The position numbers and the translations under genes are program-made. Positions 1-64,000 of a stretch of 64,000 nucleotides of DNA are shown here, one piece after another (positions within the stretch are counted from its first letter, which is position 1; every line of letters begins with the position of its first letter). The stretch lies in the sequence record DRR723986_3008, one strand, 5' to 3'. The notes beneath the pieces were generated by a model, which saw only the letters and a list, made by a program, of their open reading frames with translations, was not told the origin of the DNA and ran no database searches.

Positions 1-879
1 TTCCGCGCCCGAGATAATTTCAATCAGTTCTTTAGTAATATTAGCCTGACGCGTGCGGTTATACGTAATCGTCAAACTATCAATCATTTCGCCAGCGTTG
101 CGGGTTGCGTTATCCATCGCTGTCATCCGTGAACCCTGCTCAGAGGCAGCATTTTCAAGAAGCCCGCGATAGATTTGGGTCGCAACATTGCGCGGTAACA
201 AATCATCCAGAATAGAAGCTTCGTCTGGCTCATACTCATAAGCCGCCCCGCCGAGAGCATCCTCAGCATCTTCTTCCAATTCTGGAACAGGTGCCGGAAT
301 CAGCTGCTGGTTAGTAGGCACTTGCACCAAAACAGACTGGAACTTGGCATAAAAAAGCGAGGCAACATCAAATTCGCCGCGCTCAAACATTGCCAAAACT
401 TCCTGCGCAATCGGCTGAGCATCACCAAATCCAAGGCGCTTGACCGCAGAAAGGTCTTTCACACCAATAATTCGGTCGTTTAACTCACGGCGCAACACTG
501 CATGGCCTTTTTTACCAATGCACATAATCTTCACTGTCTTGCCAGCAGCGATCAGTTCATCAATATGCGCACGAGCCGCCTTAACGATATTCGTATTAAA
601 GCCGCCACACAGGCCGCGCTCAGACGTTGCGACGATAACCAGATGCACATCGTCTTTGCCAGTACCAATCAGCAGCGGTGAAGAACCCGGCGTGTCTTTC
701 ATAGACGAACCCAGGCCGGCCAGAACAGCTTCCATCCGCTCAGCGTAAGGGCGAGCCGCTTCGGCTGCCTCTTGCGCACGACGAAGCTTAGATGCCGCAA
801 CCATTTTCATGGCCTTGGTAATCTTCTGCGTCGACTTAACGGACGAAATCCGATTTTTCAGGTCTTTAAGGCTCGCCAT
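1..879 (-). CDS. atpG: F0F1 ATP synthase subunit gamma (last few codons lie beyond the window edge)
   Basis: Hand translation from ATG at 879: [36 protein letters not shown]..., reaching ...[18 protein letters not shown] at base 1; follows atpA. Absent from the ORF track because there is no stop in the window. Confidence 0.97.
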
Positions 880-909
880 ATGTCGCGCCTTTCTCTACTG
901 AGTTCAAAC

Positions 910-2439
910 TTAACTAAATGACTTGGCGAAAGCTTCCAGAATAGACTTCAGCTTGGCTGTTGTCTCATCTGACAGTTTCTGCTCTGACGCAATGGTTGAG
1001 AGCACGTCAGCGTGCTTGCTGCGCATCTCACCCAAGAACTGCTCTTCAAAGCGTGTCACGTCGCTTGTGTCAATTTTATCCAGGTAACCATTCACACCAG
1101 AGAAGATTGAAACAACCTGCTCTTCCACCTTCAGCGGCGAATATTGCGCCTGCTTCAAAAGCTCGGTCAAACGAGCACCGCGGTTCAACAATTGCTGCGT
1201 CGCGGCATCCAAATCAGAACCAAACTGAGCAAAAGCTTCCATCTCGCGGTACTGTGCGAGCTCAAGCTTAATGGAACCCGCAACCTGTTTCATCGCCTTG
1301 ATCTGCGCGGCAGACCCCACACGAGACACAGACAGACCAACGTTAATCGCTGGGCGAATACCTTTATAGAAAAGCTCTGTCTCAAGGAAGATCTGACCAT
1401 CAGTGATCGAAATCACGTTGGTTGGAATGTAGGCAGACACGTCACCCGCTTGTGTTTCAATGATCGGTAGTGCTGTCAATGAACCACCACCAGCGGCGTC
1501 AGACATTTTCGCAGATCGCTCAAGCAAGCGACTGTGAAGATAGAATACGTCACCAGGATAAGCCTCACGTCCAGGAGGACGGCGAAGAAGAAGCGACATC
1601 TGACGATACGCAACAGCCTGTTTGGTCAAGTCATCATAAACGATTACAGCGTGCATACCGTTGTCGCGGAAATACTCGCCCATGGCAGCACCAGTGTAGG
1701 GTGCAAGAAACTGAAGCGGTGCAGGCTCAGACGCGGTAGCGGCAATAACGATAGAATATTCCATCGCGCCTTTTTCTTCCAGCGACTTCACAATTTGCGC
1801 AACTGTTGAGCGCTTCTGGCCAACGGCTACATATATACAGAACAACTTTTCATTGTCCTCGGCGGCGTCGTTGGTCAACTTCTGGTTAATGAAGGTGTCA
1901 ATCGCTACAGCGGTTTTACCTGTTTGGCGGTCACCAATAACAAGTTCACGCTGTCCGCGTCCAACAGGTACCAATGCGTCAATGGCCTTTAGACCAGACT
2001 GCATGGGCTGATCAACAGACTTACGCGGGATAATGCCGGGGGCTTTCACCTCAACACGGGTCCGCTCAACATCTTTGATCGGACCCTTACCATCAATAGG
2101 GTTACCAAGCGCGTCAACAACGCGGCCAAGCAAACCTTTTCCGGTTGGCACGTCCACAATGGCGCCTGTCCGCTTAACGATGTCACCTTCTTTAATGCCT
2201 TGGTCATTACCAAAGATCACGACACCAACATTATCAGTTTCAAGGTTCAGCGCCATGCCTTTAATGCCGCCAGGGAATTCGACCATTTCACCAGCCTGAA
2301 CTTGATCAAGGCCGTAAACACGGGCGATACCATCACCAACTGAAAGAACGGTACCAACTTCTGAGACTTCAGCGTCAGTGCCGAAATTTGCGATCTGGTC
2401 CTTCAGGACCTTCGAGATTTCCGCCGCTCGGATATCCAT
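910..2439 (-). CDS. atpA: F0F1 ATP synthase subunit alpha
   Basis: 509 aa; Walker [45 protein letters not shown]. Confidence 0.99.
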
Positions 2440-2999
2440 TATTGAACCCCTTTCATAGCGATTGCGAGGTTATCGAGTTTGGTTTTCAAAGAGCTATCGA
2501 TCATGCGAGAGCCGACTTTCACTTTCAATCCGCCAAGCAGACTTTCGTCCACGACCTGATCAATCATCACGTCGCGTCCAATGGCAGACTTCAAATTCTT
2601 TTGTAGAGATTTCATCTGAGCGCTGCTGAGCTTGGCCGCGCTGACAACGTTTGCATTTACTTCGCCGCGGTGGTCCGCAACCAGCTTTTCAAACGATTGA
2701 ATAATTAAGTCCAAAGCAACAAGACGCCGATTCGCAGCCAAAACACCTAAAAAGTCGCTAGCAAGCTTGGAAAAGCCCGCAGACTTGGCAACAGCTGCAA
2801 CACCCTTTTGCTGTTCGTCGCGTGTCACGATAGGCGAAGAGACCAAAGTGTTAAAATCAGCGCTTTCAGCCAGCAGTACACGCATGTTGGCCAAATCAGC
2901 CTCAACGGTCTGCAAGGCATTGTTTTCAACGGCAAGGTCAAATATCGCTAACGCGTAGCGACCCTGTAATCCTGAAACAATGGCTTTTTGCGAGGTCAC
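2439..2999 (-). CDS. atpH: F0F1 ATP synthase subunit delta
   Basis: GRYALAIF N-terminus, [27 protein letters not shown]-terminus; stop overlaps the atpA start; GTG start. Confidence 0.97.
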
Positions 3000-3319
3000 G
3001 AAAGACGTCCCCTGAAGTTATGACTGAACCTTGCGGTTCGCTTAAATGAGACAAACCAAAACAGCTGTTCTCACGCTCAAATTCTTGATCGTTTCAATCT
3101 GGAGAAACTTACCCAGATTTGGTGCTTACCCGACCAAATGCGTGCTCCCTCTAGCATAGAGATTTATGGCTTGCAACCCGCCAAATTATGAGAATCAAAA
3201 ATCTTCCCGATCAGGCGGCTGAAGCGGGTCGCAACCGCTTCAAATACACGCACTTCAATTGGGAACGGTGGCCCGCAAAAACAAAAGGAAACACAGGCTC
3301 TTTACCGTGCTTACAAAAA

Positions 3320-5542
3320 CTACAGAAAATTGTAGGGGTCGATATCAATCTTGATTTTCACGCCCTTAATATGCCGAGTGCGTCTTACCCAATCGCGCAC
3401 AATTTGTTGTAACCCCGCGCGTTTCTGTCCATGCACCAATAGCCTCGCTCGGTGCAGCCCTCGCACCCGTGCCAACGGCGCAGGTGCAGGCCCCATAAAA
3501 GATACACCCTCTATAGAAGGTGCGCTTGTTGCGAGCAAACGGCCCTGATCAAATACAGCGGCCATATCAGAGCCCGCAAGAATCACAGCCGTTAGCTGAC
3601 CAAAAGGCGGCATTTTATAGCGTTGTCTCGCTTCCCGTTCAGCCTGCATAAAGGCCTCGCCGTCACCGGACAGCAGCGCTTGGACCACAGGGTGTTCCGG
3701 CTCGTAGGTTTGCAAATACACCGTTCCTGGCTTTTCCGCACGCCCCGCGCGGCCTGCCACTTGCACCAATTGCTGGTAAGTACGTTCGCCCGCCCGCAGG
3801 TCACCGCCACGCAGGCCAAGGTCAGCATCAATAACGCCAACAAGCGTCAAATTCGGGAAATGATAGCCTTTGGTGACAATCTGGGTGCCAATAACGATGT
3901 CCAGCTGCCCGTTCGCAATTTGCTCTACCATTTCCGCAGTAAGGCGTGGGTTGGTCATGGTGTCACTGGTCATGACTGCAATCCGGGCGTCGCCGAACGC
4001 AGCGTTCACTTCTTCAAACAGGCGCTCTACACCTGGGCCGCAGGCGACAAGACTGTCTTCAGATTCACATTCTGGGCACAATTCCGGAGATGGACGGACA
4101 AAACCACACTGGTGGCACTGAAGCTCCTTGCGAAAGCGGTGCTCAACAAGCCATGTACTGCAGCTTGGGCATTCGATTCGGTGGCCGCAGGTGCGGCAAA
4201 GCGTCAAGGGAGCATAGCCGCGCCGGTTGAGAAACAGCATAACCTGTTCACCGCTCGCAATGGTTTGCTTCATTGCCTCTATAAGCTTTGGTGCCAGCCA
4301 CTGGCCTGCTGCTGGTGCGTCAGCTCGTAGGTCAATCGACTTCATAGCCGGCAATATGGCGGCGCCGAACCGCTCGCGTAAAATCAGCTTTTCATATTTG
4401 CCGCTGTCTGCATTCACCAAGGTTTCCAATGACGGTGTAGCACTGGCAAGCACAATCGGACAATCAGCAAGTTTGGCCCGCACTACCGCCATGTCACGCG
4501 CATGATACAAAACCCCTTCTTCCTGCTTGAAAGACGGATCATGCTCTTCGTCCACGGTGATGAAGCCTAACTTTTTAAAGGGTAGGAACAATGCAGAGCG
4601 GGCACCAACAACAACCCTTGCCTGACCGCTGGCCACCGCGCGCCATGCGCGCCGACGCGCGGCTATGCCAATGTCCGAATGCCATACCACCGGTTGCGTG
4701 CCAAAGCGTTCTTCAAAGCGCGTTAACCACTGCGATGTTAAAGCTATTTCCGGCACAAGCACCAATACTTGGGCATCCGGTTGTTTTAACGCCTCAATCA
4801 GTCCTTCAAAATAGACCTCTGTTTTGCCGGAACCTGTTATGCCGTCCAGAAGGAACGGTTTGAACCCACCTTCCCAAACACAATCGCTTATCGCTTTCGA
4901 GGCTTTTTCTTGCTCACCAGAGAGCTTTGGCCCTTCAATTGAGACATCCGGCAAGCCAAAGGGACGGTCTACCGATATTTCTATCGACCGCAATGCCCCA
5001 GCTGTGGCAAGGCCCGTGATAACAGCAGTAGAAACCTCCGCCTTTTCTGCCAACTGCGCACCCGTTAGCGGCGAATCGCCAATTTCATTCAGAACTGCTT
5101 GCCGCGCAGGTGTAATGCGCAGGCCATCCGGTATATCACCCTTTACATAGTGCCTGCGCATCGGCACGTCGGCGAGCGCAGCTGGCGACGACAAGGTCAT
5201 GCGCAATACAGCCCCCGCAGACGAAAGGGTGTAGGCGGCGACCCAATCAACAAATTGGCGCAGATCGTCTGCCATAAGCGGCAGTGCAATTATCTTTTCA
5301 ACGGACTTTAGTTTTTCCAGTGGCAATTGCTTACCGCCACCTTGCGTATCATTGTCCCAAACCACACCAACCGCAGACCGCCCTGACAATGGCACCTGAA
5401 CATAGGTTCCGGGCAAGGGTTTCGCCTCCCCCGGTGGCATCCGGTAATCCAACACACCCTTAAGCGGCAACGGCAGCAGCACGCGAATACGCTCGGGCTG
5501 CATGCCACTGTCGTTGAGGTCAAAGTTGGTTTGGTCCATCAA
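3320..5542 (-). CDS. priA: Primosomal protein N' (replication restart helicase)
   Basis: GITGSGKTEVY, DEEH box, LNRRGYAP, four CxxC zinc-knuckle pairs, QVAGRAGR. Exact start uncertain (TTG 5542 or a nearby ATG). Confidence 0.97.
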   Translation of the reverse strand: MMDQTNFDLNDSGMQPERIRVLLPLPLKGVLDYRMPPGEAKPLPGTYVQVPLSGRSAVGVVWDNDTQGGGKQLPLEKLKSVEKIIALPLMADDLRQFVDWVAAYTLSSAGAVLRMTLSSPAALADVPMRRHYVKGDIPDGLRITPARQAVLNEIGDSPLTGAQLAEKAEVSTAVITGLATAGALRSIEISVDRPFGLPDVSIEGPKLSGEQEKASKAISDCVWEGGFKPFLLDGITGSGKTEVYFEGLIEALKQPDAQVLVLVPEIALTSQWLTRFEERFGTQPVVWHSDIGIAARRRAWRAVASGQARVVVGARSALFLPFKKLGFITVDEEHDPSFKQEEGVLYHARDMAVVRAKLADCPIVLASATPSLETLVNADSGKYEKLILRERFGAAILPAMKSIDLRADAPAAGQWLAPKLIEAMKQTIASGEQVMLFLNRRGYAPLTLCRTCGHRIECPSCSTWLVEHRFRKELQCHQCGFVRPSPELCPECESEDSLVACGPGVERLFEEVNAAFGDARIAVMTSDTMTNPRLTAEMVEQIANGQLDIVIGTQIVTKGYHFPNLTLVGVIDADLGLRGGDLRAGERTYQQLVQVAGRAGRAEKPGTVYLQTYEPEHPVVQALLSGDGEAFMQAEREARQRYKMPPFGQLTAVILAGSDMAAVFDQGRLLATSAPSIEGVSFMGPAPAPLARVRGLHRARLLVHGQKRAGLQQIVRDWVRRTRHIKGVKIKIDIDPYNFL

Positions 5543-5747
5543 AGATTGCTGTCCTGTGAGGGGTGTCTAAATATCGTTGACCGATAGCATAGGAAGCCGC
5601 CTCGATAACCGCAATCATCCATCGCGCACATTAAAGTAAAAATATTGGCTAGGCAGGCGCGGCGCAGGCATTTATAAAGCTTGCACGTTTAATCAGCATT
5701 TGGGCCAACTCAGCGCCCCAACGTATCGCCAGCCAAGGAGCGTCACC

Positions 5748-6401
5748 ATGAAATTCTTCCTCGACACCGCCAACATCGACGAAATTCGCGAAGCCAATGC
5801 CACCGGCCTTCTGGACGGCGTAACAACCAACCCCTCGTTGATCAAAAAGGCCGGGCGCGAATTTTTTGAGGTGATCGGTGAGATCGCTGCGGAAGTTGAC
5901 GGCCCTGTGTCGGCAGAAACCGTGGCGCACGATCATGAAACCATGCTCAAGGAAGGGCTTAAGTGCGCAAAAATCGCTGATAATATCGCAGTGAAAGTGC
6001 CACTAACACTTGACGGTCTGAAAACCTGCAAGGCACTTCGGTCTGAGGGAATTATGGTGAATGTGACTCTGTGCTTTTCAGCTAATCAGGCATTGTTGGC
6101 CGCCAAAGCGGGCGCCAGCTTTATCTCGCCGTTTGTCGGCCGCCACGATGACGTCGGTTTTGATGGCATGGAGCTGATTGAAGACATTCGCACCATTTAC
6201 GACAATTACGCGTTCGACACAGAAATTCTGGTGGCCTCTGTGCGCCACCCGGTCCATGTGCTGGAAAGCGCCCGCATCGGTGCCGATGTCGCCACCTTCC
6301 CGTGGGACGTGATGAAAAAGCTTTTCAACCACCCGCTTAGCGCAAGCGGCCTTGCTGGTTTTGACAAAGACTGGGCAGCAACCGGATTTTCAATTCTGTA
6401 G
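5748..6401 (+). CDS. tal: Transaldolase / fructose-6-phosphate aldolase family (short type)
   Basis: [16 protein letters not shown], Schiff-base Lys in AVKVP, ISPFVGR; AAGGAG RBS at 5735-5740 supports ATG 5748. Confidence 0.92.
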
Positions 6402-6408
6402 CTTCTCC

Positions 6409-6711
6409 ATGACCAAATCTAATCTGCGCATAAAAGCCTGTCTCGCTGTTACGCCTTTTCTAGTATATTGGGTGATGGGTTATTTGTACCAGAAGGACGT
6501 TATCGGCATTCAGCCCAACAACTGGATTTTGATTCCTGTTTTCGTTTGTTTTTGGGTCCTATTTTTCATTCGTTGCGAAACATGCAAAACCAGCGTTTTA
6601 AAGCTTGGATTAGAGCCCTTGGAAGGCAGGAACTACGTTCGTTTTAATTATGATACCCTTGCATTCCTAGTCAAAAAGACCTGCCCAAAATGCAGCATGA
6701 CCCGTCGATAA
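6409..6711 (+). CDS. Small hypothetical membrane protein with two CxxC motifs
   Basis: 100 aa from ATG 6409; two hydrophobic segments followed by CETC...CPKC; starts 7 nt after the tal stop. Confidence 0.55.
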   Translation: MTKSNLRIKACLAVTPFLVYWVMGYLYQKDVIGIQPNNWILIPVFVCFWVLFFIRCETCKTSVLKLGLEPLEGRNYVRFNYDTLAFLVKKTCPKCSMTRR

Positions 6712-7361
6712 CACCATTTGAGGCTTTGCATGGTCAAACCGAGTGGCCTGACGTTGCTGGCGTTCCGCCGTGGGACTATACCCTCGGTGGTGGTGGCCGG
6801 GAACTGATTGACCGGGTGATAACCGAATCGGGTGCCACCCACATGCTGGAAATTGGTTGTTTCCTCTGCGCGTCCGTCCGGCGCTGGCTTTCAAATCACC
6901 CAAACCTCAAGCTTGTGGGCATCGACCCGTGGGATGATGGGCTGATCGATCAGGTAGCGCGCTATATTGGCCGTCCAAACCTCACCCGCAAGTATCCTGA
7001 CGCCGCGACCCAGCAGCAAATGCTCACTGACATTACAAAAAACGGCCCCTACGCTACGGCCCTTGCCAATGTAGCGGAGTTTAAAGACCGTTTCGCGCCC
7101 GTGCGCGGCCTATCACCAGACAAGCTATACGCGCTAAAAGAACAAGGCTTCGAGCCTGATATTGTCTACATTGACTGCGACAAAAAACCGGATGAGCTAG
7201 AAGTAAGCCACAAGCTGTGGCCAAACGCCCATATCACCGGCGACGATTGGCACTGGAACCGCGCTCACGGTTACCCCATGCGCACGGTGGTGAATGATTT
7301 CGCTGAAAAGTACGGCTTTGTCGTTGAAGCCGACTGGGCCACCTGGATTTTGAAGCGCTAA
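6690..7361 (+). CDS. Class I SAM-dependent methyltransferase (Methyltransf_24-like)
   Basis: Motif I-like MLEIGCFLCAS, LVGIDPW, DIVYIDCD, ITGDDW. Confidence 0.8.
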   Translation: MQHDPSITPFEALHGQTEWPDVAGVPPWDYTLGGGGRELIDRVITESGATHMLEIGCFLCASVRRWLSNHPNLKLVGIDPWDDGLIDQVARYIGRPNLTRKYPDAATQQQMLTDITKNGPYATALANVAEFKDRFAPVRGLSPDKLYALKEQGFEPDIVYIDCDKKPDELEVSHKLWPNAHITGDDWHWNRAHGYPMRTVVNDFAEKYGFVVEADWATWILKR

Positions 7362-7363
7362 AC

Positions 7364-7414
7364 CTACTCGTCCGCATCAACCCATGTGACGTGGCCCATT
7401 TTACGGCCCGGGCG
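7364..7414 (-). pseudogene. Relic copy of the purK 3' end
   Basis: Translates RPGRKMGHVTWVDADE*; 39/45 nt identical to the active purK end at 7841-7885. Confidence 0.85.
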
Positions 7415-7432
7415 CCGTTTGATAACCAATGA

Positions 7433-7834
7433 CTAAAAAACTTCTATAAGCCTGAAGTGTTCACATACAAGCAGCATGTTGGGCTTATAGCAGCCCGCCT
7501 GAGTAAAATACGCTTTGTGAGAAGCTTGCCAATGGGCAAGGCTTAAGTCGCCTTCGCCCTCTTTCTCGGCAAAAGCCGCATCTGCTTCAGAAAACTTCAT
7601 GATTTCGACCGCTGTGATTTCTATTCTACAGGCACTTCTGCCCATTTCATCCAGCACAATTTGTTGTTCCCCAACCTTAGCAGTTTTGTTGTCAGGGTAC
7701 CTATCGAAGGCGGAGCATGTAGCTGTTTTCCGCCCAGATAACACCAGCTCCAGCAGGGTCTTGGCCATCTCAGCAGAGTTCCCAAAGGAAAACTCTACCA
7801 ATCCACTGTCGGATGTGCTGGCAGAGCGATACAC
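7433..7834 (-). CDS. ASCH domain protein
   Basis: FSFG...LLELVLSGRKTATCS and EGEGDLSLAHWQASH...CEHF, typical of bacterial ASCH proteins. Confidence 0.88.
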   Translation of the reverse strand: MYRSASTSDSGLVEFSFGNSAEMAKTLLELVLSGRKTATCSAFDRYPDNKTAKVGEQQIVLDEMGRSACRIEITAVEIMKFSEADAAFAEKEGEGDLSLAHWQASHKAYFTQAGCYKPNMLLVCEHFRLIEVF

Positions 7835-7837
7835 GGT

Positions 7838-8911
7838 TTATTCCGCATCAATCCAAGTGACATGGCCCATTTTGCGGCCCGGTCGCGGCTCTGACTTGCC
7901 GTAGTGGTGAAAACTGGCTTTCGGGTCCGCCAGATACTTTTCAACGTCCAGAATATCATCACCTAAAAGATTTTTCATGCGGATGACACCAAGCGCTTCT
8001 GTTGGGCCCAGCGGCAAATCACAAATGGCGCGGATATGCTGTTCGAACTGGCTAGTAACTGATCCATTCATTGTCCAGTGACCGGAATTGTGAACCCTTG
8101 GTGCTATCTCATTGGCGATGATTTTACTGTCTGCGTCGCTTACAAACATTTCCACCGTCATAACACCGACATACTCCAGCGCATTGGCAAGCTTGGTTGC
8201 AATAACCTTGGCTTTCGCCTCAACCATATCACTTACTTTTGCAGGCACTGTTGTGACATCGAGAATATGATTCGAATGCACATTCTCACTAACAGGATAG
8301 GCCGCCACATCACCCGAGGCGCTGCGAGCAACAATCACGCTGATTTCACGGTCAAAGTTGACGAAACCTTCAAGAATTGAAGGAGTGCCGTCGGTTACGT
8401 CCATTACTTTTTCAAGATCTTTGGATGACTGAACCAAATGCTGGCCCTTGCCGTCATAGCCAAAGCGTCTGGTTTTTGCCACAGCAGGACGACCGATTAT
8501 CTTTAAGGCCTCTTTCAACTCAGCTGCGGTATGGAAATCGTTATAAGGGGCGGTTTCAACCCCAGACTCTGCCAAAAACTGCTTTTCAACCAAACGGTCT
8601 TGGCTAACCATAAGCGCGCGCGCACCAGGCCGCAGCAAGGTGTTTTTTGAAACAATATCAGCGGTTTGCGCGGGTACATTTTCAAATTCATATGTTGCTA
8701 CATCAACCGCACTGGCAAATTCAGTTAAAGACTTTTCATTGGTGTATGAAGCAACTGTCACTTTATCGGCAACCTGAAATGCCGGACTGTTTTCTTCGGG
8801 GCAATAAATATGACACTTGTACCCAAGGTTTGCAGCAGCCAGCGCCAGCATGCGGCCTAATTGACCGCCGCCCAAAATGCCTATTGTGCCGCCCGGATTA
8901 ATTCGTGTCAT
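7838..8911 (-). CDS. purK: N5-carboxyaminoimidazole ribonucleotide synthase
   Basis: GILGGGQLGRM, TYEFEN, GYDGKGQ, NEIAPRVHNSGH, GRKMGH. Confidence 0.98.
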   Translation of the reverse strand: MTRINPGGTIGILGGGQLGRMLALAAANLGYKCHIYCPEENSPAFQVADKVTVASYTNEKSLTEFASAVDVATYEFENVPAQTADIVSKNTLLRPGARALMVSQDRLVEKQFLAESGVETAPYNDFHTAAELKEALKIIGRPAVAKTRRFGYDGKGQHLVQSSKDLEKVMDVTDGTPSILEGFVNFDREISVIVARSASGDVAAYPVSENVHSNHILDVTTVPAKVSDMVEAKAKVIATKLANALEYVGVMTVEMFVSDADSKIIANEIAPRVHNSGHWTMNGSVTSQFEQHIRAICDLPLGPTEALGVIRMKNLLGDDILDVEKYLADPKASFHHYGKSEPRPGRKMGHVTWIDAE

Positions 8912-8938
8912 GGCAAACCCCCGCTTGGAAAATGTCTA

Positions 8939-9430
8939 TTATTTAGTTGGCTCTTCCGCAACGCTTTCTGTTTGTACTGCGCGCCAATCGTCAAGGCGTT
9001 TGGCAAGCTCGTCGTCCATAAGTGCTAGTACAGACGCCGCAAGCAGGCCTGCATTCTTGGCCCCAGCATTACCAATAGCCAGTGTACCTACTGGCACGCC
9101 GCCCGGCATTTGCACGATAGAGAGTAAGCTGTCTTTGCCGGAAAGCATGCTGGATTGAACCGGCACACCAAATACCGGCAACGGTGTCATAGCTGCCGCC
9201 ATGCCCGGCAAATGCGCGGCTCCGCCCGCCCCTGCAATGATGCATTTCAGGCCTCTTTTTCTAGCGCCCTTAGCATAGAGCACCAGCCTGTCTGGTGTGC
9301 GGTGAGCCGAAACAATTTTGGTTTCATAACTAACGCCGAGCGTGTCCAATATGTCGGCTGCGTGTTTCATTGTCGGCCAATCGGACTGGCTACCCATAAT
9401 GATCCCGACGGAAGGCGTTACGTTCGGCAC
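8939..9430 (-). CDS. purE: N5-CAIR mutase
   Basis: [35 protein letters not shown] 9430 chosen because AGGA lies just upstream (ORF track extends to 9469). Confidence 0.97.
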
Positions 9431-9635
9431 AGCAAAAATCCTGTTTTTTGGCCCGCTAGAGCCGTTCACCTGCGGAAGCGCGCATTATAGTCTTGGGCAA
9501 TTTGATTGCAAGCCAGAGATCAAATGCCTAAAATATAGGAATTAAGCTTGCAAAATTAGCTTTCTGGCAACAGTTCATTAATACTAACGGTGCTAATAAC
9601 AAACCAACCACTTAGTTGAATTGGTAGGAATTGGG

Positions 9636-10376
9636 ATGAAAATCTCTAACACACCCGGTGTTGCGCGCGCAGCGCCAACCCGACCAGCGACCCGAACCGG
9701 CAAAGTGGCCTCGGCAACTGATACGCCGGTGGCCCGGCGAATAGAAGATACTGTTCAAGTGCTCAGCATTCCGCCAGAGGAAATGACAGAGCGCGTGCAG
9801 CACGCCATTATGTCGCTGATGCAGGAAGTTGACAGCCTGCGCCAAGAGCTGGACCAAACCAACAGGCGCCTGCGCCAAATGGAAGATGTTGCCGACACCG
9901 ACGCGTTGTTACCGATACCAAACCGCCGGGCATTTGTGCGCGAGCTCAACCGCATGATATCTTTTGCCGAACGATACGGTACTCCGTCTACGCTTATGTT
10001 TATCGACCTAAACGATATGAAAAACATCAATGACAAATACGGCCATGATGTAGGCGATAAAGCTTTGTTCCACGTGACGCGCTTGCTTGTGGACAATGTA
10101 CGTACCACCGATGTCGTCGGGCGGTTGGGCGGCGATGAGTTTGGCGTTATCCTCGCTCAAGCTGATGAGAAAGTTGGCGCAGAAAAAGCAAATTCGCTGG
10201 CGGACATCATCGCCAAAAACACACTTGATCTTGACGGGCAAACACTGTCCATGACAATGGCGTACGGCACATACACATTCCGGTCTGGTGACAAACCAGA
10301 CGACGCCCTCGATAAAGCCGACAAAGCCATGTATGAAAATAAACGGGATATGAAGAGCGCAGATAGCAGCAGCTAA
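9636..10376 (+). CDS. Diguanylate cyclase (coiled coil + GGDEF)
   Basis: Intact GGDEF with RTTD I-site, NRRAF, NDKYGH; AGGA RBS before ATG 9636. Confidence 0.93.
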   Translation: MKISNTPGVARAAPTRPATRTGKVASATDTPVARRIEDTVQVLSIPPEEMTERVQHAIMSLMQEVDSLRQELDQTNRRLRQMEDVADTDALLPIPNRRAFVRELNRMISFAERYGTPSTLMFIDLNDMKNINDKYGHDVGDKALFHVTRLLVDNVRTTDVVGRLGGDEFGVILAQADEKVGAEKANSLADIIAKNTLDLDGQTLSMTMAYGTYTFRSGDKPDDALDKADKAMYENKRDMKSADSSS

Positions 10377-10413
10377 CTGGCTTGTTTCTTAACGCTTCAT
10401 TTCCCGGCTATTG

Positions 10414-10611
10414 CTAGGCAATAATGTCAGGTAACAGCAAGCCTTCCAAAGTCGACATTTCATCCTTGAGCGCTAGCTTGCGTTTTTTCATACGCTGCAC
10501 TTGCAATAGGTCAAATGTGTTGGAAGCCTGCATGGCCGAAATAGCCGTATCCAAGTCACCGTGTTCTTCTTTCACGGCCGCCAGTCTCTCACGGATGGCA
10601 TCTTCGTCCAT
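10414..10611 (-). CDS. YdcH/DUF465 family protein
   Basis: EHGDLDTAI...QRMKKRKLALKD...PDIIA pattern. Confidence 0.88.
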   Translation of the reverse strand: MDEDAIRERLAAVKEEHGDLDTAISAMQASNTFDLLQVQRMKKRKLALKDEMSTLEGLLLPDIIA

Positions 10612-10724
10612 ATTTCACCTTTGGTATGCCTTCTTGCAATGCTATCGTTTTACCGCCCAAAAAAAGGCTATAATGTGTGTTTTGCTAGCCATTATCAGAA
10701 CCATTTTAACAAGGGAATATCCTT

Positions 10725-11192
10725 TTGAGCAATGTTTTTGACCCAAAGGCGTTTTGGCAATTTTCTGTGAACCTGTACGCGCGGGAGGGCGTGAAAGATT
10801 ATTGCCTTTCGCTGCAGAACGACCATGCTGTGGACATTAATTTGTTGCTATTGTGCTGCTGGCTAGATGAACAGGGTTATAAGCTTCCGGAAGAAACATT
10901 GGATAACCTGATTAACGTTGCGGGCCATTGGCAGCACAGCGTGCTGGGGCCGCTGCGCGCAAACCGTGATGCATTGAACAAAAATAGCGAAGACTATACA
11001 TCTGCCCTGGCAGCAGAGTTGACTATTGAGGCCAAAGAGCAACAGGCATTGATAGACCTAATTAACCTCGCCGAGATTAAGCAGGAAAAAAGCCTATTGC
11101 GCGGCACTTCAAATTACCTTGCCTACGCTTCAGCTGCGCAATTTCCCGTTAACTCGCAAGCCCCCCTGTTCAGCGCATATAAAGATAACTGA
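10725..11192 (+). CDS. TIGR02444/DUF2390 family protein
   Basis: FWQFSVNLYAREGVKDYCLSLQ...DINLLLLCCWL pattern; TTG start. Confidence 0.8.
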   Translation: MSNVFDPKAFWQFSVNLYAREGVKDYCLSLQNDHAVDINLLLLCCWLDEQGYKLPEETLDNLINVAGHWQHSVLGPLRANRDALNKNSEDYTSALAAELTIEAKEQQALIDLINLAEIKQEKSLLRGTSNYLAYASAAQFPVNSQAPLFSAYKDN

Positions 11193-11368
11193 TCATTTTA
11201 TCTTCGAGTCTACCATGTTTTTACGAAACAGTTTGATGCTTTAAAAACTTCATGCTGCGGTAAACCCCGATGATATCAATGAAACTTCGGACACAAATTC
11301 TTTCCGTGACTCTGAGTTTCAAAAATGATGGAATATAAGGGTAACAAACATAAGTAGGAGATACAGGT

Positions 11369-11539
11369 ATGAGCTTAGAAATGCATGTTGCCACACTGAA
11401 CCAAAAACATGCCGAAATTGAGGACGTTATAGCGCGCGAAGAATTGCGGCCTCAACCCGATGCAATCAAGCTCATGGACCTAAAGAAACAAAAACTCCGA
11501 CTTAAAGAAGAAATAGTACAATTAGGTACGCGGCATTAG
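11369..11539 (+). CDS. YdcH/DUF465 family protein (56 aa, not in the ORF track)
   Basis: Hand translation MSLEMHVATLNQKHAEIEDVIAREELRPQPDAIKLMDLKKQKLRLKEEIVQLGTRH*; AGGAG RBS upstream and terminator downstream. Confidence 0.88.
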   Translation: MSLEMHVATLNQKHAEIEDVIAREELRPQPDAIKLMDLKKQKLRLKEEIVQLGTRH

Positions 11540-11559
11540 CTAGGCTCGCGAAAAACTAT

Positions 11560-11598
11560 AAAAAAAGAGCGCGAGGTTTCGACCCGCGCTCTTTTTTT
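11560..11598. terminator. Bidirectional intrinsic terminator
   Basis: A7-GAGCGCG...CGCGCTC-T7 between convergent genes. Confidence 0.88.
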
Positions 11599-11648
11599 GT
11601 TTAATTGGTCATGTTTAAACACATAACTAAGCCAGAAAATGACCTAGT

Positions 11649-12332
11649 TTATTCTTTTGGCTCAGCCACAGCGATAGGCTCTGCTTCATTAGCCACCTCA
11701 GATGTTGGCTCCGGTGCAACTTCCGGCTCCGCCTTAGCAGCTTCTTCTGCTGCTTTAACCTTCGACGGACGCTTGGCTTCAGCTGCCGCCTCTGCTTTCG
11801 CAGCAGCCTTTTCCCTTTTCGCAGCCGCAACTTGCACAGCCTCATCCAGTTCCAATTGCTTGCAGAGCCCTAAACCAACCGGGTCTTGAGGGCGAATATT
11901 AGAAATATTCCAATGAGAGCGATCACGAATTGCCTGTATGGTTGGTTTGGTTGTCCCAACCAAACGGCTTACCTGCAAGTCAGATAACTCAGGGTGGTTA
12001 CGCACCAGCCATGCAATGGCATCAGGCTTATCCTGACGCTTGGAAACCGGCGTGTAACGCGGGCCTTTGGTGCGCGGCACGGCCTTCACATCATATTCTG
12101 AAATTACCAACCGTGCAGATGGGTCCGCTTGACAACGGTCCAATTCTGCCTGTGTTAACTGGCCACTGGTAGTAGGGTCTTGCCCAACAATATGCATGCC
12201 AACAGTGCCATCTGCGATGCCCTGCACCTCAAGCTCATGAAGTTCGCAAAATGCAGCGATTTGAGTAAACGTCAGCACGGTGTTATCCACCAGCCAAACT
12301 GCTGTCGCCATGGGCATTAATGGTTGTGTCAT
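11649..12332 (-). CDS. trcR: DUF1013 family cell-cycle transcriptional regulator TrcR
   Basis: PLMPMATAVWLVDNT, GPRYTPVSKRQDKPDAIAWL, HWN...PQDPVGLGLC. Confidence 0.88.
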   Translation of the reverse strand: MTQPLMPMATAVWLVDNTVLTFTQIAAFCELHELEVQGIADGTVGMHIVGQDPTTSGQLTQAELDRCQADPSARLVISEYDVKAVPRTKGPRYTPVSKRQDKPDAIAWLVRNHPELSDLQVSRLVGTTKPTIQAIRDRSHWNISNIRPQDPVGLGLCKQLELDEAVQVAAAKREKAAAKAEAAAEAKRPSKVKAAEEAAKAEPEVAPEPTSEVANEAEPIAVAEPKE

Positions 12333-12527
12333 CACAAAATTCCTAAATTACAAATATCTTCATCCGCAGAACTGCTTTCGCAGCCTGTCCCCCAGAGAAT
12401 TTGATTTTCCTGAAAGGGGTGGAGAGGAAACTCTACCAAAACCAACTGTAGCAATAGAATCGGTAACTGTCACCGCGAATATTACGTGTTCTGCTCTAAT
12501 TTTAGCACTTTTTTTCAAGTTTCTTGC

Positions 12528-13505
12528 CTATATTTCCAGAATTATCTTCCCCATATGCCCGCTCGACTCCATTAATGCATGCCCCGCGCTCGCCTTTTCA
12601 AGCGGCAGTATCGTATCAATCACCGGTTTCACATCGCCCTTTTCCAGCAGGGGCCAAACATGTTTTTGCAGCGCAAGCGCAATCGCACCCTTAAAAGCAT
12701 TATCCCGCGGTCGCAGCGTGCTACCCGTGAGGGTCAAGCGTTTCAGCATAACGGGCAACATGTTAAACTCCACCTGAGGGCCGTTTAAAAAGGCGATTGA
12801 TACATGCCGACCATCAGGGGCGAGGCAAGCAATATTTTTGGCGATATAGTCACCGCCAACCATATCCAGTACCGCATTCACACCCGCACCGCCTGTATAG
12901 TCAGCCACAAAGGCTTCAAAGTCTTCTTCGCGGTAATTCACTGCCAAATTGGCGCCGAGGTCCATGCAAAATGCCGCTTTTGCTGCACTGCCTACTGTCG
13001 TGACCACTTTTGCACCGAAAGCACGGGCCAATTGAATCGCTGTAGAGCCAATGCCTGATGACCCACCGTGAATGAGAATGGTTTCACCTGCGGTTAAACC
13101 AGCGCGATCAAAAACATTGGACCAAACAGTGAAGTAATTTTCCGGCAAGGCCGCCGCTTGGGCAAAGGAAAATCCATCCGGCACCGGTAGGCATGTTTCA
13201 ATTGGCGCAACACACAGTTCCGCATAGCCCCCGCCGGGAACCAGGGCGCAAACACTATCACCGACTTTAAAGTCAGCAACACCCTCGCCCAGCGCTTCAA
13301 TAGTGCCCGCAATTTCAAGACCAGGTGTGTCTGAGGCGCCGGGTGGCGGCGGATAGAGGCCCAAACGCTGAACAACGTCTGGCCGGTTTATGCCTGCGGC
13401 TTTTACCCTAACCAATACCTCGCCTGCGCCCGCAATCAAGTCTGGGCGCTCAGTCATTGTCAATACATCAGGGCCACCGGGCTCGCATATTTCAATTGCT
13501 TTCAT
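12528..13505 (-). CDS. NAD(P)H-quinone oxidoreductase, PIG3 family
   Basis: GINRPDVVQRLGLYPPPPGAS, HGGSSGIG, TGSTLRPR, GKIIL. Confidence 0.92.
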   Translation of the reverse strand: MKAIEICEPGGPDVLTMTERPDLIAGAGEVLVRVKAAGINRPDVVQRLGLYPPPPGASDTPGLEIAGTIEALGEGVADFKVGDSVCALVPGGGYAELCVAPIETCLPVPDGFSFAQAAALPENYFTVWSNVFDRAGLTAGETILIHGGSSGIGSTAIQLARAFGAKVVTTVGSAAKAAFCMDLGANLAVNYREEDFEAFVADYTGGAGVNAVLDMVGGDYIAKNIACLAPDGRHVSIAFLNGPQVEFNMLPVMLKRLTLTGSTLRPRDNAFKGAIALALQKHVWPLLEKGDVKPVIDTILPLEKASAGHALMESSGHMGKIILEI

Positions 13506-13611
13506 CGTTCACCTTTCAGGGTTATGATGCGGACAATTATGGCATATACTCACTCGATCACAAGCTTGAGTGAAACCCGTTGGTAATTAAGCAAATTACA
13601 TAGGTGTTGAA

Positions 13612-13806
13612 ATGGACTTTGACGACGCACCCCGCAAGAAAACCGGCCCGCTAACTGACCTGGAAAAAGAAGACCTTTCCACAATCAGCGCAGATGAGTT
13701 GACAGAACGCATAGACAGATTAGCTGCAGAGATAGACCGCACGCGCGCTGAAATTTCGGCAAAAATTGCCAGTAAATCTGCCGCCGAGGCCTTCTTCAAA
13801 TCATAA
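13612..13806 (+). CDS. DUF1192 family protein
   Basis: EDLSTISADELTERIDRLAAEIDR...SAAEAFFK pattern. Confidence 0.85.
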   Translation: MDFDDAPRKKTGPLTDLEKEDLSTISADELTERIDRLAAEIDRTRAEISAKIASKSAAEAFFKS

Positions 13807-13856
13807 GTATGCGCGAATGACTAAAACACAACTGCAAATCAACACACATGCTTTCG

Positions 13857-15038
13857 TTATAATTTAGCCCGGACTAAATGCTCGTTCGCCTCATCACGGT
13901 GTTTTTTCAGATATTTCATAAACGGTGTACCACCCGTTCCCACGTCTGATGCATTGCCGTACCCTCCTTTTGACTGCTTGTTTATGTAACTGGCAGCATA
14001 TTCCAGATGGCGCGTTCTAAACTGCGAAAGCTTGGTGACATTTTCGTTGTATAAGTCTGTAAGAACCTCAGAATCGGCATTTTTAACAAAAGCACGCAAA
14101 TTGCTATTAACGCGAATGTCCTCAATGAAGCGCCGATGCGCGGGTGGGCGGTATTCATGCAGCTCGTCCAGATACTGCCTTAACGGATCATTGGCATGGT
14201 CAATGCCTAAAAAGGCATCTACCGATGGCACAATGGATGACTGTGACCCGGTTTGCCCCCGAAAAGCTTGCGGCAGTCCTTTCGTTTCTTTAACACCTTC
14301 ATATACAAGGCCTTCACCCAGCGCCGGGTTATCTTTCCAGCCATGAATCCACGGGCGAACACGGTGAAAATACACATAAGGGTCACAGCGTTCAGGCATA
14401 CGATCGAAAATAGCGTTGATATCATCCCAAACCCCCGACATATTCCCCAGACCCGCTTTAACAAAGGCATAGTCTCCGCAGGTTGCCGCATTAATCATGC
14501 CCGGCATAGCGGCCAGCATTTCGCCGGCCCTCGCCTCAATAGCCACGTGAATAATAACAAACCACGCCTCGTCTTGCCCGCCGATAAAAGGCTGAATCAT
14601 GTGAATGTTGGAAAGGTCAAGCGCTTTGGTGCTATCAACCCGGCCCCAATTATCAAGAACATAGCCTGAATAGGGCAATAGCGGCTTTTGCCCAATTGAC
14701 TTGGCTAACTGCCAAATGGGCAGCGCCAAGCACTTTGGCAAGCTTTTCGGCGCGCTGTCTTCCCCCCACACATAAGCTTGCACCATGAAAGAATAATGCA
14801 CCATGGCAACACGCTGCTCTGCCTCACTGGCTTGCGCGCAAAAGTTCGTCAAATCAACACAGTCAATCCTTTCAAGATGCTTTCGCACCTCACCAGTTGG
14901 CACCAGCTTCGGCAATGCCATTGCTGTGTGAACGACGGGCTGTAGAAACTGTGGCAACGTCACTTGTTCAGGGTCAATGGACGATAAAAACCCTCGGTCT
15001 GCTGAAATTCCATAAGTCGCCAGATCTGACATCGACAT
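13857..15038 (-). CDS. Indoleamine 2,3-dioxygenase family heme protein
   Basis: YVLDNW, FHRVRPWIHGW, FRGQTGSQSS, proximal His in FRTRHLEYAASYI, GTGGTPFMKYL. Confidence 0.88.
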   Translation of the reverse strand: MSMSDLATYGISADRGFLSSIDPEQVTLPQFLQPVVHTAMALPKLVPTGEVRKHLERIDCVDLTNFCAQASEAEQRVAMVHYSFMVQAYVWGEDSAPKSLPKCLALPIWQLAKSIGQKPLLPYSGYVLDNWGRVDSTKALDLSNIHMIQPFIGGQDEAWFVIIHVAIEARAGEMLAAMPGMINAATCGDYAFVKAGLGNMSGVWDDINAIFDRMPERCDPYVYFHRVRPWIHGWKDNPALGEGLVYEGVKETKGLPQAFRGQTGSQSSIVPSVDAFLGIDHANDPLRQYLDELHEYRPPAHRRFIEDIRVNSNLRAFVKNADSEVLTDLYNENVTKLSQFRTRHLEYAASYINKQSKGGYGNASDVGTGGTPFMKYLKKHRDEANEHLVRAKL

Positions 15039-15140
15039 AATACTATCCTTTATGCATGCAATTAAGTTTGCACAATAATGATAGATTATTGACCGAATAT
15101 CTTTGCTTTATCAGCGATTATACTTAAAAATACACAATAA

Positions 15141-15593
15141 ATGATAGAAATTGACCATATAAACAGCAAAATATTGCATGAGCTTGAGCGCAACGGTCGC
15201 ATCAGCAATACTGATTTGGCCAATCGCGTGGGCCTGTCGGCATCTGCATGTTTGCGCCGCGTTCAGGACCTGGAGCGAACCGGCATCATCAAAGGATACC
15301 GCGCCTCGCTGGACCGGACAAAGCTGGGTGGACATATTACCGTGTTTGTTATGGTTGGTTTGTCAGAGCATTTAAAGAAAGATGCACAAGCGTTTGAACA
15401 CGCCATGACAGCATCCCCTCACGTGCGGGAGTGCCATAACATAACTGGCGCCGTTGAATATTTACTGCGTGTGGAAGTGTCCGACTTAACAGCCTACAAA
15501 GAATTTCATGCAGATGTGCTGGGAACGCAAACACAAGTTAGTAGCATTACATCATATATCAGCCTTGGCTCGCCGAAAGATATGCGGGCCTGA
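15141..15593 (+). CDS. Lrp/AsnC family transcriptional regulator
   Basis: HTH LANRVGLSASACLRRV and C-terminal ECHNITGAVEYLLRV; divergent from the IDO gene. Confidence 0.95.
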   Translation: MIEIDHINSKILHELERNGRISNTDLANRVGLSASACLRRVQDLERTGIIKGYRASLDRTKLGGHITVFVMVGLSEHLKKDAQAFEHAMTASPHVRECHNITGAVEYLLRVEVSDLTAYKEFHADVLGTQTQVSSITSYISLGSPKDMRA

Positions 15594-15620
15594 AAAGCAT
15601 AGATAATACCTACTCAAAAT

Positions 15621-15660
15621 GGAAAAGGTGGAGGCAAACCACAAGCGGTGTTGCCTCCAC
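15621..15660 (-). terminator. Terminator-like hairpin
   Basis: 10-bp stem GTGGAGGCAA/TTGCCTCCAC followed on the minus strand by CTTTTCC. Confidence 0.6.
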
Positions 15661-15718
15661 AAGGTATACGACAGCGAGGGTCGTTGGGGGAATAAATATG
15701 CTTAGGCAAATGTTTAGC

Positions 15719-15746
15719 GCGCCTCAAACCATATGGCTTGAGGCGC
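15719..15746. terminator. Hairpin just downstream of hsp20
   Basis: 9-bp stem GCGCCTCAA/TTGAGGCGC; no strong U tract. Confidence 0.5.
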
Positions 15747-15769
15747 TTATCTGCCCGGATATATATGAA

Positions 15770-16228
15770 TTAAGCGGCGTCAGACTCGATTGTTTTCATC
15801 TGGCTTTCGCTTGTTCTGATCGAAATATTGCGCGGCTTTTTATGATCAGGGATCACGCGGCGCAGTTCAATCTCTAGAAGACCATTTTCAAATTTGGCTT
15901 CACCAACTTGAATAGTGTCCGCAAGTTCAAATCGGCGCTCAAATGCACGCTTGGCAATGCCGCGATGCAGGAAGCTACGCTCGGTCTCGGCTTCTTCTGC
16001 TTTGCCCGCCAGTACCAATGTGCCTTCTTGCACGGTGATTGTTAGTTCATCAGGCGAAAAGCCGGCAACCGCCATAGTGATGCGGTAATCGTCTTCAGAT
16101 AATTTTTCAATGTTATACGGCGGATAAGCCGCTGCGCCGTCGCTGGTAAGCGCCGAATCAAGCAGTCGGTTCAAATGGTCAAAACCAACAGTGCTACGCA
16201 TTAATGGGGATAAGTCAAAAGTTCTCAT
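15770..16228 (-). CDS. ibpA: Small heat shock protein, Hsp20/IbpA type
   Basis: MRTFDLSPLMRSTVGFD, YPPYNIE, LHRGIAKRAFERRF, ENGLL; AGGAG RBS before ATG 16228. Confidence 0.95.
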   Translation of the reverse strand: MRTFDLSPLMRSTVGFDHLNRLLDSALTSDGAAAYPPYNIEKLSEDDYRITMAVAGFSPDELTITVQEGTLVLAGKAEEAETERSFLHRGIAKRAFERRFELADTIQVGEAKFENGLLEIELRRVIPDHKKPRNISIRTSESQMKTIESDAA

Positions 16229-16320
16229 GTCAAGCTCTCCTACAGAAGCAACTAGATTATACGACCCGCCACTATGGCCCGGCCTCAGTTTTTCTGGCCC
16301 CGCATGAAGCGGCAACCAAA
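16229..16320 (-). promoter_or_regulatory. ROSE-type RNA thermometer in the hsp20 5' UTR
   Basis: Minus strand GTTGCTTC-TGTA-GGAGAGC: the conserved UUGCU pairs with the SD leaving a bulged G; GC-rich upstream segment. Confidence 0.78.
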
Positions 16321-16329
16321 CGAAACTTT

Positions 16330-16358
16330 ATGTAGGAACAGCTAATATATCTTGCAAG
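16330..16358 (-). promoter_or_regulatory. RpoH (sigma32)-type promoter of hsp20
   Basis: CTTGCA-N16-CCTACAT, close to the alphaproteobacterial CTTGAA-N15/16-CCTATAT consensus. Confidence 0.7.
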
Positions 16359-16423
16359 AGCCTGAATAAGAAAAAGACGCTAAAAAAAGCGCCTTCTCCA
16401 AAAAACTTAGCGATGTCAAAAGC

Positions 16424-16648
16424 TTACTTATTAAGCTTCAAGCCACCAAAACGCTTATTAAAGCGTGCTACACGGCCACCTTCCATGATCTGGCGTGTAC
16501 CGCCAGTCCATGCTGGATGAGACTTAGGGTCAATCTCAAGATTGAGTGTATCGCCTTCTGAACCCCATGTTGAACGGGTTTCAAAAGTTGTCCCATCTGT
16601 CATAACCACTTTGATTGTATGGTAATCGGGATGAATTTCTTGTTTCAT
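16424..16648 (-). CDS. rpmE: 50S ribosomal protein L31
   Basis: [10 protein letters not shown]...SHPAWTGG...[10 protein letters not shown]; cysteine-free form. Confidence 0.97.
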
Positions 16649-16842
16649 GGTCGTATCTCCAAAAACGAGGCGTCCGTATAGGATATAGCGAACATGAATG
16701 CAAGGTTGTTATATTGATTTTTCACACCCTTGGCATATTTTCCCGCTTAGCACTGAAAAATTGTGGCGCAATCGTATTTCAATCGTTGGCTTTTTGCCCC
16801 ACCTTGCCTATATGACATTCAGGTTAGTGAGGGAAAAAACAA

Positions 16843-18633
16843 ATGAGCGACAATACTGTTCGCCAAGAACATCAGCCCCCGAAGGGCAAGCTTGTAAACC
16901 TGAAGACTTTATGGTCGTTCGTCCGGGTTTATAAGCCTTATCTTTTTTGGGCCGGTTTTTTCCTGATCATTGCCGCCCTTACTGTTTTAATAGTGCCAAC
17001 TGCTTTAGGCGACATTGTTGACAAGGGTTTTTCATCTGAAAATGCCCAAAAAGTTGACGACTATTTTTATGTTTTCTTTGGTATAGTCATGGTTATGGCG
17101 GTTGCCACCGCCGCACGGTTTTACTTTGTCACCTGGATTGGCGAACGGGTGGTGGCCGACATACGTAAGGCAGTGTATGAAAGGCTTATTACGCTTTCTC
17201 CTGAATTTTTTGAAGAAAACCGACCAGGTGAAATTGTTTCTCGACTTACGGCAGACACTACATTGGTGCAAACTATCGTTGGCTCCAGCGTATCGGTTTG
17301 GGCGCGTAATTTTCTAATTGCAGTTGTCGGCACCATTTGGCTGTTCTTCATGTCACCAGAGTTGATGACATATATTCTACTCATGATACCTCTGCTGTTG
17401 GGCATCATTATTTATGTTGGTAAGCGCGTACGTAATTTATCACGGACCAGCCAGGATAAAGTGGCCGATGTGGGCGCACGCGCCAACGAGTCGCTATCAG
17501 CGCTCAATATTGTGCAAGCTTTCACTCAAGAGCAATCGGAAGCCCGCCGATTCGGCAACCATGTAGACGATGCATTTCTCGCGGCACGCCGACGCATTCA
17601 AGTACGCGCAGCTCTCACATTCACTATGATTTCAATGATTTTTGGTGCCATTGCTGTTGTTTTATACCAAGGCGCGCAGGATGTTATCGCCGGCTCCATG
17701 ACTGGTGGGCAAATGCTTGATTTCATCATGCGAGCGGTTTTTGTGGCCGGGGCATTCGGTGCTTTATCAGAGGTTTATAGTGAATTACAGCGCGCAGCTG
17801 GCGCTGCAGGCCGGCTAGCAGAGTTATTGAGTGCAGAAGCTGTAATTAAAGCCCCCGAAAACCCGGTGGCGATGCCTGCCAATGTAAAAGGCGAGATTAA
17901 ATTTAACGATATTACCTTCCACTATCCCAGCAAAAAAGATGAAGCTGCTTTGTCCGGTTTCAACCTTACAGTGAAGCCAGGCGAAACATTGGCGCTTGTT
18001 GGCCCGTCGGGCGCAGGGAAAACAACAGTTTTGCAACTGCTCCTCAGATTTTATGATCCACAAAACGGCACCATTACCATTGATGGTATTAACATCTCTG
18101 ACACGGAGCCAACGGACTTCCGCAAGCACTTGTCGCTGGTGCCGCAAGAGACCATCATTTTCGCAGATACGATCGCTGAAAATATTCGCTATGGACGTTT
18201 GGACGCAACAGACGAAGAAGTTCGTGCTGCAGCAAAAGCAGCAGCGGCACATGATTTTATCGAACGCGCCGATGAAGGCTATGACACCTTTCTCGGTGAG
18301 CGCGGCACACGCCTTTCAGGCGGCCAGCGCCAGCGCATTGCCATAGCGCGCGCTATTCTGCGAGACGCCCCTATCTTGTTGCTGGATGAAGCCACCAGTG
18401 CTCTCGACGCCGAGTCAGAACTGAAGGTACAAAGCGCCCTTGATAATCTGATGCAAGACCGCACAACGCTGGTGATTGCACACCGATTGGCCACAGTGAA
18501 GAAGGCTGACCGTATCATTGTGCTGGATGAAGGTAAAATTGTTGCTGAGGGCACCCACGCGGAGCTGGTTGCTAAAGATGGCCTCTATAAACGCCTTGCT
18601 GACTTGCAATTCGGCGGCGATGCAGCGGCCTAA
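16843..18633 (+). CDS. MsbA-related ABC exporter (fused TMD-NBD)
   Basis: About six TM helices, GPSGAGKTT, LSGGQRQR, LLLDEATSALD, IAHRL. Confidence 0.93.
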   Translation: MSDNTVRQEHQPPKGKLVNLKTLWSFVRVYKPYLFWAGFFLIIAALTVLIVPTALGDIVDKGFSSENAQKVDDYFYVFFGIVMVMAVATAARFYFVTWIGERVVADIRKAVYERLITLSPEFFEENRPGEIVSRLTADTTLVQTIVGSSVSVWARNFLIAVVGTIWLFFMSPELMTYILLMIPLLLGIIIYVGKRVRNLSRTSQDKVADVGARANESLSALNIVQAFTQEQSEARRFGNHVDDAFLAARRRIQVRAALTFTMISMIFGAIAVVLYQGAQDVIAGSMTGGQMLDFIMRAVFVAGAFGALSEVYSELQRAAGAAGRLAELLSAEAVIKAPENPVAMPANVKGEIKFNDITFHYPSKKDEAALSGFNLTVKPGETLALVGPSGAGKTTVLQLLLRFYDPQNGTITIDGINISDTEPTDFRKHLSLVPQETIIFADTIAENIRYGRLDATDEEVRAAAKAAAAHDFIERADEGYDTFLGERGTRLSGGQRQRIAIARAILRDAPILLLDEATSALDAESELKVQSALDNLMQDRTTLVIAHRLATVKKADRIIVLDEGKIVAEGTHAELVAKDGLYKRLADLQFGGDAAA

Positions 18634-18646
18634 TTAGGACCAAGCT

Positions 18647-19600
18647 ATGCAGCCCATCCTTTTCATTCACATCCCGAAAACAGCCGGCACCAGCTTTAAT
18701 GAAAATGCTGAAAAATGCTTCGGCTTAGATGTGATGGAAAAGGACTACGGCGCTGAAGCGAACCATACAAGTGCGCTGGTGAAAGACCATATTTACGGCG
18801 AAGAAACCATTGACGAATATGGTTTTCATCAAGCCTTCAAGCAGGCTGGCAAAAAATGGCTAACTGGTCACTTCAATGCTGACCGATATTTGCCCCTGAT
18901 GGGCTGCCAGAATACGCTGGCATTTGTACGCGACCCTGTGGACCGTGTTATCTCGGAATATCTATACCGAAAACGACAGTTCGGCTTGGACCGCTCACTG
19001 GAAGCTTTCTACCAAGACCCCGGCGAGACCAACAAACAATTCCGTATGATCGGCGAATACCCATGGCAGGCTTTCCAGTTTGTCGGCACGCAGGCACGCT
19101 ACCAAGACTGTCTAAGCCACCTGAACAAGACACTAATGCTTGGCTTTGAGAATATTCAAACGAACACCCGCAAAGACAGCGCACATTTGGATATTAGCGA
19201 CAATGACAAAGCTGAAATTCGTCGCTGGAATGAGCGCGACTGTATTTTCTATGATGAAGTGACCGCATATCTGGAAAAACAATTTACCGCGGCCAAAAAC
19301 AGCGAAGCTTTTTGCTACCACAACTTTGGCTTTGAAGCTGGCAAGCATGTGATTGGTTGGGCTTTTTATGCAGGGCAAGACAAGGCTGTCGAAATTAGTT
19401 TATTTGTTGATGGCCAGCCTGTGCAAACAACGCGCGCCAGCGAACATCTCTCAGAGCTGCAACTGATCGGCGCGCCGCGCGCAGGAAACGTTGGTTTTCG
19501 GTTTGTCCTAAGCGACTATGCAAACGCTGAAACAATTGAAGTGAAAGCGTTGAGCACAGCACAGGCAGAGCAAACTTTGCTTTCATGGTCTGCGCCCTAA
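18647..19600 (+). CDS. PAPS-dependent sulfotransferase family protein with a C-terminal beta-rich domain
   Basis: 5'-PSB FIHIPKTAGTS and 3'-PB FVRDPVDRVISEY. Confidence 0.85.
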   Translation: MQPILFIHIPKTAGTSFNENAEKCFGLDVMEKDYGAEANHTSALVKDHIYGEETIDEYGFHQAFKQAGKKWLTGHFNADRYLPLMGCQNTLAFVRDPVDRVISEYLYRKRQFGLDRSLEAFYQDPGETNKQFRMIGEYPWQAFQFVGTQARYQDCLSHLNKTLMLGFENIQTNTRKDSAHLDISDNDKAEIRRWNERDCIFYDEVTAYLEKQFTAAKNSEAFCYHNFGFEAGKHVIGWAFYAGQDKAVEISLFVDGQPVQTTRASEHLSELQLIGAPRAGNVGFRFVLSDYANAETIEVKALSTAQAEQTLLSWSAP

Positions 19601-19607
19601 CGAAAAG

Positions 19608-20660
19608 CTAGTTTGGGTTAGCGATCAATGCCGGTACAATTTTCTGAGCAACAATCTGGTTGGGTATAAACTGCGTGCGTTTGCCATAATTTTTGCCGGT
19701 AAATGAAGCCACCAAATTGAGTTCAGGCACTATAAAAATGAAACTACCACCGTTACCGTGAGCATAAAGAAGCGTCACCTTTGTGCCTTTCACCTCACCG
19801 CTGTCGCGCCACCACAAGTATCCATATTTTTCGCGCCGTTCCGGTATGCTCGTTTGCTCTTTGGTTGCTTTTTCCAACCAATCAGCATCAATAATTTGCC
19901 TGTCATCCCAGGCGCCATTTGCAAGAACCAAGCGTCCTATTTTATGTAGGTCACTAAGGGTCAACCGAAGATGACCACCCGTGTCGGTATAGCCTTTCGG
20001 TGTTTTCTCCCAGCGTGCGCCCGTTATACCAAGCGGGGCAAACAACCGCTGCTCTGCAAAGTCAGGCACCGACATGCCAGACAATTGTTGAATAACACGG
20101 CCTAACAAGACCACACCGCCGGTGCAGTAGCTGAAATGCTTGCCGCGCTCATAGGCCAAGGGCTTGGACAACAAAAAAGCCGACCAGTCGCGGGTTTTGT
20201 ACATTTTGTCTTCATGGCCAACCGATGCCGGTGCCCAGTCATTACATGCAAGACCGGTCCGCATGGTCAATACATCCCTGATAGTGATGCTTCGACGTGG
20301 GTCACTCTTTTCCATGTGTGAGAATTCGTTTGGTAGCAGCTTGGATAGCTTAACTTTTTCATCCTTGAGCGTACCATCTTTTATCAACTCGCCGATCAGC
20401 AACGCGGTTATGCTTTTGGTTGCTGAGCGAATGTCATGTCTTCTATCTGCGCCGTACCCCGGCGCATAAGCCTCAAACAGCGTGGTGCCCTCAACGCTTA
20501 CCATTCCGCCCGTAATGCCCTCATATTCTCCCGCTTCAAGGCCCCTGACAATAGGGTCAATAGTATCAGTCACATCCTGCGCGGCGGCAGGCGTTGCTAA
20601 AGCCAAAATGACCACAGAAGCTATTTTCAGAAATTGCATCACAATCTTAATTATCCTCAA
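19608..20660 (-). CDS. Secreted serine hydrolase, beta-lactamase class C-like family
   Basis: SxxK (SATK), FSY, LFAPLGI, YAHGNGG, signal peptide; start may be 20639. Confidence 0.88.
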   Translation of the reverse strand: MRIIKIVMQFLKIASVVILALATPAAAQDVTDTIDPIVRGLEAGEYEGITGGMVSVEGTTLFEAYAPGYGADRRHDIRSATKSITALLIGELIKDGTLKDEKVKLSKLLPNEFSHMEKSDPRRSITIRDVLTMRTGLACNDWAPASVGHEDKMYKTRDWSAFLLSKPLAYERGKHFSYCTGGVVLLGRVIQQLSGMSVPDFAEQRLFAPLGITGARWEKTPKGYTDTGGHLRLTLSDLHKIGRLVLANGAWDDRQIIDADWLEKATKEQTSIPERREKYGYLWWRDSGEVKGTKVTLLYAHGNGGSFIFIVPELNLVASFTGKNYGKRTQFIPNQIVAQKIVPALIANPN

Positions 20661-22204
20661 TCTGGTTGCGTTAAAATGGCAAGATACCCGCGAATACCAT
20701 CAACATAATTGCCCAATCTCAGGTTTTCGTTGGGGCTATGCTGGTTGTTCTCAATATACACTGAAGGCACCAAAATTGCTGGCAGACCTAAGCTGGCAAC
20801 AAAGGGGGAAATCGGTATAGAGCCACCGCCGGTGCGTATTTTAATCGGCGCTTCACCAAAAGCGCGCACCAATGCTTTTTCGGCCCAAACACCAGCAGGC
20901 GACGACAAAGGCGTGCGAAACGCTGCATAGGAAACCTCATAATCAAACGATATAAGCTTATCGTAGGTGGCGCGCTCCTCATCTGTTGGTACGTCACCAT
21001 CAATGATATGAAAACCCTGATCAATAATATGTTGGCGCAACAGGCCCACAAGTCGTTCAGGTTCGCTTTCAAGCACCAACCTGATGTCCAGCTCGGCTGT
21101 TGCCGTTGCAGGAATGATGGTGCGTGCCTGCGACCCAACCCACGCACTCTCAAGACCAAGAATGCTCAAACTCGGATATTGCACCGATTCCTGATATGTA
21201 TTGGCAACACGGTCGGGTGTTTTGATGCCTATAGACCGCTTTATTGCCGCTTCATCATCAGGCACGCTGTTGATAACAGCCCGGACATCCGGCGCAATAA
21301 CAATGCCATCATAAAACCCCGGAATAATCACCCGGCCTTCTTCATTTTCCATACCCGCCAAAAGCCGACTAAGACGAATGGCAGGGTTCGGCACATAATT
21401 GCCGTAAGTACCACTATGCTGGGGCCGCTTGGGGCCAAAAACCGTTAGTGAAATTGTCGCAATACCACGGGCACCAAACACTAGGGTTGGCCGGTTGCTG
21501 GTATGACGCGGGCCATCATAAATGAGCAACATATCAGCTGCGAGTTCATCCTTATATTTCTCAACAGCCGCCGGCAAATGCGGTGACCCAAGCTCTTCTT
21601 CAAAGTCCATCACAACCTTAAGGTTATGCGTTTGGGTCAGGCCTTCAGCATGCAATATATCCAGCGCGGTTAAGAACATGGCAACCGGACCTTTTGCATC
21701 TGATGCCGCGCGGGCAAACACTCGCCATTCAGGGTTAAGCTCGCCCTCAAGGTTGCTCCAGTCAATAATCTGCCACTCACCGTGCTGCATTTCTTTAAGA
21801 ACTGGTTTGTACGGGTCTGGCTGGTTCCATTTGGAAGGGTCCACCGGCTGTCCATCTATCTGTAGATAAATCAGTACCGTTTTGGCTTTAGGGTCAATAT
21901 GCCGTTCAGCAAGCAGCAAGGGTGGGCCACCGGTTTCCAACACCGTTGTTTTGAAGTCACGACCATCAAACGCGCTTTTCATCCAGGCCACATTGGCGGC
22001 AACATGCTCAGGAAAGTGCGCGTCACTTGGAATGGACAACAAGTCTTTCAATAGCGAATAAGATTGCTTGACATATTTTTGTGTAAGAGTGTTTATGGCT
22101 ACCGTGTCAGGCGCGCCTTCAGTTTGGGCATGCCCAGGGCCTACTGACAACAATATAAAGCCAAGCCCTATACAAAACTGCTTCGTCAAATTGCGCATAT
22201 GCAT
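20657..22204 (-). CDS. Secreted M20/M25/M40 family metallo-hydrolase
   Basis: ARAASDAKGP, DFEEE, HSG, NQHSPNEN; signal peptide. Confidence 0.88.
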   Translation of the reverse strand: MHMRNLTKQFCIGLGFILLSVGPGHAQTEGAPDTVAINTLTQKYVKQSYSLLKDLLSIPSDAHFPEHVAANVAWMKSAFDGRDFKTTVLETGGPPLLLAERHIDPKAKTVLIYLQIDGQPVDPSKWNQPDPYKPVLKEMQHGEWQIIDWSNLEGELNPEWRVFARAASDAKGPVAMFLTALDILHAEGLTQTHNLKVVMDFEEELGSPHLPAAVEKYKDELAADMLLIYDGPRHTSNRPTLVFGARGIATISLTVFGPKRPQHSGTYGNYVPNPAIRLSRLLAGMENEEGRVIIPGFYDGIVIAPDVRAVINSVPDDEAAIKRSIGIKTPDRVANTYQESVQYPSLSILGLESAWVGSQARTIIPATATAELDIRLVLESEPERLVGLLRQHIIDQGFHIIDGDVPTDEERATYDKLISFDYEVSYAAFRTPLSSPAGVWAEKALVRAFGEAPIKIRTGGGSIPISPFVASLGLPAILVPSVYIENNQHSPNENLRLGNYVDGIRGYLAILTQPD

Positions 22205-22310
22205 ACTTCATTCCCTTTTCCTATGAACACCAAAGATACCGTGTCCATGTAAGAAATTGGCATTAATATTCTACCGCTTTACATTCTTGAAAAACCGTCC
22301 ACACCATTTT

Positions 22311-23405
22311 TTAGCGCTGTGTCAGGCGCATCTCAATGCGTCTGTTTCGGCTGTAAGCAAATATATTCTCAGCGGGGTCAATGGGTTGAAATTCACCGAA
22401 ACCTGCCGCTGCTAACCGTTCTGGCGGCACACCTGTCGACACCAAAAACCGCACAACGCTGATTGCACGCGCGCTGGAAAGCTCCCAGTTGCTGGCATAA
22501 GCCGCCGTTGCAATTGGGCGTTTGTCTGTGTGGCCGTCTACCCGCAAAATCCACGGTAAATCGGCCGGAATCTCCTGCGAGATAGAAATGAGTGTTTCAG
22601 CAAACTTACGCAATTCTGCGCGGCCTTCAGGACCAAGTTCTGATTGCCCGCTGGCGAACAACAATTCGCTGGCAAAAACAAATCGGTCCCCCTCAGTGCG
22701 AATTTCTGGGCGGCTTGATAGCACCTCTTTCAATCGGCCAAAAAATTCAGATCGGTAGCCCGCCAGTTCTTCCACTTTGCTGGCAAGGGCGCGGTTAAGC
22801 CGCCTGCCCATATCAACAATAACTGCCTGATTGCGGCGGTCCCGTTCGTCACTGGCGTTTAACGCTGCTTCTAACCGAGCCAACTGTTCCCGAAGGGCTG
22901 TTACATTGCGCTCAAGCACATTCACCTGTTCGCGTGCTTGACGCGACAGTATTTGCTCTTGCGTGAGCGCCTCGCCTGAAACTCGGTTCTGCTCAGCCAA
23001 CTCATTGGCGCGTGCCTCCAGCGCATCGCGGGCAGCGGTAATTTCGGCCAGACGGGTTTGCGATGCCGCTAATCCTTGCTGGGCCGTTTCCAGCTCTGTG
23101 CCTAATCTGTCTCGATCAGCATTGGCCGCCGTAAGCGATGCGGCCAGATCAGCCATATTGCTGCGCAAGGATGTATTTGCTTGCTGCTCAAGCCGCAAAA
23201 GGTTGCCAAGCTGAGCAACTTGCCCGCGCAGTTCCACCAGCGCCTGCTCGCGGCCAGATAACGCCTGCCCCAAGAAGAATTGACCCAACACAAAGATCGA
23301 CAACAGAAATATTATCACTAACAGCAAAGACGAAAGGGCATCAACAAAGCCCGGCCAACTGTTGTCCGGTCCTTGGCTGCCTATTCGTTTGCGCGCTGCA
23401 AACAT
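22311..23405 (-). CDS. MotB-like protein: TM with conserved Asp, long coiled coil, OmpA-like peptidoglycan-binding domain
   Basis: WPGFVDAL TM, DGHTD, NWELSSARA, NRRIE. Confidence 0.88.
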   Translation of the reverse strand: MFAARKRIGSQGPDNSWPGFVDALSSLLLVIIFLLSIFVLGQFFLGQALSGREQALVELRGQVAQLGNLLRLEQQANTSLRSNMADLAASLTAANADRDRLGTELETAQQGLAASQTRLAEITAARDALEARANELAEQNRVSGEALTQEQILSRQAREQVNVLERNVTALREQLARLEAALNASDERDRRNQAVIVDMGRRLNRALASKVEELAGYRSEFFGRLKEVLSSRPEIRTEGDRFVFASELLFASGQSELGPEGRAELRKFAETLISISQEIPADLPWILRVDGHTDKRPIATAAYASNWELSSARAISVVRFLVSTGVPPERLAAAGFGEFQPIDPAENIFAYSRNRRIEMRLTQR

Positions 23406-24580
23406 CAGTTGTCTCCGCCTCCACTGTCACGCTTGGCGTCAAGTCCCGCTGATATGGTCCGGGCAAGGAGTTTAAGCTCACTGCGCAGGTCATCCGACAA
23501 AGCCTGACTTGAGCGAGACTGCTCGTCGATCATGCGCTTAATACCCACATCGAGATTGCGAATATGGGACTTGGTTGCTTCGTCAATCGCAGGCGCAGGT
23601 GCAACAGGCTGTGATTTAACATCCTGCGCTTCGGCAAGTTTTTCAATTGCGGCAGCCAATGCCCTGTCTGATTGTTCATTACTGGCAAGGTGGCTGCTTT
23701 GGGCCTCCAGCCGGTCGGCAAGAGCGGCCAGCGATTCTGCAATAGATGTCATTGTCTGTTGAGTTTGCACCCTGCCTTCATCTGATTGCTTTAACGTGCG
23801 CTGAAGCCGGTCAATACCATCGGCGGTTTGCTCCATAAGTGCTGTCATGTAAGAACTTGGGCTGGCGACACCTTCAGAAACTTCACCGCGCGACAAATGG
23901 GTAACAGACGCCAACCAGTCTTCCACGTCGTTATAAAAGCGAGTTTGAGACTGCGTGGCTTGAAGGTCCATAAAACCCATAATTAAACTGCCCGCCAACC
24001 CGAACAGGGAGCTGGAAAATGCTGTACCCATACCTGAAAGCGGTGCTTGAAGGCCGGCTTTAAGTTCATCAAACATCAGCGCCATGTCACTGCCGTCAAC
24101 CGACAATCCATTAATGGTGCCGCCAATGGCGCCAATAGTGCCAAGCAAGCCCCAAAATGTACCAAGCAAGCCCAGGAAAATTAACAGCTGCGTGAAATAC
24201 CGGCTAACTTCGCGGCTTTCTTCAAGCCGTGAGACAATACCGTCCAGCACCGACCGCATAGATATAGTGGACAGGCGCATACCGCCTTCTTCTTGTGCGG
24301 ATAGCAATGCCGCTGCAGGTGCCATAAGGCGCGGCGTTACAGACGTGGCGGCGCTTTCATGGCGCTTAAAGGCCTTGATCCATTCGATCTCGGGCTTCAG
24401 GTCCTGAACCCGGCGTAGCGCGAAAATAACACCAAAAAGCAGGGTAAATGCAATAACACCGTTGAGAACGGCATTCGCCATAAACGCACTTAGCAGCGCA
24501 TCGCGCAGCAGCACACCCAAAATGATAACTGCCGCCAAAAACAGCAGCATCCGATTCATGAATTTCTGTGGTTTTTGCAT
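23405..24580 (-). CDS. MotA/TolQ/ExbB-like membrane protein with a helical C-terminal tail
   Basis: LIFLGLLGTFWGL and GMGTAFSSSLFGL channel helices; stop overlaps the start of the MotB-like gene. Confidence 0.85.
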   Translation of the reverse strand: MQKPQKFMNRMLLFLAAVIILGVLLRDALLSAFMANAVLNGVIAFTLLFGVIFALRRVQDLKPEIEWIKAFKRHESAATSVTPRLMAPAAALLSAQEEGGMRLSTISMRSVLDGIVSRLEESREVSRYFTQLLIFLGLLGTFWGLLGTIGAIGGTINGLSVDGSDMALMFDELKAGLQAPLSGMGTAFSSSLFGLAGSLIMGFMDLQATQSQTRFYNDVEDWLASVTHLSRGEVSEGVASPSSYMTALMEQTADGIDRLQRTLKQSDEGRVQTQQTMTSIAESLAALADRLEAQSSHLASNEQSDRALAAAIEKLAEAQDVKSQPVAPAPAIDEATKSHIRNLDVGIKRMIDEQSRSSQALSDDLRSELKLLARTISAGLDAKRDSGGGDN

Positions 24581-24707
24581 AAAACCGCCCTTCCCCGGCA
24601 GGCATTAAAGTCGGAAAAATTCGACTTCTATCAAATGCCTAGTTTAAGGGCGAAATTATGACACGCAACCAGAAGGTTACTTAATTAGATTTTCATTTTG
24701 GGAAAGA

Positions 24708-25517
24708 TTAAGAATTCAGCTTGCGACGAACCCGTTTAAGCATACGATCGAGCGGCGCATGCAGCCGGTCATTAGCCGCGATAATCGTGCCCGCTTCTTG
24801 AGCATTTTGCTTGCCTTTATAATCGGTTACATAACCACCAGCCTCGCGTACAAGCAACATACCAGCGGCCACATCCCATGCCTTAAGCCCTGATTCCCAA
24901 AAGCCATCAAAACGGCCAGATGCAACATACGCCAAATCAAGTGTTGCCGCGCCAAACCGCCTTATGCCGGCAACTTGCGGGGCAATTTCGGTCATTTCAG
25001 CCATGAAAAGCTCGTGTCCGTCTTTGCCTAAAAACGGAATACCCGTCGCCAGAACAGAGTTTTCCAGTTTACTACGCCCGGAGACCCGCAAGCGGGTGTC
25101 ATTCATGAAAGCACCTTGGCCTTTTTCGGCCCAATATAACTCGTCCGTAATGGGCGCGTATACGACCCCTGCGGTAATTTCGCCGCGCTCTTCCACAGCT
25201 ACCGTAATGGAAAAATGTGGAATGCCATGCAAAAAATTTGTTGTGCCATCAAGAGGGTCAATGATGAAGCGAATATCATCTCGCTTGCCTGCAACCGGAC
25301 CATGCTCCTCCATCAAAAAGCCGAAATCAGGGCGGGCCATATGCAACTCCTCAAACAAAAGCTTCTCAACCCGCTTGTCCGCGATGGAAACAAAGTCTGC
25401 CGGACCTTTGCGAGAAACTTGCAGCTGTTCCACTTCGCCGAAATCACGGCGCAACCCGCGGCTGGCTTTCATAACAGCACTAACCATTACATTGATGAGG
25501 GGGGAACGACGGGCCAT
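24708..25517 (-). CDS. suhB: Inositol monophosphatase family protein SuhB
   Basis: IIDPLDGTTNF, WDVAAG, RRFGAA. Confidence 0.95.
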   Translation of the reverse strand: MARRSPLINVMVSAVMKASRGLRRDFGEVEQLQVSRKGPADFVSIADKRVEKLLFEELHMARPDFGFLMEEHGPVAGKRDDIRFIIDPLDGTTNFLHGIPHFSITVAVEERGEITAGVVYAPITDELYWAEKGQGAFMNDTRLRVSGRSKLENSVLATGIPFLGKDGHELFMAEMTEIAPQVAGIRRFGAATLDLAYVASGRFDGFWESGLKAWDVAAGMLLVREAGGYVTDYKGKQNAQEAGTIIAANDRLHAPLDRMLKRVRRKLNS

Positions 25518-25562
25518 TGGCCTCTCCTTACTGGGAAAACGCGTAACAAATAAATAGGCTGG

Positions 25563-26129
25563 TTAGCCGTCTGCCCGGCTGACATATTCACGCTCAGCCG
25601 TGGAAACAACAATTTTATCACCCTGATTAACGAAAGGAGGCACACCCACACGCAAGCCATTTTCAAGAAGGGCTGGTTTATAACTGCTTGATGCTGTCTG
25701 GCCTTTAACCACAGGCTCAGTCTCTGTTACTTCAAGCGTAACTTTGTCTGGCAAGGCAACGCCTAACGGTGATTCTTCATGAAATTCAATGCGCACCTTC
25801 ATACCGTCCTGCAGAAAAACGGCGTCCTCGCCAATATCTTCCGAAGTGAGGGAGATTTGCTCGTAGGTAGTTTCGTCCATAAAGTGCGCCATATCGTCGT
25901 CGATGTATAGGAACTGATAGTCTTTCTGTTCCAGACGCGCGCGCTCTACTTTTTCAGACGAACGAAACCGCTCATTGAGTTTTGAGCCGTCGCGCAAGTT
26001 CTTCAATTCAACCTGAAGATACGCCCCACCTTTACCTGGCTGGGTATGCGCAATTTTAACAGCGCGCCACAAACCACCTTTGTGTTCGATTACATTGCCC
26101 GGACGGATGGAATTGCCATCAATTTTCAT
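25563..26129 (-). CDS. efp: Elongation factor P
   Basis: PGKGGA loop, [22 protein letters not shown]. Confidence 0.98.
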
Positions 26130-26375
26130 GGGACACCTCTCAGGATCTATATTAGGTCAAAGAACAAGTTTGGCGCGATGTATCAGATTTATTTCTCACA
26201 TGCAATGCGCGATGCATGGCATTCGCATCTGAAACCTCATGCGCTATTGATCTTGTCGCTGTTCCAGTTAACCAAGTGAAGCGCATATTTTCCCTACACA
26301 CGATCTTGTTACTGCCTTTTGATCAAGCCTCGTGCAATAGTGCCGCCAAAGTCATACAACTAAGGTTTAAATGTC

Positions 26376-26978
26376 ATGAATATACCCTCTAAATTAGTAT
26401 CTATTTTCAGTGCTATTTTTGTTTTCAGTGCTGTTGCTTCAGCGCAAATGGACGCCACGGATAACTTTGGTGAAAATATTGGTCCAAAAATTGGCACTGT
26501 TCTGAACATGGATTTTGCTGCTACAGACCAAACCGGGGCGCCGCAAAACTTTGATAGCTTTGTAGGCGAGAACGGTGCTGTCATTGCCTTTTACCGCTCA
26601 GCAAAATGGTGCCCTTTTTGCCAGATGCAGCTAATTGACCTCAACACCAATGCGGTTAAGGCTATCAAGGCTAAAGGCTATGGTTTAGCTGCCATCAGTT
26701 ACGACAAGACCAGTGATTTGGAGCGTTTCCACCGCAAGTGGCGGGTTGACTTTCCAATGTTGTCGGATGAGGGCTCTAAAATGATTAACGCTCTTGGCCT
26801 GCAAAACCCGAATTACGAAGAAGGGCACTATGCACACGGCGTGCCTTATCCTGTTATATTGGTGCTTAACAAAGACAAAAAAGTTGTCGCCAAACTTATG
26901 CGCGAAAGCTACCGCGAGCGCCCTGAACCAGAGGTTATTCTTGAAACTTTGGATGGCCTCTCTCAGACCAGCCGCTAG
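26376..26978 (+). CDS. Exported peroxiredoxin-like/AhpC-TSA thioredoxin-fold protein
   Basis: Signal peptide, WCPFC motif, FPMLSD, VPYP. Confidence 0.78.
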   Translation: MNIPSKLVSIFSAIFVFSAVASAQMDATDNFGENIGPKIGTVLNMDFAATDQTGAPQNFDSFVGENGAVIAFYRSAKWCPFCQMQLIDLNTNAVKAIKAKGYGLAAISYDKTSDLERFHRKWRVDFPMLSDEGSKMINALGLQNPNYEEGHYAHGVPYPVILVLNKDKKVVAKLMRESYRERPEPEVILETLDGLSQTSR

Positions 26979-27097
26979 GCTTTAGTTTAGAATTATGAAC
27001 TTTGTGTGTGGTGACAATCGAAGGCTTTGATCTTCCTTGTCATTACCGCAAAGAGAGCATAGCATCCTTCATATTCACGCCTGAATAAGGACGCGCT

Positions 27098-28399
27098 ATG
27101 GTCAAAAAACTACCAATTCCAATCACACAGTTTTACCACAACCATCCCGGCGGCCCAACTGCTGCGGACAAAGACCTGTTTGGACGCGTTACTCATGCCG
27201 ACCGGCGAGGCTTTCTGAGAAATGTTGGGTTGGCGGCGGTTGGAACACTTGTTGGTGCTGCAATCCCGTTTCACCGCAACATGCCAGCTGGGTTTATTCC
27301 AGCGGCATTGGCGGACAGTCATATTCTTGACGCAAAAGAAGGCCTAACCATTTTGAATGACAGGCCCTTAAATGCTGAAACACCCCCTCATTTTCTTGAT
27401 GATGCAATTACGTCGACAGACCGCCATTTTGTACGCAACAACGGCATACCCCCAATTGATACCGATGCCACCAAATGGCAGTTAACCATAGACGGCCTTG
27501 TGGATACCCCGCTATCGCTATCAATAAGTGATCTGCGCAAGAATTTTGAAGTGGTAAACCAGAATTTGGTCATTGAATGCGGCGGTAATGGCCGGGCGAT
27601 GTTTGACCCGCCTGCACGCGGCAACCAATGGACATTTGGGGCGGTTGGCTGCTCTAACTGGACCGGCGTGCGCCTGCGCGATGTCCTTAAGGCCGCAGGG
27701 GTGAAAGACACTGTTGTATACACGGCCCATGAAGGTGCAGACAGCCACCTTTCTGGCAAGGTCGATAAAATGCCGCTGTCGCGCGGCATGCCAATTGCCA
27801 AAGCCATGGACGATGCCAATTTGATTGCGTTTGGCCAAAACGGCGGCGACATTCACCACATGAACGGTGCACCGCTTCGACTTGTTGTACCGGGCTGGCC
27901 GGGAAGTTGCTCCCAAAAATGGCTGACACGCATATGGCTTCGTGACCAAGTGCACGACGGAGCAAAAATGACCGGCACATCATACCGTGTACCCAAATAC
28001 CCTGTAGCCCCCGGCACCAAAGTGCCAAAGGAAGATTTCGAGATTATTGAAGCCATGCCGGTTAAATCGCTGATTACATCGCCAGTCGGCGGTTCACAAT
28101 CAAATGAGCGCATCTTTGACGTTCGCGGCCATGCATGGGCTGGCGACACCACGGTTGATGCCGTTGATATTTCCTATGATTTTGGTGCCACATGGCAAAA
28201 AGCCAGCCTTGAACGTCCTTCAAATAAAGGCGCGTGGCAGCAATGGCGTACAACTGTTGAATTGCCAGAGGCCGGATATTATGAAATATGGGCGCGGGCA
28301 ACCGACGCCCATGGTCGCATGCAACCCTTTGCCATTGATTGGAATCCTAAAGGGTATCTGAACAATAGTTTTCACCGGGTGGCTGTGACTGTAACCTAG
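27098..28399 (+). CDS. Periplasmic sulfite-oxidase-family molybdoenzyme (SorT/SorA/SoxC-like)
   Basis: Tat motif DRRGFL, HFVRNNG, Mo-ligating Cys in IECGGNGR, GAPLRLVVPGWPG, C-terminal WNPKGY. Confidence 0.92.
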   Translation: MVKKLPIPITQFYHNHPGGPTAADKDLFGRVTHADRRGFLRNVGLAAVGTLVGAAIPFHRNMPAGFIPAALADSHILDAKEGLTILNDRPLNAETPPHFLDDAITSTDRHFVRNNGIPPIDTDATKWQLTIDGLVDTPLSLSISDLRKNFEVVNQNLVIECGGNGRAMFDPPARGNQWTFGAVGCSNWTGVRLRDVLKAAGVKDTVVYTAHEGADSHLSGKVDKMPLSRGMPIAKAMDDANLIAFGQNGGDIHHMNGAPLRLVVPGWPGSCSQKWLTRIWLRDQVHDGAKMTGTSYRVPKYPVAPGTKVPKEDFEIIEAMPVKSLITSPVGGSQSNERIFDVRGHAWAGDTTVDAVDISYDFGATWQKASLERPSNKGAWQQWRTTVELPEAGYYEIWARATDAHGRMQPFAIDWNPKGYLNNSFHRVAVTVT

Positions 28400-28413
28400 T
28401 AGACGAGTAAACC

Positions 28414-29079
28414 ATGCGCTTTTTAGTATCTGCCTTTCTTTTTGCAGCGGTTTTACTGCCTGTGTCAGGCACAGCCCAAGCACAAGACGCTGCCCGCGGT
28501 GAAAAATTATTTCGGCGCTGCACAACCTGCCACACCATAACAGACGGTGGTCCCAACAAGGTTGGCCCTAATCTTTTCGGTATTGTTGGCCGCGATATCG
28601 CAACCAAAGACGGTTTCCGCTATAGCGACGCCTTATTAGCCCTTGAAGGCACCTGGACTGAGGACGAGCTTAACCAGTATCTGCTATCACCGCGCACATA
28701 CGCCCGCGGCACCAGAATGGCGTTTGCGGGCCTGCGTAAATCAAAAGACAGAGCAGATGTTATTGCGTGGTTAAAAAGCCAATCAAAAAATGATGCCCCT
28801 ATAGACAAAAGCGCCTCACCAACAAAACCACAGTTAGACCCGGACTTGGCATTACTACCCGAAGGCGCGGGCAGAAAAGAAACTTATGAAAGCTGTGCCA
28901 GCTGCCACTCCATCAAACTGGTAGTACAGCAAGGCATGAACAAAGAGGAATGGCTAGAGACAATTGAATGGATGGTGGACGAACAAGGTATGGACCCGCT
29001 GTCAGATGAGTTGGGCAATATGATTACGGCTTATTTAGCAACCCATTTTGGCAGAGACCGGCCTAATTTTCCTAAATAG
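28414..29079 (+). CDS. Diheme cytochrome c (c2-like domain + SorU/SorB-like domain)
   Basis: Signal peptide; CTTCH...GPNLFG...GTRMAF; second motif CASCH...WLETIEWM. Confidence 0.88.
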   Translation: MRFLVSAFLFAAVLLPVSGTAQAQDAARGEKLFRRCTTCHTITDGGPNKVGPNLFGIVGRDIATKDGFRYSDALLALEGTWTEDELNQYLLSPRTYARGTRMAFAGLRKSKDRADVIAWLKSQSKNDAPIDKSASPTKPQLDPDLALLPEGAGRKETYESCASCHSIKLVVQQGMNKEEWLETIEWMVDEQGMDPLSDELGNMITAYLATHFGRDRPNFPK

Positions 29080-29114
29080 ACTACACGGAAAACACAGGAA
29101 TACTCAGAAAAGCG

Positions 29115-29768
29115 CTACTGTGCCAACGCTTTGGTAAAAGCCTTGACGGCGGCAACGGGGCCGTCTGGATGGTTCCACACACCGCCGCTAACAGCAACAA
29201 AATGCGCGCCAGCATCGGCCAGCGAACGACAATTCTCAACTGTAATGCCGCCAATGGCGACACAAGGCAGGTCGGTCACTTCATCCCACATGGACAAAAT
29301 TTCCAGGTTAGGTCGCACTTCTGTTTGCTTGGTTTTTGTGTCAAAAAATGCGCCAAAAGCAACATAATCGGCGCCTGCCTCACCTGCCTCAAAAGCTAGA
29401 TGCCTGCTGTCATGGCAAGTAACACCAATATCTTTATCATGCCCCAGCAGCGAGCGCGCCGCGCGCACGTCACCGTCGCCTTGCCCTAGGTGAACACCGC
29501 CTGCATCCAACTCATGAGCAAGCGCAGCATTGTCATTCAGAATGAACGCAACTTCATGAGCATCGCATATGGGCATAACCTTCCGCGCGGCGGTGCGAAT
29601 ATGGTCGTCGCCCACATCTTTCAACCGCAACTGCAGGCAAGCCACTGACCCCGTCGCCAGAACCTTATCAAGCTCAGCCGCAAAAGCGTCCAGGTCATCA
29701 ATTTTCGGCGGCGTAATGAGATAAAGCTCACACTTGGCTTCTTGATCGGCAGTGTCAGTGTTGGCCAC
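29115..29768 (-). CDS. thiE: Thiamine-phosphate synthase
   Basis: LQLRLK, ILND, GVHLGQGD, DYVAFG, VAIGGIT; GTG 29768 with AAGGA upstream. Confidence 0.92.
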   Translation of the reverse strand: MANTDTADQEAKCELYLITPPKIDDLDAFAAELDKVLATGSVACLQLRLKDVGDDHIRTAARKVMPICDAHEVAFILNDNAALAHELDAGGVHLGQGDGDVRAARSLLGHDKDIGVTCHDSRHLAFEAGEAGADYVAFGAFFDTKTKQTEVRPNLEILSMWDEVTDLPCVAIGGITVENCRSLADAGAHFVAVSGGVWNHPDGPVAAVKAFTKALAQ

Positions 29769-29796
29769 AACAAATCCTTTACAGGGCAAATAGCAG

Positions 29797-30861
29797 TTAT
29801 GACTGCGCTATAGAACGGCCGCGTGACTTCAAGTCTACAAATGCTTCGTCAAGCCGCGCTACAACTGATTGCTCTGCTCGTCGTAGCCAAGCACGCGGGT
29901 CATATTGTTTCTTGAAAGGCGTGCCAGTCTCAGGGTGAACCTGCCACTTGAAGGCATCCCCGTTTTCAGCAACATAAGCGCCAACAGCTTCAGAAAAAGC
30001 AAACTGCGTGTCAGTATCGATGTTCATTTTAAAAACACCGTAACCCAAAGCCTCTTCAATTTTAGCTTTCTCGGAACCAGAGCCCCCATGAAATACAAAA
30101 TGCAAAGGATTGGTTGCTGTATTGCGCTCTTGCATTACCATTGCCTGCGATGCACCCAAAATTTCAGGCCGCAACTTAACGTTACCCGGCTTATAAACCC
30201 CGTGCACGTTACCAAATGATGCCGCTACAGAGAAATGACCAAGCGGCGTTAGAAGGTCATAGGCCTGCAGAACATCTTCTGGCTGTGTATACAGGCTTGG
30301 GTTTTCAAAGTCGTCGCCCACATCGGCGCCAACACCGTCTTCTTCGCCGCCAGTTACACCCAGTTCAATTTCCAAGCTCATGCCAAGCGGAGTCATTTCC
30401 TTTAAAACACGGGCGCAAGTTTCTAGGTTATCGGCGATTGGTTCTTCCGACAAATCAAGCATATGCGAACTATAAAGCGGTGTGCCTTCGCGCTTAATGT
30501 TCTGGCGGCTTTCTTCAACCAGTGCTTCAACCCATGGCACAAGGCCGCGATTGGCATGGTCGGTGTGCAAGACAACACAAATGCCGTAATGCTCCGCCAG
30601 TAACTGCGTATGTTTTGCAGCGGCAACAGCGCCCAACACTTTGGCACGAAACGCATCTTCCATGCCCTTACCCGCATAAAACTGTGCGCCGCTGTTGGAA
30701 AACTGAATGATAACATCAGACTTATTCTTTGCCGCTGCTTCCATCACCGCATTCAGCGAATTTGTTCCCACCACATTGACTGCAGGTAGCGCATAGCCCC
30801 CATTTTTGCACGCCTCAACAAGAGCCGCATAATCTTCGCCAAAAACAACACCTGGTTTCAT
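29797..30861 (-). CDS. fbaA: Class II fructose-bisphosphate aldolase (E. coli FbaA type)
   Basis: LHTDH, SSHMLDLSEE, GVTGGEEDG, FGNVHGVYKPGNV, FHGGSG, KMNIDTD. Confidence 0.95.
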   Translation of the reverse strand: MKPGVVFGEDYAALVEACKNGGYALPAVNVVGTNSLNAVMEAAAKNKSDVIIQFSNSGAQFYAGKGMEDAFRAKVLGAVAAAKHTQLLAEHYGICVVLHTDHANRGLVPWVEALVEESRQNIKREGTPLYSSHMLDLSEEPIADNLETCARVLKEMTPLGMSLEIELGVTGGEEDGVGADVGDDFENPSLYTQPEDVLQAYDLLTPLGHFSVAASFGNVHGVYKPGNVKLRPEILGASQAMVMQERNTATNPLHFVFHGGSGSEKAKIEEALGYGVFKMNIDTDTQFAFSEAVGAYVAENGDAFKWQVHPETGTPFKKQYDPRAWLRRAEQSVVARLDEAFVDLKSRGRSIAQS

Positions 30862-30980
30862 GTTCACTTCCCACCTAATGGCATCATCATGCCAATTCAA
30901 ATATAGTCATTTTGATACACAGCCACGCCTTATTACGCAACGGTTGGCAACGGTTTTTTTAATGCATAACCGTCACTTTT

Positions 30981-32144
30981 TTACCCCAGCGCAGCAACGC
31001 CCGGCAAAACACGCCCTTCCATCCACTCAAGAAAAGCACCGCCAGCAGTTGAAATGTGTGTGAAATCATCCTTTACGCCTGCGTGCGCCAACGCCGCAAC
31101 GGTGTCACCGCCGCCAGCTACGCTTAACAAACTACCGCCTAAAGTTAGTTTGCCTGCCTCACGCGCAAGGGCCACTGTTGCCGCATCAAAAGGCTCCATT
31201 TCAAACGCGCCCATGGGGCCATTCCAGACAAGCGTTTTTGACGCAGCAAGAACTGCCTTCAAAGCTTCAACCGTTTCAGGCCCAGCATCCAAAATCATTT
31301 CACCGTCTGCAACAGCATCAGCGGGTTTTACAGAATTGTCCGCATGCGCCTTAAACTCGCGTGCAACAACCACGTCGGTTGGCAAATGAACAATGCAGCC
31401 AGATGATTCAGCATTCGCAAGAATTTTTAAAGCCGTATCTTTCAAGTCTTTTTCACATAAGCTCGCCCCAACGCTGAAGCCTTGTGCATACAAGAAGGTA
31501 TTGGCCATGCCGCCACCAATAATGAGGTGGTCAACTTGCTCCACCAAGTGCTCAAGCACTGCAAGCTTTGAGGAAACCTTGGCGCCGCCAACAACAGCAA
31601 CAACAGGGTGCTCCGGCGCGCCTAAAGCGCGGTCCAATGCCTCCAGTTCCGCACCCATGGTTTCGCCCGCCGCCGAGGGTAGCAACTTAGCGATCGCCTC
31701 CGTGGACGCATGCGCCCTGTGCGCCGCAGAGAAAGCATCATTGATATAAACATCACCCAGGTCGGCAAAGCGGGCTGCTAATTCTTGGTCATTTTTTTCC
31801 TCACCCGCAAAAAACCGGGTATTTTCCATCACCACAACAGGGCTGTCTGGTATGGCTTCACCCAGTTCTGCAAACCCAACATCCCGGCCCAGCACCTTCG
31901 ACAAGGTATCTACGATAAGGTTTAAGGACATTTCAGGTACGACAGCACCTTTTGGACGACCAAAATGCGCCAATAATACCGAACGCCCCCCAGCAGCAGC
32001 AATTGCATCAACGGTTGGTTTCACCGCCTGCAGGCGCGTATCATCAGACACCATACCGTCCACCATCGGCACATTAAGGTCCACTCTTACAACGGCCGTT
32101 TTGCCGGTTAAATCACCAAGGTCTGAAATTCGCTTAAAAGTCAT
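30981..32144 (-). CDS. pgk: Phosphoglycerate kinase
   Basis: [42 protein letters not shown]. Confidence 0.98.
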
Positions 32145-32180
32145 TCTTGCTTATCCCGAAAAGAAAAGGCTTATCCTGAT

Positions 32181-32211
32181 AAAGAAAAGGCGGCCTGAAT
32201 AAGACCGCCTT
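32181..32211 (-). terminator. Terminator-like hairpin between gap and pgk
   Basis: Minus strand AAGGCGGTCT-TATTC-AGGCCGCCTT followed by TTCTTT. Confidence 0.65.
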
Positions 32212-32233
32212 GTTGTTTAGTGTGCATGCTGGC

Positions 32234-33241
32234 TTAGCCCAATTTCGCCATGGCAACAGCCGTATCAGACATGCGGTTAGAGAAGCCCCATTCGTTATCA
32301 TACCACGTAAGGATACGAACAAACTTGCCCTCAACCACTTTGGTCTGGCTGCTGTCAAAAGTTGAGCTGTTGGCGTTATGATTAAAATCAATCGAGACTG
32401 CAGGCGTATCTTCGTAGCCCAGAATGCCTTTCAGCTCACCGTTTGCTGCCGCTTCAATAGCCGCGTTGATCTCATCTTCTGTTGTGTCACGGCTTGCATC
32501 AAACTTGAGATCAACCAAAGACACATTTGGGGTCGGCACGCGGATTGCTGAACCGTGGAGCTTGCCGTCTAGTTCCGGCAAAACAAGACCCACCGCTTTG
32601 GCGGCACCCGTTGATGTCGGGATCATACTCATAGCGGCAGCACGCGCACGGCGTGGATCACTATGCAGCGTGTCCAGCACAGGCTGGTCACCCGTATAGG
32701 CGTGAATAGTGGTCATGTAACCGCGCTCGATACCAATCAGATCATTCAACACTTTGGCAACGGGCGACAGACAGTTAGTTGTACAAGACGCGTTTGAAAC
32801 AATCACATCTTCGGCGGTGAGATCATCGCTGTTAACACCGTATACAACTGTGCGGTCAGCGCCTGCACCCGGTGCAGATATCAAAACTTTCTTCGCACCA
32901 GCCGTGAGATGCATTGAAGCTTTATCGCGCGCGGTGAAAATGCCGGTGCATTCCATCGCAACGTCTACATTTTCTTGTGCCCATGGCAATTCTTCAGGGT
33001 TGCGAATTGCAGTCACCAGAATACGGTCGCCGTTAACGACAATATGGTCGCCGTCGACGCTCACATCTGCGCCGAATGGGCCGTGTACACTGTCCCGCTT
33101 TAAAAGATAGGCGTTCATTTCAACGTCACCAAGGTCGTTGATCGCAACTACTTTGATATCGGTGCGACCGCTTTCGTATATTGCCCGCAGAACATTCCGG
33201 CCAATACGGCCAAAACCATTAATCGAAACTCTTACTGCCAT
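32234..33241 (-). CDS. gap: Glyceraldehyde-3-phosphate dehydrogenase, type I
   Basis: [34 protein letters not shown]. Confidence 0.99.
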
Positions 33242-33289
33242 TGAGGGTCTCCTGTTAGAAGAAATTAAAATGTTTTCTCAAATATATGT

Positions 33290-35293
33290 CTAAAGCTTGG
33301 CTTTCACTGCCGCGACCAGCGCATCAGATGTAATGCCGAAGTGCTCGTAAAGGTCAGGGCTAGGTGCAGAAGCCCCAAAACTATCCAGTCCAATATTGAT
33401 ACCATTAAGGCCCGTGTAACGCTGCCAACCAAATGTTGTCGCTGCCTCAATGGAAGCAGTTAAAACGCCTTCTGGCAGTACTGATTTGCGGTAGTCCGCA
33501 TCTTGTGCGTCAAAAAATTCTGTGCACGGCATGGAAACCACCCGGGTTGGAATGCCGCCTGCCTCAAGGGCCTCTCGCGCTTCGGCTGCAATTTCAACTT
33601 CCGAGCCAGTACCGATGAGAACGACTTTTGGTGAACCACCGGAAGCCTCATGCAAAATATAGCCGCCTTTGGCACACAAGTTTTCATCCGTATTGGTCAA
33701 ACGCTGTTGCTTCAGCCCTTGGCGGGTAAGCGAATGCACACTTGGCGTGCTTTTCGACTGCAGCGACAGCGCCCAGCACTCTGCTGTTTCCACCGCGTCG
33801 CAGGGCCGGAAAACATTCAGGTTTGGCATTGCACGCAAACTGGCGACATGCTCAACCGGTTGATGCGTGGGGCCGTCTTCACCCAAACCAATACTATCGT
33901 GAGTCATAACATATATAGCGCGCTGCCCCATTAATGCTGCCAAACGAATGGCTGGGCGGGCATAATCTGTAAAAACAAGGAATGTGCCGCCATATGGAAC
34001 ATGCTGACCGTATAGGGCCAAGCCGTTCATCGCTGCGCACATTTCAAATTCGCGAATGCCGTAATAAACATACCGACCAGAAAAATCATCGGCCGAAATA
34101 GGATCAGTCTGACTTGTTTTTGTCAGGTTAGAGCCTGTCAGGTCAGCCGAGCCCCCAATGGTTTCAGGCACAACATCATTAATCACTTCAAGTGCCATCT
34201 GGCTGGCCTTGCGTGTTGCAACCTTTACAGGCTCGGCAACCAATTTGGCTTTATAGTTGTTGATTGCGTCATCAAAGCTTTTTGGCAGGTCTTTTTCCTG
34301 GCGGCGAGCAAAGTCCGCCCGGACAAATTCGTCCAGTTTATCGAACTCTTTCTGCCAATTGGACGATGCAGAAGCACCCGCTGCACCAACGTTGCGCCAA
34401 GCTGCCAAAATATCTTCAGGAATATCAAAAGGTGACGCCTGCCAGTTCAACAACTCCCGCGCGCCAGCAATTTCGTCATCTCCCAAAGGGGCACCGTGTG
34501 TTGCAGAGGTGCCTTGTTTGGTTGGCGCGCCGTAACCGATTGTGGTTCGGCAGGCAATTAAGGATGGCTGGTCACTTGATTGAGCTTCCGTAATGGCAGC
34601 TTCGATAGCTTCCGGGTCATGTCCGTCCACTGCTTGAACATGCCAACCTGCGGCTTCAAAACGGCCATGCATATCTTCACTGGTTGATAGGTCAGTGCCG
34701 CCATCAATTGAGATGGCGTTATCATCCCAAAGAACAATCATCTTCGATAGGTTCAAATGACCGGCCAAGGAAATAGCCTCCTGGCTTACACCCTCCATCA
34801 AACAGCCATCGCCTGCCAGCACATAGGTGAAGTGGTCTGTGATCGCATCGCCGTATTCGGCGTTAGAAAGCCGTTCACCCAGCGCCATACCAACAGATGT
34901 GGCCAACCCTTGGCCAAGAGGGCCAGTTGTTACTTCAATGCCAGGGCATTCGCCGTATTCCGGATGACCTGCGGTTGGACTATGAAGCTGGCGAAAATTT
35001 TTGATGTCTTCAATGGTTGGTTTTGAATAGCCGGTTAAATACAGCAGCGAGTAAAGCAGCATTGAGCCATGACCTGCCGACAGTACAAACCGATCCCGGT
35101 TTGGCCATTCCGGCCAGTTTGGGTCAAACCGCATAAACTTGGAATATAAAACGGTCGCAACATCTGCCATGCCCATGGGCATACCCGGATGGCCAGAGTT
35201 AGCTTTCTGAATTGCATCCATCGAAAGCGCGCGGATCGCATTGGCCATATTGTTGTGAGTTTCGATATCGGAAGAAAAGTCAGCGTCATTCAT
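33290..35293 (-). CDS. tkt: Transketolase
   Basis: SGHPGMPMG, TTGPLGQG, GDGCLMEG, THDSIGLGEDGPTHQP; start 35293 or 35302. Confidence 0.98.
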   Translation of the reverse strand: MNDADFSSDIETHNNMANAIRALSMDAIQKANSGHPGMPMGMADVATVLYSKFMRFDPNWPEWPNRDRFVLSAGHGSMLLYSLLYLTGYSKPTIEDIKNFRQLHSPTAGHPEYGECPGIEVTTGPLGQGLATSVGMALGERLSNAEYGDAITDHFTYVLAGDGCLMEGVSQEAISLAGHLNLSKMIVLWDDNAISIDGGTDLSTSEDMHGRFEAAGWHVQAVDGHDPEAIEAAITEAQSSDQPSLIACRTTIGYGAPTKQGTSATHGAPLGDDEIAGARELLNWQASPFDIPEDILAAWRNVGAAGASASSNWQKEFDKLDEFVRADFARRQEKDLPKSFDDAINNYKAKLVAEPVKVATRKASQMALEVINDVVPETIGGSADLTGSNLTKTSQTDPISADDFSGRYVYYGIREFEMCAAMNGLALYGQHVPYGGTFLVFTDYARPAIRLAALMGQRAIYVMTHDSIGLGEDGPTHQPVEHVASLRAMPNLNVFRPCDAVETAECWALSLQSKSTPSVHSLTRQGLKQQRLTNTDENLCAKGGYILHEASGGSPKVVLIGTGSEVEIAAEAREALEAGGIPTRVVSMPCTEFFDAQDADYRKSVLPEGVLTASIEAATTFGWQRYTGLNGINIGLDSFGASAPSPDLYEHFGITSDALVAAVKAKL

Positions 35294-35550
35294 ATCAATC
35301 AACTTTGCTCAATGAGGCACAAGAAATTGGTCGCGAAATAATTGCTGGCAAAATGGCCGGGAACTGGCCTCTAGTCAACCATTGAACAGGCATTATACAA
35401 CAAATATGATCATTTTATCGGCTTCCCCAAGACTGGAAGATTGACCTTGATCGACCAAACGCTTTATCTTCAACAATAATCTAAATTTCGGCGCTAATCT
35501 CAAGGCGAAAATATCCGCTTTAATTAGTTCCGTTTATCCGGGGATCGGCC

Positions 35551-36105
35551 ATGGCCAACATGCAGGAAAATAACGCTTTGGAAGCGGCGCGCACGCGACT
35601 CGAGCAAGCGCTGTCCAAACTAACGCAGGATGTAGAAGCATCCCGGACAGCCCTTGAAACAGCGTTGGCTGAAAAAACAGCAGCTGCAGAAGACCAAGCC
35701 GCTCAAAGCGAACGCATTCAGTCTTTAGAGCAAGAAAATCTGCGCCTGCATGAACAAATAGCAGCAGTTTCTTTGCAACAGCCTGAAAGTGTGACAGATG
35801 GCAACTTAACAGAGGTCGAGGCAGAAAAAGCCGCTCTGCAGCAGAATTATGATCTTTTGAAACGTCAATATACCAGTTTGCAAGACGAATTCGAAGGCTT
35901 ACAGGACCGCATGGGGGCTGAAAGCCAGAGTGAACACGAATCTAATAACAACGCAACTGCGAGCGAAGAAACTGAAGACCTACGCAAGCAAATTGGATCA
36001 TTAGTGCACGAACGCAATGAAATGCGCGACGAACTAGACGCTGCGATTGCGGAGCTGGAATCGTTTCTTACTGATAATAAATTAGCAGCCGGGGGAGCAC
36101 ACTGA
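35551..36105 (+). CDS. Coiled-coil protein upstream of zapA (ZauP-like by position)
   Basis: Heptad-rich E/Q/L/A composition; stop overlaps the zapA start. Confidence 0.7.
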   Translation: MANMQENNALEAARTRLEQALSKLTQDVEASRTALETALAEKTAAAEDQAAQSERIQSLEQENLRLHEQIAAVSLQQPESVTDGNLTEVEAEKAALQQNYDLLKRQYTSLQDEFEGLQDRMGAESQSEHESNNNATASEETEDLRKQIGSLVHERNEMRDELDAAIAELESFLTDNKLAAGGAH

Positions 36106-36422
36106 TGGCTCAAATTAACGTAACTGTTGCTGGCAAGTCCTATTCACTAGCGTGCGCTGAGGGCGAGGAAGATAGACTGCATAAGCTGGCGGCCTACATT
36201 GATAGCAAAGCATCAGACCTGACAAGCAAACTTGGCCATGTAGCCGAATCGCGCCTTATACTCATGGCAGCGGTGCTAATAGCTGACGAGCTTCACGACA
36301 GTTTAGAAGGCAAAGGCCAAGATGGTTTGATGGCTGGATTTTCTGAAGATGACGTAGCCGTTATGCTAAATGATACAGCTTCGGAAGTAGAAGCTATTGC
36401 AGATCAGCTCGTAAAGGCCTAA
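36105..36422 (+). CDS. zapA: Cell division protein ZapA
   Basis: VTVAGKSYSLACAEGEEDRL...RLILMAAVLIADEL; canonical zapA-ssrS-5-FCL context. Confidence 0.92.
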   Translation: MAQINVTVAGKSYSLACAEGEEDRLHKLAAYIDSKASDLTSKLGHVAESRLILMAAVLIADELHDSLEGKGQDGLMAGFSEDDVAVMLNDTASEVEAIADQLVKA

Positions 36423-36431
36423 ATACAGCGC

Positions 36432-36593
36432 GCGGGTACTGCGCTGTGCGCACGATATGAAGTAATCCCCGGGGCTATAATTCTTCCTAGGGAGCTGTCC
36501 CTGATCTGAACCCTGGTTCTCATCATCACGGCGCCCACCTGATTTATCAGGCATCGGAGGATACAAACGTCAACGCGGCAGAGGTGGTCCCGC
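36432..36593 (+). ncRNA. ssrS: 6S RNA
   Basis: Complementary ends GCGGG/CCCGC, alphaproteobacterial core AGGGAGCTGTCCCTG...ACGGCGCCCACCT, located between zapA and the 5-FCL gene. Ends are approximate. Confidence 0.9.
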
Positions 36594-36636
36594 ACCCTAC
36601 CTTGCCTGTTATTGATCGATCATTGGTCGCTGGTTT

Positions 36637-37206
36637 ATGTCGAATATAAAAACTTCAATCCGGACCAACGCCAAACGAATGCGTGCCGGCGCTGCACAAT
36701 TGTTGGGCATCAAGGCTGCAGAACAAGCGGCAATTCACGGCGTTAAGTTATTGAATGGCATGGATACATCAAGTGTGATCGGTGCCTACTGGCCTATCCA
36801 TGATGAATTAGACCCTAGGTTTCTAATGCGGGCGCTTGAGGGTATGGGGTTTCCGCTGGCATTGCCGGAAGTGGTTAAAAAAAACGCCCCCTTGGTTTTC
36901 CGCCGGTGGGGCTTGGGCGATGAGTTAGTGCCGGGCATGTTTGGCACAGAGCAACCTTGTGCAGACGCCCCCATAGTTGTGCCAGACGTAGTAATTGTAC
37001 CGCTTCTAGCGTTTGATGCTGACTGTTACCGGTTGGGCTACGGTGCCGGGCATTATGACCGCACACTTGCTGCTCATCCGCACATAAAAGCTTTTGGCTT
37101 TGCATACGGCGCGCAATTTGTGGAAGATGTAGGAAAAGAAGATCATGATTGGCCGCTGCAGGCGGTTATCACCGAAACTGGCACCATATTGCCTCGCGTG
37201 ACTTAG
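36637..37206 (+). CDS. 5-formyltetrahydrofolate cyclo-ligase
   Basis: GAYWPIHDELD, VPLLAFD...RLGYGAGHYDRTL, HDWPL...ITE. Confidence 0.94.
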   Translation: MSNIKTSIRTNAKRMRAGAAQLLGIKAAEQAAIHGVKLLNGMDTSSVIGAYWPIHDELDPRFLMRALEGMGFPLALPEVVKKNAPLVFRRWGLGDELVPGMFGTEQPCADAPIVVPDVVIVPLLAFDADCYRLGYGAGHYDRTLAAHPHIKAFGFAYGAQFVEDVGKEDHDWPLQAVITETGTILPRVT

Positions 37207-37242
37207 CGGCATACCATATGGTTTCAATAAAGAAAGAACCCT

Positions 37243-38058
37243 ATGCGTTTATTGTTTTTAGGTGATTTAATGGGCCGGTCTGGCCGCGATGCGGTGATTG
37301 CAGCGCTGCCTGATCTACGAGAAAAGCTGAAACTGGATTTTGTGGTGGTGAACGCTGAAAACGCCGCTGCGGGCTTTGGCACAACCGGCAAAATTGCAGG
37401 GCAAGTTATTCAAGCAGGTGCTGATGTGCTGTCCGGTGGCAATCATACATTTGACCAAAAAGACATTCTAACAATCATTGATAACGACAATCGCATTCTG
37501 CGGCCGATAAACTACCCTGACCCTACACCCGGGCGTGGTTTTGCCATTTATGATGCCCCGCGCGGTAAAAAAGTTATGGTGATTAACGCCATGGGTCGCG
37601 TGTTTATGAACGAAATGGACTGCCCCTTCAAGGCGGTGGATGCGGCGATTAAGAAATACCGACTGGGCGTTGCGGTGCATGCTGTGATTGTTGATTTTCA
37701 TGCCGAAGCAACATCGGAGAAAATGGCTATGGGGCATTTTCTTGATGGCCGCGCCAGCCTTGTTGTGGGAACTCATAGCCATGTGCCAACAGCAGACGCC
37801 CAGATATTACCCGGCGGCACGGCTTACCAAACAGACGCAGGCATGTGCGGTGATTACAATAGCGTTATCGGCATGGACAAGGCTGAGCCTATAAGCCGGT
37901 TTTTGACCAAAATGAACCGGGAGCGCTTCAGCCCAGCAGGCGGCGAAGCAACCGTGTGCGGTACTTTTGTCGAAACAGATGACCGCACAGGTTTAGCCAA
38001 ACGCATTGAACCTGTGCGCATGGGGCCCCGCCTTATAGAGCATATGCCCGCAGTTTAG
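37243..38058 (+). CDS. YmdB/TIGR00282 family metallophosphoesterase
   Basis: LGDLMGRSGR, NAENAA, GNH, DFHAEATSEK, GTHSH, TDAGMCG. Confidence 0.94.
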   Translation: MRLLFLGDLMGRSGRDAVIAALPDLREKLKLDFVVVNAENAAAGFGTTGKIAGQVIQAGADVLSGGNHTFDQKDILTIIDNDNRILRPINYPDPTPGRGFAIYDAPRGKKVMVINAMGRVFMNEMDCPFKAVDAAIKKYRLGVAVHAVIVDFHAEATSEKMAMGHFLDGRASLVVGTHSHVPTADAQILPGGTAYQTDAGMCGDYNSVIGMDKAEPISRFLTKMNRERFSPAGGEATVCGTFVETDDRTGLAKRIEPVRMGPRLIEHMPAV

Positions 38059-38098
38059 GAGGCTATTCAGCTTAAACCAATTGGCGACTTGCAAAAAT

Positions 38099-39382
38099 CT
38101 ATTTTGCCAGAGGCTTTTCTTTTTCGTCGCTTTCCTGCGGAGATTGAACAATCTCTTCTTTAACTTCTTTGCGAACAATCCGGCTACCTTCACCGCCAAC
38201 AAACTCCTCAACCGTAACTGTTCCTTCGCGGGTGCGTCGCGCGTTGCGGGCTTTAATACCCCGAATTAAGGCTCTCGTTTGAGGAGAAATTTTTGACATG
38301 CCCGTTTGGTTAAATGCTGGCGTGGTAAATACCCCGCTGGTTGGGGCGCCACTGGTTGGCGGTGCAAATATGCCGGTTGGTTCAGAGCCTGAATCAGGCG
38401 TTGTTGTATTGCCAATGAAAAACCCGAGAGCGCCCGAACTGGTGTTAAAGCTACCGCCACCAAATGTATCGCCGTCTTTCATATCGGCAATGCGCCAATC
38501 ATAGTTTTTGATTTTGAATGACTTTGCCTTGACCAAGTCTCGCCGAGTATCTGGACGAGCAAAGATCAGCAAATGGTCTCGGATATCCTGATCAAAATCA
38601 GGAAAATAGCGTTCACCAAGTTTATAATGGTCAGAAACCCGGCCAGAACCAGACCATAGTTTGAAACCGCGTAGGCTATTTACAAACTGGATAGCGTTGT
38701 CCACCAACGCGTCACCTACATTGTCACCTGTGTAGGCCTCAGCCCGAATGTTCGGTCCGCCGATAGTGCCCATAAAGAAGCCATATAACACCAGCGGATC
38801 ATTCCATCGGCCAATAACATAGTCTTCAATATCCTGAATAGACATCTCTTTGCCGCCAACCGACATGGTTTTATTATCCCAAACGCTTTTTTTACCAACC
38901 ACTAGGGGTTTAATTTTTTTAATTGGATAGGCCTTGGCCACCTCGACCATAACAGCGACATTATGAAGGTTCAGCCAGTAAGCCAGCTGCTCATTGGCAG
39001 AAAAGCTTTTTAGCGGCATAAAATTGGGGACGGCTTCAAGGTCAACACGAACAGCCGTTAGATAATCCACATGATCCTGTTTGAATTCATTGAATGCAAT
39101 ACGGTTGCCCTCTAGCGCCGATACATTGGTATTGCCGTGTTTTATTCTTGTCGATGTGGTTCGGGCGCCATTGCGTCCTGCAGGCCGACGATCTGAAAAC
39201 CCAACATCAAGCACTGAGCCTGACAGCATAATATTCAAATCATCATACTTAATTTCATACTCTTCTTTATCCTGGGCTTTTTGTTTTGCCGCACCTTCCA
39301 AGGCAACAACCGAAAAGCTGCCGCTTCCATAAAAAGTAATCGAAAAAATCAGCATCATACGCGCTGTAAAAGACCGGATCAT
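38099..39382 (-). CDS. Exported DUF547 domain protein
   Basis: EQLAYWLNLHN, WNDPLVLYG, GGPNI; signal peptide; GGGAGG RBS before ATG 39382. Confidence 0.75.
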   Translation of the reverse strand: MIRSFTARMMLIFSITFYGSGSFSVVALEGAAKQKAQDKEEYEIKYDDLNIMLSGSVLDVGFSDRRPAGRNGARTTSTRIKHGNTNVSALEGNRIAFNEFKQDHVDYLTAVRVDLEAVPNFMPLKSFSANEQLAYWLNLHNVAVMVEVAKAYPIKKIKPLVVGKKSVWDNKTMSVGGKEMSIQDIEDYVIGRWNDPLVLYGFFMGTIGGPNIRAEAYTGDNVGDALVDNAIQFVNSLRGFKLWSGSGRVSDHYKLGERYFPDFDQDIRDHLLIFARPDTRRDLVKAKSFKIKNYDWRIADMKDGDTFGGGSFNTSSGALGFFIGNTTTPDSGSEPTGIFAPPTSGAPTSGVFTTPAFNQTGMSKISPQTRALIRGIKARNARRTREGTVTVEEFVGGEGSRIVRKEVKEEIVQSPQESDEKEKPLAK

Positions 39383-39523
39383 CTTGCCCTCCCAAGTTTC
39401 AAAACAGCCGCAATCACGCCAAAAAGCATCATTAAAGCCAAACGATACTGTAGCAAAAAAACACAGTTCACGCAATTTAAGGGCATTTCAAAAACGGTAA
39501 GCCAGACTTTAAAGTTCAACAGG

Positions 39524-40336
39524 CTACAAAAACCGGCCTACCACATCCTTATAGGAACGGCTTACTTTTAGCTCCATACCGCAGCTAAGCGTGAGGAAAC
39601 ACTCGCCGTTAGAATGGGGCCGCACCTCTTTGACCTTGTCTAAGTTTACAATGGTAGAACGATGTACCCGCTGGAAAATTTTAGGGTCTAGCCGCTTCTC
39701 CATGGTTTTCATGGTTTCACGCAAAATGTGCGTTTTTTCGCCCACATGAATGCACATATAGTCGCCTGCAGCATCGATATAATCCACATCAAAAATATCG
39801 ACGATGGTAATATGACCGCGATCTTTAATCCGCAAATGCGGATCATACCGAGCTTCGCGCATTTCCTGCGGCTGTTCCAGCAAAGCGGTAAGCGCCTCTT
39901 TGGGCGGCGTATCCATATTCTCAAGAAGTTCAACCAAACGCGAATTTTGCTCTATAGCAATACGCTGACTGATAGCATCACGCACCCGCACAATGGCTTC
40001 AGCTAGTCGTTCTTCTTCAACCGGCTTGAGAAGATAGTCCAGCGCATGAGCCTCGAACGCTTCCAGGGCATATTGGTCATAGGCTGTAACAAAAACCACC
40101 AACGGAATTTCCGCTTCACCAACAAGCGACCTGATAACTGAAAAGCCATCAAACCCAGGCATTTGAATATCCAGAAACACCAAATCGGGCTTAACCTCTT
40201 TAATAACTTTCACCGCTTCCCGACCATTCGAACAGGTGCCAACAATTTCCACATCGTTAAAAGCTTCAAGCCTTATGGTCAGACCGCGCACCGCAAGCGG
40301 TTCATCATCTACAAGTAGGGTGCGGATTTTGCTCAT
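39524..40336 (-). CDS. LytTR family response regulator
   Basis: VDDE, FLDIQMP, FVTAYD, YLLKP; FQRVHRSTIVN, VSRSY. Confidence 0.95.
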   Translation of the reverse strand: MSKIRTLLVDDEPLAVRGLTIRLEAFNDVEIVGTCSNGREAVKVIKEVKPDLVFLDIQMPGFDGFSVIRSLVGEAEIPLVVFVTAYDQYALEAFEAHALDYLLKPVEEERLAEAIVRVRDAISQRIAIEQNSRLVELLENMDTPPKEALTALLEQPQEMREARYDPHLRIKDRGHITIVDIFDVDYIDAAGDYMCIHVGEKTHILRETMKTMEKRLDPKIFQRVHRSTIVNLDKVKEVRPHSNGECFLTLSCGMELKVSRSYKDVVGRFL

Positions 40337-40364
40337 GACTGATCCTTCATAACTAATGTTCTGG

Positions 40365-41612
40365 TTAGCTCGGCGAACGGCTTGCCGCCGTCTTTGCTTC
40401 TGCTTTCTGTCGGGGTATTTTAATAGTAATGCCCAGCCCGGTCGGTTCTAAATTTTCAAGGCTAAATTCATGGTCATCACCGTATATTTGTAATAGCCGC
40501 TCTCTTGTATTGGCAATACCCACGCCCGAACCAGATTGACTTACAAGATGGTGAATATCATCTACGCCGGGGCCTGAATCGTTCAAGGCTAAAACCAACC
40601 GTGACCCCACCACTTTGGCACATACTGTTATAGTACCGCCGTCAATAGATGGAGCAACCGCGTATTTAATCGCGTTTTCGATAAGCGGCTGCAAAATAAG
40701 ACTGGGCACCAATGCTGACTTGGCTTTTTCATCAATATCAAAATCCACGGTTAGTCGGTCCTGAAAACGTACTTTTTCAATGTCCAGATAAAGACCCAAG
40801 GCATACAATTCCTTGTCCAGACTGATACGCTGCGTCGGTTGGTTAACAAGTGTATAGCGCAAAAAGCTAGACAGTTTCGTCAGCATCTTGTTGGCGTCTT
40901 CTTCTGACTTATCAAGAACAAGCGTGGAAATGGCATTGAGCGTATTAAACAGAAAATGCGGGTTAAGCTGATAGCGCAGCATTTTTAATTGCGCTTGGTG
41001 CGCCATCGCTGTTGCTTTAAGTACCTGGGCTTTTTGGTCTTGTAAGCCAGTATAAAAATGATAGCCAAAGTAAATGGCCGACCAGGCAAATAGCACAGTC
41101 GCTTCAAACATTGCATTGCCAAAAAACTGAAGCCCGACAGCCCTGGGAGTACCCGGCAAAAGAACAGGGGCAAGTGAGACTTCAAGTGAAGAGAATAATA
41201 AGCCAAAAGCTGCACACAAAAAAACGACCATAATTAACAATAACGGTGGTGGTTTATCACGAATGATCCGGTAAACATGCCTAAGTATAATCGTCATTGA
41301 TACACCGATGAAAGCAGCGGCCAAAATTAACACTAGGTAATAAGGAAAAGGCTGTTGAGTGGTGATACCCTGAAATGCCCGCACAAGAAAGTAGCCTGTC
41401 CAGCCAAAAAGCTGAAAAGACCAAAAGGTTGCTTCTTTAGTGCCAAATAAGCGGTTCAGTACAGACATGTCTTTTGCACGAATCTCTTTAGCTGTTCCGG
41501 TAATGCCAGCATGAAATGCTTGCCGCCGAAAATTACGTCCCTTGCTATCATGAGGGGTATTATGAAGCCGATCTGCGCCTGAGCCAATAGTGTTTGTTTT
41601 TTTGATGCTCAT
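40365..41612 (-). CDS. LytS/YehU-type sensor histidine kinase
   Basis: Four TM helices, QLNPHFLFNTLN, LQPLIENAIKY, GVGIANTRERL; true start may be 41468. Confidence 0.93.
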   Translation of the reverse strand: MSIKKTNTIGSGADRLHNTPHDSKGRNFRRQAFHAGITGTAKEIRAKDMSVLNRLFGTKEATFWSFQLFGWTGYFLVRAFQGITTQQPFPYYLVLILAAAFIGVSMTIILRHVYRIIRDKPPPLLLIMVVFLCAAFGLLFSSLEVSLAPVLLPGTPRAVGLQFFGNAMFEATVLFAWSAIYFGYHFYTGLQDQKAQVLKATAMAHQAQLKMLRYQLNPHFLFNTLNAISTLVLDKSEEDANKMLTKLSSFLRYTLVNQPTQRISLDKELYALGLYLDIEKVRFQDRLTVDFDIDEKAKSALVPSLILQPLIENAIKYAVAPSIDGGTITVCAKVVGSRLVLALNDSGPGVDDIHHLVSQSGSGVGIANTRERLLQIYGDDHEFSLENLEPTGLGITIKIPRQKAEAKTAASRSPS

Positions 41613-41664
41613 ATAGTTTTATTCAATGGCCATAACAGCGGTGACTAATGACCAAACAACTTGT

Positions 41665-42762
41665 CTACCGGCTGGTTTCTATGCCGTCAAACTGCACAGC
41701 TTGGCCTGGGCGCAAGCGTTCTCCACCACGAATGACAACTCTGTCGCCACTTTCAATGCCGCCTAATATCGCTACGCGTGCACCGCTAGCAGCGCCTGTA
41801 CGAACCAACAACCGCTCGGCAGTGTTATCGCCTTTAATCCTAAAAACATACGTACCTTCACTACGAAGGACCAAAGCGTCACGCGGTACTGCCACAACCT
41901 CAGCTGGCGCACTCGCTGGCACCCCAATCTGAAGCGCAGTTCCCACAACATAATTTGAACCCGCCGGAACATGCACCCGAATTGCCATTGTTCGGCTAAC
42001 GGTATCGCCGACCGGCACGAGAGCCCTGATGGAGCTATCGCTTGTCTCCTCGCCCTTACGCAGCAAAACAGATAGCCCATCGCGCAATACAGCCGCCAAA
42101 TTCACCGGCGCTTGCGCCTGTATTTCCAGGTTTTCGGTATCCACTAGACGAACAATTTGCCTACCTGGCACCGAATATTCACCCGCTTGAGCTAGCCTTT
42201 CAACAATTCTGCCCGGAAACGGCGCGCGCACTTTGGTTCGGTCCAAGTCTATTTCAGACTGCTGTAGGGCAATACGAGCCTGCGCCAATTCCTGCTCTGT
42301 CATTAACAAAGTACTTTGGGCTTCTTCAACGCGGCTTGCCGGCACATTATTGGTTTCAGCCAGTTCTTTCAATCTCGCAAGATCGGTTTCAAGATATTTG
42401 ATGCGCGCCTCTAGCCGCAATATTTGCGACTGATTACGACCCATTGCCAAGCGATGATTTCGGTTGTCTATTTCCGCAATAATGTCACCCTTTTTAACAA
42501 GAGTTCCCTCCGTTGCAACCCACGTGACCTGACCCGTAATCTGTGCAGAAATGCGGCTATCATTTTTGCTGACTACCGTTCCCGGCATGAACACCTGCGG
42601 CGCCATAAGCTCAGCACTTGCTTGCGCCACTTCAACGCGGGCTGGCGGTGGTTGTTGTGCTGATACGCTTGTACCAACCGCAAAAATGGCGGCTACTGCG
42701 ACCATTACAAGCTTCGGCCTTACTCTGCGGCGGCTTTTCTCAAGGTTAATAAATTTAGTCAT
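41665..42762 (-). CDS. RND efflux periplasmic adaptor (MFP)
   Basis: Lipoyl halves, alpha-hairpin, VRAPFPG, VPRDAL. Confidence 0.93.
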   Translation of the reverse strand: MTKFINLEKSRRRVRPKLVMVAVAAIFAVGTSVSAQQPPPARVEVAQASAELMAPQVFMPGTVVSKNDSRISAQITGQVTWVATEGTLVKKGDIIAEIDNRNHRLAMGRNQSQILRLEARIKYLETDLARLKELAETNNVPASRVEEAQSTLLMTEQELAQARIALQQSEIDLDRTKVRAPFPGRIVERLAQAGEYSVPGRQIVRLVDTENLEIQAQAPVNLAAVLRDGLSVLLRKGEETSDSSIRALVPVGDTVSRTMAIRVHVPAGSNYVVGTALQIGVPASAPAEVVAVPRDALVLRSEGTYVFRIKGDNTAERLLVRTGAASGARVAILGGIESGDRVVIRGGERLRPGQAVQFDGIETSR

Positions 42763-42794
42763 GATGTATTCTCGCTTGTCTGTTTTTATAATTT

Positions 42795-45700
42795 TTATTC
42801 TGCAGGGTGCAGTATTTGCGTGTTTTTGCGGTTAAAAATACGTCTTAAAGCACCGTCTTCATCTAACCGAAGTAATGCTGGCAGCATCACCAATGTGAAT
42901 AGAGTGGAGACACACATACCGCCTACAATGGTTGTCGCCATACCGCGGTATATGTCGCTACCGGCACCGGGAAACAGCACCAACGGCAACATGCCCATAA
43001 TACTGGTTAACGTGCTCATAAAAATTGGCCTTAACCTAAGCGCCAATGCCCGCTCAACCGCCTGCTGACGGCTGAGGCCTTCGGCCTCGCCCGCGCGGGT
43101 TTGCGCTACAAGCAAAATGGCGTTGTTCACAACCAAGCCCAGCAAAATAATGAAGCCGATCATGGTCAAAAGGTCGAGCGGTGTGAAAGCAAAGATGTTA
43201 AGCACATTAAGAGCAAGCACGCCACCAACCGTGGCTAAAGGAATGGTGATAACAACAAATAAGGCGTCTTTGGTTGACCGGAACAGGCCAGCCAAAATCA
43301 TAAAGAGCAGGCCCAAAGCCAACACAAAGTTCATCGACAGTGACGATACCGCTCGGTCCAGTGCATCGGCGCTGCCGCCGTATGAGATACTGGCGTCGCT
43401 TGGTAGTAATGGCTTTATCTTAGGCTCTACCTGCTGTTTTAGAACGGCCACCATATCATCAAGCGCCATATCGTCCGGCTGGCTAATGTTAAAAGTAACT
43501 GTTCGTTTGCCATCAACCCGCTGAACAAATGTGGGGCCAACACTTCTTTCAAAAGCAACCAAATCGCCAAGCGCAACTGTACCCCCTAGCGGCGTTGCGA
43601 CCGGTACACCGCTCAATAGCTCGGGGTCAGACCACCCTTGTGATCGCAGAACCATATCTACGCGGCGTTCGCCGTCAAAATGCTCACCAAGCCAGAGGCC
43701 ATCACCCAATGCCCTAACAATACGGGCAATATCACCCCGCGTGTAGCCAACCTCAGCCAAACGACGATCATTAGGAATAATTTTTAACTCGGGTGCTATC
43801 ACATTAGGGTCAGGGTTGGGCTGAGCGCGTGCACCCGGCAAAGCTTCCGCTATAAAGCCCATTGTCTGGCGTGTTACATCTTTTAAACCATCCAAGTCAC
43901 GGGAATGAACATTTAATTGAACTGACCCCGCCCCGCCAAAGCCACCAAACAAGTTGCCTTGTTGGGCAAAAGCAAAAACATCAGGGAAGTCAGCAAGAAT
44001 TTCTTCATTGACGATTTTTTCAAGCTCTTTAACCCGGCCTTGGTCTTTGGCACGCACACCTATGTTACCACCCTGACCGTTAGGGAAACTGATGAAATAA
44101 TAGTTCTTCAAGGCGGGTTCTTTTTCGCCGGTTAAATAGGGCTCCAAACGTTCAACAATCACTGAAGCAATTTCATTATCAACCGTGTCGAGGTTTGCAC
44201 CAGACGGGAACATCATAAAAGCGTCCACCGCATCGCGCTTGACAGGCGGCAAATAATTCAAGTTTGGCAACATGAACCAACTCAAACCCAACGCCGCCGA
44301 AACCAAACCGCCTATAACAGCGTAACGACGGACAGGTGTGCCGGTTAACGTCATCAGTTTACTGGCGGTTTTGCGCGCACGTGCGCCAGCGCCCTCATTG
44401 GCAGGTAGTTTTTTCAGCCAATGCTCCGCCGCAACCGGTAGTACTGTTACCGCCACTACCAACGAGATAGCAACGCCAACAGCAATGGTAATGGCAAGGT
44501 CTGCAAACAGCTGCCCCTCTGCATCTTTCAAGAATAATATCGGCACAAAAATAGCCACTGTTGTAATCGTGGAGGCAAGTAAGGCACCCCATACCTGCTG
44601 AGCACCCAGCAAGGAGGCGATTGACGCTTTCTCGCCGCGCTCCCTAAGCCGAACAATATTTTCCAACACTACAATAGCCGCATCAAGAACCATCCCGGTG
44701 GCAAAGGCCATACCTGCCAGCGAGATAACATTCACAGACCGACCAAATAATGCGAGCATAATAACGGTTGTGAGCAAGCAAATTGGAATTGTCAGCGCGA
44801 TAAGAATTGTTGCCCTAATTTGCCGCAAGAACCACCAAAGAACAGCGACGGCAAGAATAACCCCAATAAGCAGATTGGTGGTGAGCAAACTGATGGCCCT
44901 TTTAATGAAAATTGAAGGGTCAAAAGACTTTTCAATGGCAATGCCTTGCTCGGCCAAAATACCGGCGTTCATCTCATCAACAACCGCCGTCAAACGGTCA
45001 ATGGTTGCCAACACATTTGCGTCGGACGTTTTGATAATAGGCATGCCAACCGCCGGGTTGCCGTTCTGGTAAACAACCTGCTGGGCATCTGGCGGCCCCA
45101 TGGAAATAGTCGCTATATCACCTAATGTGACCGGGCTGCCTTCACGCCATTGCAAAATTAAGGACCGAAGCTCTTCGGGTTCATAGCGCCCTTGAAAGTT
45201 TAATAAATATCGCCGACGGCCTACATCCATATAGCCACCTGAACTGTCAACGGTGCGGCCAACACGCTGCGCGATATTGTTTAAATTCACCCCCAATTCA
45301 GCAGCCCGAATGGGGTCAAACTCTATTAAAAGCTGCTCACCGGTTGCCGCATTTATCTGTACATCAGCAACACCTTCTACGGCTTCCAGCCTCGGCACCA
45401 CATTGTCTTCAATGAAGGCCGCATACTCTTCTGGTGCCAAAACGCTATTTTCCCGGAACTGCGTGAAAAGATAGATAAGCGTTTCACCGCGCGGATCACC
45501 GCCGTTCATCACAATTTGAGGGCGGTCAGCGTCAGCAGGCAGGGGCGGCAAGCGGTTAAGGCGGCTAATTACCTCAAGAAGGGTGCGGTCCATATCAGCC
45601 TCAAGGGCAAACTCCATCGACACCCAGCCAAAGCTTGGGTTTGAGAACGTGCGAAGCTCCTCAAGCCCCGGCATGCCCTGCATGACTTCTTCAATGGGCT

Positions 45701-45893
45701 CAACAATTTCAGATTCGATTTCTGTGGGGCTAGCGGCACGCCAAAAAGTTTGCACCGCAAGCTGTGGCCGTTCAATTGCTGGAAATAGCTGAACCGGCAG
45801 TTTGGTGAGCATCACCACGCCCAATACCAATGCCATTGCGGCCACCACGATAACTGCTGCCGGATTTTTTAGGCTTTTTTCAGTTAATTTCAT
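42795..45893 (-). CDS. RND efflux permease (AcrB/AcrD/AcrF superfamily)
   Basis: About 1030 aa, GMVLDAAIVVLEN, GLVVNNAILLV, RLRPIFMSTLTS; start 45893 or 45902. Confidence 0.95.
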   Translation of the reverse strand: MKLTEKSLKNPAAVIVVAAMALVLGVVMLTKLPVQLFPAIERPQLAVQTFWRAASPTEIESEIVEPIEEVMQGMPGLEELRTFSNPSFGWVSMEFALEADMDRTLLEVISRLNRLPPLPADADRPQIVMNGGDPRGETLIYLFTQFRENSVLAPEEYAAFIEDNVVPRLEAVEGVADVQINAATGEQLLIEFDPIRAAELGVNLNNIAQRVGRTVDSSGGYMDVGRRRYLLNFQGRYEPEELRSLILQWREGSPVTLGDIATISMGPPDAQQVVYQNGNPAVGMPIIKTSDANVLATIDRLTAVVDEMNAGILAEQGIAIEKSFDPSIFIKRAISLLTTNLLIGVILAVAVLWWFLRQIRATILIALTIPICLLTTVIMLALFGRSVNVISLAGMAFATGMVLDAAIVVLENIVRLRERGEKASIASLLGAQQVWGALLASTITTVAIFVPILFLKDAEGQLFADLAITIAVGVAISLVVAVTVLPVAAEHWLKKLPANEGAGARARKTASKLMTLTGTPVRRYAVIGGLVSAALGLSWFMLPNLNYLPPVKRDAVDAFMMFPSGANLDTVDNEIASVIVERLEPYLTGEKEPALKNYYFISFPNGQGGNIGVRAKDQGRVKELEKIVNEEILADFPDVFAFAQQGNLFGGFGGAGSVQLNVHSRDLDGLKDVTRQTMGFIAEALPGARAQPNPDPNVIAPELKIIPNDRRLAEVGYTRGDIARIVRALGDGLWLGEHFDGERRVDMVLRSQGWSDPELLSGVPVATPLGGTVALGDLVAFERSVGPTFVQRVDGKRTVTFNISQPDDMALDDMVAVLKQQVEPKIKPLLPSDASISYGGSADALDRAVSSLSMNFVLALGLLFMILAGLFRSTKDALFVVITIPLATVGGVLALNVLNIFAFTPLDLLTMIGFIILLGLVVNNAILLVAQTRAGEAEGLSRQQAVERALALRLRPIFMSTLTSIMGMLPLVLFPGAGSDIYRGMATTIVGGMCVSTLFTLVMLPALLRLDEDGALRRIFNRKNTQILHPAE

Positions 45894-46117
45894 CGAACCC
45901 ATTCCTCGCTGTTCGTAACAATGTAACGAAATGCGGTATGGGCCTTTACTAAAAGCCAGCAAACTTCAATGCGGTAAAAGGTGGGGCGGTTGAGACAAGA
46001 CGCGGTCAATTATCACTAAAAATAGCGCCCTATAACAATGGTTTATAACAAAATATATAGGGGTAACTCAGGTAAGCATACGGTCATTATAATGAGGTCT
46101 AAACACCCAAATTATAC

Positions 46118-46600
46118 TCATTTATTGGCGTCTGTTTTCGGGGTTTTCTCATACTCTTCAAAATCGCCAAGACTACAGCTGCCCCATGTTCTACCGAAAC
46201 TATCGAGAATAGTGATAATTTCGCCGCGACAAAGCGCACCAAAAGAATCAGCATATGCAAATCGTTCTTCGCGCATCAAACCACGGCATTCTGTGGGCAA
46301 GCGGTTCATATATCCTTTGCGGCCAATCGATTCAAAAAAGATGGTCTGATCATCAAGGATGGAAGATTGACGCAGGCTACGCATGGGCACACAGCTCTTA
46401 ACTTCACCGGTTGCTTTGAAGGCTTCCATAATACGTTTACGGCGTTTCTCACCGCGTTCTGCTAACCTGCCTTTTGGCTTAGCTTCTTGTGTTTCTTCTT
46501 TTGCAGGGTCTTTTCCCGTGTCTGCCTCTTGCGCAAGGGCGGTTGGAAGCGAAAAGGCAGCCGCTAAAACAAATACTGATAACAATCGCGGATAGGTCAC
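46118..46600 (-). CDS. Exported four-cysteine protein (DUF6491-like)
   Basis: Signal peptide after GTG 46600; CV...ILDDQTIFF...C.GL...LC.G...CSLGDF. Confidence 0.65.
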   Translation of the reverse strand: MTYPRLLSVFVLAAAFSLPTALAQEADTGKDPAKEETQEAKPKGRLAERGEKRRKRIMEAFKATGEVKSCVPMRSLRQSSILDDQTIFFESIGRKGYMNRLPTECRGLMREERFAYADSFGALCRGEIITILDSFGRTWGSCSLGDFEEYEKTPKTDANK

Positions 46601-46710
46601 ATCATTTCCCGTGTTTAATGTCCATGCTGCAGGGTGTAGCCCATATTTTATGAACGAACGCTGAACAGTAAACGAGGCTGCCTTGGCCTTGTTTTCGAGA
46701 TGACTGCCGT

Positions 46711-47217
46711 TCATAGCGTCTCTAATTCTCTTTGCATTAATGTGCGTAAATACGCGCCTAAGTTTGCCAAAACAATCTGCTCTGTTTTACCCATTTTGCT
46801 CAGTGTATCATCGAACGCTAAACCGTGCACTTGCGCTATTTGCAGTAAATAGGCGACAAAAGCATCTGCCCTAGCCCGGATCATCCAGATAAATGCGCCG
46901 TGCGGCACCGCCTGATTTACACATTCGCTGCGATAAGCCTGCACCAAATGCGGTATTAAGGTATCGCCGATATGGCGAAGACCAATACAAAAAGCTTCAA
47001 ACGGCGGAATTGGTTCACCGTCGCTATCATCGCTTTCTTGCTGACACGAAGCCACTCGCTCAAGCTCTCGCACCATAGTATCCAATTCGCGGTCCAGCCT
47101 TTCCGCCAATGCATCGCTCACTTTTTGCTCTGCAGGCGACAGGACAACGCGGCCAGAGGCTTCCATACTTTGCAAGCTGGCACTGATAAAATCGATTATT
47201 GTTGCCTGTTCAGGCAT
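46711..47217 (-). CDS. Hypothetical helical protein
   Basis: 168 aa, strong AGGAGG RBS before ATG 47217; no recognised motif. Confidence 0.65.
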   Translation of the reverse strand: MPEQATIIDFISASLQSMEASGRVVLSPAEQKVSDALAERLDRELDTMVRELERVASCQQESDDSDGEPIPPFEAFCIGLRHIGDTLIPHLVQAYRSECVNQAVPHGAFIWMIRARADAFVAYLLQIAQVHGLAFDDTLSKMGKTEQIVLANLGAYLRTLMQRELETL

Positions 47218-47371
47218 TACCCCTCCTGTGAGCCTGTCAAAAAACCCACGCATTTATGCAAACTTTTACACAGCCGTAACCTTACCGCACCAAATTTTTA
47301 GTCCAAGTGAAATATCAGCGCGTAAAGATAACCAACAACAATCAAATCACTCATGTTTCAGGACAAAACGA

Positions 47372-48142
47372 ATGTTTGACCTTTATGTATCATCCGCAAC
47401 TGTATTGGGTAGCGTCCTTCTGGCCCTCTGGATCTTGAGCATAGTGATTGGACGCGTTAGTTTTATTGACGCATTCTGGGGTGTTGGGTTTGTTGTAGTG
47501 GCCTGGACCGCAGCCACAAGCCTGGTTGAAATAGGCCCAATGCAAACCGTTGTGTTGGCACTGGTTAGCCTATGGGGTTTGCGCCTTGGGATATATTTAT
47601 TACGGCGCTTCCTTAATCACGGCGAAGACAGTCGCTACATTAGCATGACCGAAGGAAAAACCGGCATATCGCGCCACATTTTCACACTATGGGTCGTGTT
47701 TGGCCTTCAAGGTGTTTTGATGCTTATCATCAGTGCGCCCGTTATCTCGGCGTTAGCACAAACCCCGGCAGAATTGGGTGTATTTACTTATGCAGGCATT
47801 GGCGTTTGGGCGGTTGGTGCTTTCTTTGAATGGATTGGTGACCTTCAACTATCCCGGTTTAAGGCAGACAGCGCAAATCAGGGCAAGGTTCTGGATACCG
47901 GCCTATGGGCCTGGACCCGCCACCCAAACTATTTTGGTGATGCTTGCGTGTGGTGGGGCATATGGCTGGTTGGCCATGACCTGACCGTTATTTTCGCGCC
48001 AATAGTCATGACATTCATCTTGATGAAATGGTCTGGCGTACCGATGCTGGAAAAAGAATTACCAAAACGCCGACCAGCCTATGCGGACTATATCAAGCAT
48101 ACCAGCAGCTTCTTTCCTCGCCCGCCTAAAAAGACCGCCTGA
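47372..48142 (+). CDS. DUF1295 membrane protein (steroid 5-alpha-reductase-like)
   Basis: IDAFWG, WGLRLG, EDSRY, GLWAWTRHPNYFG. Confidence 0.9.
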   Translation: MFDLYVSSATVLGSVLLALWILSIVIGRVSFIDAFWGVGFVVVAWTAATSLVEIGPMQTVVLALVSLWGLRLGIYLLRRFLNHGEDSRYISMTEGKTGISRHIFTLWVVFGLQGVLMLIISAPVISALAQTPAELGVFTYAGIGVWAVGAFFEWIGDLQLSRFKADSANQGKVLDTGLWAWTRHPNYFGDACVWWGIWLVGHDLTVIFAPIVMTFILMKWSGVPMLEKELPKRRPAYADYIKHTSSFFPRPPKKTA

Positions 48143-48161
48143 CAGAAACCAAGTCTGCAAC

Positions 48162-48192
48162 AAAAAAAGGCCCCGGAAGCCGGAGCCTTTTT
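48162..48192. terminator. Bidirectional intrinsic terminator
   Basis: A7-GGCCCCGG-AAG-CCGGAGCC-T5 between convergent genes. Confidence 0.8.
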
Positions 48193-48198
48193 ACTAGT

Positions 48199-50553
48199 TT
48201 AATTTTCGTAGGTCGTGCCCTCGCCCGCCTTTTGCATCAGGCTTTTAGCCTGTTTAGATTTGAATAGCTCAAGTCGGGTGCGTACAGGCTTGCGCGGCCA
48301 ATGATTATTCTCAAGGTCTGCATCTGCCGTTTCACGGTGCGGGTCCAGCGTAATGGATTTGATTTCCTTGTCGCTGGTCACCAGTTTAATCACACTGTTG
48401 GGGTTACGACGCCATAATTGCGCAGGCCACCGACGGGTTTCACTGGTACCGTCCGTATATTCAATATTCACAATCACTGGCATCACAAGACCGCCCACAT
48501 TGGAAAATTCCAAAAAGTAAAAATTCTCTTTTGTGTTCAGCAATTCTTTTTCCCAGTCTGCCAGACTTTCAACATATTTGGCATAGCGGTCACGGTCTGC
48601 GTCCGTAACCGTATAGCTATCATTATTATTGTAAAAGTCCTGCAGTTCAGGGCGTTCAAGAATACGCCGACGGTTGTCTGCATGGCGCTGCTGCACCATG
48701 GTTTTGCCCAGTTCCTCAGCGCGCTCGCGCTTATAGGCGGCCTCCACGTCCGGGTTTTTGGTGTTTACCGTTCCCCATGTCACGCGGTCCAAAGAAATGT
48801 CTACATGGTCGGTAGAATAAAACCAACCCCGCCAGAACCAATCAAGGTCGAAGCCGGATGCATCTTCCATGGTGCGGAAAAAATCAGACGGATAAGGCCG
48901 CTTGAACATCCAGCGCTGCGCATATTCCCTGAAGGCATGGTCAAACGCTTCACGCCCCATAATGGTTTCGCGCAAAATGTTAAAGGCAACAGATGGTTTC
49001 CTGTACGCATTTTGGCCAAATTGTATCAACGACTGTGGGTCTGTCATAACCGGCATTTGGTTTTTGCTGGTCATAAAGGGCACGATAGTTTCTGGCGACC
49101 CAATATTACCGGGCCAGCCTTCTTCCCACTCACGGTGTGCTAAACCTTGCAGGTATGTATTGAAACCTTCATCCATCCAGAACCAGTCGCGTTCCGGCGT
49201 GTTCACAATCATCGGGAAATAGTTATGCCCCACTTCATGGATAATAACGCCGATAAGGCCGTATTTGGTGCCGCGCGTATAGGTACGTTTGCCGGTTTCT
49301 TTGTCTTCGGTCGGCCGCGGCGGGTTAAAACTGATCATGGGGTATTCCATACCGCTTGTTGCAGAATTAACCGACTGCGCTACCGGGTATGGATAGGGGA
49401 AAGTATATTTCGAATAGACCTCAAGCGTATGCACAACCGCCTCAGTGGAATATTTATCCCATAACGGCATGCCTTCTTCAGGGTAGAATGACATGGCCAT
49501 AATGGTTCGGCCATCACTTTCCTGATGATAGCCCATGGCATCCCAGACAAATTTGCGCGAAGAGGCGAAAGCAAAATCGCGAACATTTTCTGCCTTAAAA
49601 TTCCATGTTACTTTTGCGGTTGAGCGCTCAGCCTGATTGGCCAATGCTTCGTCGCGGGTAACAATCATCACAGGGCGGTCAGCAGTGCGGGCTTCCTCCA
49701 GCCGCTCCCGTTGGGCGCGTGTAAGCACTTGCTGGCTATTCTGCAACTCGCCGGTTGCCGCGATGATATGATCATCAGGCACAGTGATCTCAACGTCGTA
49801 GGTGCCAAACTCGGTTTGGAACTCGCCTAGTCCGTAAAATGTGCGGTTATTCCATGCCTTGGCATCCGTGTAACCTGCCACGCGTGGATACCACTGGCCA
49901 AGGTTGTAAATTTTGTTACCGTCTTTCTCAAAATGGTGCCAGCCAGAACGCTTGATCGGAATTTTTTGCGACTCAATAATGTTGTATGACCAAGCAATAC
50001 CGAATGTAACACTACTGCCAGATTGCAATACCTGCGGCAGGTCAATGCGCATCATGGTGTCAACAACGGCATGCGGCAGTGGGGCACCCTTGTTATCGGT
50101 GACCGCGGATATTTTAAACCCACCATCAAACTCCTGACGGTATTTCTCGTGCCGCAGTGCCGAGAAAGACATGCGGGTTGTTGAATTGGTTGGCTGAGTT
50201 AGGTGGTCATCGGAATGTTTGGCGAAACGGTTTTGATCCAGCCGCACCCAGATATAATCAAGCGCATGCGGGGAGTTATTTTTGTAGGTGATGGTTTCAG
50301 AGCCTGTGATCGACTGATTATCATCATTCAACTCGACCTTGATTTTATAATCAGTCTGCTGCTGCCAGTAACCGGGGCCAGGCTTGCCGGAGGCAATGCG
50401 CTGGTCATTGGGTGTTGCCAAGGCTTCATCAAGTTGGCGAAACTTATCTTCATGGTGTGGCTGCTTTGATTGCTTTATTTGTGCGCTTGCAGGACTTGCT
50501 ATTAACAATACACTCGCGACAACAATCGCAATCGCTTTAAATTGATTAATCAT
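48199..50553 (-). CDS. Secreted M1 family zinc aminopeptidase
   Basis: GMEYP, HEVGH...WMDEG (HExxH-x18-E), signal peptide after ATG 50553. Confidence 0.93.
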   Translation of the reverse strand: MINQFKAIAIVVASVLLIASPASAQIKQSKQPHHEDKFRQLDEALATPNDQRIASGKPGPGYWQQQTDYKIKVELNDDNQSITGSETITYKNNSPHALDYIWVRLDQNRFAKHSDDHLTQPTNSTTRMSFSALRHEKYRQEFDGGFKISAVTDNKGAPLPHAVVDTMMRIDLPQVLQSGSSVTFGIAWSYNIIESQKIPIKRSGWHHFEKDGNKIYNLGQWYPRVAGYTDAKAWNNRTFYGLGEFQTEFGTYDVEITVPDDHIIAATGELQNSQQVLTRAQRERLEEARTADRPVMIVTRDEALANQAERSTAKVTWNFKAENVRDFAFASSRKFVWDAMGYHQESDGRTIMAMSFYPEEGMPLWDKYSTEAVVHTLEVYSKYTFPYPYPVAQSVNSATSGMEYPMISFNPPRPTEDKETGKRTYTRGTKYGLIGVIIHEVGHNYFPMIVNTPERDWFWMDEGFNTYLQGLAHREWEEGWPGNIGSPETIVPFMTSKNQMPVMTDPQSLIQFGQNAYRKPSVAFNILRETIMGREAFDHAFREYAQRWMFKRPYPSDFFRTMEDASGFDLDWFWRGWFYSTDHVDISLDRVTWGTVNTKNPDVEAAYKRERAEELGKTMVQQRHADNRRRILERPELQDFYNNNDSYTVTDADRDRYAKYVESLADWEKELLNTKENFYFLEFSNVGGLVMPVIVNIEYTDGTSETRRWPAQLWRRNPNSVIKLVTSDKEIKSITLDPHRETADADLENNHWPRKPVRTRLELFKSKQAKSLMQKAGEGTTYEN

Positions 50554-50881
50554 ATGACGATCCCTTTTAGGCGTGTCACCCAGAAATGTTTCACTCGGCA
50601 CTGTTTTGCGGCAATATCGCTACGCCCAGCCTACTTGCCCAAACCTAAAAACACCGACAGAGTAATAAGGGCTGTGCCGCAAACGTCGCAAAGATAGCCG
50701 CTGGTGGATAGTTTGGCAATCACCGGCAAAAAGTTAGCAAAAATCACTATTTTCCCGACAAAATTCTGAAATTATTGCTGAATTCCCACATCTTTTTGAT
50801 GGTTATTTATAACTAAAGTGTTAGTATTTTTAATATTGATTATTAATTGCAAATATGTTTATCATCATTTGCAAGCGTTAA

Positions 50882-51035
50882 TCTTCCCTTAGGTTCGCTT
50901 TCAACCAACCGTCCCGGTCCTGACAGCGGGTTCGGCCCAGATAACCTGTTGGCCCGGGTTACTGGAATCTCTTTTGACCCTGAGTAAAGGCAAAAGAAAA
51001 AGGCCGCGCCTTCCCTAGGCGCGGCCTTGTATTTT
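50882..51035. ncRNA. Candidate structured small RNA
   Basis: GC-rich island with several consecutive hairpins ending in a perfect 12-bp stem, inside an AT-rich intergenic gap; family not recognised. Confidence 0.45.
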
Positions 51036-51169
51036 AATTCCAAGGTTTCTATTTTTATATTAATAGCTTACTTACCCAATTCAATTTTATTGACCGCACT
51101 CAATAACCTCGCTGTACACTCACGATAAATTACTTACCCCTCTCGTAATTCGATTTAAGGGCCACACAT

Positions 51170-53002
51170 TTGTCACTTTCCAAAACACTGGCGGACATTG
51201 AAAATACACTGGCCAAAGGCAATGCAAGGGGCGCCTTAAAAAAGTGGCTCAACGCTACTATAGAAATGCGGATAGCTTTCTTAGGAAAGAATTCAACTGA
51301 AACAAGCCAACAGTCTACAATTCAAACACTTGCAGATCAGCAAATAAAACTGTTTGAGCGCGTTCTTATCGCTTCAATTGACCTACTCACCCAAAAAGAT
51401 ATTTGTTCGGTTCTGGAAAACAAACAGCACATTTCTAATCTCTATACCATCAGCACATATGGCAGCAGTTTGAAAGCACGAGCCACTCTTTTAAGCGAAA
51501 AGCCCCTTGGCAGTGACAACGTAAACTCCACCCATGCAGTGTTAGATTTGTTGCTGTGTAGTTACGAAGACTTTGGTGCAGTTGAATCAAACTTGATTAA
51601 AAAACTCCCCGTTAATATGCGGCTGGGCTTTATTTTGGCTTTTATCGGCAATCCATTCACTTACACATCAAGCCATGAAAAGTGGCGCAGTTGGCTTTTT
51701 GATCAATTGGAATTACTGCCAGATACTTTAAACATAATTCCCTGGGCTACACTCGTAACGACCGCGGCTATGTCGTGCAGTTATGCTTCCACTGCAAAAA
51801 AGCACAAAGTCCGCGCCAAAATCAATAAAATGCTAGCTCACCGCCTACGGCGCTATCATATATCGAAATTTGACAAACGGCCCCAAAGACCAAAACCAAA
51901 GTTGTTGATCATTGCGGAACAAATGCAACCCGATCATGCAATGTATCGTTGTTATGCGCCTTCAATACGAAGTCTAAAGTTCAAATTCGATGTGACCATG
52001 ATGATCTGTCACGGAGAGGATGACGGCAGATTGTCATCAATGGTTGATGTGTTGGAAACGACCCCGATGAACCAAAGTATCGAAACGTATATTGAGAGAA
52101 TAATCCATCATCAACCTGATATCATCTACTATCCCAGCGTGGGCATGAGCTTAAACACACTCGCCGCCGTCTCCATTCGTATGGCGCCGCTTCAAATTAT
52201 GACAAACGGGCACCCTGCTACATCCATGTCAGAGGCTATGGACTATATGATTCTTGTGAACGAGGTCTTTGGTGGCGCTGAGTTTTTCAGTGAAAAAATC
52301 ATCTTGAGGTCAAAAGGCCCGCATTATGTAGGGCGTAAAATTCGGTCCCCAATACTTGTTAATATTAGAAAGCAGCCAGAGACAATTCGCGTTGCGGTTC
52401 CAGCTTACCTCAGAAAAGTGAATGTCTACTTTATCCAAGCATGTCGAGAAATTACCTCTCAATCAAAAAAGAAAGTGCAATTTGTTTTCTTTCCGAACAG
52501 GGTAGGTGCCGAGCATTGGGAGGCAAAGAAAAAACTCGAAACATTGTTACCTGCAAAGGTCTTGCCACGCACAAATTACGCAACCTACATTCAAAACCTC
52601 AATCAATGCGATATACATCTCAGCACTTTTCCTTTTGGCTCGGCAAATGGAGTTGTTGACTCTGCATTACTTGGACTACCAATTGTTAATCTAATTGGCA
52701 CGGAACCGCATTCGCGTTTAGACGCTAATCTGGTTAATCGTTATGACCAGCCTAACTGGCTAACAGCAAATACAATAGATCAATACATTGAATCAGCAGT
52801 AAAATTGATCGATGATGATGAGCTAAGAATTTCAATTACAAGCAGTATTCTTAAATCAAATCCCGCCAGCCATTTGTTGGTGGACGAAGGCACCGCTTGT
52901 CATGATTTTGCGGAATTAGTTTACCTTATATATGAAAAGCACGAGAAAATTAGCGTCAATGATCAGAAAGTATGGGACATAGACGAACTTAACGCCATCT
53001 GA
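51170..53002 (+). CDS. HMW1C/NGT-like protein glycosyltransferase (GT41)
   Basis: HAMYRCY, YYPSVGM, APLQIMTNGHPATS, FSEK, RKVN and CDIHLSTFPFGSANGVVD parallel the HMW1C motifs HS.YR, GHPATT and FPFG.TNG..D; 610 aa; TTG start. Confidence 0.8.
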   Translation: MSLSKTLADIENTLAKGNARGALKKWLNATIEMRIAFLGKNSTETSQQSTIQTLADQQIKLFERVLIASIDLLTQKDICSVLENKQHISNLYTISTYGSSLKARATLLSEKPLGSDNVNSTHAVLDLLLCSYEDFGAVESNLIKKLPVNMRLGFILAFIGNPFTYTSSHEKWRSWLFDQLELLPDTLNIIPWATLVTTAAMSCSYASTAKKHKVRAKINKMLAHRLRRYHISKFDKRPQRPKPKLLIIAEQMQPDHAMYRCYAPSIRSLKFKFDVTMMICHGEDDGRLSSMVDVLETTPMNQSIETYIERIIHHQPDIIYYPSVGMSLNTLAAVSIRMAPLQIMTNGHPATSMSEAMDYMILVNEVFGGAEFFSEKIILRSKGPHYVGRKIRSPILVNIRKQPETIRVAVPAYLRKVNVYFIQACREITSQSKKKVQFVFFPNRVGAEHWEAKKKLETLLPAKVLPRTNYATYIQNLNQCDIHLSTFPFGSANGVVDSALLGLPIVNLIGTEPHSRLDANLVNRYDQPNWLTANTIDQYIESAVKLIDDDELRISITSSILKSNPASHLLVDEGTACHDFAELVYLIYEKHEKISVNDQKVWDIDELNAI

Positions 53003-53025
53003 AGAAGTTAGTAAGCGAGGTTAAC

Positions 53026-53694
53026 TTGACTAAAGAAAGCAAGAAAATACTCCTTTTCGGCGATGGTCGATTTGCCGAGTTGGCATGGTATGTTCTGACA
53101 CATGACAGCCCCCACAATGTCGTAGCCTTTGTTGTGGATGGAGACTTTCTCAACAAAAAAAGCCTTTTCAATATTCCTGTAATAGCCTTTGAAGACTGTG
53201 TAGACAAATATGGTCCGGAAGATTTTTCAATGATTGTGCCGCTGGGGTACCAGGGCCTTAATAGGCTGAGACAAAAGAAGTATCTTGAAGCAAAATCGAA
53301 AGGCTACGGCTTTATTAGTTACGTGTCCTCTCGCGCAAGTTCATGGGGCAACGTTTCTATCGGTGAAAATTGCATGATCTACGAAAATGCTACGCTGCAA
53401 CCTTTTTCCAAAATCTCTAATAATTCGATCGTGCGAAGCAGCGTACATATATCTCATCATGTTCAAATTGAAGAACATTGCTTCATTTCAGCCGGAACTT
53501 GCATTGGCGGTAGCTCAAAAATTGGAAAATCCAGCTTTTTGGGCCTGAGTTCCACAATTCGCGATAATCTAACAGTCGCCGAAAAAACATTTGTTGCGGC
53601 AGGGTCTGTCGTAGTGAGTGACACAGAGCCAAATGGCCTATATCTTGGAGTGCCCGCGAAGAAAACAACTAAATCCGCAGATCATTCACTCTAA
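53026..53694 (+). CDS. PglD/NeuD-like sugar N-/O-acyltransferase (left-handed beta helix)
   Basis: N-terminal LLFGDGRFAE Rossmann-like domain, hexapeptide repeats, ISHH, VAAGSVV...GVPA. Confidence 0.88.
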   Translation: MTKESKKILLFGDGRFAELAWYVLTHDSPHNVVAFVVDGDFLNKKSLFNIPVIAFEDCVDKYGPEDFSMIVPLGYQGLNRLRQKKYLEAKSKGYGFISYVSSRASSWGNVSIGENCMIYENATLQPFSKISNNSIVRSSVHISHHVQIEEHCFISAGTCIGGSSKIGKSSFLGLSSTIRDNLTVAEKTFVAAGSVVVSDTEPNGLYLGVPAKKTTKSADHSL

Positions 53695-53714
53695 CTCAGA
53701 GAGATCCGGCAAAC

Positions 53715-54572
53715 ATGACTATACCCATGATAGAGCAGCCGCTTATTATCAATATGTGCCCAACTGGGCTCGTATCGACAAAAGATCAGAATATTAATAT
53801 TCCAATCTCCCGCTCCGAGATTGTTGACACAGTGCTGCGAGCTGCCGAACTTGGTGTACAAATGGTTCACTTTCACGCACGCGATGATGCCGGTAAAGCT
53901 ACTAGCGATGCAGATAAATACGCCGCCATCTTCAGTGAAATACGCAAAAATACTATGGGCAAAGATCTTGCCATATGTGTAACAACAAGCGGCCGAAAAA
54001 CACCTGATGTAAATAATAGAGCTGAAGTATTGGATATAGATGGCGCGGCAAAACCTGACATGGCGAGTTTAACATTGAGTTCATTAAACTTTATGACGCA
54101 AGCGAGTGTAAACGAACCTGATACCATTCGGGAATTAGCGCAGCGCATGAAAAAGCGCGGCATTAAACCTGAATTGGAAGTATTTGATTTAGGCATGCTT
54201 AACTTTGCAAAAGTTCTTATTCGGGAAGGCTTAGTGGAAGCGCCATATTATTTTAATATCCTACTCGGCAACATCGGAACAGCTCAAGCCTCATTGTCCC
54301 ATCTAGCCGTTTTGGTGAATGACCTCCCAGAGGGAGCCATCTGGTCTGCCGCCGGCATAGGTCGCTTCCAAAAAACCATGAGCACAGTCGGCGTTGCCAT
54401 GGCAAATGGAGTTCGTATTGGGTTGGAAGATAATTTATGGGCGAGCTATGACCCAGTCAAAACACCAGCAACCAATATCGAACTTGTACAAGGCTTGCTA
54501 GATAGCGCAACCGCAGTGGGAAGGCCTTTGATGAGGGTGCAAGATTTACGCGCCCTACTTGATCTCAATTAA
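53715..54572 (+). CDS. Beta-keto acid cleavage enzyme family (BKACE/Kce, DUF849)
   Basis: IINMCPTG, Zn ligands HFHAR and RIGLEDN, PDMASL, KPELEVFD. Confidence 0.9.
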   Translation: MTIPMIEQPLIINMCPTGLVSTKDQNINIPISRSEIVDTVLRAAELGVQMVHFHARDDAGKATSDADKYAAIFSEIRKNTMGKDLAICVTTSGRKTPDVNNRAEVLDIDGAAKPDMASLTLSSLNFMTQASVNEPDTIRELAQRMKKRGIKPELEVFDLGMLNFAKVLIREGLVEAPYYFNILLGNIGTAQASLSHLAVLVNDLPEGAIWSAAGIGRFQKTMSTVGVAMANGVRIGLEDNLWASYDPVKTPATNIELVQGLLDSATAVGRPLMRVQDLRALLDLN

Positions 54573-54589
54573 AATAACCAACTAGATGT

Positions 54590-54634
54590 AAAAAAAAGCC
54601 GCCGAGTACAATACTTAGCGGCCCTTATTTTTTT
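54590..54634. terminator. Bidirectional intrinsic terminator
   Basis: A8-GCCGCCGAGTA-CAA-TACTTAGCGGC followed by a T-rich tail, between convergent BKACE and pntB. Confidence 0.8.
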
Positions 54635-54644
54635 GCCAACAAAC

Positions 54645-56066
54645 CTAATTCAGGGATTTATTGATCTCCTCAACCATCTTCTTGGCATCGGAAAATAGCA
54701 TCATTGTATTGTCGCGGAAGAACAGCTCGTTTTCCACGCCAGCATAGCCACTGCCCATTGAGCGTTTTATGAACAATACGGTTCCGGCCTTCTCAACGTC
54801 CAGAATGGGCATGCCGTAGATAGCGCTGGTTTTGTCTGTTTTCGCGGCAGGGTTAGTGACATCGTTAGCACCAATCACAAAGGCAACATCTGCACCTGCA
54901 AACTCGCTATTTATGTCTTCCAGCTCGAAAACCTCATCGTAAGGCACTGTTGCTTCGGCAAGAAGCACATTCATGTGCCCTGGCATACGGCCAGCAACCG
55001 GGTGAATGGCGTAAGCCACATCAACGCCTTCTTCCTTCAAAATGTCCGCCATTTCCTTCAAGGCGTGCTGTGCTTGCGCCACCGCCATACCGTAACCCGG
55101 CACGATGATCACTTTACCCGCATTTTTCATAATGAAGGCTGCATCTTCGGCTGAACCTTGCTTAACAGGGCGGGTTTCCGCACCCAATGGCCCGGCAGCA
55201 GCGGCATCATCGCCGCCAAAGCCACCGAGAATAACCGAGATAAACCCACGGTTCATGGCTTTACACATAATATATGAGAGGATGGCACCGCTTGAGCCCA
55301 CTAGCGCGCCGGTGACAATAAGCGCCGTGTTTTGAAGCGTGAAACCAATACCAGCCGCAGCCCAGCCTGAATAGCTGTTCAGCATGGAAACCACCACGGG
55401 CATGTCGGCGCCGCCAATGGGAATGATCAACAAAAAGCCAATGACAAAGCTTAGGATGGTCACAACCCAAAAAACACTAACCCCGCCAACCATTGCGCTT
55501 TGGTCTACGGCAAACCAAGCAATGCCGCCTACAATCGCTGCGGCAATAACAAGATTAATCAGATGCCGGGCAGGTAGCATAATCGGCGCACCGGACATGG
55601 TGCCGTTTAGTTTAGCAAAGGCAATAACTGAGCCAGAGAATGTAATGGCGCCGATGGCGATACCAAGCGACATCTCAATTTTTGATGCCATGAACATTTG
55701 GCCCAAAGCATCGGTAATGCCAAAGGCTGTTGGATTGAGGAAAGCACTGCCTGCAACAAGCACAGCTGCCAGACCAACAAGGCTGTGGAAAGCCGCCACC
55801 AGTTGCGGCATATCGGTCATAGCAATACGGCGCGCGGTAATAAAACCAATAGCACCACCAACCAAGATTGCACCAATGATCCAATCATAGCTAACAATAT
55901 CCGGGTTCATAACCGTGGTGACCACCGCAATGGCCATACCGAGCATGCCAAAAATGTTGCCTTGTCGGCTTGTCTCCGGGCTGGATAGCCCGCGCAAACT
56001 CATGATGAAGAAAACAGCAGCGACCATATAGGCGACAGCCGTCATATCGACGAAAAACTGATCCAT
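54645..56066 (-). CDS. pntB: NAD(P) transhydrogenase beta subunit
   Basis: AFHSLVG, GGADMPVV..LNSYSG, PGYGMAVAQ, HPVAGRMPGHMNVLLAEA. Confidence 0.98.
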   Translation of the reverse strand: MDQFFVDMTAVAYMVAAVFFIMSLRGLSSPETSRQGNIFGMLGMAIAVVTTVMNPDIVSYDWIIGAILVGGAIGFITARRIAMTDMPQLVAAFHSLVGLAAVLVAGSAFLNPTAFGITDALGQMFMASKIEMSLGIAIGAITFSGSVIAFAKLNGTMSGAPIMLPARHLINLVIAAAIVGGIAWFAVDQSAMVGGVSVFWVVTILSFVIGFLLIIPIGGADMPVVVSMLNSYSGWAAAGIGFTLQNTALIVTGALVGSSGAILSYIMCKAMNRGFISVILGGFGGDDAAAAGPLGAETRPVKQGSAEDAAFIMKNAGKVIIVPGYGMAVAQAQHALKEMADILKEEGVDVAYAIHPVAGRMPGHMNVLLAEATVPYDEVFELEDINSEFAGADVAFVIGANDVTNPAAKTDKTSAIYGMPILDVEKAGTVLFIKRSMGSGYAGVENELFFRDNTMMLFSDAKKMVEEINKSLN

Positions 56067-56077
56067 GACGGCGCTCC

Positions 56078-56374
56078 CTATTTCTTTTTCTTATACATGG
56101 CGAGCATGCGCGCCGTTACGGCAAACCCCCCAAATATATTGATGGCAGCTAGGCCAATCGCGATAGCACCCAGTATTTTTGAAATGCTTGCGCCTTCAGG
56201 GCCAACCGCAATAAGGGCACCAACAATGATCACACTGGAAATAGCGTTGGTAACGCTCATCAACGGCGTGTGCAGCGCCGGAGTTACCGACCAGACAACG
56301 TAATACCCGACGAAAATCGCCATGATAAAAATGCTGAACTGCTGAATGAATGGGCTAATTACTAATTCTGTCAT
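56078..56374 (-). CDS. pntAB: NAD(P) transhydrogenase alpha subunit, part 2 (membrane)
   Basis: VTPALHTPLMSVTNAISS, NIFGGF..T.RMLAM. Confidence 0.96.
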   Translation of the reverse strand: MTELVISPFIQQFSIFIMAIFVGYYVVWSVTPALHTPLMSVTNAISSVIIVGALIAVGPEGASISKILGAIAIGLAAINIFGGFAVTARMLAMYKKKK

Positions 56375-57510
56375 TTGTCGCCTCCTGTCAGGCGTGGGTG
56401 AATGATTGCACCGTCCTTGGTTACAAGGCTTTCGGTGATAATCTCGTCTTCAAAATCTATGGCAAGCGCGCCGTCAGAGACATGCGGCGTGATAAAGTGC
56501 ATCAAGTTACGGGCATAAAGGGCCGAGGCATCCGCCGCCAAACGAGACGGCACATTCTTGTGTCCAACAATGGTAACGCCGTCTACTTCAACCGTTTCAC
56601 CTACTTTCGAAAGCGCACAGTTACCACCCATTTCCACGGCCAGATCAACGATCACACTGCCGGGCTTCATAGACTTCACCATTTCTTCGGTGATCAATTC
56701 CGGTGCCGGACGGCCCGGAATGAGCGCCGTGGTGATGGCAATGTCTTGTTTTGCAAGCGTTTCAGCGATCAGTTTAGCCTGCTTGGCTTTATATTCATCG
56801 CTCATTTCCTTAGCGTAACCGCCTGAAGTTTCAGCCTCTGCTGTCTCTTCATCTTCCACCATTACAAACTTACCGCCCAAGCTTTCAACCTGTTCTTTGG
56901 TCGAAGGCCGGACATCTGTCGCGCTTACAATAGCACCCAGGCGTTTAGCCGTAGCAATTGCCTGCAGGCCCGCAACACCAACACCCATCACCATAACTTT
57001 AGCAGCCGCAACCGTGCCTGCCGCAGTCATCATCATTGGGAAGGCCCGGCCATATGCTTCGGCAGCATCAATTACGGCTTTATATCCCGCCAAATTGCTT
57101 TGACTGGACAAAACATCCATTGATTGAGCCCGTGTTATCCGTGGAACAAATTCCATCGCAACCGCCATCAAACCAGCATCTGCGTATGCGCTCAAGCGAT
57201 CGCTGTCCACGAACGGGTTTAGCGTCGCTAACATGAGTGCGCCTTTTTTGGCTTTTGATGCGTCAGCCCCTTCAAGGCCTTGCACTGAAAAGATAACATC
57301 CGCATCACCGACAGTTGTAGCCAGGTCAGTCGCAATCTTTGCACCAGCGGCCTCATAAGCATCGTCTGTTATTGCTGCCGAGATACCGGCGCCTGCTTCA
57401 ATAACAACGTCAAACCCAAGGCCTATCAGTTTTTTTACTGTTTCCGGGGACGCTGCAACACGCTTTTCCGCATCGCGCCGCTCCCGTATCACTCCAAGTT
57501 TCATGAACAT
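56371..57510 (-). CDS. pntAA: NAD(P) transhydrogenase alpha subunit, part 1 (dI)
   Basis: RITRAQSMDVLSSQ, GVGVAGLQA, GGYAKEMS, TALIPGRPAP. Confidence 0.97.
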   Translation of the reverse strand: MFMKLGVIRERRDAEKRVAASPETVKKLIGLGFDVVIEAGAGISAAITDDAYEAAGAKIATDLATTVGDADVIFSVQGLEGADASKAKKGALMLATLNPFVDSDRLSAYADAGLMAVAMEFVPRITRAQSMDVLSSQSNLAGYKAVIDAAEAYGRAFPMMMTAAGTVAAAKVMVMGVGVAGLQAIATAKRLGAIVSATDVRPSTKEQVESLGGKFVMVEDEETAEAETSGGYAKEMSDEYKAKQAKLIAETLAKQDIAITTALIPGRPAPELITEEMVKSMKPGSVIVDLAVEMGGNCALSKVGETVEVDGVTIVGHKNVPSRLAADASALYARNLMHFITPHVSDGALAIDFEDEIITESLVTKDGAIIHPRLTGGDK

Positions 57511-57702
57511 TCCCCGTGAAACTGTTAATTCAAAATCAGGTTTCAGTATCCTCTTGTACGTACGTTACGCTCAATCAGCTTAACTAAACATCACGCAACT
57601 TTACAGCATAGGGCTACCGTTCCTGTGGATGAAAAGGTAAAGCAAATATCCGTATGAGCAAGTTTCTTTCTTTCGATTAGAGTAATAGGGAAAATTTTAT
57701 CT

Positions 57703-57717
57703 TTACCATTTTGTTAA
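57703..57717. promoter_or_regulatory. Putative CtrA box
   Basis: TTAC-N7-TTAA, one mismatch to TTAA-N7-TTAA, 80 nt upstream of the TacA-like gene. Confidence 0.5.
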
Positions 57718-57797
57718 CCGATGCCCTGAAATGATACAGCCAAGGCCCCTACAACTCGTACAGTAAAACACTATCACATCAGGCACACATAATTGTC

Positions 57798-59258
57798 ATG
57801 GCGCAAAAAACAGTTCTTATTGTTGAAGACGAGATTACCCAAAGCGCTTTGCTGGAAGGTATTATAAAGCGTGCTGGCTATAAACCACATATGGCGTTTA
57901 GCGGTGCAGAAGCCTTAAAAGCCCTCAACAGCTCACTAGGCAAAGAAGTAGATATTGTGTTGCTAGACCTTGTAATGCCCGGCATGGACGGCATCGAGGT
58001 TTTGCAAAAGATCAGGCCAATCTGGCCAAAATTGCCAGTGATCATGCTGACAGCGCAATCTTCTATCACAACAGTTGTCGACGCGATGCAGGCTGGTGCA
58101 AATGATTTTATCGTAAAACCCGCCAGCGCAGAACGCATAAGGTCAGCCGTTGATGCTGGTTTAGAAACTACCTCATTTGTCGGTGAAATTGAGCCCATGC
58201 GCAAAGGCATGGCGGCAGCCGGGTTTGCCAATTTAATCGGCGAAAGTGCAACCATGCGCCGCGCGGTTGCCTTGGCAGAGCGTGCAGCGGGCGCCAGCAT
58301 TCCGGTACTGGTAGACGGCGAATCAGGCGTCGGTAAGGAAGTATTTGCCCGTGCAATTCACGGGGCAGGCGATCGTTCAGATAAACCTTTTGTGGCTGTA
58401 AATTGCGGCGCAATCCCAGAAAATTTGGTGGAGAGTATTCTTTTTGGCCATGAAAAAGGCGCGTTCACTGGCGCAACGGAAAAACGTATTGGCAAATTTG
58501 AAGAGGCGCATGGTGGTACTTTATTCTTGGATGAAGTCGGCGAACTTCCCACCGATATTCAGGTAAAACTCTTGCGCGCCCTGCAGGAAAAAGAAATTGA
58601 CCCTGTTGGCGGGAGATCAAGCCTGCCGGTTGACATTCGCATTATCTCAGCAACCAACCGTAATTTGGCAAGCCTGGTTGCAGACGGCGCCTTTCGAGAA
58701 GATCTTTTTTACCGACTAAATGTTTATCCCATCACGTTACCGCCCCTGAGAGACCGCAAGGAGGACATACCCGCTCTCGTGTCTCATTTTTTGACGTTAC
58801 TTCCGGAAATGGAAGACTTGCCCGCAAAAACCATTTCCGCTTCCGCGTTAGCGGGTTTGGCGGCCTACCATTGGCCGGGCAATATTCGCCAATTACAAAA
58901 TGCGCTGTTTCGTGCCGTTATTTTATCCGATCATCAACAACTGGAGATCCGTGATTTTCCGCACCTTGAAAGCCATAATGCAAATTCATTGACCTTCGGC
59001 GATGAAACCAAGTTTCTGCTTACTGAACCAAACAGTAGCGCAACGCCCACTTTTTCCGCTGGCGTGACTGCCGATGATACCTTAGTTAATTTACTAGGTG
59101 ATGGTGGTCATGTCCGATCACTTGCAGATGTTGAAGCGGAAATTATTCGCCGAACCATAACCCATTATGATGGCAAAATGGCCGAAGTGGCCAGACGTTT
59201 GGGCATAGGTCGGTCAACATTATACCGCAAGTTAGATGATTATGACTTGAAACCGTAG
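57798..59258 (+). CDS. Sigma54-dependent response regulator (REC-AAA+-Fis HTH), TacA-like
   Basis: LLDLVMP, GESGVGKE, GAFTGA, WPGNIRQL, MAEVARRLGIGRSTLYRKL. Confidence 0.93.
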   Translation: MAQKTVLIVEDEITQSALLEGIIKRAGYKPHMAFSGAEALKALNSSLGKEVDIVLLDLVMPGMDGIEVLQKIRPIWPKLPVIMLTAQSSITTVVDAMQAGANDFIVKPASAERIRSAVDAGLETTSFVGEIEPMRKGMAAAGFANLIGESATMRRAVALAERAAGASIPVLVDGESGVGKEVFARAIHGAGDRSDKPFVAVNCGAIPENLVESILFGHEKGAFTGATEKRIGKFEEAHGGTLFLDEVGELPTDIQVKLLRALQEKEIDPVGGRSSLPVDIRIISATNRNLASLVADGAFREDLFYRLNVYPITLPPLRDRKEDIPALVSHFLTLLPEMEDLPAKTISASALAGLAAYHWPGNIRQLQNALFRAVILSDHQQLEIRDFPHLESHNANSLTFGDETKFLLTEPNSSATPTFSAGVTADDTLVNLLGDGGHVRSLADVEAEIIRRTITHYDGKMAEVARRLGIGRSTLYRKLDDYDLKP

Positions 59259-59283
59259 AGACCTGTAATAGTAGGAGTTCACC

Positions 59284-60111
59284 TTGATTGGCGTTTTTGA
59301 TTCTGGCTCTGGCGGCCTAACAATTTTAAAAGCGCTCACGATGCAGCTTCCTGACCAGGATTTTTTATATCTAGGTGACCACGGCAACGCCCCTTATGGC
59401 CACCGAAGCAACGAACAAATTGTTGAGCTTACCAAAGCAGGCGTCGCGCAATTGATGGATGCAGGATGTTCGCTGGTTATTCTTGCCTGCAATACTGCCG
59501 CGGCGGTCGCGCTTAGAAGCCTGCAGGAAAGCTGGCTACCCTCCCAGTATCCGGAAAATAGGATTCTCGGGGTGCTGGTACCCATGGTCGAGGCAATAAC
59601 CGGTGTGCCGTGGTCTCATCAAGCCAAAAGTCAAACACGCGGCGCAGAGCAAATATTATTGCTCGCCACCCAAAAAACGGTTGCCAGTGGTGCGTATAAT
59701 GATGAAATCAAAAAACGGTCTCCACACATAAAACTGGTGCAAAAAGCTTGCCCAGGGCTGGTTGATGCCATCGAAGGCGCCGCCGGTTCAGCACCGCTAA
59801 GAGGAATGATAGAAGGCTATGTCAGCGAGGTCGATACGAGCGGCATGTCAACTGCTGTGCTGGGCTGCACCCATTTCCCATTAGTTGAAAGCTATTTTAA
59901 AGCCGCGCTGAGCGATGATATTAAAATATTGTCGCAACCTGAAATTGTCGCTGATGCCCTAGCCCATTATTTAAAGCGACACACGCGCTTTCAATCGACC
60001 GGAAAAGGCCGCGTTACCTTGCTAACAACCGGCGACCCGAACACTGTTAATACAGTCACCGCACGATTTGTCGGTGAAAATTTAAAATTTTCATCAGCCG
60101 CCCTTTCATAA
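59284..60111 (+). CDS. murI: Glutamate racemase
   Basis: GVFDSGSGGL, PYG, LACNTA, LGCTHFP; AGGAG RBS before TTG. Confidence 0.96.
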   Translation: MIGVFDSGSGGLTILKALTMQLPDQDFLYLGDHGNAPYGHRSNEQIVELTKAGVAQLMDAGCSLVILACNTAAAVALRSLQESWLPSQYPENRILGVLVPMVEAITGVPWSHQAKSQTRGAEQILLLATQKTVASGAYNDEIKKRSPHIKLVQKACPGLVDAIEGAAGSAPLRGMIEGYVSEVDTSGMSTAVLGCTHFPLVESYFKAALSDDIKILSQPEIVADALAHYLKRHTRFQSTGKGRVTLLTTGDPNTVNTVTARFVGENLKFSSAALS

Positions 60112-60185
60112 TCGCTGCATCAAATTCCCAAAAAACAAAGTTGCCTTAAGCTGCGACAATCTGCCGTAGCGCCTTTCGACTTTTA

Positions 60186-60199
60186 TTGACTTTGGTCAA
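60186..60199. promoter_or_regulatory. FNR/FixK-family box
   Basis: TTGAC-tttg-GTCAA palindrome upstream of the cco operon. Confidence 0.78.
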
Positions 60200-60256
60200 G
60201 CACAAAAAAAACCGCCTGCTGTATGTCTGCCTCTATCGCGTCAGGGATTATTGAGT

Positions 60257-60979
60257 ATGGACTATTTAATAGGTCAATGCATGGCAGCTATTGAAGGCAA
60301 CGGCGGCATTTTAATGTCGTTGTTTCTTGCTGGTTTGATGGGCAGTATCCATCATTGTACCGGCATGTGTGGGCCTTTTGTGGTTGCGCAAATAAAGAAC
60401 CCCGCTGCAACCGGTTTTGACCGTTTGCGCGGTGGTGCTTTGCTGCCATACCATATGGGACGCATCAGCACCTATATGATGTTTGGAGCGGTTGGTGCAG
60501 GTCTTTCAAACTTAATTGTTGGAACCCCGGTTCAGCGCGGCATTGCTGTGGCACTTTTGACAATTGCCGGGTTCTTATTTCTGGCAAGCGCCCTACCACA
60601 AATTAAGACATTGATAATGCCGCCCCAATTCAGTCGGTTGGCTGGTAAAGCGGGTAAATATATTGGCGTCGCTGCGAAACCCTTTTCCCATAACAGGGGA
60701 GCATCACACCAATATTTATTGGGTGTGATGCTTGGGTTTTTACCCTGTACGCTCGTAATGGCTGCTGTCATGGCTGTTGCAGCTACAGGAAAACCTGCCA
60801 CCGCTATGCTTGGCATGATGTTGTTCGGGTTAGGAACCATTCCAGCCCTGTTCTTGGTTGGCACAGGCGCCCAAGCGGCACTGAAGCGCTGGCCGGGGAA
60901 TATGCAAAAAATAACAACCGGAATGATGGCGATAAACGGCGCTGGCTTGATTATTCTTGCTGGCGGCATGGTCTTTTGA
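60257..60979 (+). CDS. DsbD_2/TauE-SafE-like membrane protein (cbb3 assembly associated)
   Basis: [27 protein letters not shown]; start TTG 60251 or ATG 60257. Confidence 0.85.
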
Positions 60980-60989
60980 GGAAAAGAGA

Positions 60990-62489
60990 ATGAACACACT
61001 CAACGAAAAACCGACATATAATGACGAGATCGTAAAGCTCTTCACAATTGCCACCATATTTTGGGGTGTTGTTGGCTTTGCAGTCGGCGTTTTTATTGCG
61101 CTTCAACTAGCCTTTCCCGTGCTAAATTTAGGAGAATATCTCTCCTTTGGTCGCTTGCGGCCTTTGCACACATCAGCAGTTGTTTTTGCCTTTGGCGGTA
61201 ACGCGCTGTTTGCTACCAGTTATTTCGCAGTTCAACGAACATGCCGAACACGGCTTTGGGGCGACGGTTGGTCCAAATTTACTTTCTGGGGCTATCAGCT
61301 ATTTATTGTGATGGCGGCTATTGGTTACGTAACAGGCGTAACCCAAGCCAAAGAATATGCCGAACCGGAATGGTATGCGGACCTTTGGCTGACAATCGTT
61401 TGGGTGGTTTATCTAATCGTATTTTTAATGACGCTGAGGAACCGTAAAGAGCCGCATATATATGTGGCCAACTGGTTTTTCCTTGGATTCATCGTAACGG
61501 TTGCGGTGTTGCACCTGGTTCAAAATATCTCGATCCCGGTATCAATCTTTAGCACCAAAAGCTATCCGCTTTGGGGTGGTGTTCAGTCTGCCATGATCCA
61601 ATGGTGGTATGCCCACAATGCGGTTGGTTTCTTCCTGACAGCTGGTTTCTTGGGTATCATGTATTACTTTGTGCCGAAGCGCGCAGGCAGGCCCGTTTAT
61701 AGCTACCGCCTGTCAATATTGCACTTTTGGTCCTTGATATTCATGTACATCTGGGCAGGCCCACACCACCTGCATTACACTGCCTTGCCTGACTGGGCGC
61801 AAACACTGGGCATGACTTTCTCGATTATGCTGTGGATGCCTTCCTGGGGCGGTATGATTAACGGCATGATGACGCTGTCTGGTGCTTGGCACAAACTGCG
61901 GGAAGATCCGGTTCTCAAGTTCATGATTATTTCACTGTCCTTCTACGGCATGAGCACTTTTGAAGGACCTTTGATGTCTATTAAAGAAGTAAACGCCCTC
62001 AGCCACTATACTGACTGGACCATTGGGCATGTTCACTCTGGTGCCCTTGGCTGGGTGGCCTTCATTACCTTTGGCGCTGTCTATCATTTGGTGCCTGTGC
62101 TCTGGAAACGATCTGGCCTTTATTCCCTAAAGCTCGTGAATACACACTTGTGGATCGCGACAATTGGCATTGTGCTTTACATCGCCGCCATGTGGGTTAC
62201 CGGCATTATGGAAGGCCTGATGTGGCGCAGTTATGACGAGCTCGGCTTCCTTCGCTGGAGCTTTGTTGAAACAGTTCAGGCCAAACATATCCCGTATCTC
62301 ATTCGGGCCTTCGGCGGCATCTTGTTCCTCGTAGGGGCATTGATCATGGTTTATAATGTTGTCCGCACAATACGCGGCGACAGTGCGGGCGAAGCCGTTC
62401 AAGACCCTGTTCACAACCCAAACCTGAATGATGCCCAAAATAGTGGCCAGAATAGTGGCCAAAACAAAGGGGAGGCAGTTCATGCTTAA
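60990..62489 (+). CDS. ccoN: cbb3-type cytochrome c oxidase subunit I
   Basis: [37 protein letters not shown]. Confidence 0.98.
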
Positions 62490-63216
62490 TAAACACGCCG
62501 CTTTAGAGAAAAACTCTATCCTTATGCTGATTTTTGTGGTGATCACCATTTCAATTGGCGGGCTGGTTGAGATTGTGCCTTTGTTTCGTATGGAAACCAC
62601 GATTGAGCCTGTGGAAGGCATTAGGCCCTACACGCCGCTGGAGCTTGCCGGTCAGAATGTTTACCTTCGCGAAGGCTGCTACGGTTGCCATAGCCAACAG
62701 ATCCGAGCATTGCGCGACGAAGTTGAGCGCTATGGTCACTATTCTCTGGCTGCGGAAAGCATGTATGACCATCCGTTCCAGTGGGGCTCCAAGCGAACGG
62801 GCCCTGACTTAGCACGTGTTGGCGGCAAATATTCCGACGATTGGCATGTTGCCCACACAATTGACCCGCAGTCTTTGGTGCCAGAATCGATCATGCCGGG
62901 CTACGCCCATTTGGCACGGCGCGCTGCACCACTGGAGCATATTGCTGAAGATCTGCAAGCCCTTAAAATGGTCGGCGTTCCCTATACCGACGAGATGATT
63001 GAAAATGCCTATGCCGATGCTTTGGCACAGGCCACATCTGACGGCGACGGAATTGACGGTCTAATGGCCCGTTACTCCAAAGTTAATGCCCGAAATTTTG
63101 ACGGCGCAGCCGTAACCTCGGAGCTTGATGCCCTAATCGCGTATCTTCAGGTTTTGGGCACCATGGCGGAATTACAAGACTATAAGCATGACGGCAGCAA
63201 AAGGAGCGGACAATGA
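62482..63216 (+). CDS. ccoO: cbb3-type cytochrome c oxidase subunit II
   Basis: [36 protein letters not shown] before ATG 62482. Confidence 0.98.
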
Positions 63217-63365
63217 TAGATTGGCTTTCCGACAATGCTGGCATGACCGGCCTCTTGTTCTTTTTCACAATATTCTGCGGCATCGTCTATTGGGCGTTTA
63301 GGCCAAGTCAGAAGAAAACCATTGAAGACCATAAATATATTCCTCTCAAAGGGGACGAGCAATGA
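63213..63365 (+). CDS. ccoQ: cbb3-type cytochrome c oxidase subunit IV (50 aa, not in the ORF track)
   Basis: Hand translation [54 protein letters not shown] overlaps at both ends. Confidence 0.9.
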   Translation: MIDWLSDNAGMTGLLFFFTIFCGIVYWAFRPSQKKTIEDHKYIPLKGDEQ

Positions 63366-64000
63366 GCAACATTGATAAAGACGAACACACCGGCATCGAG
63401 ACCACCGGACACGAATGGGACGGCATTAAAGAGCTGAATAACCCAGCGCCGCGCTGGTGGCTCGGCGTTTTCATCATTACAGTTATTTGGTCCATTGGTT
63501 ACTGGGTGGTATATCCTGCATGGCCAACCCTGTCCGGCGACGGCGAACGAGGCGGCACGACCGGTAACACCGGCTGGACGCAATATAGCCAGCTAGCGGA
63601 AAGCCAAGCAGAGATTATGGCACGCCGGGCTGCATACCTAGACCGATTTAACACATCAGACTTTGGCGAAATTCAAGCAGATTCAGGCCTGTATGCCTTC
63701 GCGATTGCGGGCGGTGCCTCGGCCTTTAAAGACAATTGCGCTACCTGCCACGGAACCGGCGGCGCAGGGGCCAGCGGTTACCCTAATCTAAATGATGATG
63801 ATTGGCTTTGGGGCGGCACAGTCAGTGCTATTGAAGAAACAATCAAATTTGGCATCCGGGCAAACCATGACGAAACCCGCTATTCAGAAATGCCTGCTTT
63901 TGCAGATATGCTGGGCGAAGGTGAGATTTCTGACGTTGCTGACTATGTTCTGAGTTTTAGTGCAGGGGGCAGTTTCCCTGAGCGCGGCCAGACCGTCTAC
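63362..64000 (+). CDS. ccoP: cbb3-type cytochrome c oxidase subunit III (3' truncated by the window)
   Basis: Hand translation TTGHEWDGIKELNNPAPRWW...DNCATCHG...GYPNLNDDDWLWGG. Confidence 0.97.
   Translation, partial: MSNIDKDEHTGIETTGHEWDGIKELNNPAPRWWLGVFIITVIWSIGYWVVYPAWPTLSGDGERGGTTGNTGWTQYSQLAESQAEIMARRAAYLDRFNTSDFGEIQADSGLYAFAIAGGASAFKDNCATCHGTGGAGASGYPNLNDDDWLWGGTVSAIEETIKFGIRANHDETRYSEMPAFADMLGEGEISDVADYVLSFSAGGSFPERGQTVY

Follow-up and report, generated by a model that had tools for sequence, protein, structure and literature searches.

[quoted passage not shown] We put at about one half the probability that this cassette makes an uncommon acyl group, loads it onto an amino sugar and passes the sugar so modified on to a protein or glycan of the cell surface.

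The cassette and its insertion site

The ORF coordinates (Table 1) bear out the layout given in a preliminary description of this DNA, three co-oriented genes on the plus strand in the order GT41 > AcT > BKACE and separated by 23 and 20 nt, as well as its impression that they are richer in AT than the core genes; their GC contents are 42-46% (42.2, 43.2 and 45.6%, respectively) vs. 47-52% in 11 flanking genes, while GC3 is 41-43% in the triad and 41-55% in the flanking genes. A close relative, G002 (pntB 95% and M1 peptidase 91% identical), has an empty site, with only 455 bp from the M1 peptidase to pntB, and G003 has other cargo at the same site, two unrelated ORFs. The triad is an insertion, a horizontally acquired 3.5-kb cassette in a Kordiimonas-like marine alphaproteobacterium.

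The long AT-rich spacer described earlier is present upstream (568 nt), but it is not simple filler: it contains a conserved structured element that ends in a strong hairpin terminator, and both belong to the core genome. The cassette's own upstream region, with the putative promoter, is missing from the empty site of G002 and is conserved in part in L081, a metagenome relative in which the triad is syntenic, most strongly in the final 25 nt before the TTG start; a motif scan of this region found no sigma-70 consensus. The bounding terminator noted downstream is real, with a hairpin at 54597-54622 followed by a T-run (-16.1 kcal/mol, z -4.2, none of 200 shuffles folding as well), and L081 keeps it, both sides of its stem carrying changes; the upstream hairpin makes a second. 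Inside the triad a simple scan found no terminator-like site on the plus strand, though the same scan also missed the terminator at 54597-54622.

Table 1. Coordinates of the cassette genes and the elements that flank them.
Feature	Position	Strand	Details
Hairpin terminator upstream of the cassette	51000-51028		-25.8 kcal/mol, z -5.6
Cassette's own upstream region, putative promoter	51037..51169	+	133 nt
HMW1C-like GT41 glycosyltransferase (GT)	51170..53002	+	610 aa, TTG start; from a divergent clade associated with amino-sugar genes
NeuD/PglB/VioB-family left-handed beta-helix sugar acyltransferase (AcT)	53026..53694	+	222 aa, TTG start
BKACE (PF05853)	53715..54572	+	285 aa, ATG start
Hairpin terminator with flanking A- and T-runs, common to triad (+) and pntB (-)	54597..54635	.	

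Protein identity between the window and L081 is 80, 84 and 88% for GT41, AcT and BKACE, respectively, the last being the most conserved of the three, and dN/dS is 0.155, 0.085 and 0.127; the triad is under purifying selection. The catalytic and cofactor residues of all three proteins are intact in alignments with solved relatives, as had been supposed. The cassette has no aminotransferase and no dehydratase and is therefore not a self-contained pathway; it also lacks an enzyme for making a beta-keto acid. Since the 64-kb window as a whole also holds no aminotransferase, dehydratase, flagellar, adhesin, TPS or autotransporter gene, the amino-sugar supply and the acceptor are assumed.

The three proteins

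The family assignments of the preliminary description stand up to profile comparison in all three cases. GT scores 221.4 bits on the NCBIfam NGTferase model NF049992, for which the equivalog cut-off is 1000, and 21 bits on Pfam GT41, under the cut-off of 25. The protein looks soluble, and no signal peptide was seen by eye. A profile of GT and 23 homologues (A1) aligns full-length with the solved NGTs of the HMW1C/ApNGT/AaNGT group (8p0o, 8p0q, 3q3e and 8j30; E about 1e-125), its positions 4-579 matching residues 4-599 of 8p0o (E 9e-126), while GT as a single sequence aligns over residues 158-571 only. Judging by these alignments, the full NGT architecture, an N-terminal all-alpha domain (AAD) plus GT-B, is retained. 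All 24 homologues compared have H256, H348, K416, N493 and D497 without exception; K416, N493 and D497 correspond to K441, N521 and D525 of ApNGT, which contact the UDP nucleotide according to excerpts of PMC10466321, and ApNGT M218, Y222 and H371 are conserved as M201, Y205 and H348.

The peptide side is different. Excerpts of PMC10507012 and PMC10466321 give R177, H214 and D215 as the residues with which NGTs read the sequon. GT has T197 and T198 at the positions of H214 and D215, no Arg in residues 152-166, the segment aligned to R177 (the exact R177 column varies between alignments), and an invariant F-P-N for the 'LGQS' segment of the NGT peptide site; unlike the NGTs it also has no TPS adhesin partner. 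As a control, H-D is kept in 12/12 TPS-linked Yersinia homologues, with TpsA beside the GT in 11 of the 12 loci, and all 12 are among the 16 GT rows, out of 75, that have Asp at the D215 column. GT is not an NGT equivalog, and on this evidence it appears to be without Asn-X-Ser/Thr sequon reading in the HMW1C/NGT manner. The preliminary description cites the known activity of these enzymes, transfer of hexose from UDP-sugars; given the two threonines at the sequon-reader positions and 221 of 1000 bits on NF049992, 'hexose to Asn' is not transferable to GT. A further difference from HMW1C and the NGTs lies in the gene neighbours, whose products are amino sugars rather than UDP-hexose.

AcT scores 164.5 bits on TIGR03570, above the cut-off of 160.8, with residues 7-212 on model positions 1-202, so that the match spans both the N-terminal domain and the beta-helix. 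Its best solved relatives are PerB (4ea7), PglD (3bss, 2vhe), PglB (4m98) and VioB (7txp), PerB being the first of these, at low identity (64 bits); by these matches its closest solved relatives are N-acetyltransferases of 4-amino-4,6-dideoxy sugars. The NeuD family also includes O-acetyltransferases, and N-acylation by AcT is therefore not established. In the alignment H144 of AcT lies at the PerB His for which entry 4eaa has Asn, the His being one that we take to be catalytic in PerB and PglD.

BKACEs have a known role in catabolism and are also used as tools for synthetic pathways, and the PF05853-type family is large, with 7009 matches at E<=0.001 among 8000 candidates scored. On PF05853 (cut-off 24.8) the cassette's BKACE reaches 240.7 bits, its residues 9-284 matching model positions 1-274; this is the TIM-barrel family of Kce (2y7d) and the other characterised BKACEs. 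Its HxH (H52, H54) and R234-x-G-x-E238-D239 motifs align with those of Kce; we assume the roles of the motif residues, taking the HxH and E-D residues to be the Zn ligands. It differs from Kce in that it falls under every NCBIfam equivalog cut-off (NF052387 Kce 212.5/382, NF053568 3-oxoadipate 179.1/350, NF053538 dioxohexanoate 127.3/430), in its V20 where Kce has at chain position 20 a Glu that presumably binds the substrate amino group, and in a context that is glycan-related rather than catabolic. The generic reaction of the family, with one Zn per active site, turns a beta-keto acid and acetyl-CoA into an acyl-CoA and acetoacetate (PMC11961710, in excerpt).

Gene pairings in relatives and the predicted route

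The preliminary description had staked its proposal on recurrence, and the triad does recur, in synteny in L081. On more divergent contigs recurrence was judged by equal contig sizes, an indirect sign of co-location that accessions confirm for one pair only, the consecutive NVJ99185.1 (acetyltransferase) and NVJ99186.1 (BKACE) of an alphaproteobacterial MAG; on that basis AcT and BKACE homologues occur together on single contigs of length 12815, 71711, 79851, 2463, 5783, 34266, 58228 and 5722, and GT and BKACE homologues on contigs of 71711, 3145 and 4999. In L106 (G079) the AcT and BKACE genes share 4 nt and are adjoined by DegT and GT2 genes; in L116 a different beta-helix acyltransferase is followed by a BKACE of 48% identity and then a GT4, and both of these pairs also lie beside lipid A genes. 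L119 has DegT followed by an HMW1C-like GT (31.5% identity), facing a BKACE (46%). AcT with BKACE is found without GT41, beside GT2 or GT4 enzymes, and GT41 with AcT is found without BKACE, usually with a DegT aminotransferase; AcT is the hub of the gene pairings. In three loci (L017, L021 and L026) an AMP-binding acyl-CoA ligase lies 3' of AcT, in the BKACE slot, and in L070 an AMP-binding/carrier-protein fusion lies beside AcT. In the AcT tree, made with FastTree only, one clade of 14 rows takes in all 11 AcTs linked to BKACE (support of the key clade 83). Of the 4 AcTs linked to a ligase, 3 group in a starred clade of their own and the remaining one (L070) stands alone. The adjacency of AcT and BKACE without GT41, the clustering in the tree and the ligase in the BKACE slot therefore support a feed of acyl-CoA from BKACE to AcT, the step that had been proposed for the beta-helix enzyme, and the BKACE or ligase partners, with DegT in relatives, suggest that AcT may use a donor other than acetyl-CoA.

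Neighbouring flagellin, adhesin or DegT genes, which the preliminary description said to look for, are absent from the window and present in some relatives. Of 80 HMW1C-like loci, 39 have a DegT within 7 kb of GT, 18 an AcT and 15 a WbqC-like gene; these DegTs score best on the DesI model, under its cut-off. Two of the 80 (L026 and L079) have flgK/flgL adjoining GT41. In G002 and G003 the order is RTX-repeat protein > T1SS ABC > HlyD > DUF6212 > GT2 > DegT > GT41 > AcT.

The chemical steps, the acyl group and the acceptor given here are predictions from sequence. BKACE would convert an existing beta-keto acid and acetyl-CoA into acetoacetate and an uncommon acyl-CoA. The PerB/VioB/PglD-like AcT would use this acyl-CoA to acylate a nucleotide-activated sugar, most likely at the amino group of an NDP-4-amino-4,6-dideoxyhexose supplied by two enzymes with genes outside the cassette in the same genome, a DegT aminotransferase and a 4,6-dehydratase. 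The HMW1C-like GT41 would then pass the acylated sugar to a surface macromolecule, the likeliest acceptor being a protein that is glycosylated while still cytoplasmic and then exported (T1SS RTX/S-layer-like or flagellin) or a glycan already on it; flagellin or an adhesin as the target is a guess. A fuller version, which we offer tentatively and with the odds against it, is that a BKACE clade was recruited from catabolism as a one-enzyme source of rare acyl-CoA for glycan AcTs, drawing straight on free beta-keto acids, with formyl-CoA (from malonate semialdehyde) and oxalyl-, glyceryl- or aminoacyl-CoA as candidate products. The AcT-BKACE module would then have been plugged into at least three GT families, and the HMW1C-like GT here would move an amino sugar bearing the acyl group, in place of hexose, to a site other than a sequon on a secreted protein (again T1SS RTX/S-layer-like or flagellin).

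The product decorated might instead be a polysaccharide of the O-antigen or capsule type, with BKACE and AcT acting as above and GT41 extending a lipid-linked or growing glycan by the acylated amino sugar. The paralogous GT41s of G002 and G003 lie among GT2/GT4 enzymes, sulfotransferases, a Wza-like export protein and an ABC-2 transporter pair, neighbours from which GT41 could act on polysaccharide, and the GT2, GT4 and lipid A genes beside the L106 and L116 pairs and the missing sequon readers fit this too. We consider it rather unlikely, however: the characterised HMW1C-like enzymes that the analysis found as solved structures all act on proteins (excerpts of PMC10507012), GT keeps the full NGT architecture with its N-terminal all-alpha domain, two relatives have RTX and T1SS genes immediately upstream of their GT41 block, and flgK/flgL are the neighbours in two loci.

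More doubtful still is the view that GT41 and AcT form a functional pair on ordinary acetyl-CoA, with BKACE an unrelated catabolic passenger, co-acquired and kept by linkage. No BKACE was found in the 80 GT41 loci, against 18 with AcT, and BKACE adjoins 1 of 22 AcT-homologue places (21 genomes). In G001-G005, genomes with GT+AcT, no close BKACE is present (the best matches are 31% and 24% identical and lie elsewhere in the genome), so this GT+AcT type can do without one; two of four gammaproteobacterial genomes with close BKACE homologues (L117, L118) have no sugar genes nearby, and the size of the family also favours a passenger. Against this, AcT and BKACE adjoin in divergent lineages with three different GT families and overlap in L106, the BKACE-linked AcTs group together, and BKACE is the triad gene best conserved in L081. 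That GT is a true NGT, putting hexose on an adhesin Asn with AcT then O-acylating the protein-bound sugar, has in its favour the conserved ApNGT residues (roles from excerpts of PMC10466321) and a cassette without aminotransferase, but is very improbable given the NF049992 score, the altered R177, H214 and D215 positions beside 12/12 controls that keep H-D, the lack of a TPS or autotransporter gene in the window, and the nucleotide-sugar-binding PglD/PerB-type N-terminal domain of AcT.

Comparable systems and significance

Comparable islands are known, and the cassette can be regarded as a variation on them. One that is close to the preferred reading, an acylated amino sugar moved to a surface protein or glycan, is the viosamine island of Pseudomonas syringae pv. 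tabaci (vioA, vioB, vioS, vioR, acp, vioM and vioT), where, according to excerpts of PMC3927599, the principle of combining a VioB acyltransferase with an acyl supply of its own was shown by experiment. It likewise combines a DegT-type aminotransferase product, a VioB/NeuD-family acyltransferase and dedicated enzymes for a non-acetyl donor, and its transferase accepts only the acylated sugar, which it puts on flagellin glycans (PMC3927599, same excerpts); however, the donor there comes from KAS III, a reductase and ACP instead of BKACE, VioT (1173 aa) is related to P. aeruginosa OrfN, and the island has its own aminotransferase, which the cassette does not.

Enterobacterial flagellin glycosylation islands have GT41, DegT, NeuD, FkbM and acyl-activating genes, a like mix of families around GT41 that is read as modified amino-sugar glycans on a secreted protein, and L026, L021 and L017 share their composition; the GT41 enzymes there are said to be SPINDLY-type, most of them being fusions with methyltransferase domains, with no BKACE reported in the excerpted text (PMC4875605). 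Unlike them, the cassette lies outside any flagellar locus. The statement in the preliminary description that no described pathway joins the three families thus holds for BKACE, which is not described in the literature searched as an acyl supplier for sugar acylation, but not for GT41 with DegT, NeuD-type and acyl-activating genes, which are known from these flagellin islands (PMC4875605, in excerpt).

A third comparison is with Caulobacter PerB, the GDP-perosamine N-acetyltransferase, as relatives of the window likewise have an RTX protein, a T1SS, DegT and AcT in one locus, though PerB uses acetyl-CoA, unlike the donor proposed for AcT. These loci presumably resemble the rsaA-rsaD-rsaE-perosamine neighbourhood; we know of no HMW1C-like GT or BKACE in that S-layer/T1SS/O-antigen region.

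NGTs are popular glycoengineering tools. Many HMW1C-like enzymes are not beside adhesins, 39 of the 80 sampled loci pairing with amino-sugar genes and the sequon readers being missing; textbook NGT activity therefore probably covers just part of the family. If the fuller version above is true, the HMW1C family would reach beyond Asn-glucosylation of adhesins. The RTX/T1SS-linked loci of relatives point to a testable natural acceptor for this clade. A biosynthetic role of BKACEs as suppliers of acyl donors to surface glycans would give the family a physiological function new to it, and would provide sugars with unusual acyl groups by a compact route of two genes.

Variable cargo between the M1 peptidase and pntB genes

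The preliminary description's observation of three adjacent genes is confirmed in ORF positions, gaps, families and low GC content, with terminators on both sides. [quoted passage not shown] One hairpin terminator lies 3' of BKACE (-16.1 kcal/mol, z -4.2) and a second about 140 nt 5' of the GT (-25.8 kcal/mol, z -5.6). A promoter scan of 51037-51169, 5' of the GT, found none; the by-eye candidate TTGACC...TACACT has a 19-nt spacer and is not claimed as the triad promoter.

Coordinates of the triad and of related features (window positions unless a locus is named)
Feature	Location	Strand	Size
GT	51170-53002	+	610 aa
AcT	53026-53694	+	222 aa
BKACE	53715-54572	+	285 aa
Whole triad	51170-54572	+	
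Triad of metagenome relative L081	L081:10001-13405		
M1 peptidase/pntB interval	50602-54644		
Same interval, genome G002	L125:8758-9212		455 bp
Same interval, genome G003	L126:10689-13030		
Candidate small RNA/leader	50826-51036	+	
Indoleamine 2,3-dioxygenase family protein	13857-15038	-	
Overlapping ORFs	46118-47253	-	198 + 180 aa
Acyltransferase/BKACE/GT4 set, genome G939	L116:6772-9775		
RTX/T1SS/GT41 loci of nearest relatives	L136:1654-7999 and L005; L135:15517-17931, L137 and L014		

The families predicted for the three proteins are settled by sequence profiles. By Pfam and NCBIfam, AcT belongs to the NeuD/PglB/VioB family of sugar acetyltransferases (TIGR03570, 164.5 bits against a cut-off of 160.8), and BKACE matches Pfam PF05853 at 240.7 bits. 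The GT scores 21 bits against Pfam GT41 and 221 against the NCBIfam equivalog (cut-off 1000) for NGTs, the cytoplasmic N-glycosyltransferases that read the Asn-X-Ser/Thr sequon; a profile built from it and 23 homologues covers the full length of four of four solved HMW1C-like NGT sequences (E about 1e-125).

The remainder of the window encodes alphaproteobacterial core metabolism (ATP synthase, PriA, TrcR, glycolysis genes, pntAB, ccoN), and no sugar-nucleotide, flagellar or adhesin gene was found in the entire 64 kb. Compared with the window, pntB is 95% identical in G002, a MAG labelled Alphaproteobacteria, and 89% identical in G003, an uncultured Kordiimonas. The cargo between M1 peptidase and pntB varies: the interval is empty in G002, and in G003 it holds two unrelated ORFs of 322 and 256 aa, the latter with a TGxxxGIG dehydrogenase-like motif. 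The JGI metagenome contig L081 also carries the triad at this site, between matching flanks, its proteins being 80% (GT), 84% (AcT) and 88% (BKACE) identical to the window's, with dN/dS of 0.155, 0.085 and 0.127. These comparisons mark the triad as a functional accessory insertion into a variable site, probably acquired horizontally. Its dS against L081 is 0.48-1.01, most flanking genes being at 1.3-3.3 or saturated and pntA2 at 0.67; this could reflect exchange of the cassette between the two lineages later than their split, or alternatively codon-usage effects.

The same region contains a candidate small RNA or leader, of the core genome rather than the triad, which is conserved across L081, G002 (at its empty site) and G003 (beside the M1 peptidase). 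An invariant AT-rich box of 31 nt, carrying a promoter-like TTGATT-18-TATCAT, is joined by a structured region and a GC hairpin terminator of 12 bp; the RNAalifold consensus of the four sequences has 33 pairs, of which several are compensatory and 15 are disrupted in at least one sequence. Rfam over 46000-58000 returned no family match, save two sub-threshold ctRNA matches on hairpins. Elsewhere in the window, a full-length member of the indoleamine 2,3-dioxygenase family (PF01231, 294.8 bits), a family uncommon in bacteria, adjoins an AsnC/Lrp regulator, and two overlapping ORFs, flanked by an RND pump and a DUF1295 protein, match nothing in Pfam or NCBIfam and are 61-78% identical in L081, G002 and G003.

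Catalytic residues of the three proteins

The UDP-contacting residues K441, N521 and D525 of the reference enzyme ApNGT are kept in the GT as K416, N493 and D497, and its M218, Y222 and H371 as M201, Y205 and H348 (residue roles from PMC10466321). The histidine and aspartate (H214/D215) with which NGTs recognise the sequon's +2 Ser/Thr correspond to T197/T198. R177 and D215 are described as critical and conserved across NGTs in PMC10507012; for the R177 column phmmer and MAFFT differ, giving A157 or P162, and no Arg occurs in the GT segment aligned to it. All 12 Yersinia control rows have H-D at the sequon-reader columns, and Asp occupies the D215 column in only 2 of the 49 GTs that have amino-sugar neighbours. 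A FastTree of 77 GTs puts the window and L081 proteins on a long branch beside the DegT-linked clade of Kordiimonas (support 88) and the clade linked to TPS in the opposite half.

The closest solved relatives of AcT are PerB, PglD, PglB and VioB, all N-acetyltransferases of 4-amino-4,6-dideoxy sugars; its H144 aligns to the PerB histidine, a residue that is Asn in entry 4eaa. BKACE shares its HxH and E-D motifs with Kce, the 3-keto-5-aminohexanoate cleavage enzyme, and falls below every NCBIfam equivalog cut-off. The Kce Glu that binds the amino group of the substrate is replaced by Val.

Recurrence of the gene combinations

The triad is real and recurrent. Besides the syntenic copy in L081, homologues of GT, AcT and BKACE occur together on one contig of 12815 bp and another of 71711 bp, co-location being inferred from the identical size of the longest contig given for each protein match; the GT on the 71711-bp contig is just 42% identical to the window's. 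By the same reasoning, GT and BKACE share contigs of 118943, 3145 and 4999 bp, and AcT and BKACE share contigs of 79851, 2463, 5783, 34266, 58228 and 5722 bp, with no GT among the matches listed. On the 79851-bp contig, AcT-BKACE adjacency is confirmed by the consecutive accessions NVJ99185.1 and NVJ99186.1. In locus L106 of genome G079 the two genes overlap by 4 nt, with DegT and GT2 alongside; in G939, an independent co-oriented set runs from a 184-aa beta-helix acyltransferase through a BKACE 48% identical to the window's to a GT4. A profile search for HMW1C-like GTs in G079 and G939 found none, with weak partial matches only. Locus L119 has DegT followed by an HMW1C-like GT, opposing BKACE at the contig end, and two loci with close BKACE homologues (L117, L118) have no sugar genes. 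At E<=1e-45, BKACE matched in 4 of 401 sampled genomes from the class of genome G001 (loci L116, in G939, and L117-L119). It also matched in 1 of 56 from the order of G079 (G079 itself), and in 0 of 401 from the class of G003 at E<=1e-70, a threshold probably too strict for an empty result to be informative.

Relatives of the GT were sought in species-representative genomes, where 121 stretches matched and 114 encode relatives; the best 80 loci, all at <=43% identity, were kept. BKACE was detected in none of these 80. By tblastn, 11 loci have an AcT homologue, and clustering of 740 neighbouring ORFs assigns AcT to 18. Of the neighbours that the preliminary description proposed to look for, the DegT aminotransferase is frequent (39/80); flagellar flgK/flgL adjoin the GT in only two loci (L026, L079). 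The classical arrangement occurs in 12 Yersinia loci, 11 of them with a TpsA adhesin. In the slot directly after the GT, AcT alternates with a WbqC-like protein (PF08889; L001, L007, L012, L027, L040 and 10 more, i.e. 15/80), which hints at another way of modifying the same amino sugar.

In three loci (L017, L021, L026) AcT is succeeded by an acyl-CoA ligase and then a GFO/IDH/MocA oxidoreductase. A FastTree of 32 AcTs gathers all 11 BKACE-linked AcTs within one 14-row clade (support 83), and three of the four ligase-linked AcTs form a separate starred clade. Gene contexts and tree together make AcT the hub, its partner an enzyme able to make an acyl-CoA or none and the glycosyltransferase interchangeable.

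Proposed pathway and candidate acceptor

This comparative gene pattern favours the earlier proposal that BKACE makes an uncommon acyl-CoA for the acyltransferase. BKACEs convert a beta-keto acid and acetyl-CoA to an acyl-CoA and acetoacetate, and of the 124 family members tested, more than 20 can use malonate semialdehyde, which yields formyl-CoA (PMC11961710). In the cassette, BKACE would supply such an acyl-CoA to AcT, whose likeliest acceptor is an NDP-4-amino-4,6-dideoxyhexose, acylated at its amino group. Aminotransferase and dehydratase genes are absent from the cassette, so the amino sugar must come from elsewhere; likewise it has no enzyme making a beta-keto acid, so that the BKACE substrate should be an existing metabolite.

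The same logic has been shown experimentally in the viosamine island of Pseudomonas syringae, where an aminotransferase and the VioB acyltransferase are joined by dedicated enzymes building a 3-hydroxybutyryl donor, and the transferase accepts only the acylated sugar (PMC3927599). The claim that no described pathway joins these families holds for BKACE within the literature searched, most subscription journals lying outside it: no published link to sugar acylation or glycosyltransferases was found, and the listed titles and abstracts on BKACE/DUF849 contain nothing on glycans. It fails for the remaining mixture, since enterobacterial flagellin glycosylation islands are reported to combine GT41, DegT, NeuD-type, FkbM and acyl-activating genes (PMC4875605). 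Among the papers listed on HMW1C with an aminotransferase, none concerns such loci.

The loci of the nearest relatives, G002 and G003, run from an RTX-repeat protein (895 or 804 aa) through a T1SS ABC transporter, HlyD, DUF6212, GT2, DegT, HMW1C-like GT and AcT to sulfotransferases, with a 4,6-dehydratase-like gene, GT4s, a Wza-like protein and an ABC-2 transporter nearby; they may be a system for a type I-secreted or S-layer-like protein that is both sulfated and glycosylated. HlyD and DUF6212 recur in 11-12 of the 80 GT loci. These loci also point to candidate acceptors: the type I-secreted RTX protein, which would be glycosylated in the cytoplasm ahead of export, as HMW1C does with its adhesin, or else a polysaccharide. 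Because the RTX-GT loci of these relatives already contain amino-sugar and AcT genes, the evidence suggests that the triad is an add-on, putting another acyl group on a sugar of the same kind.
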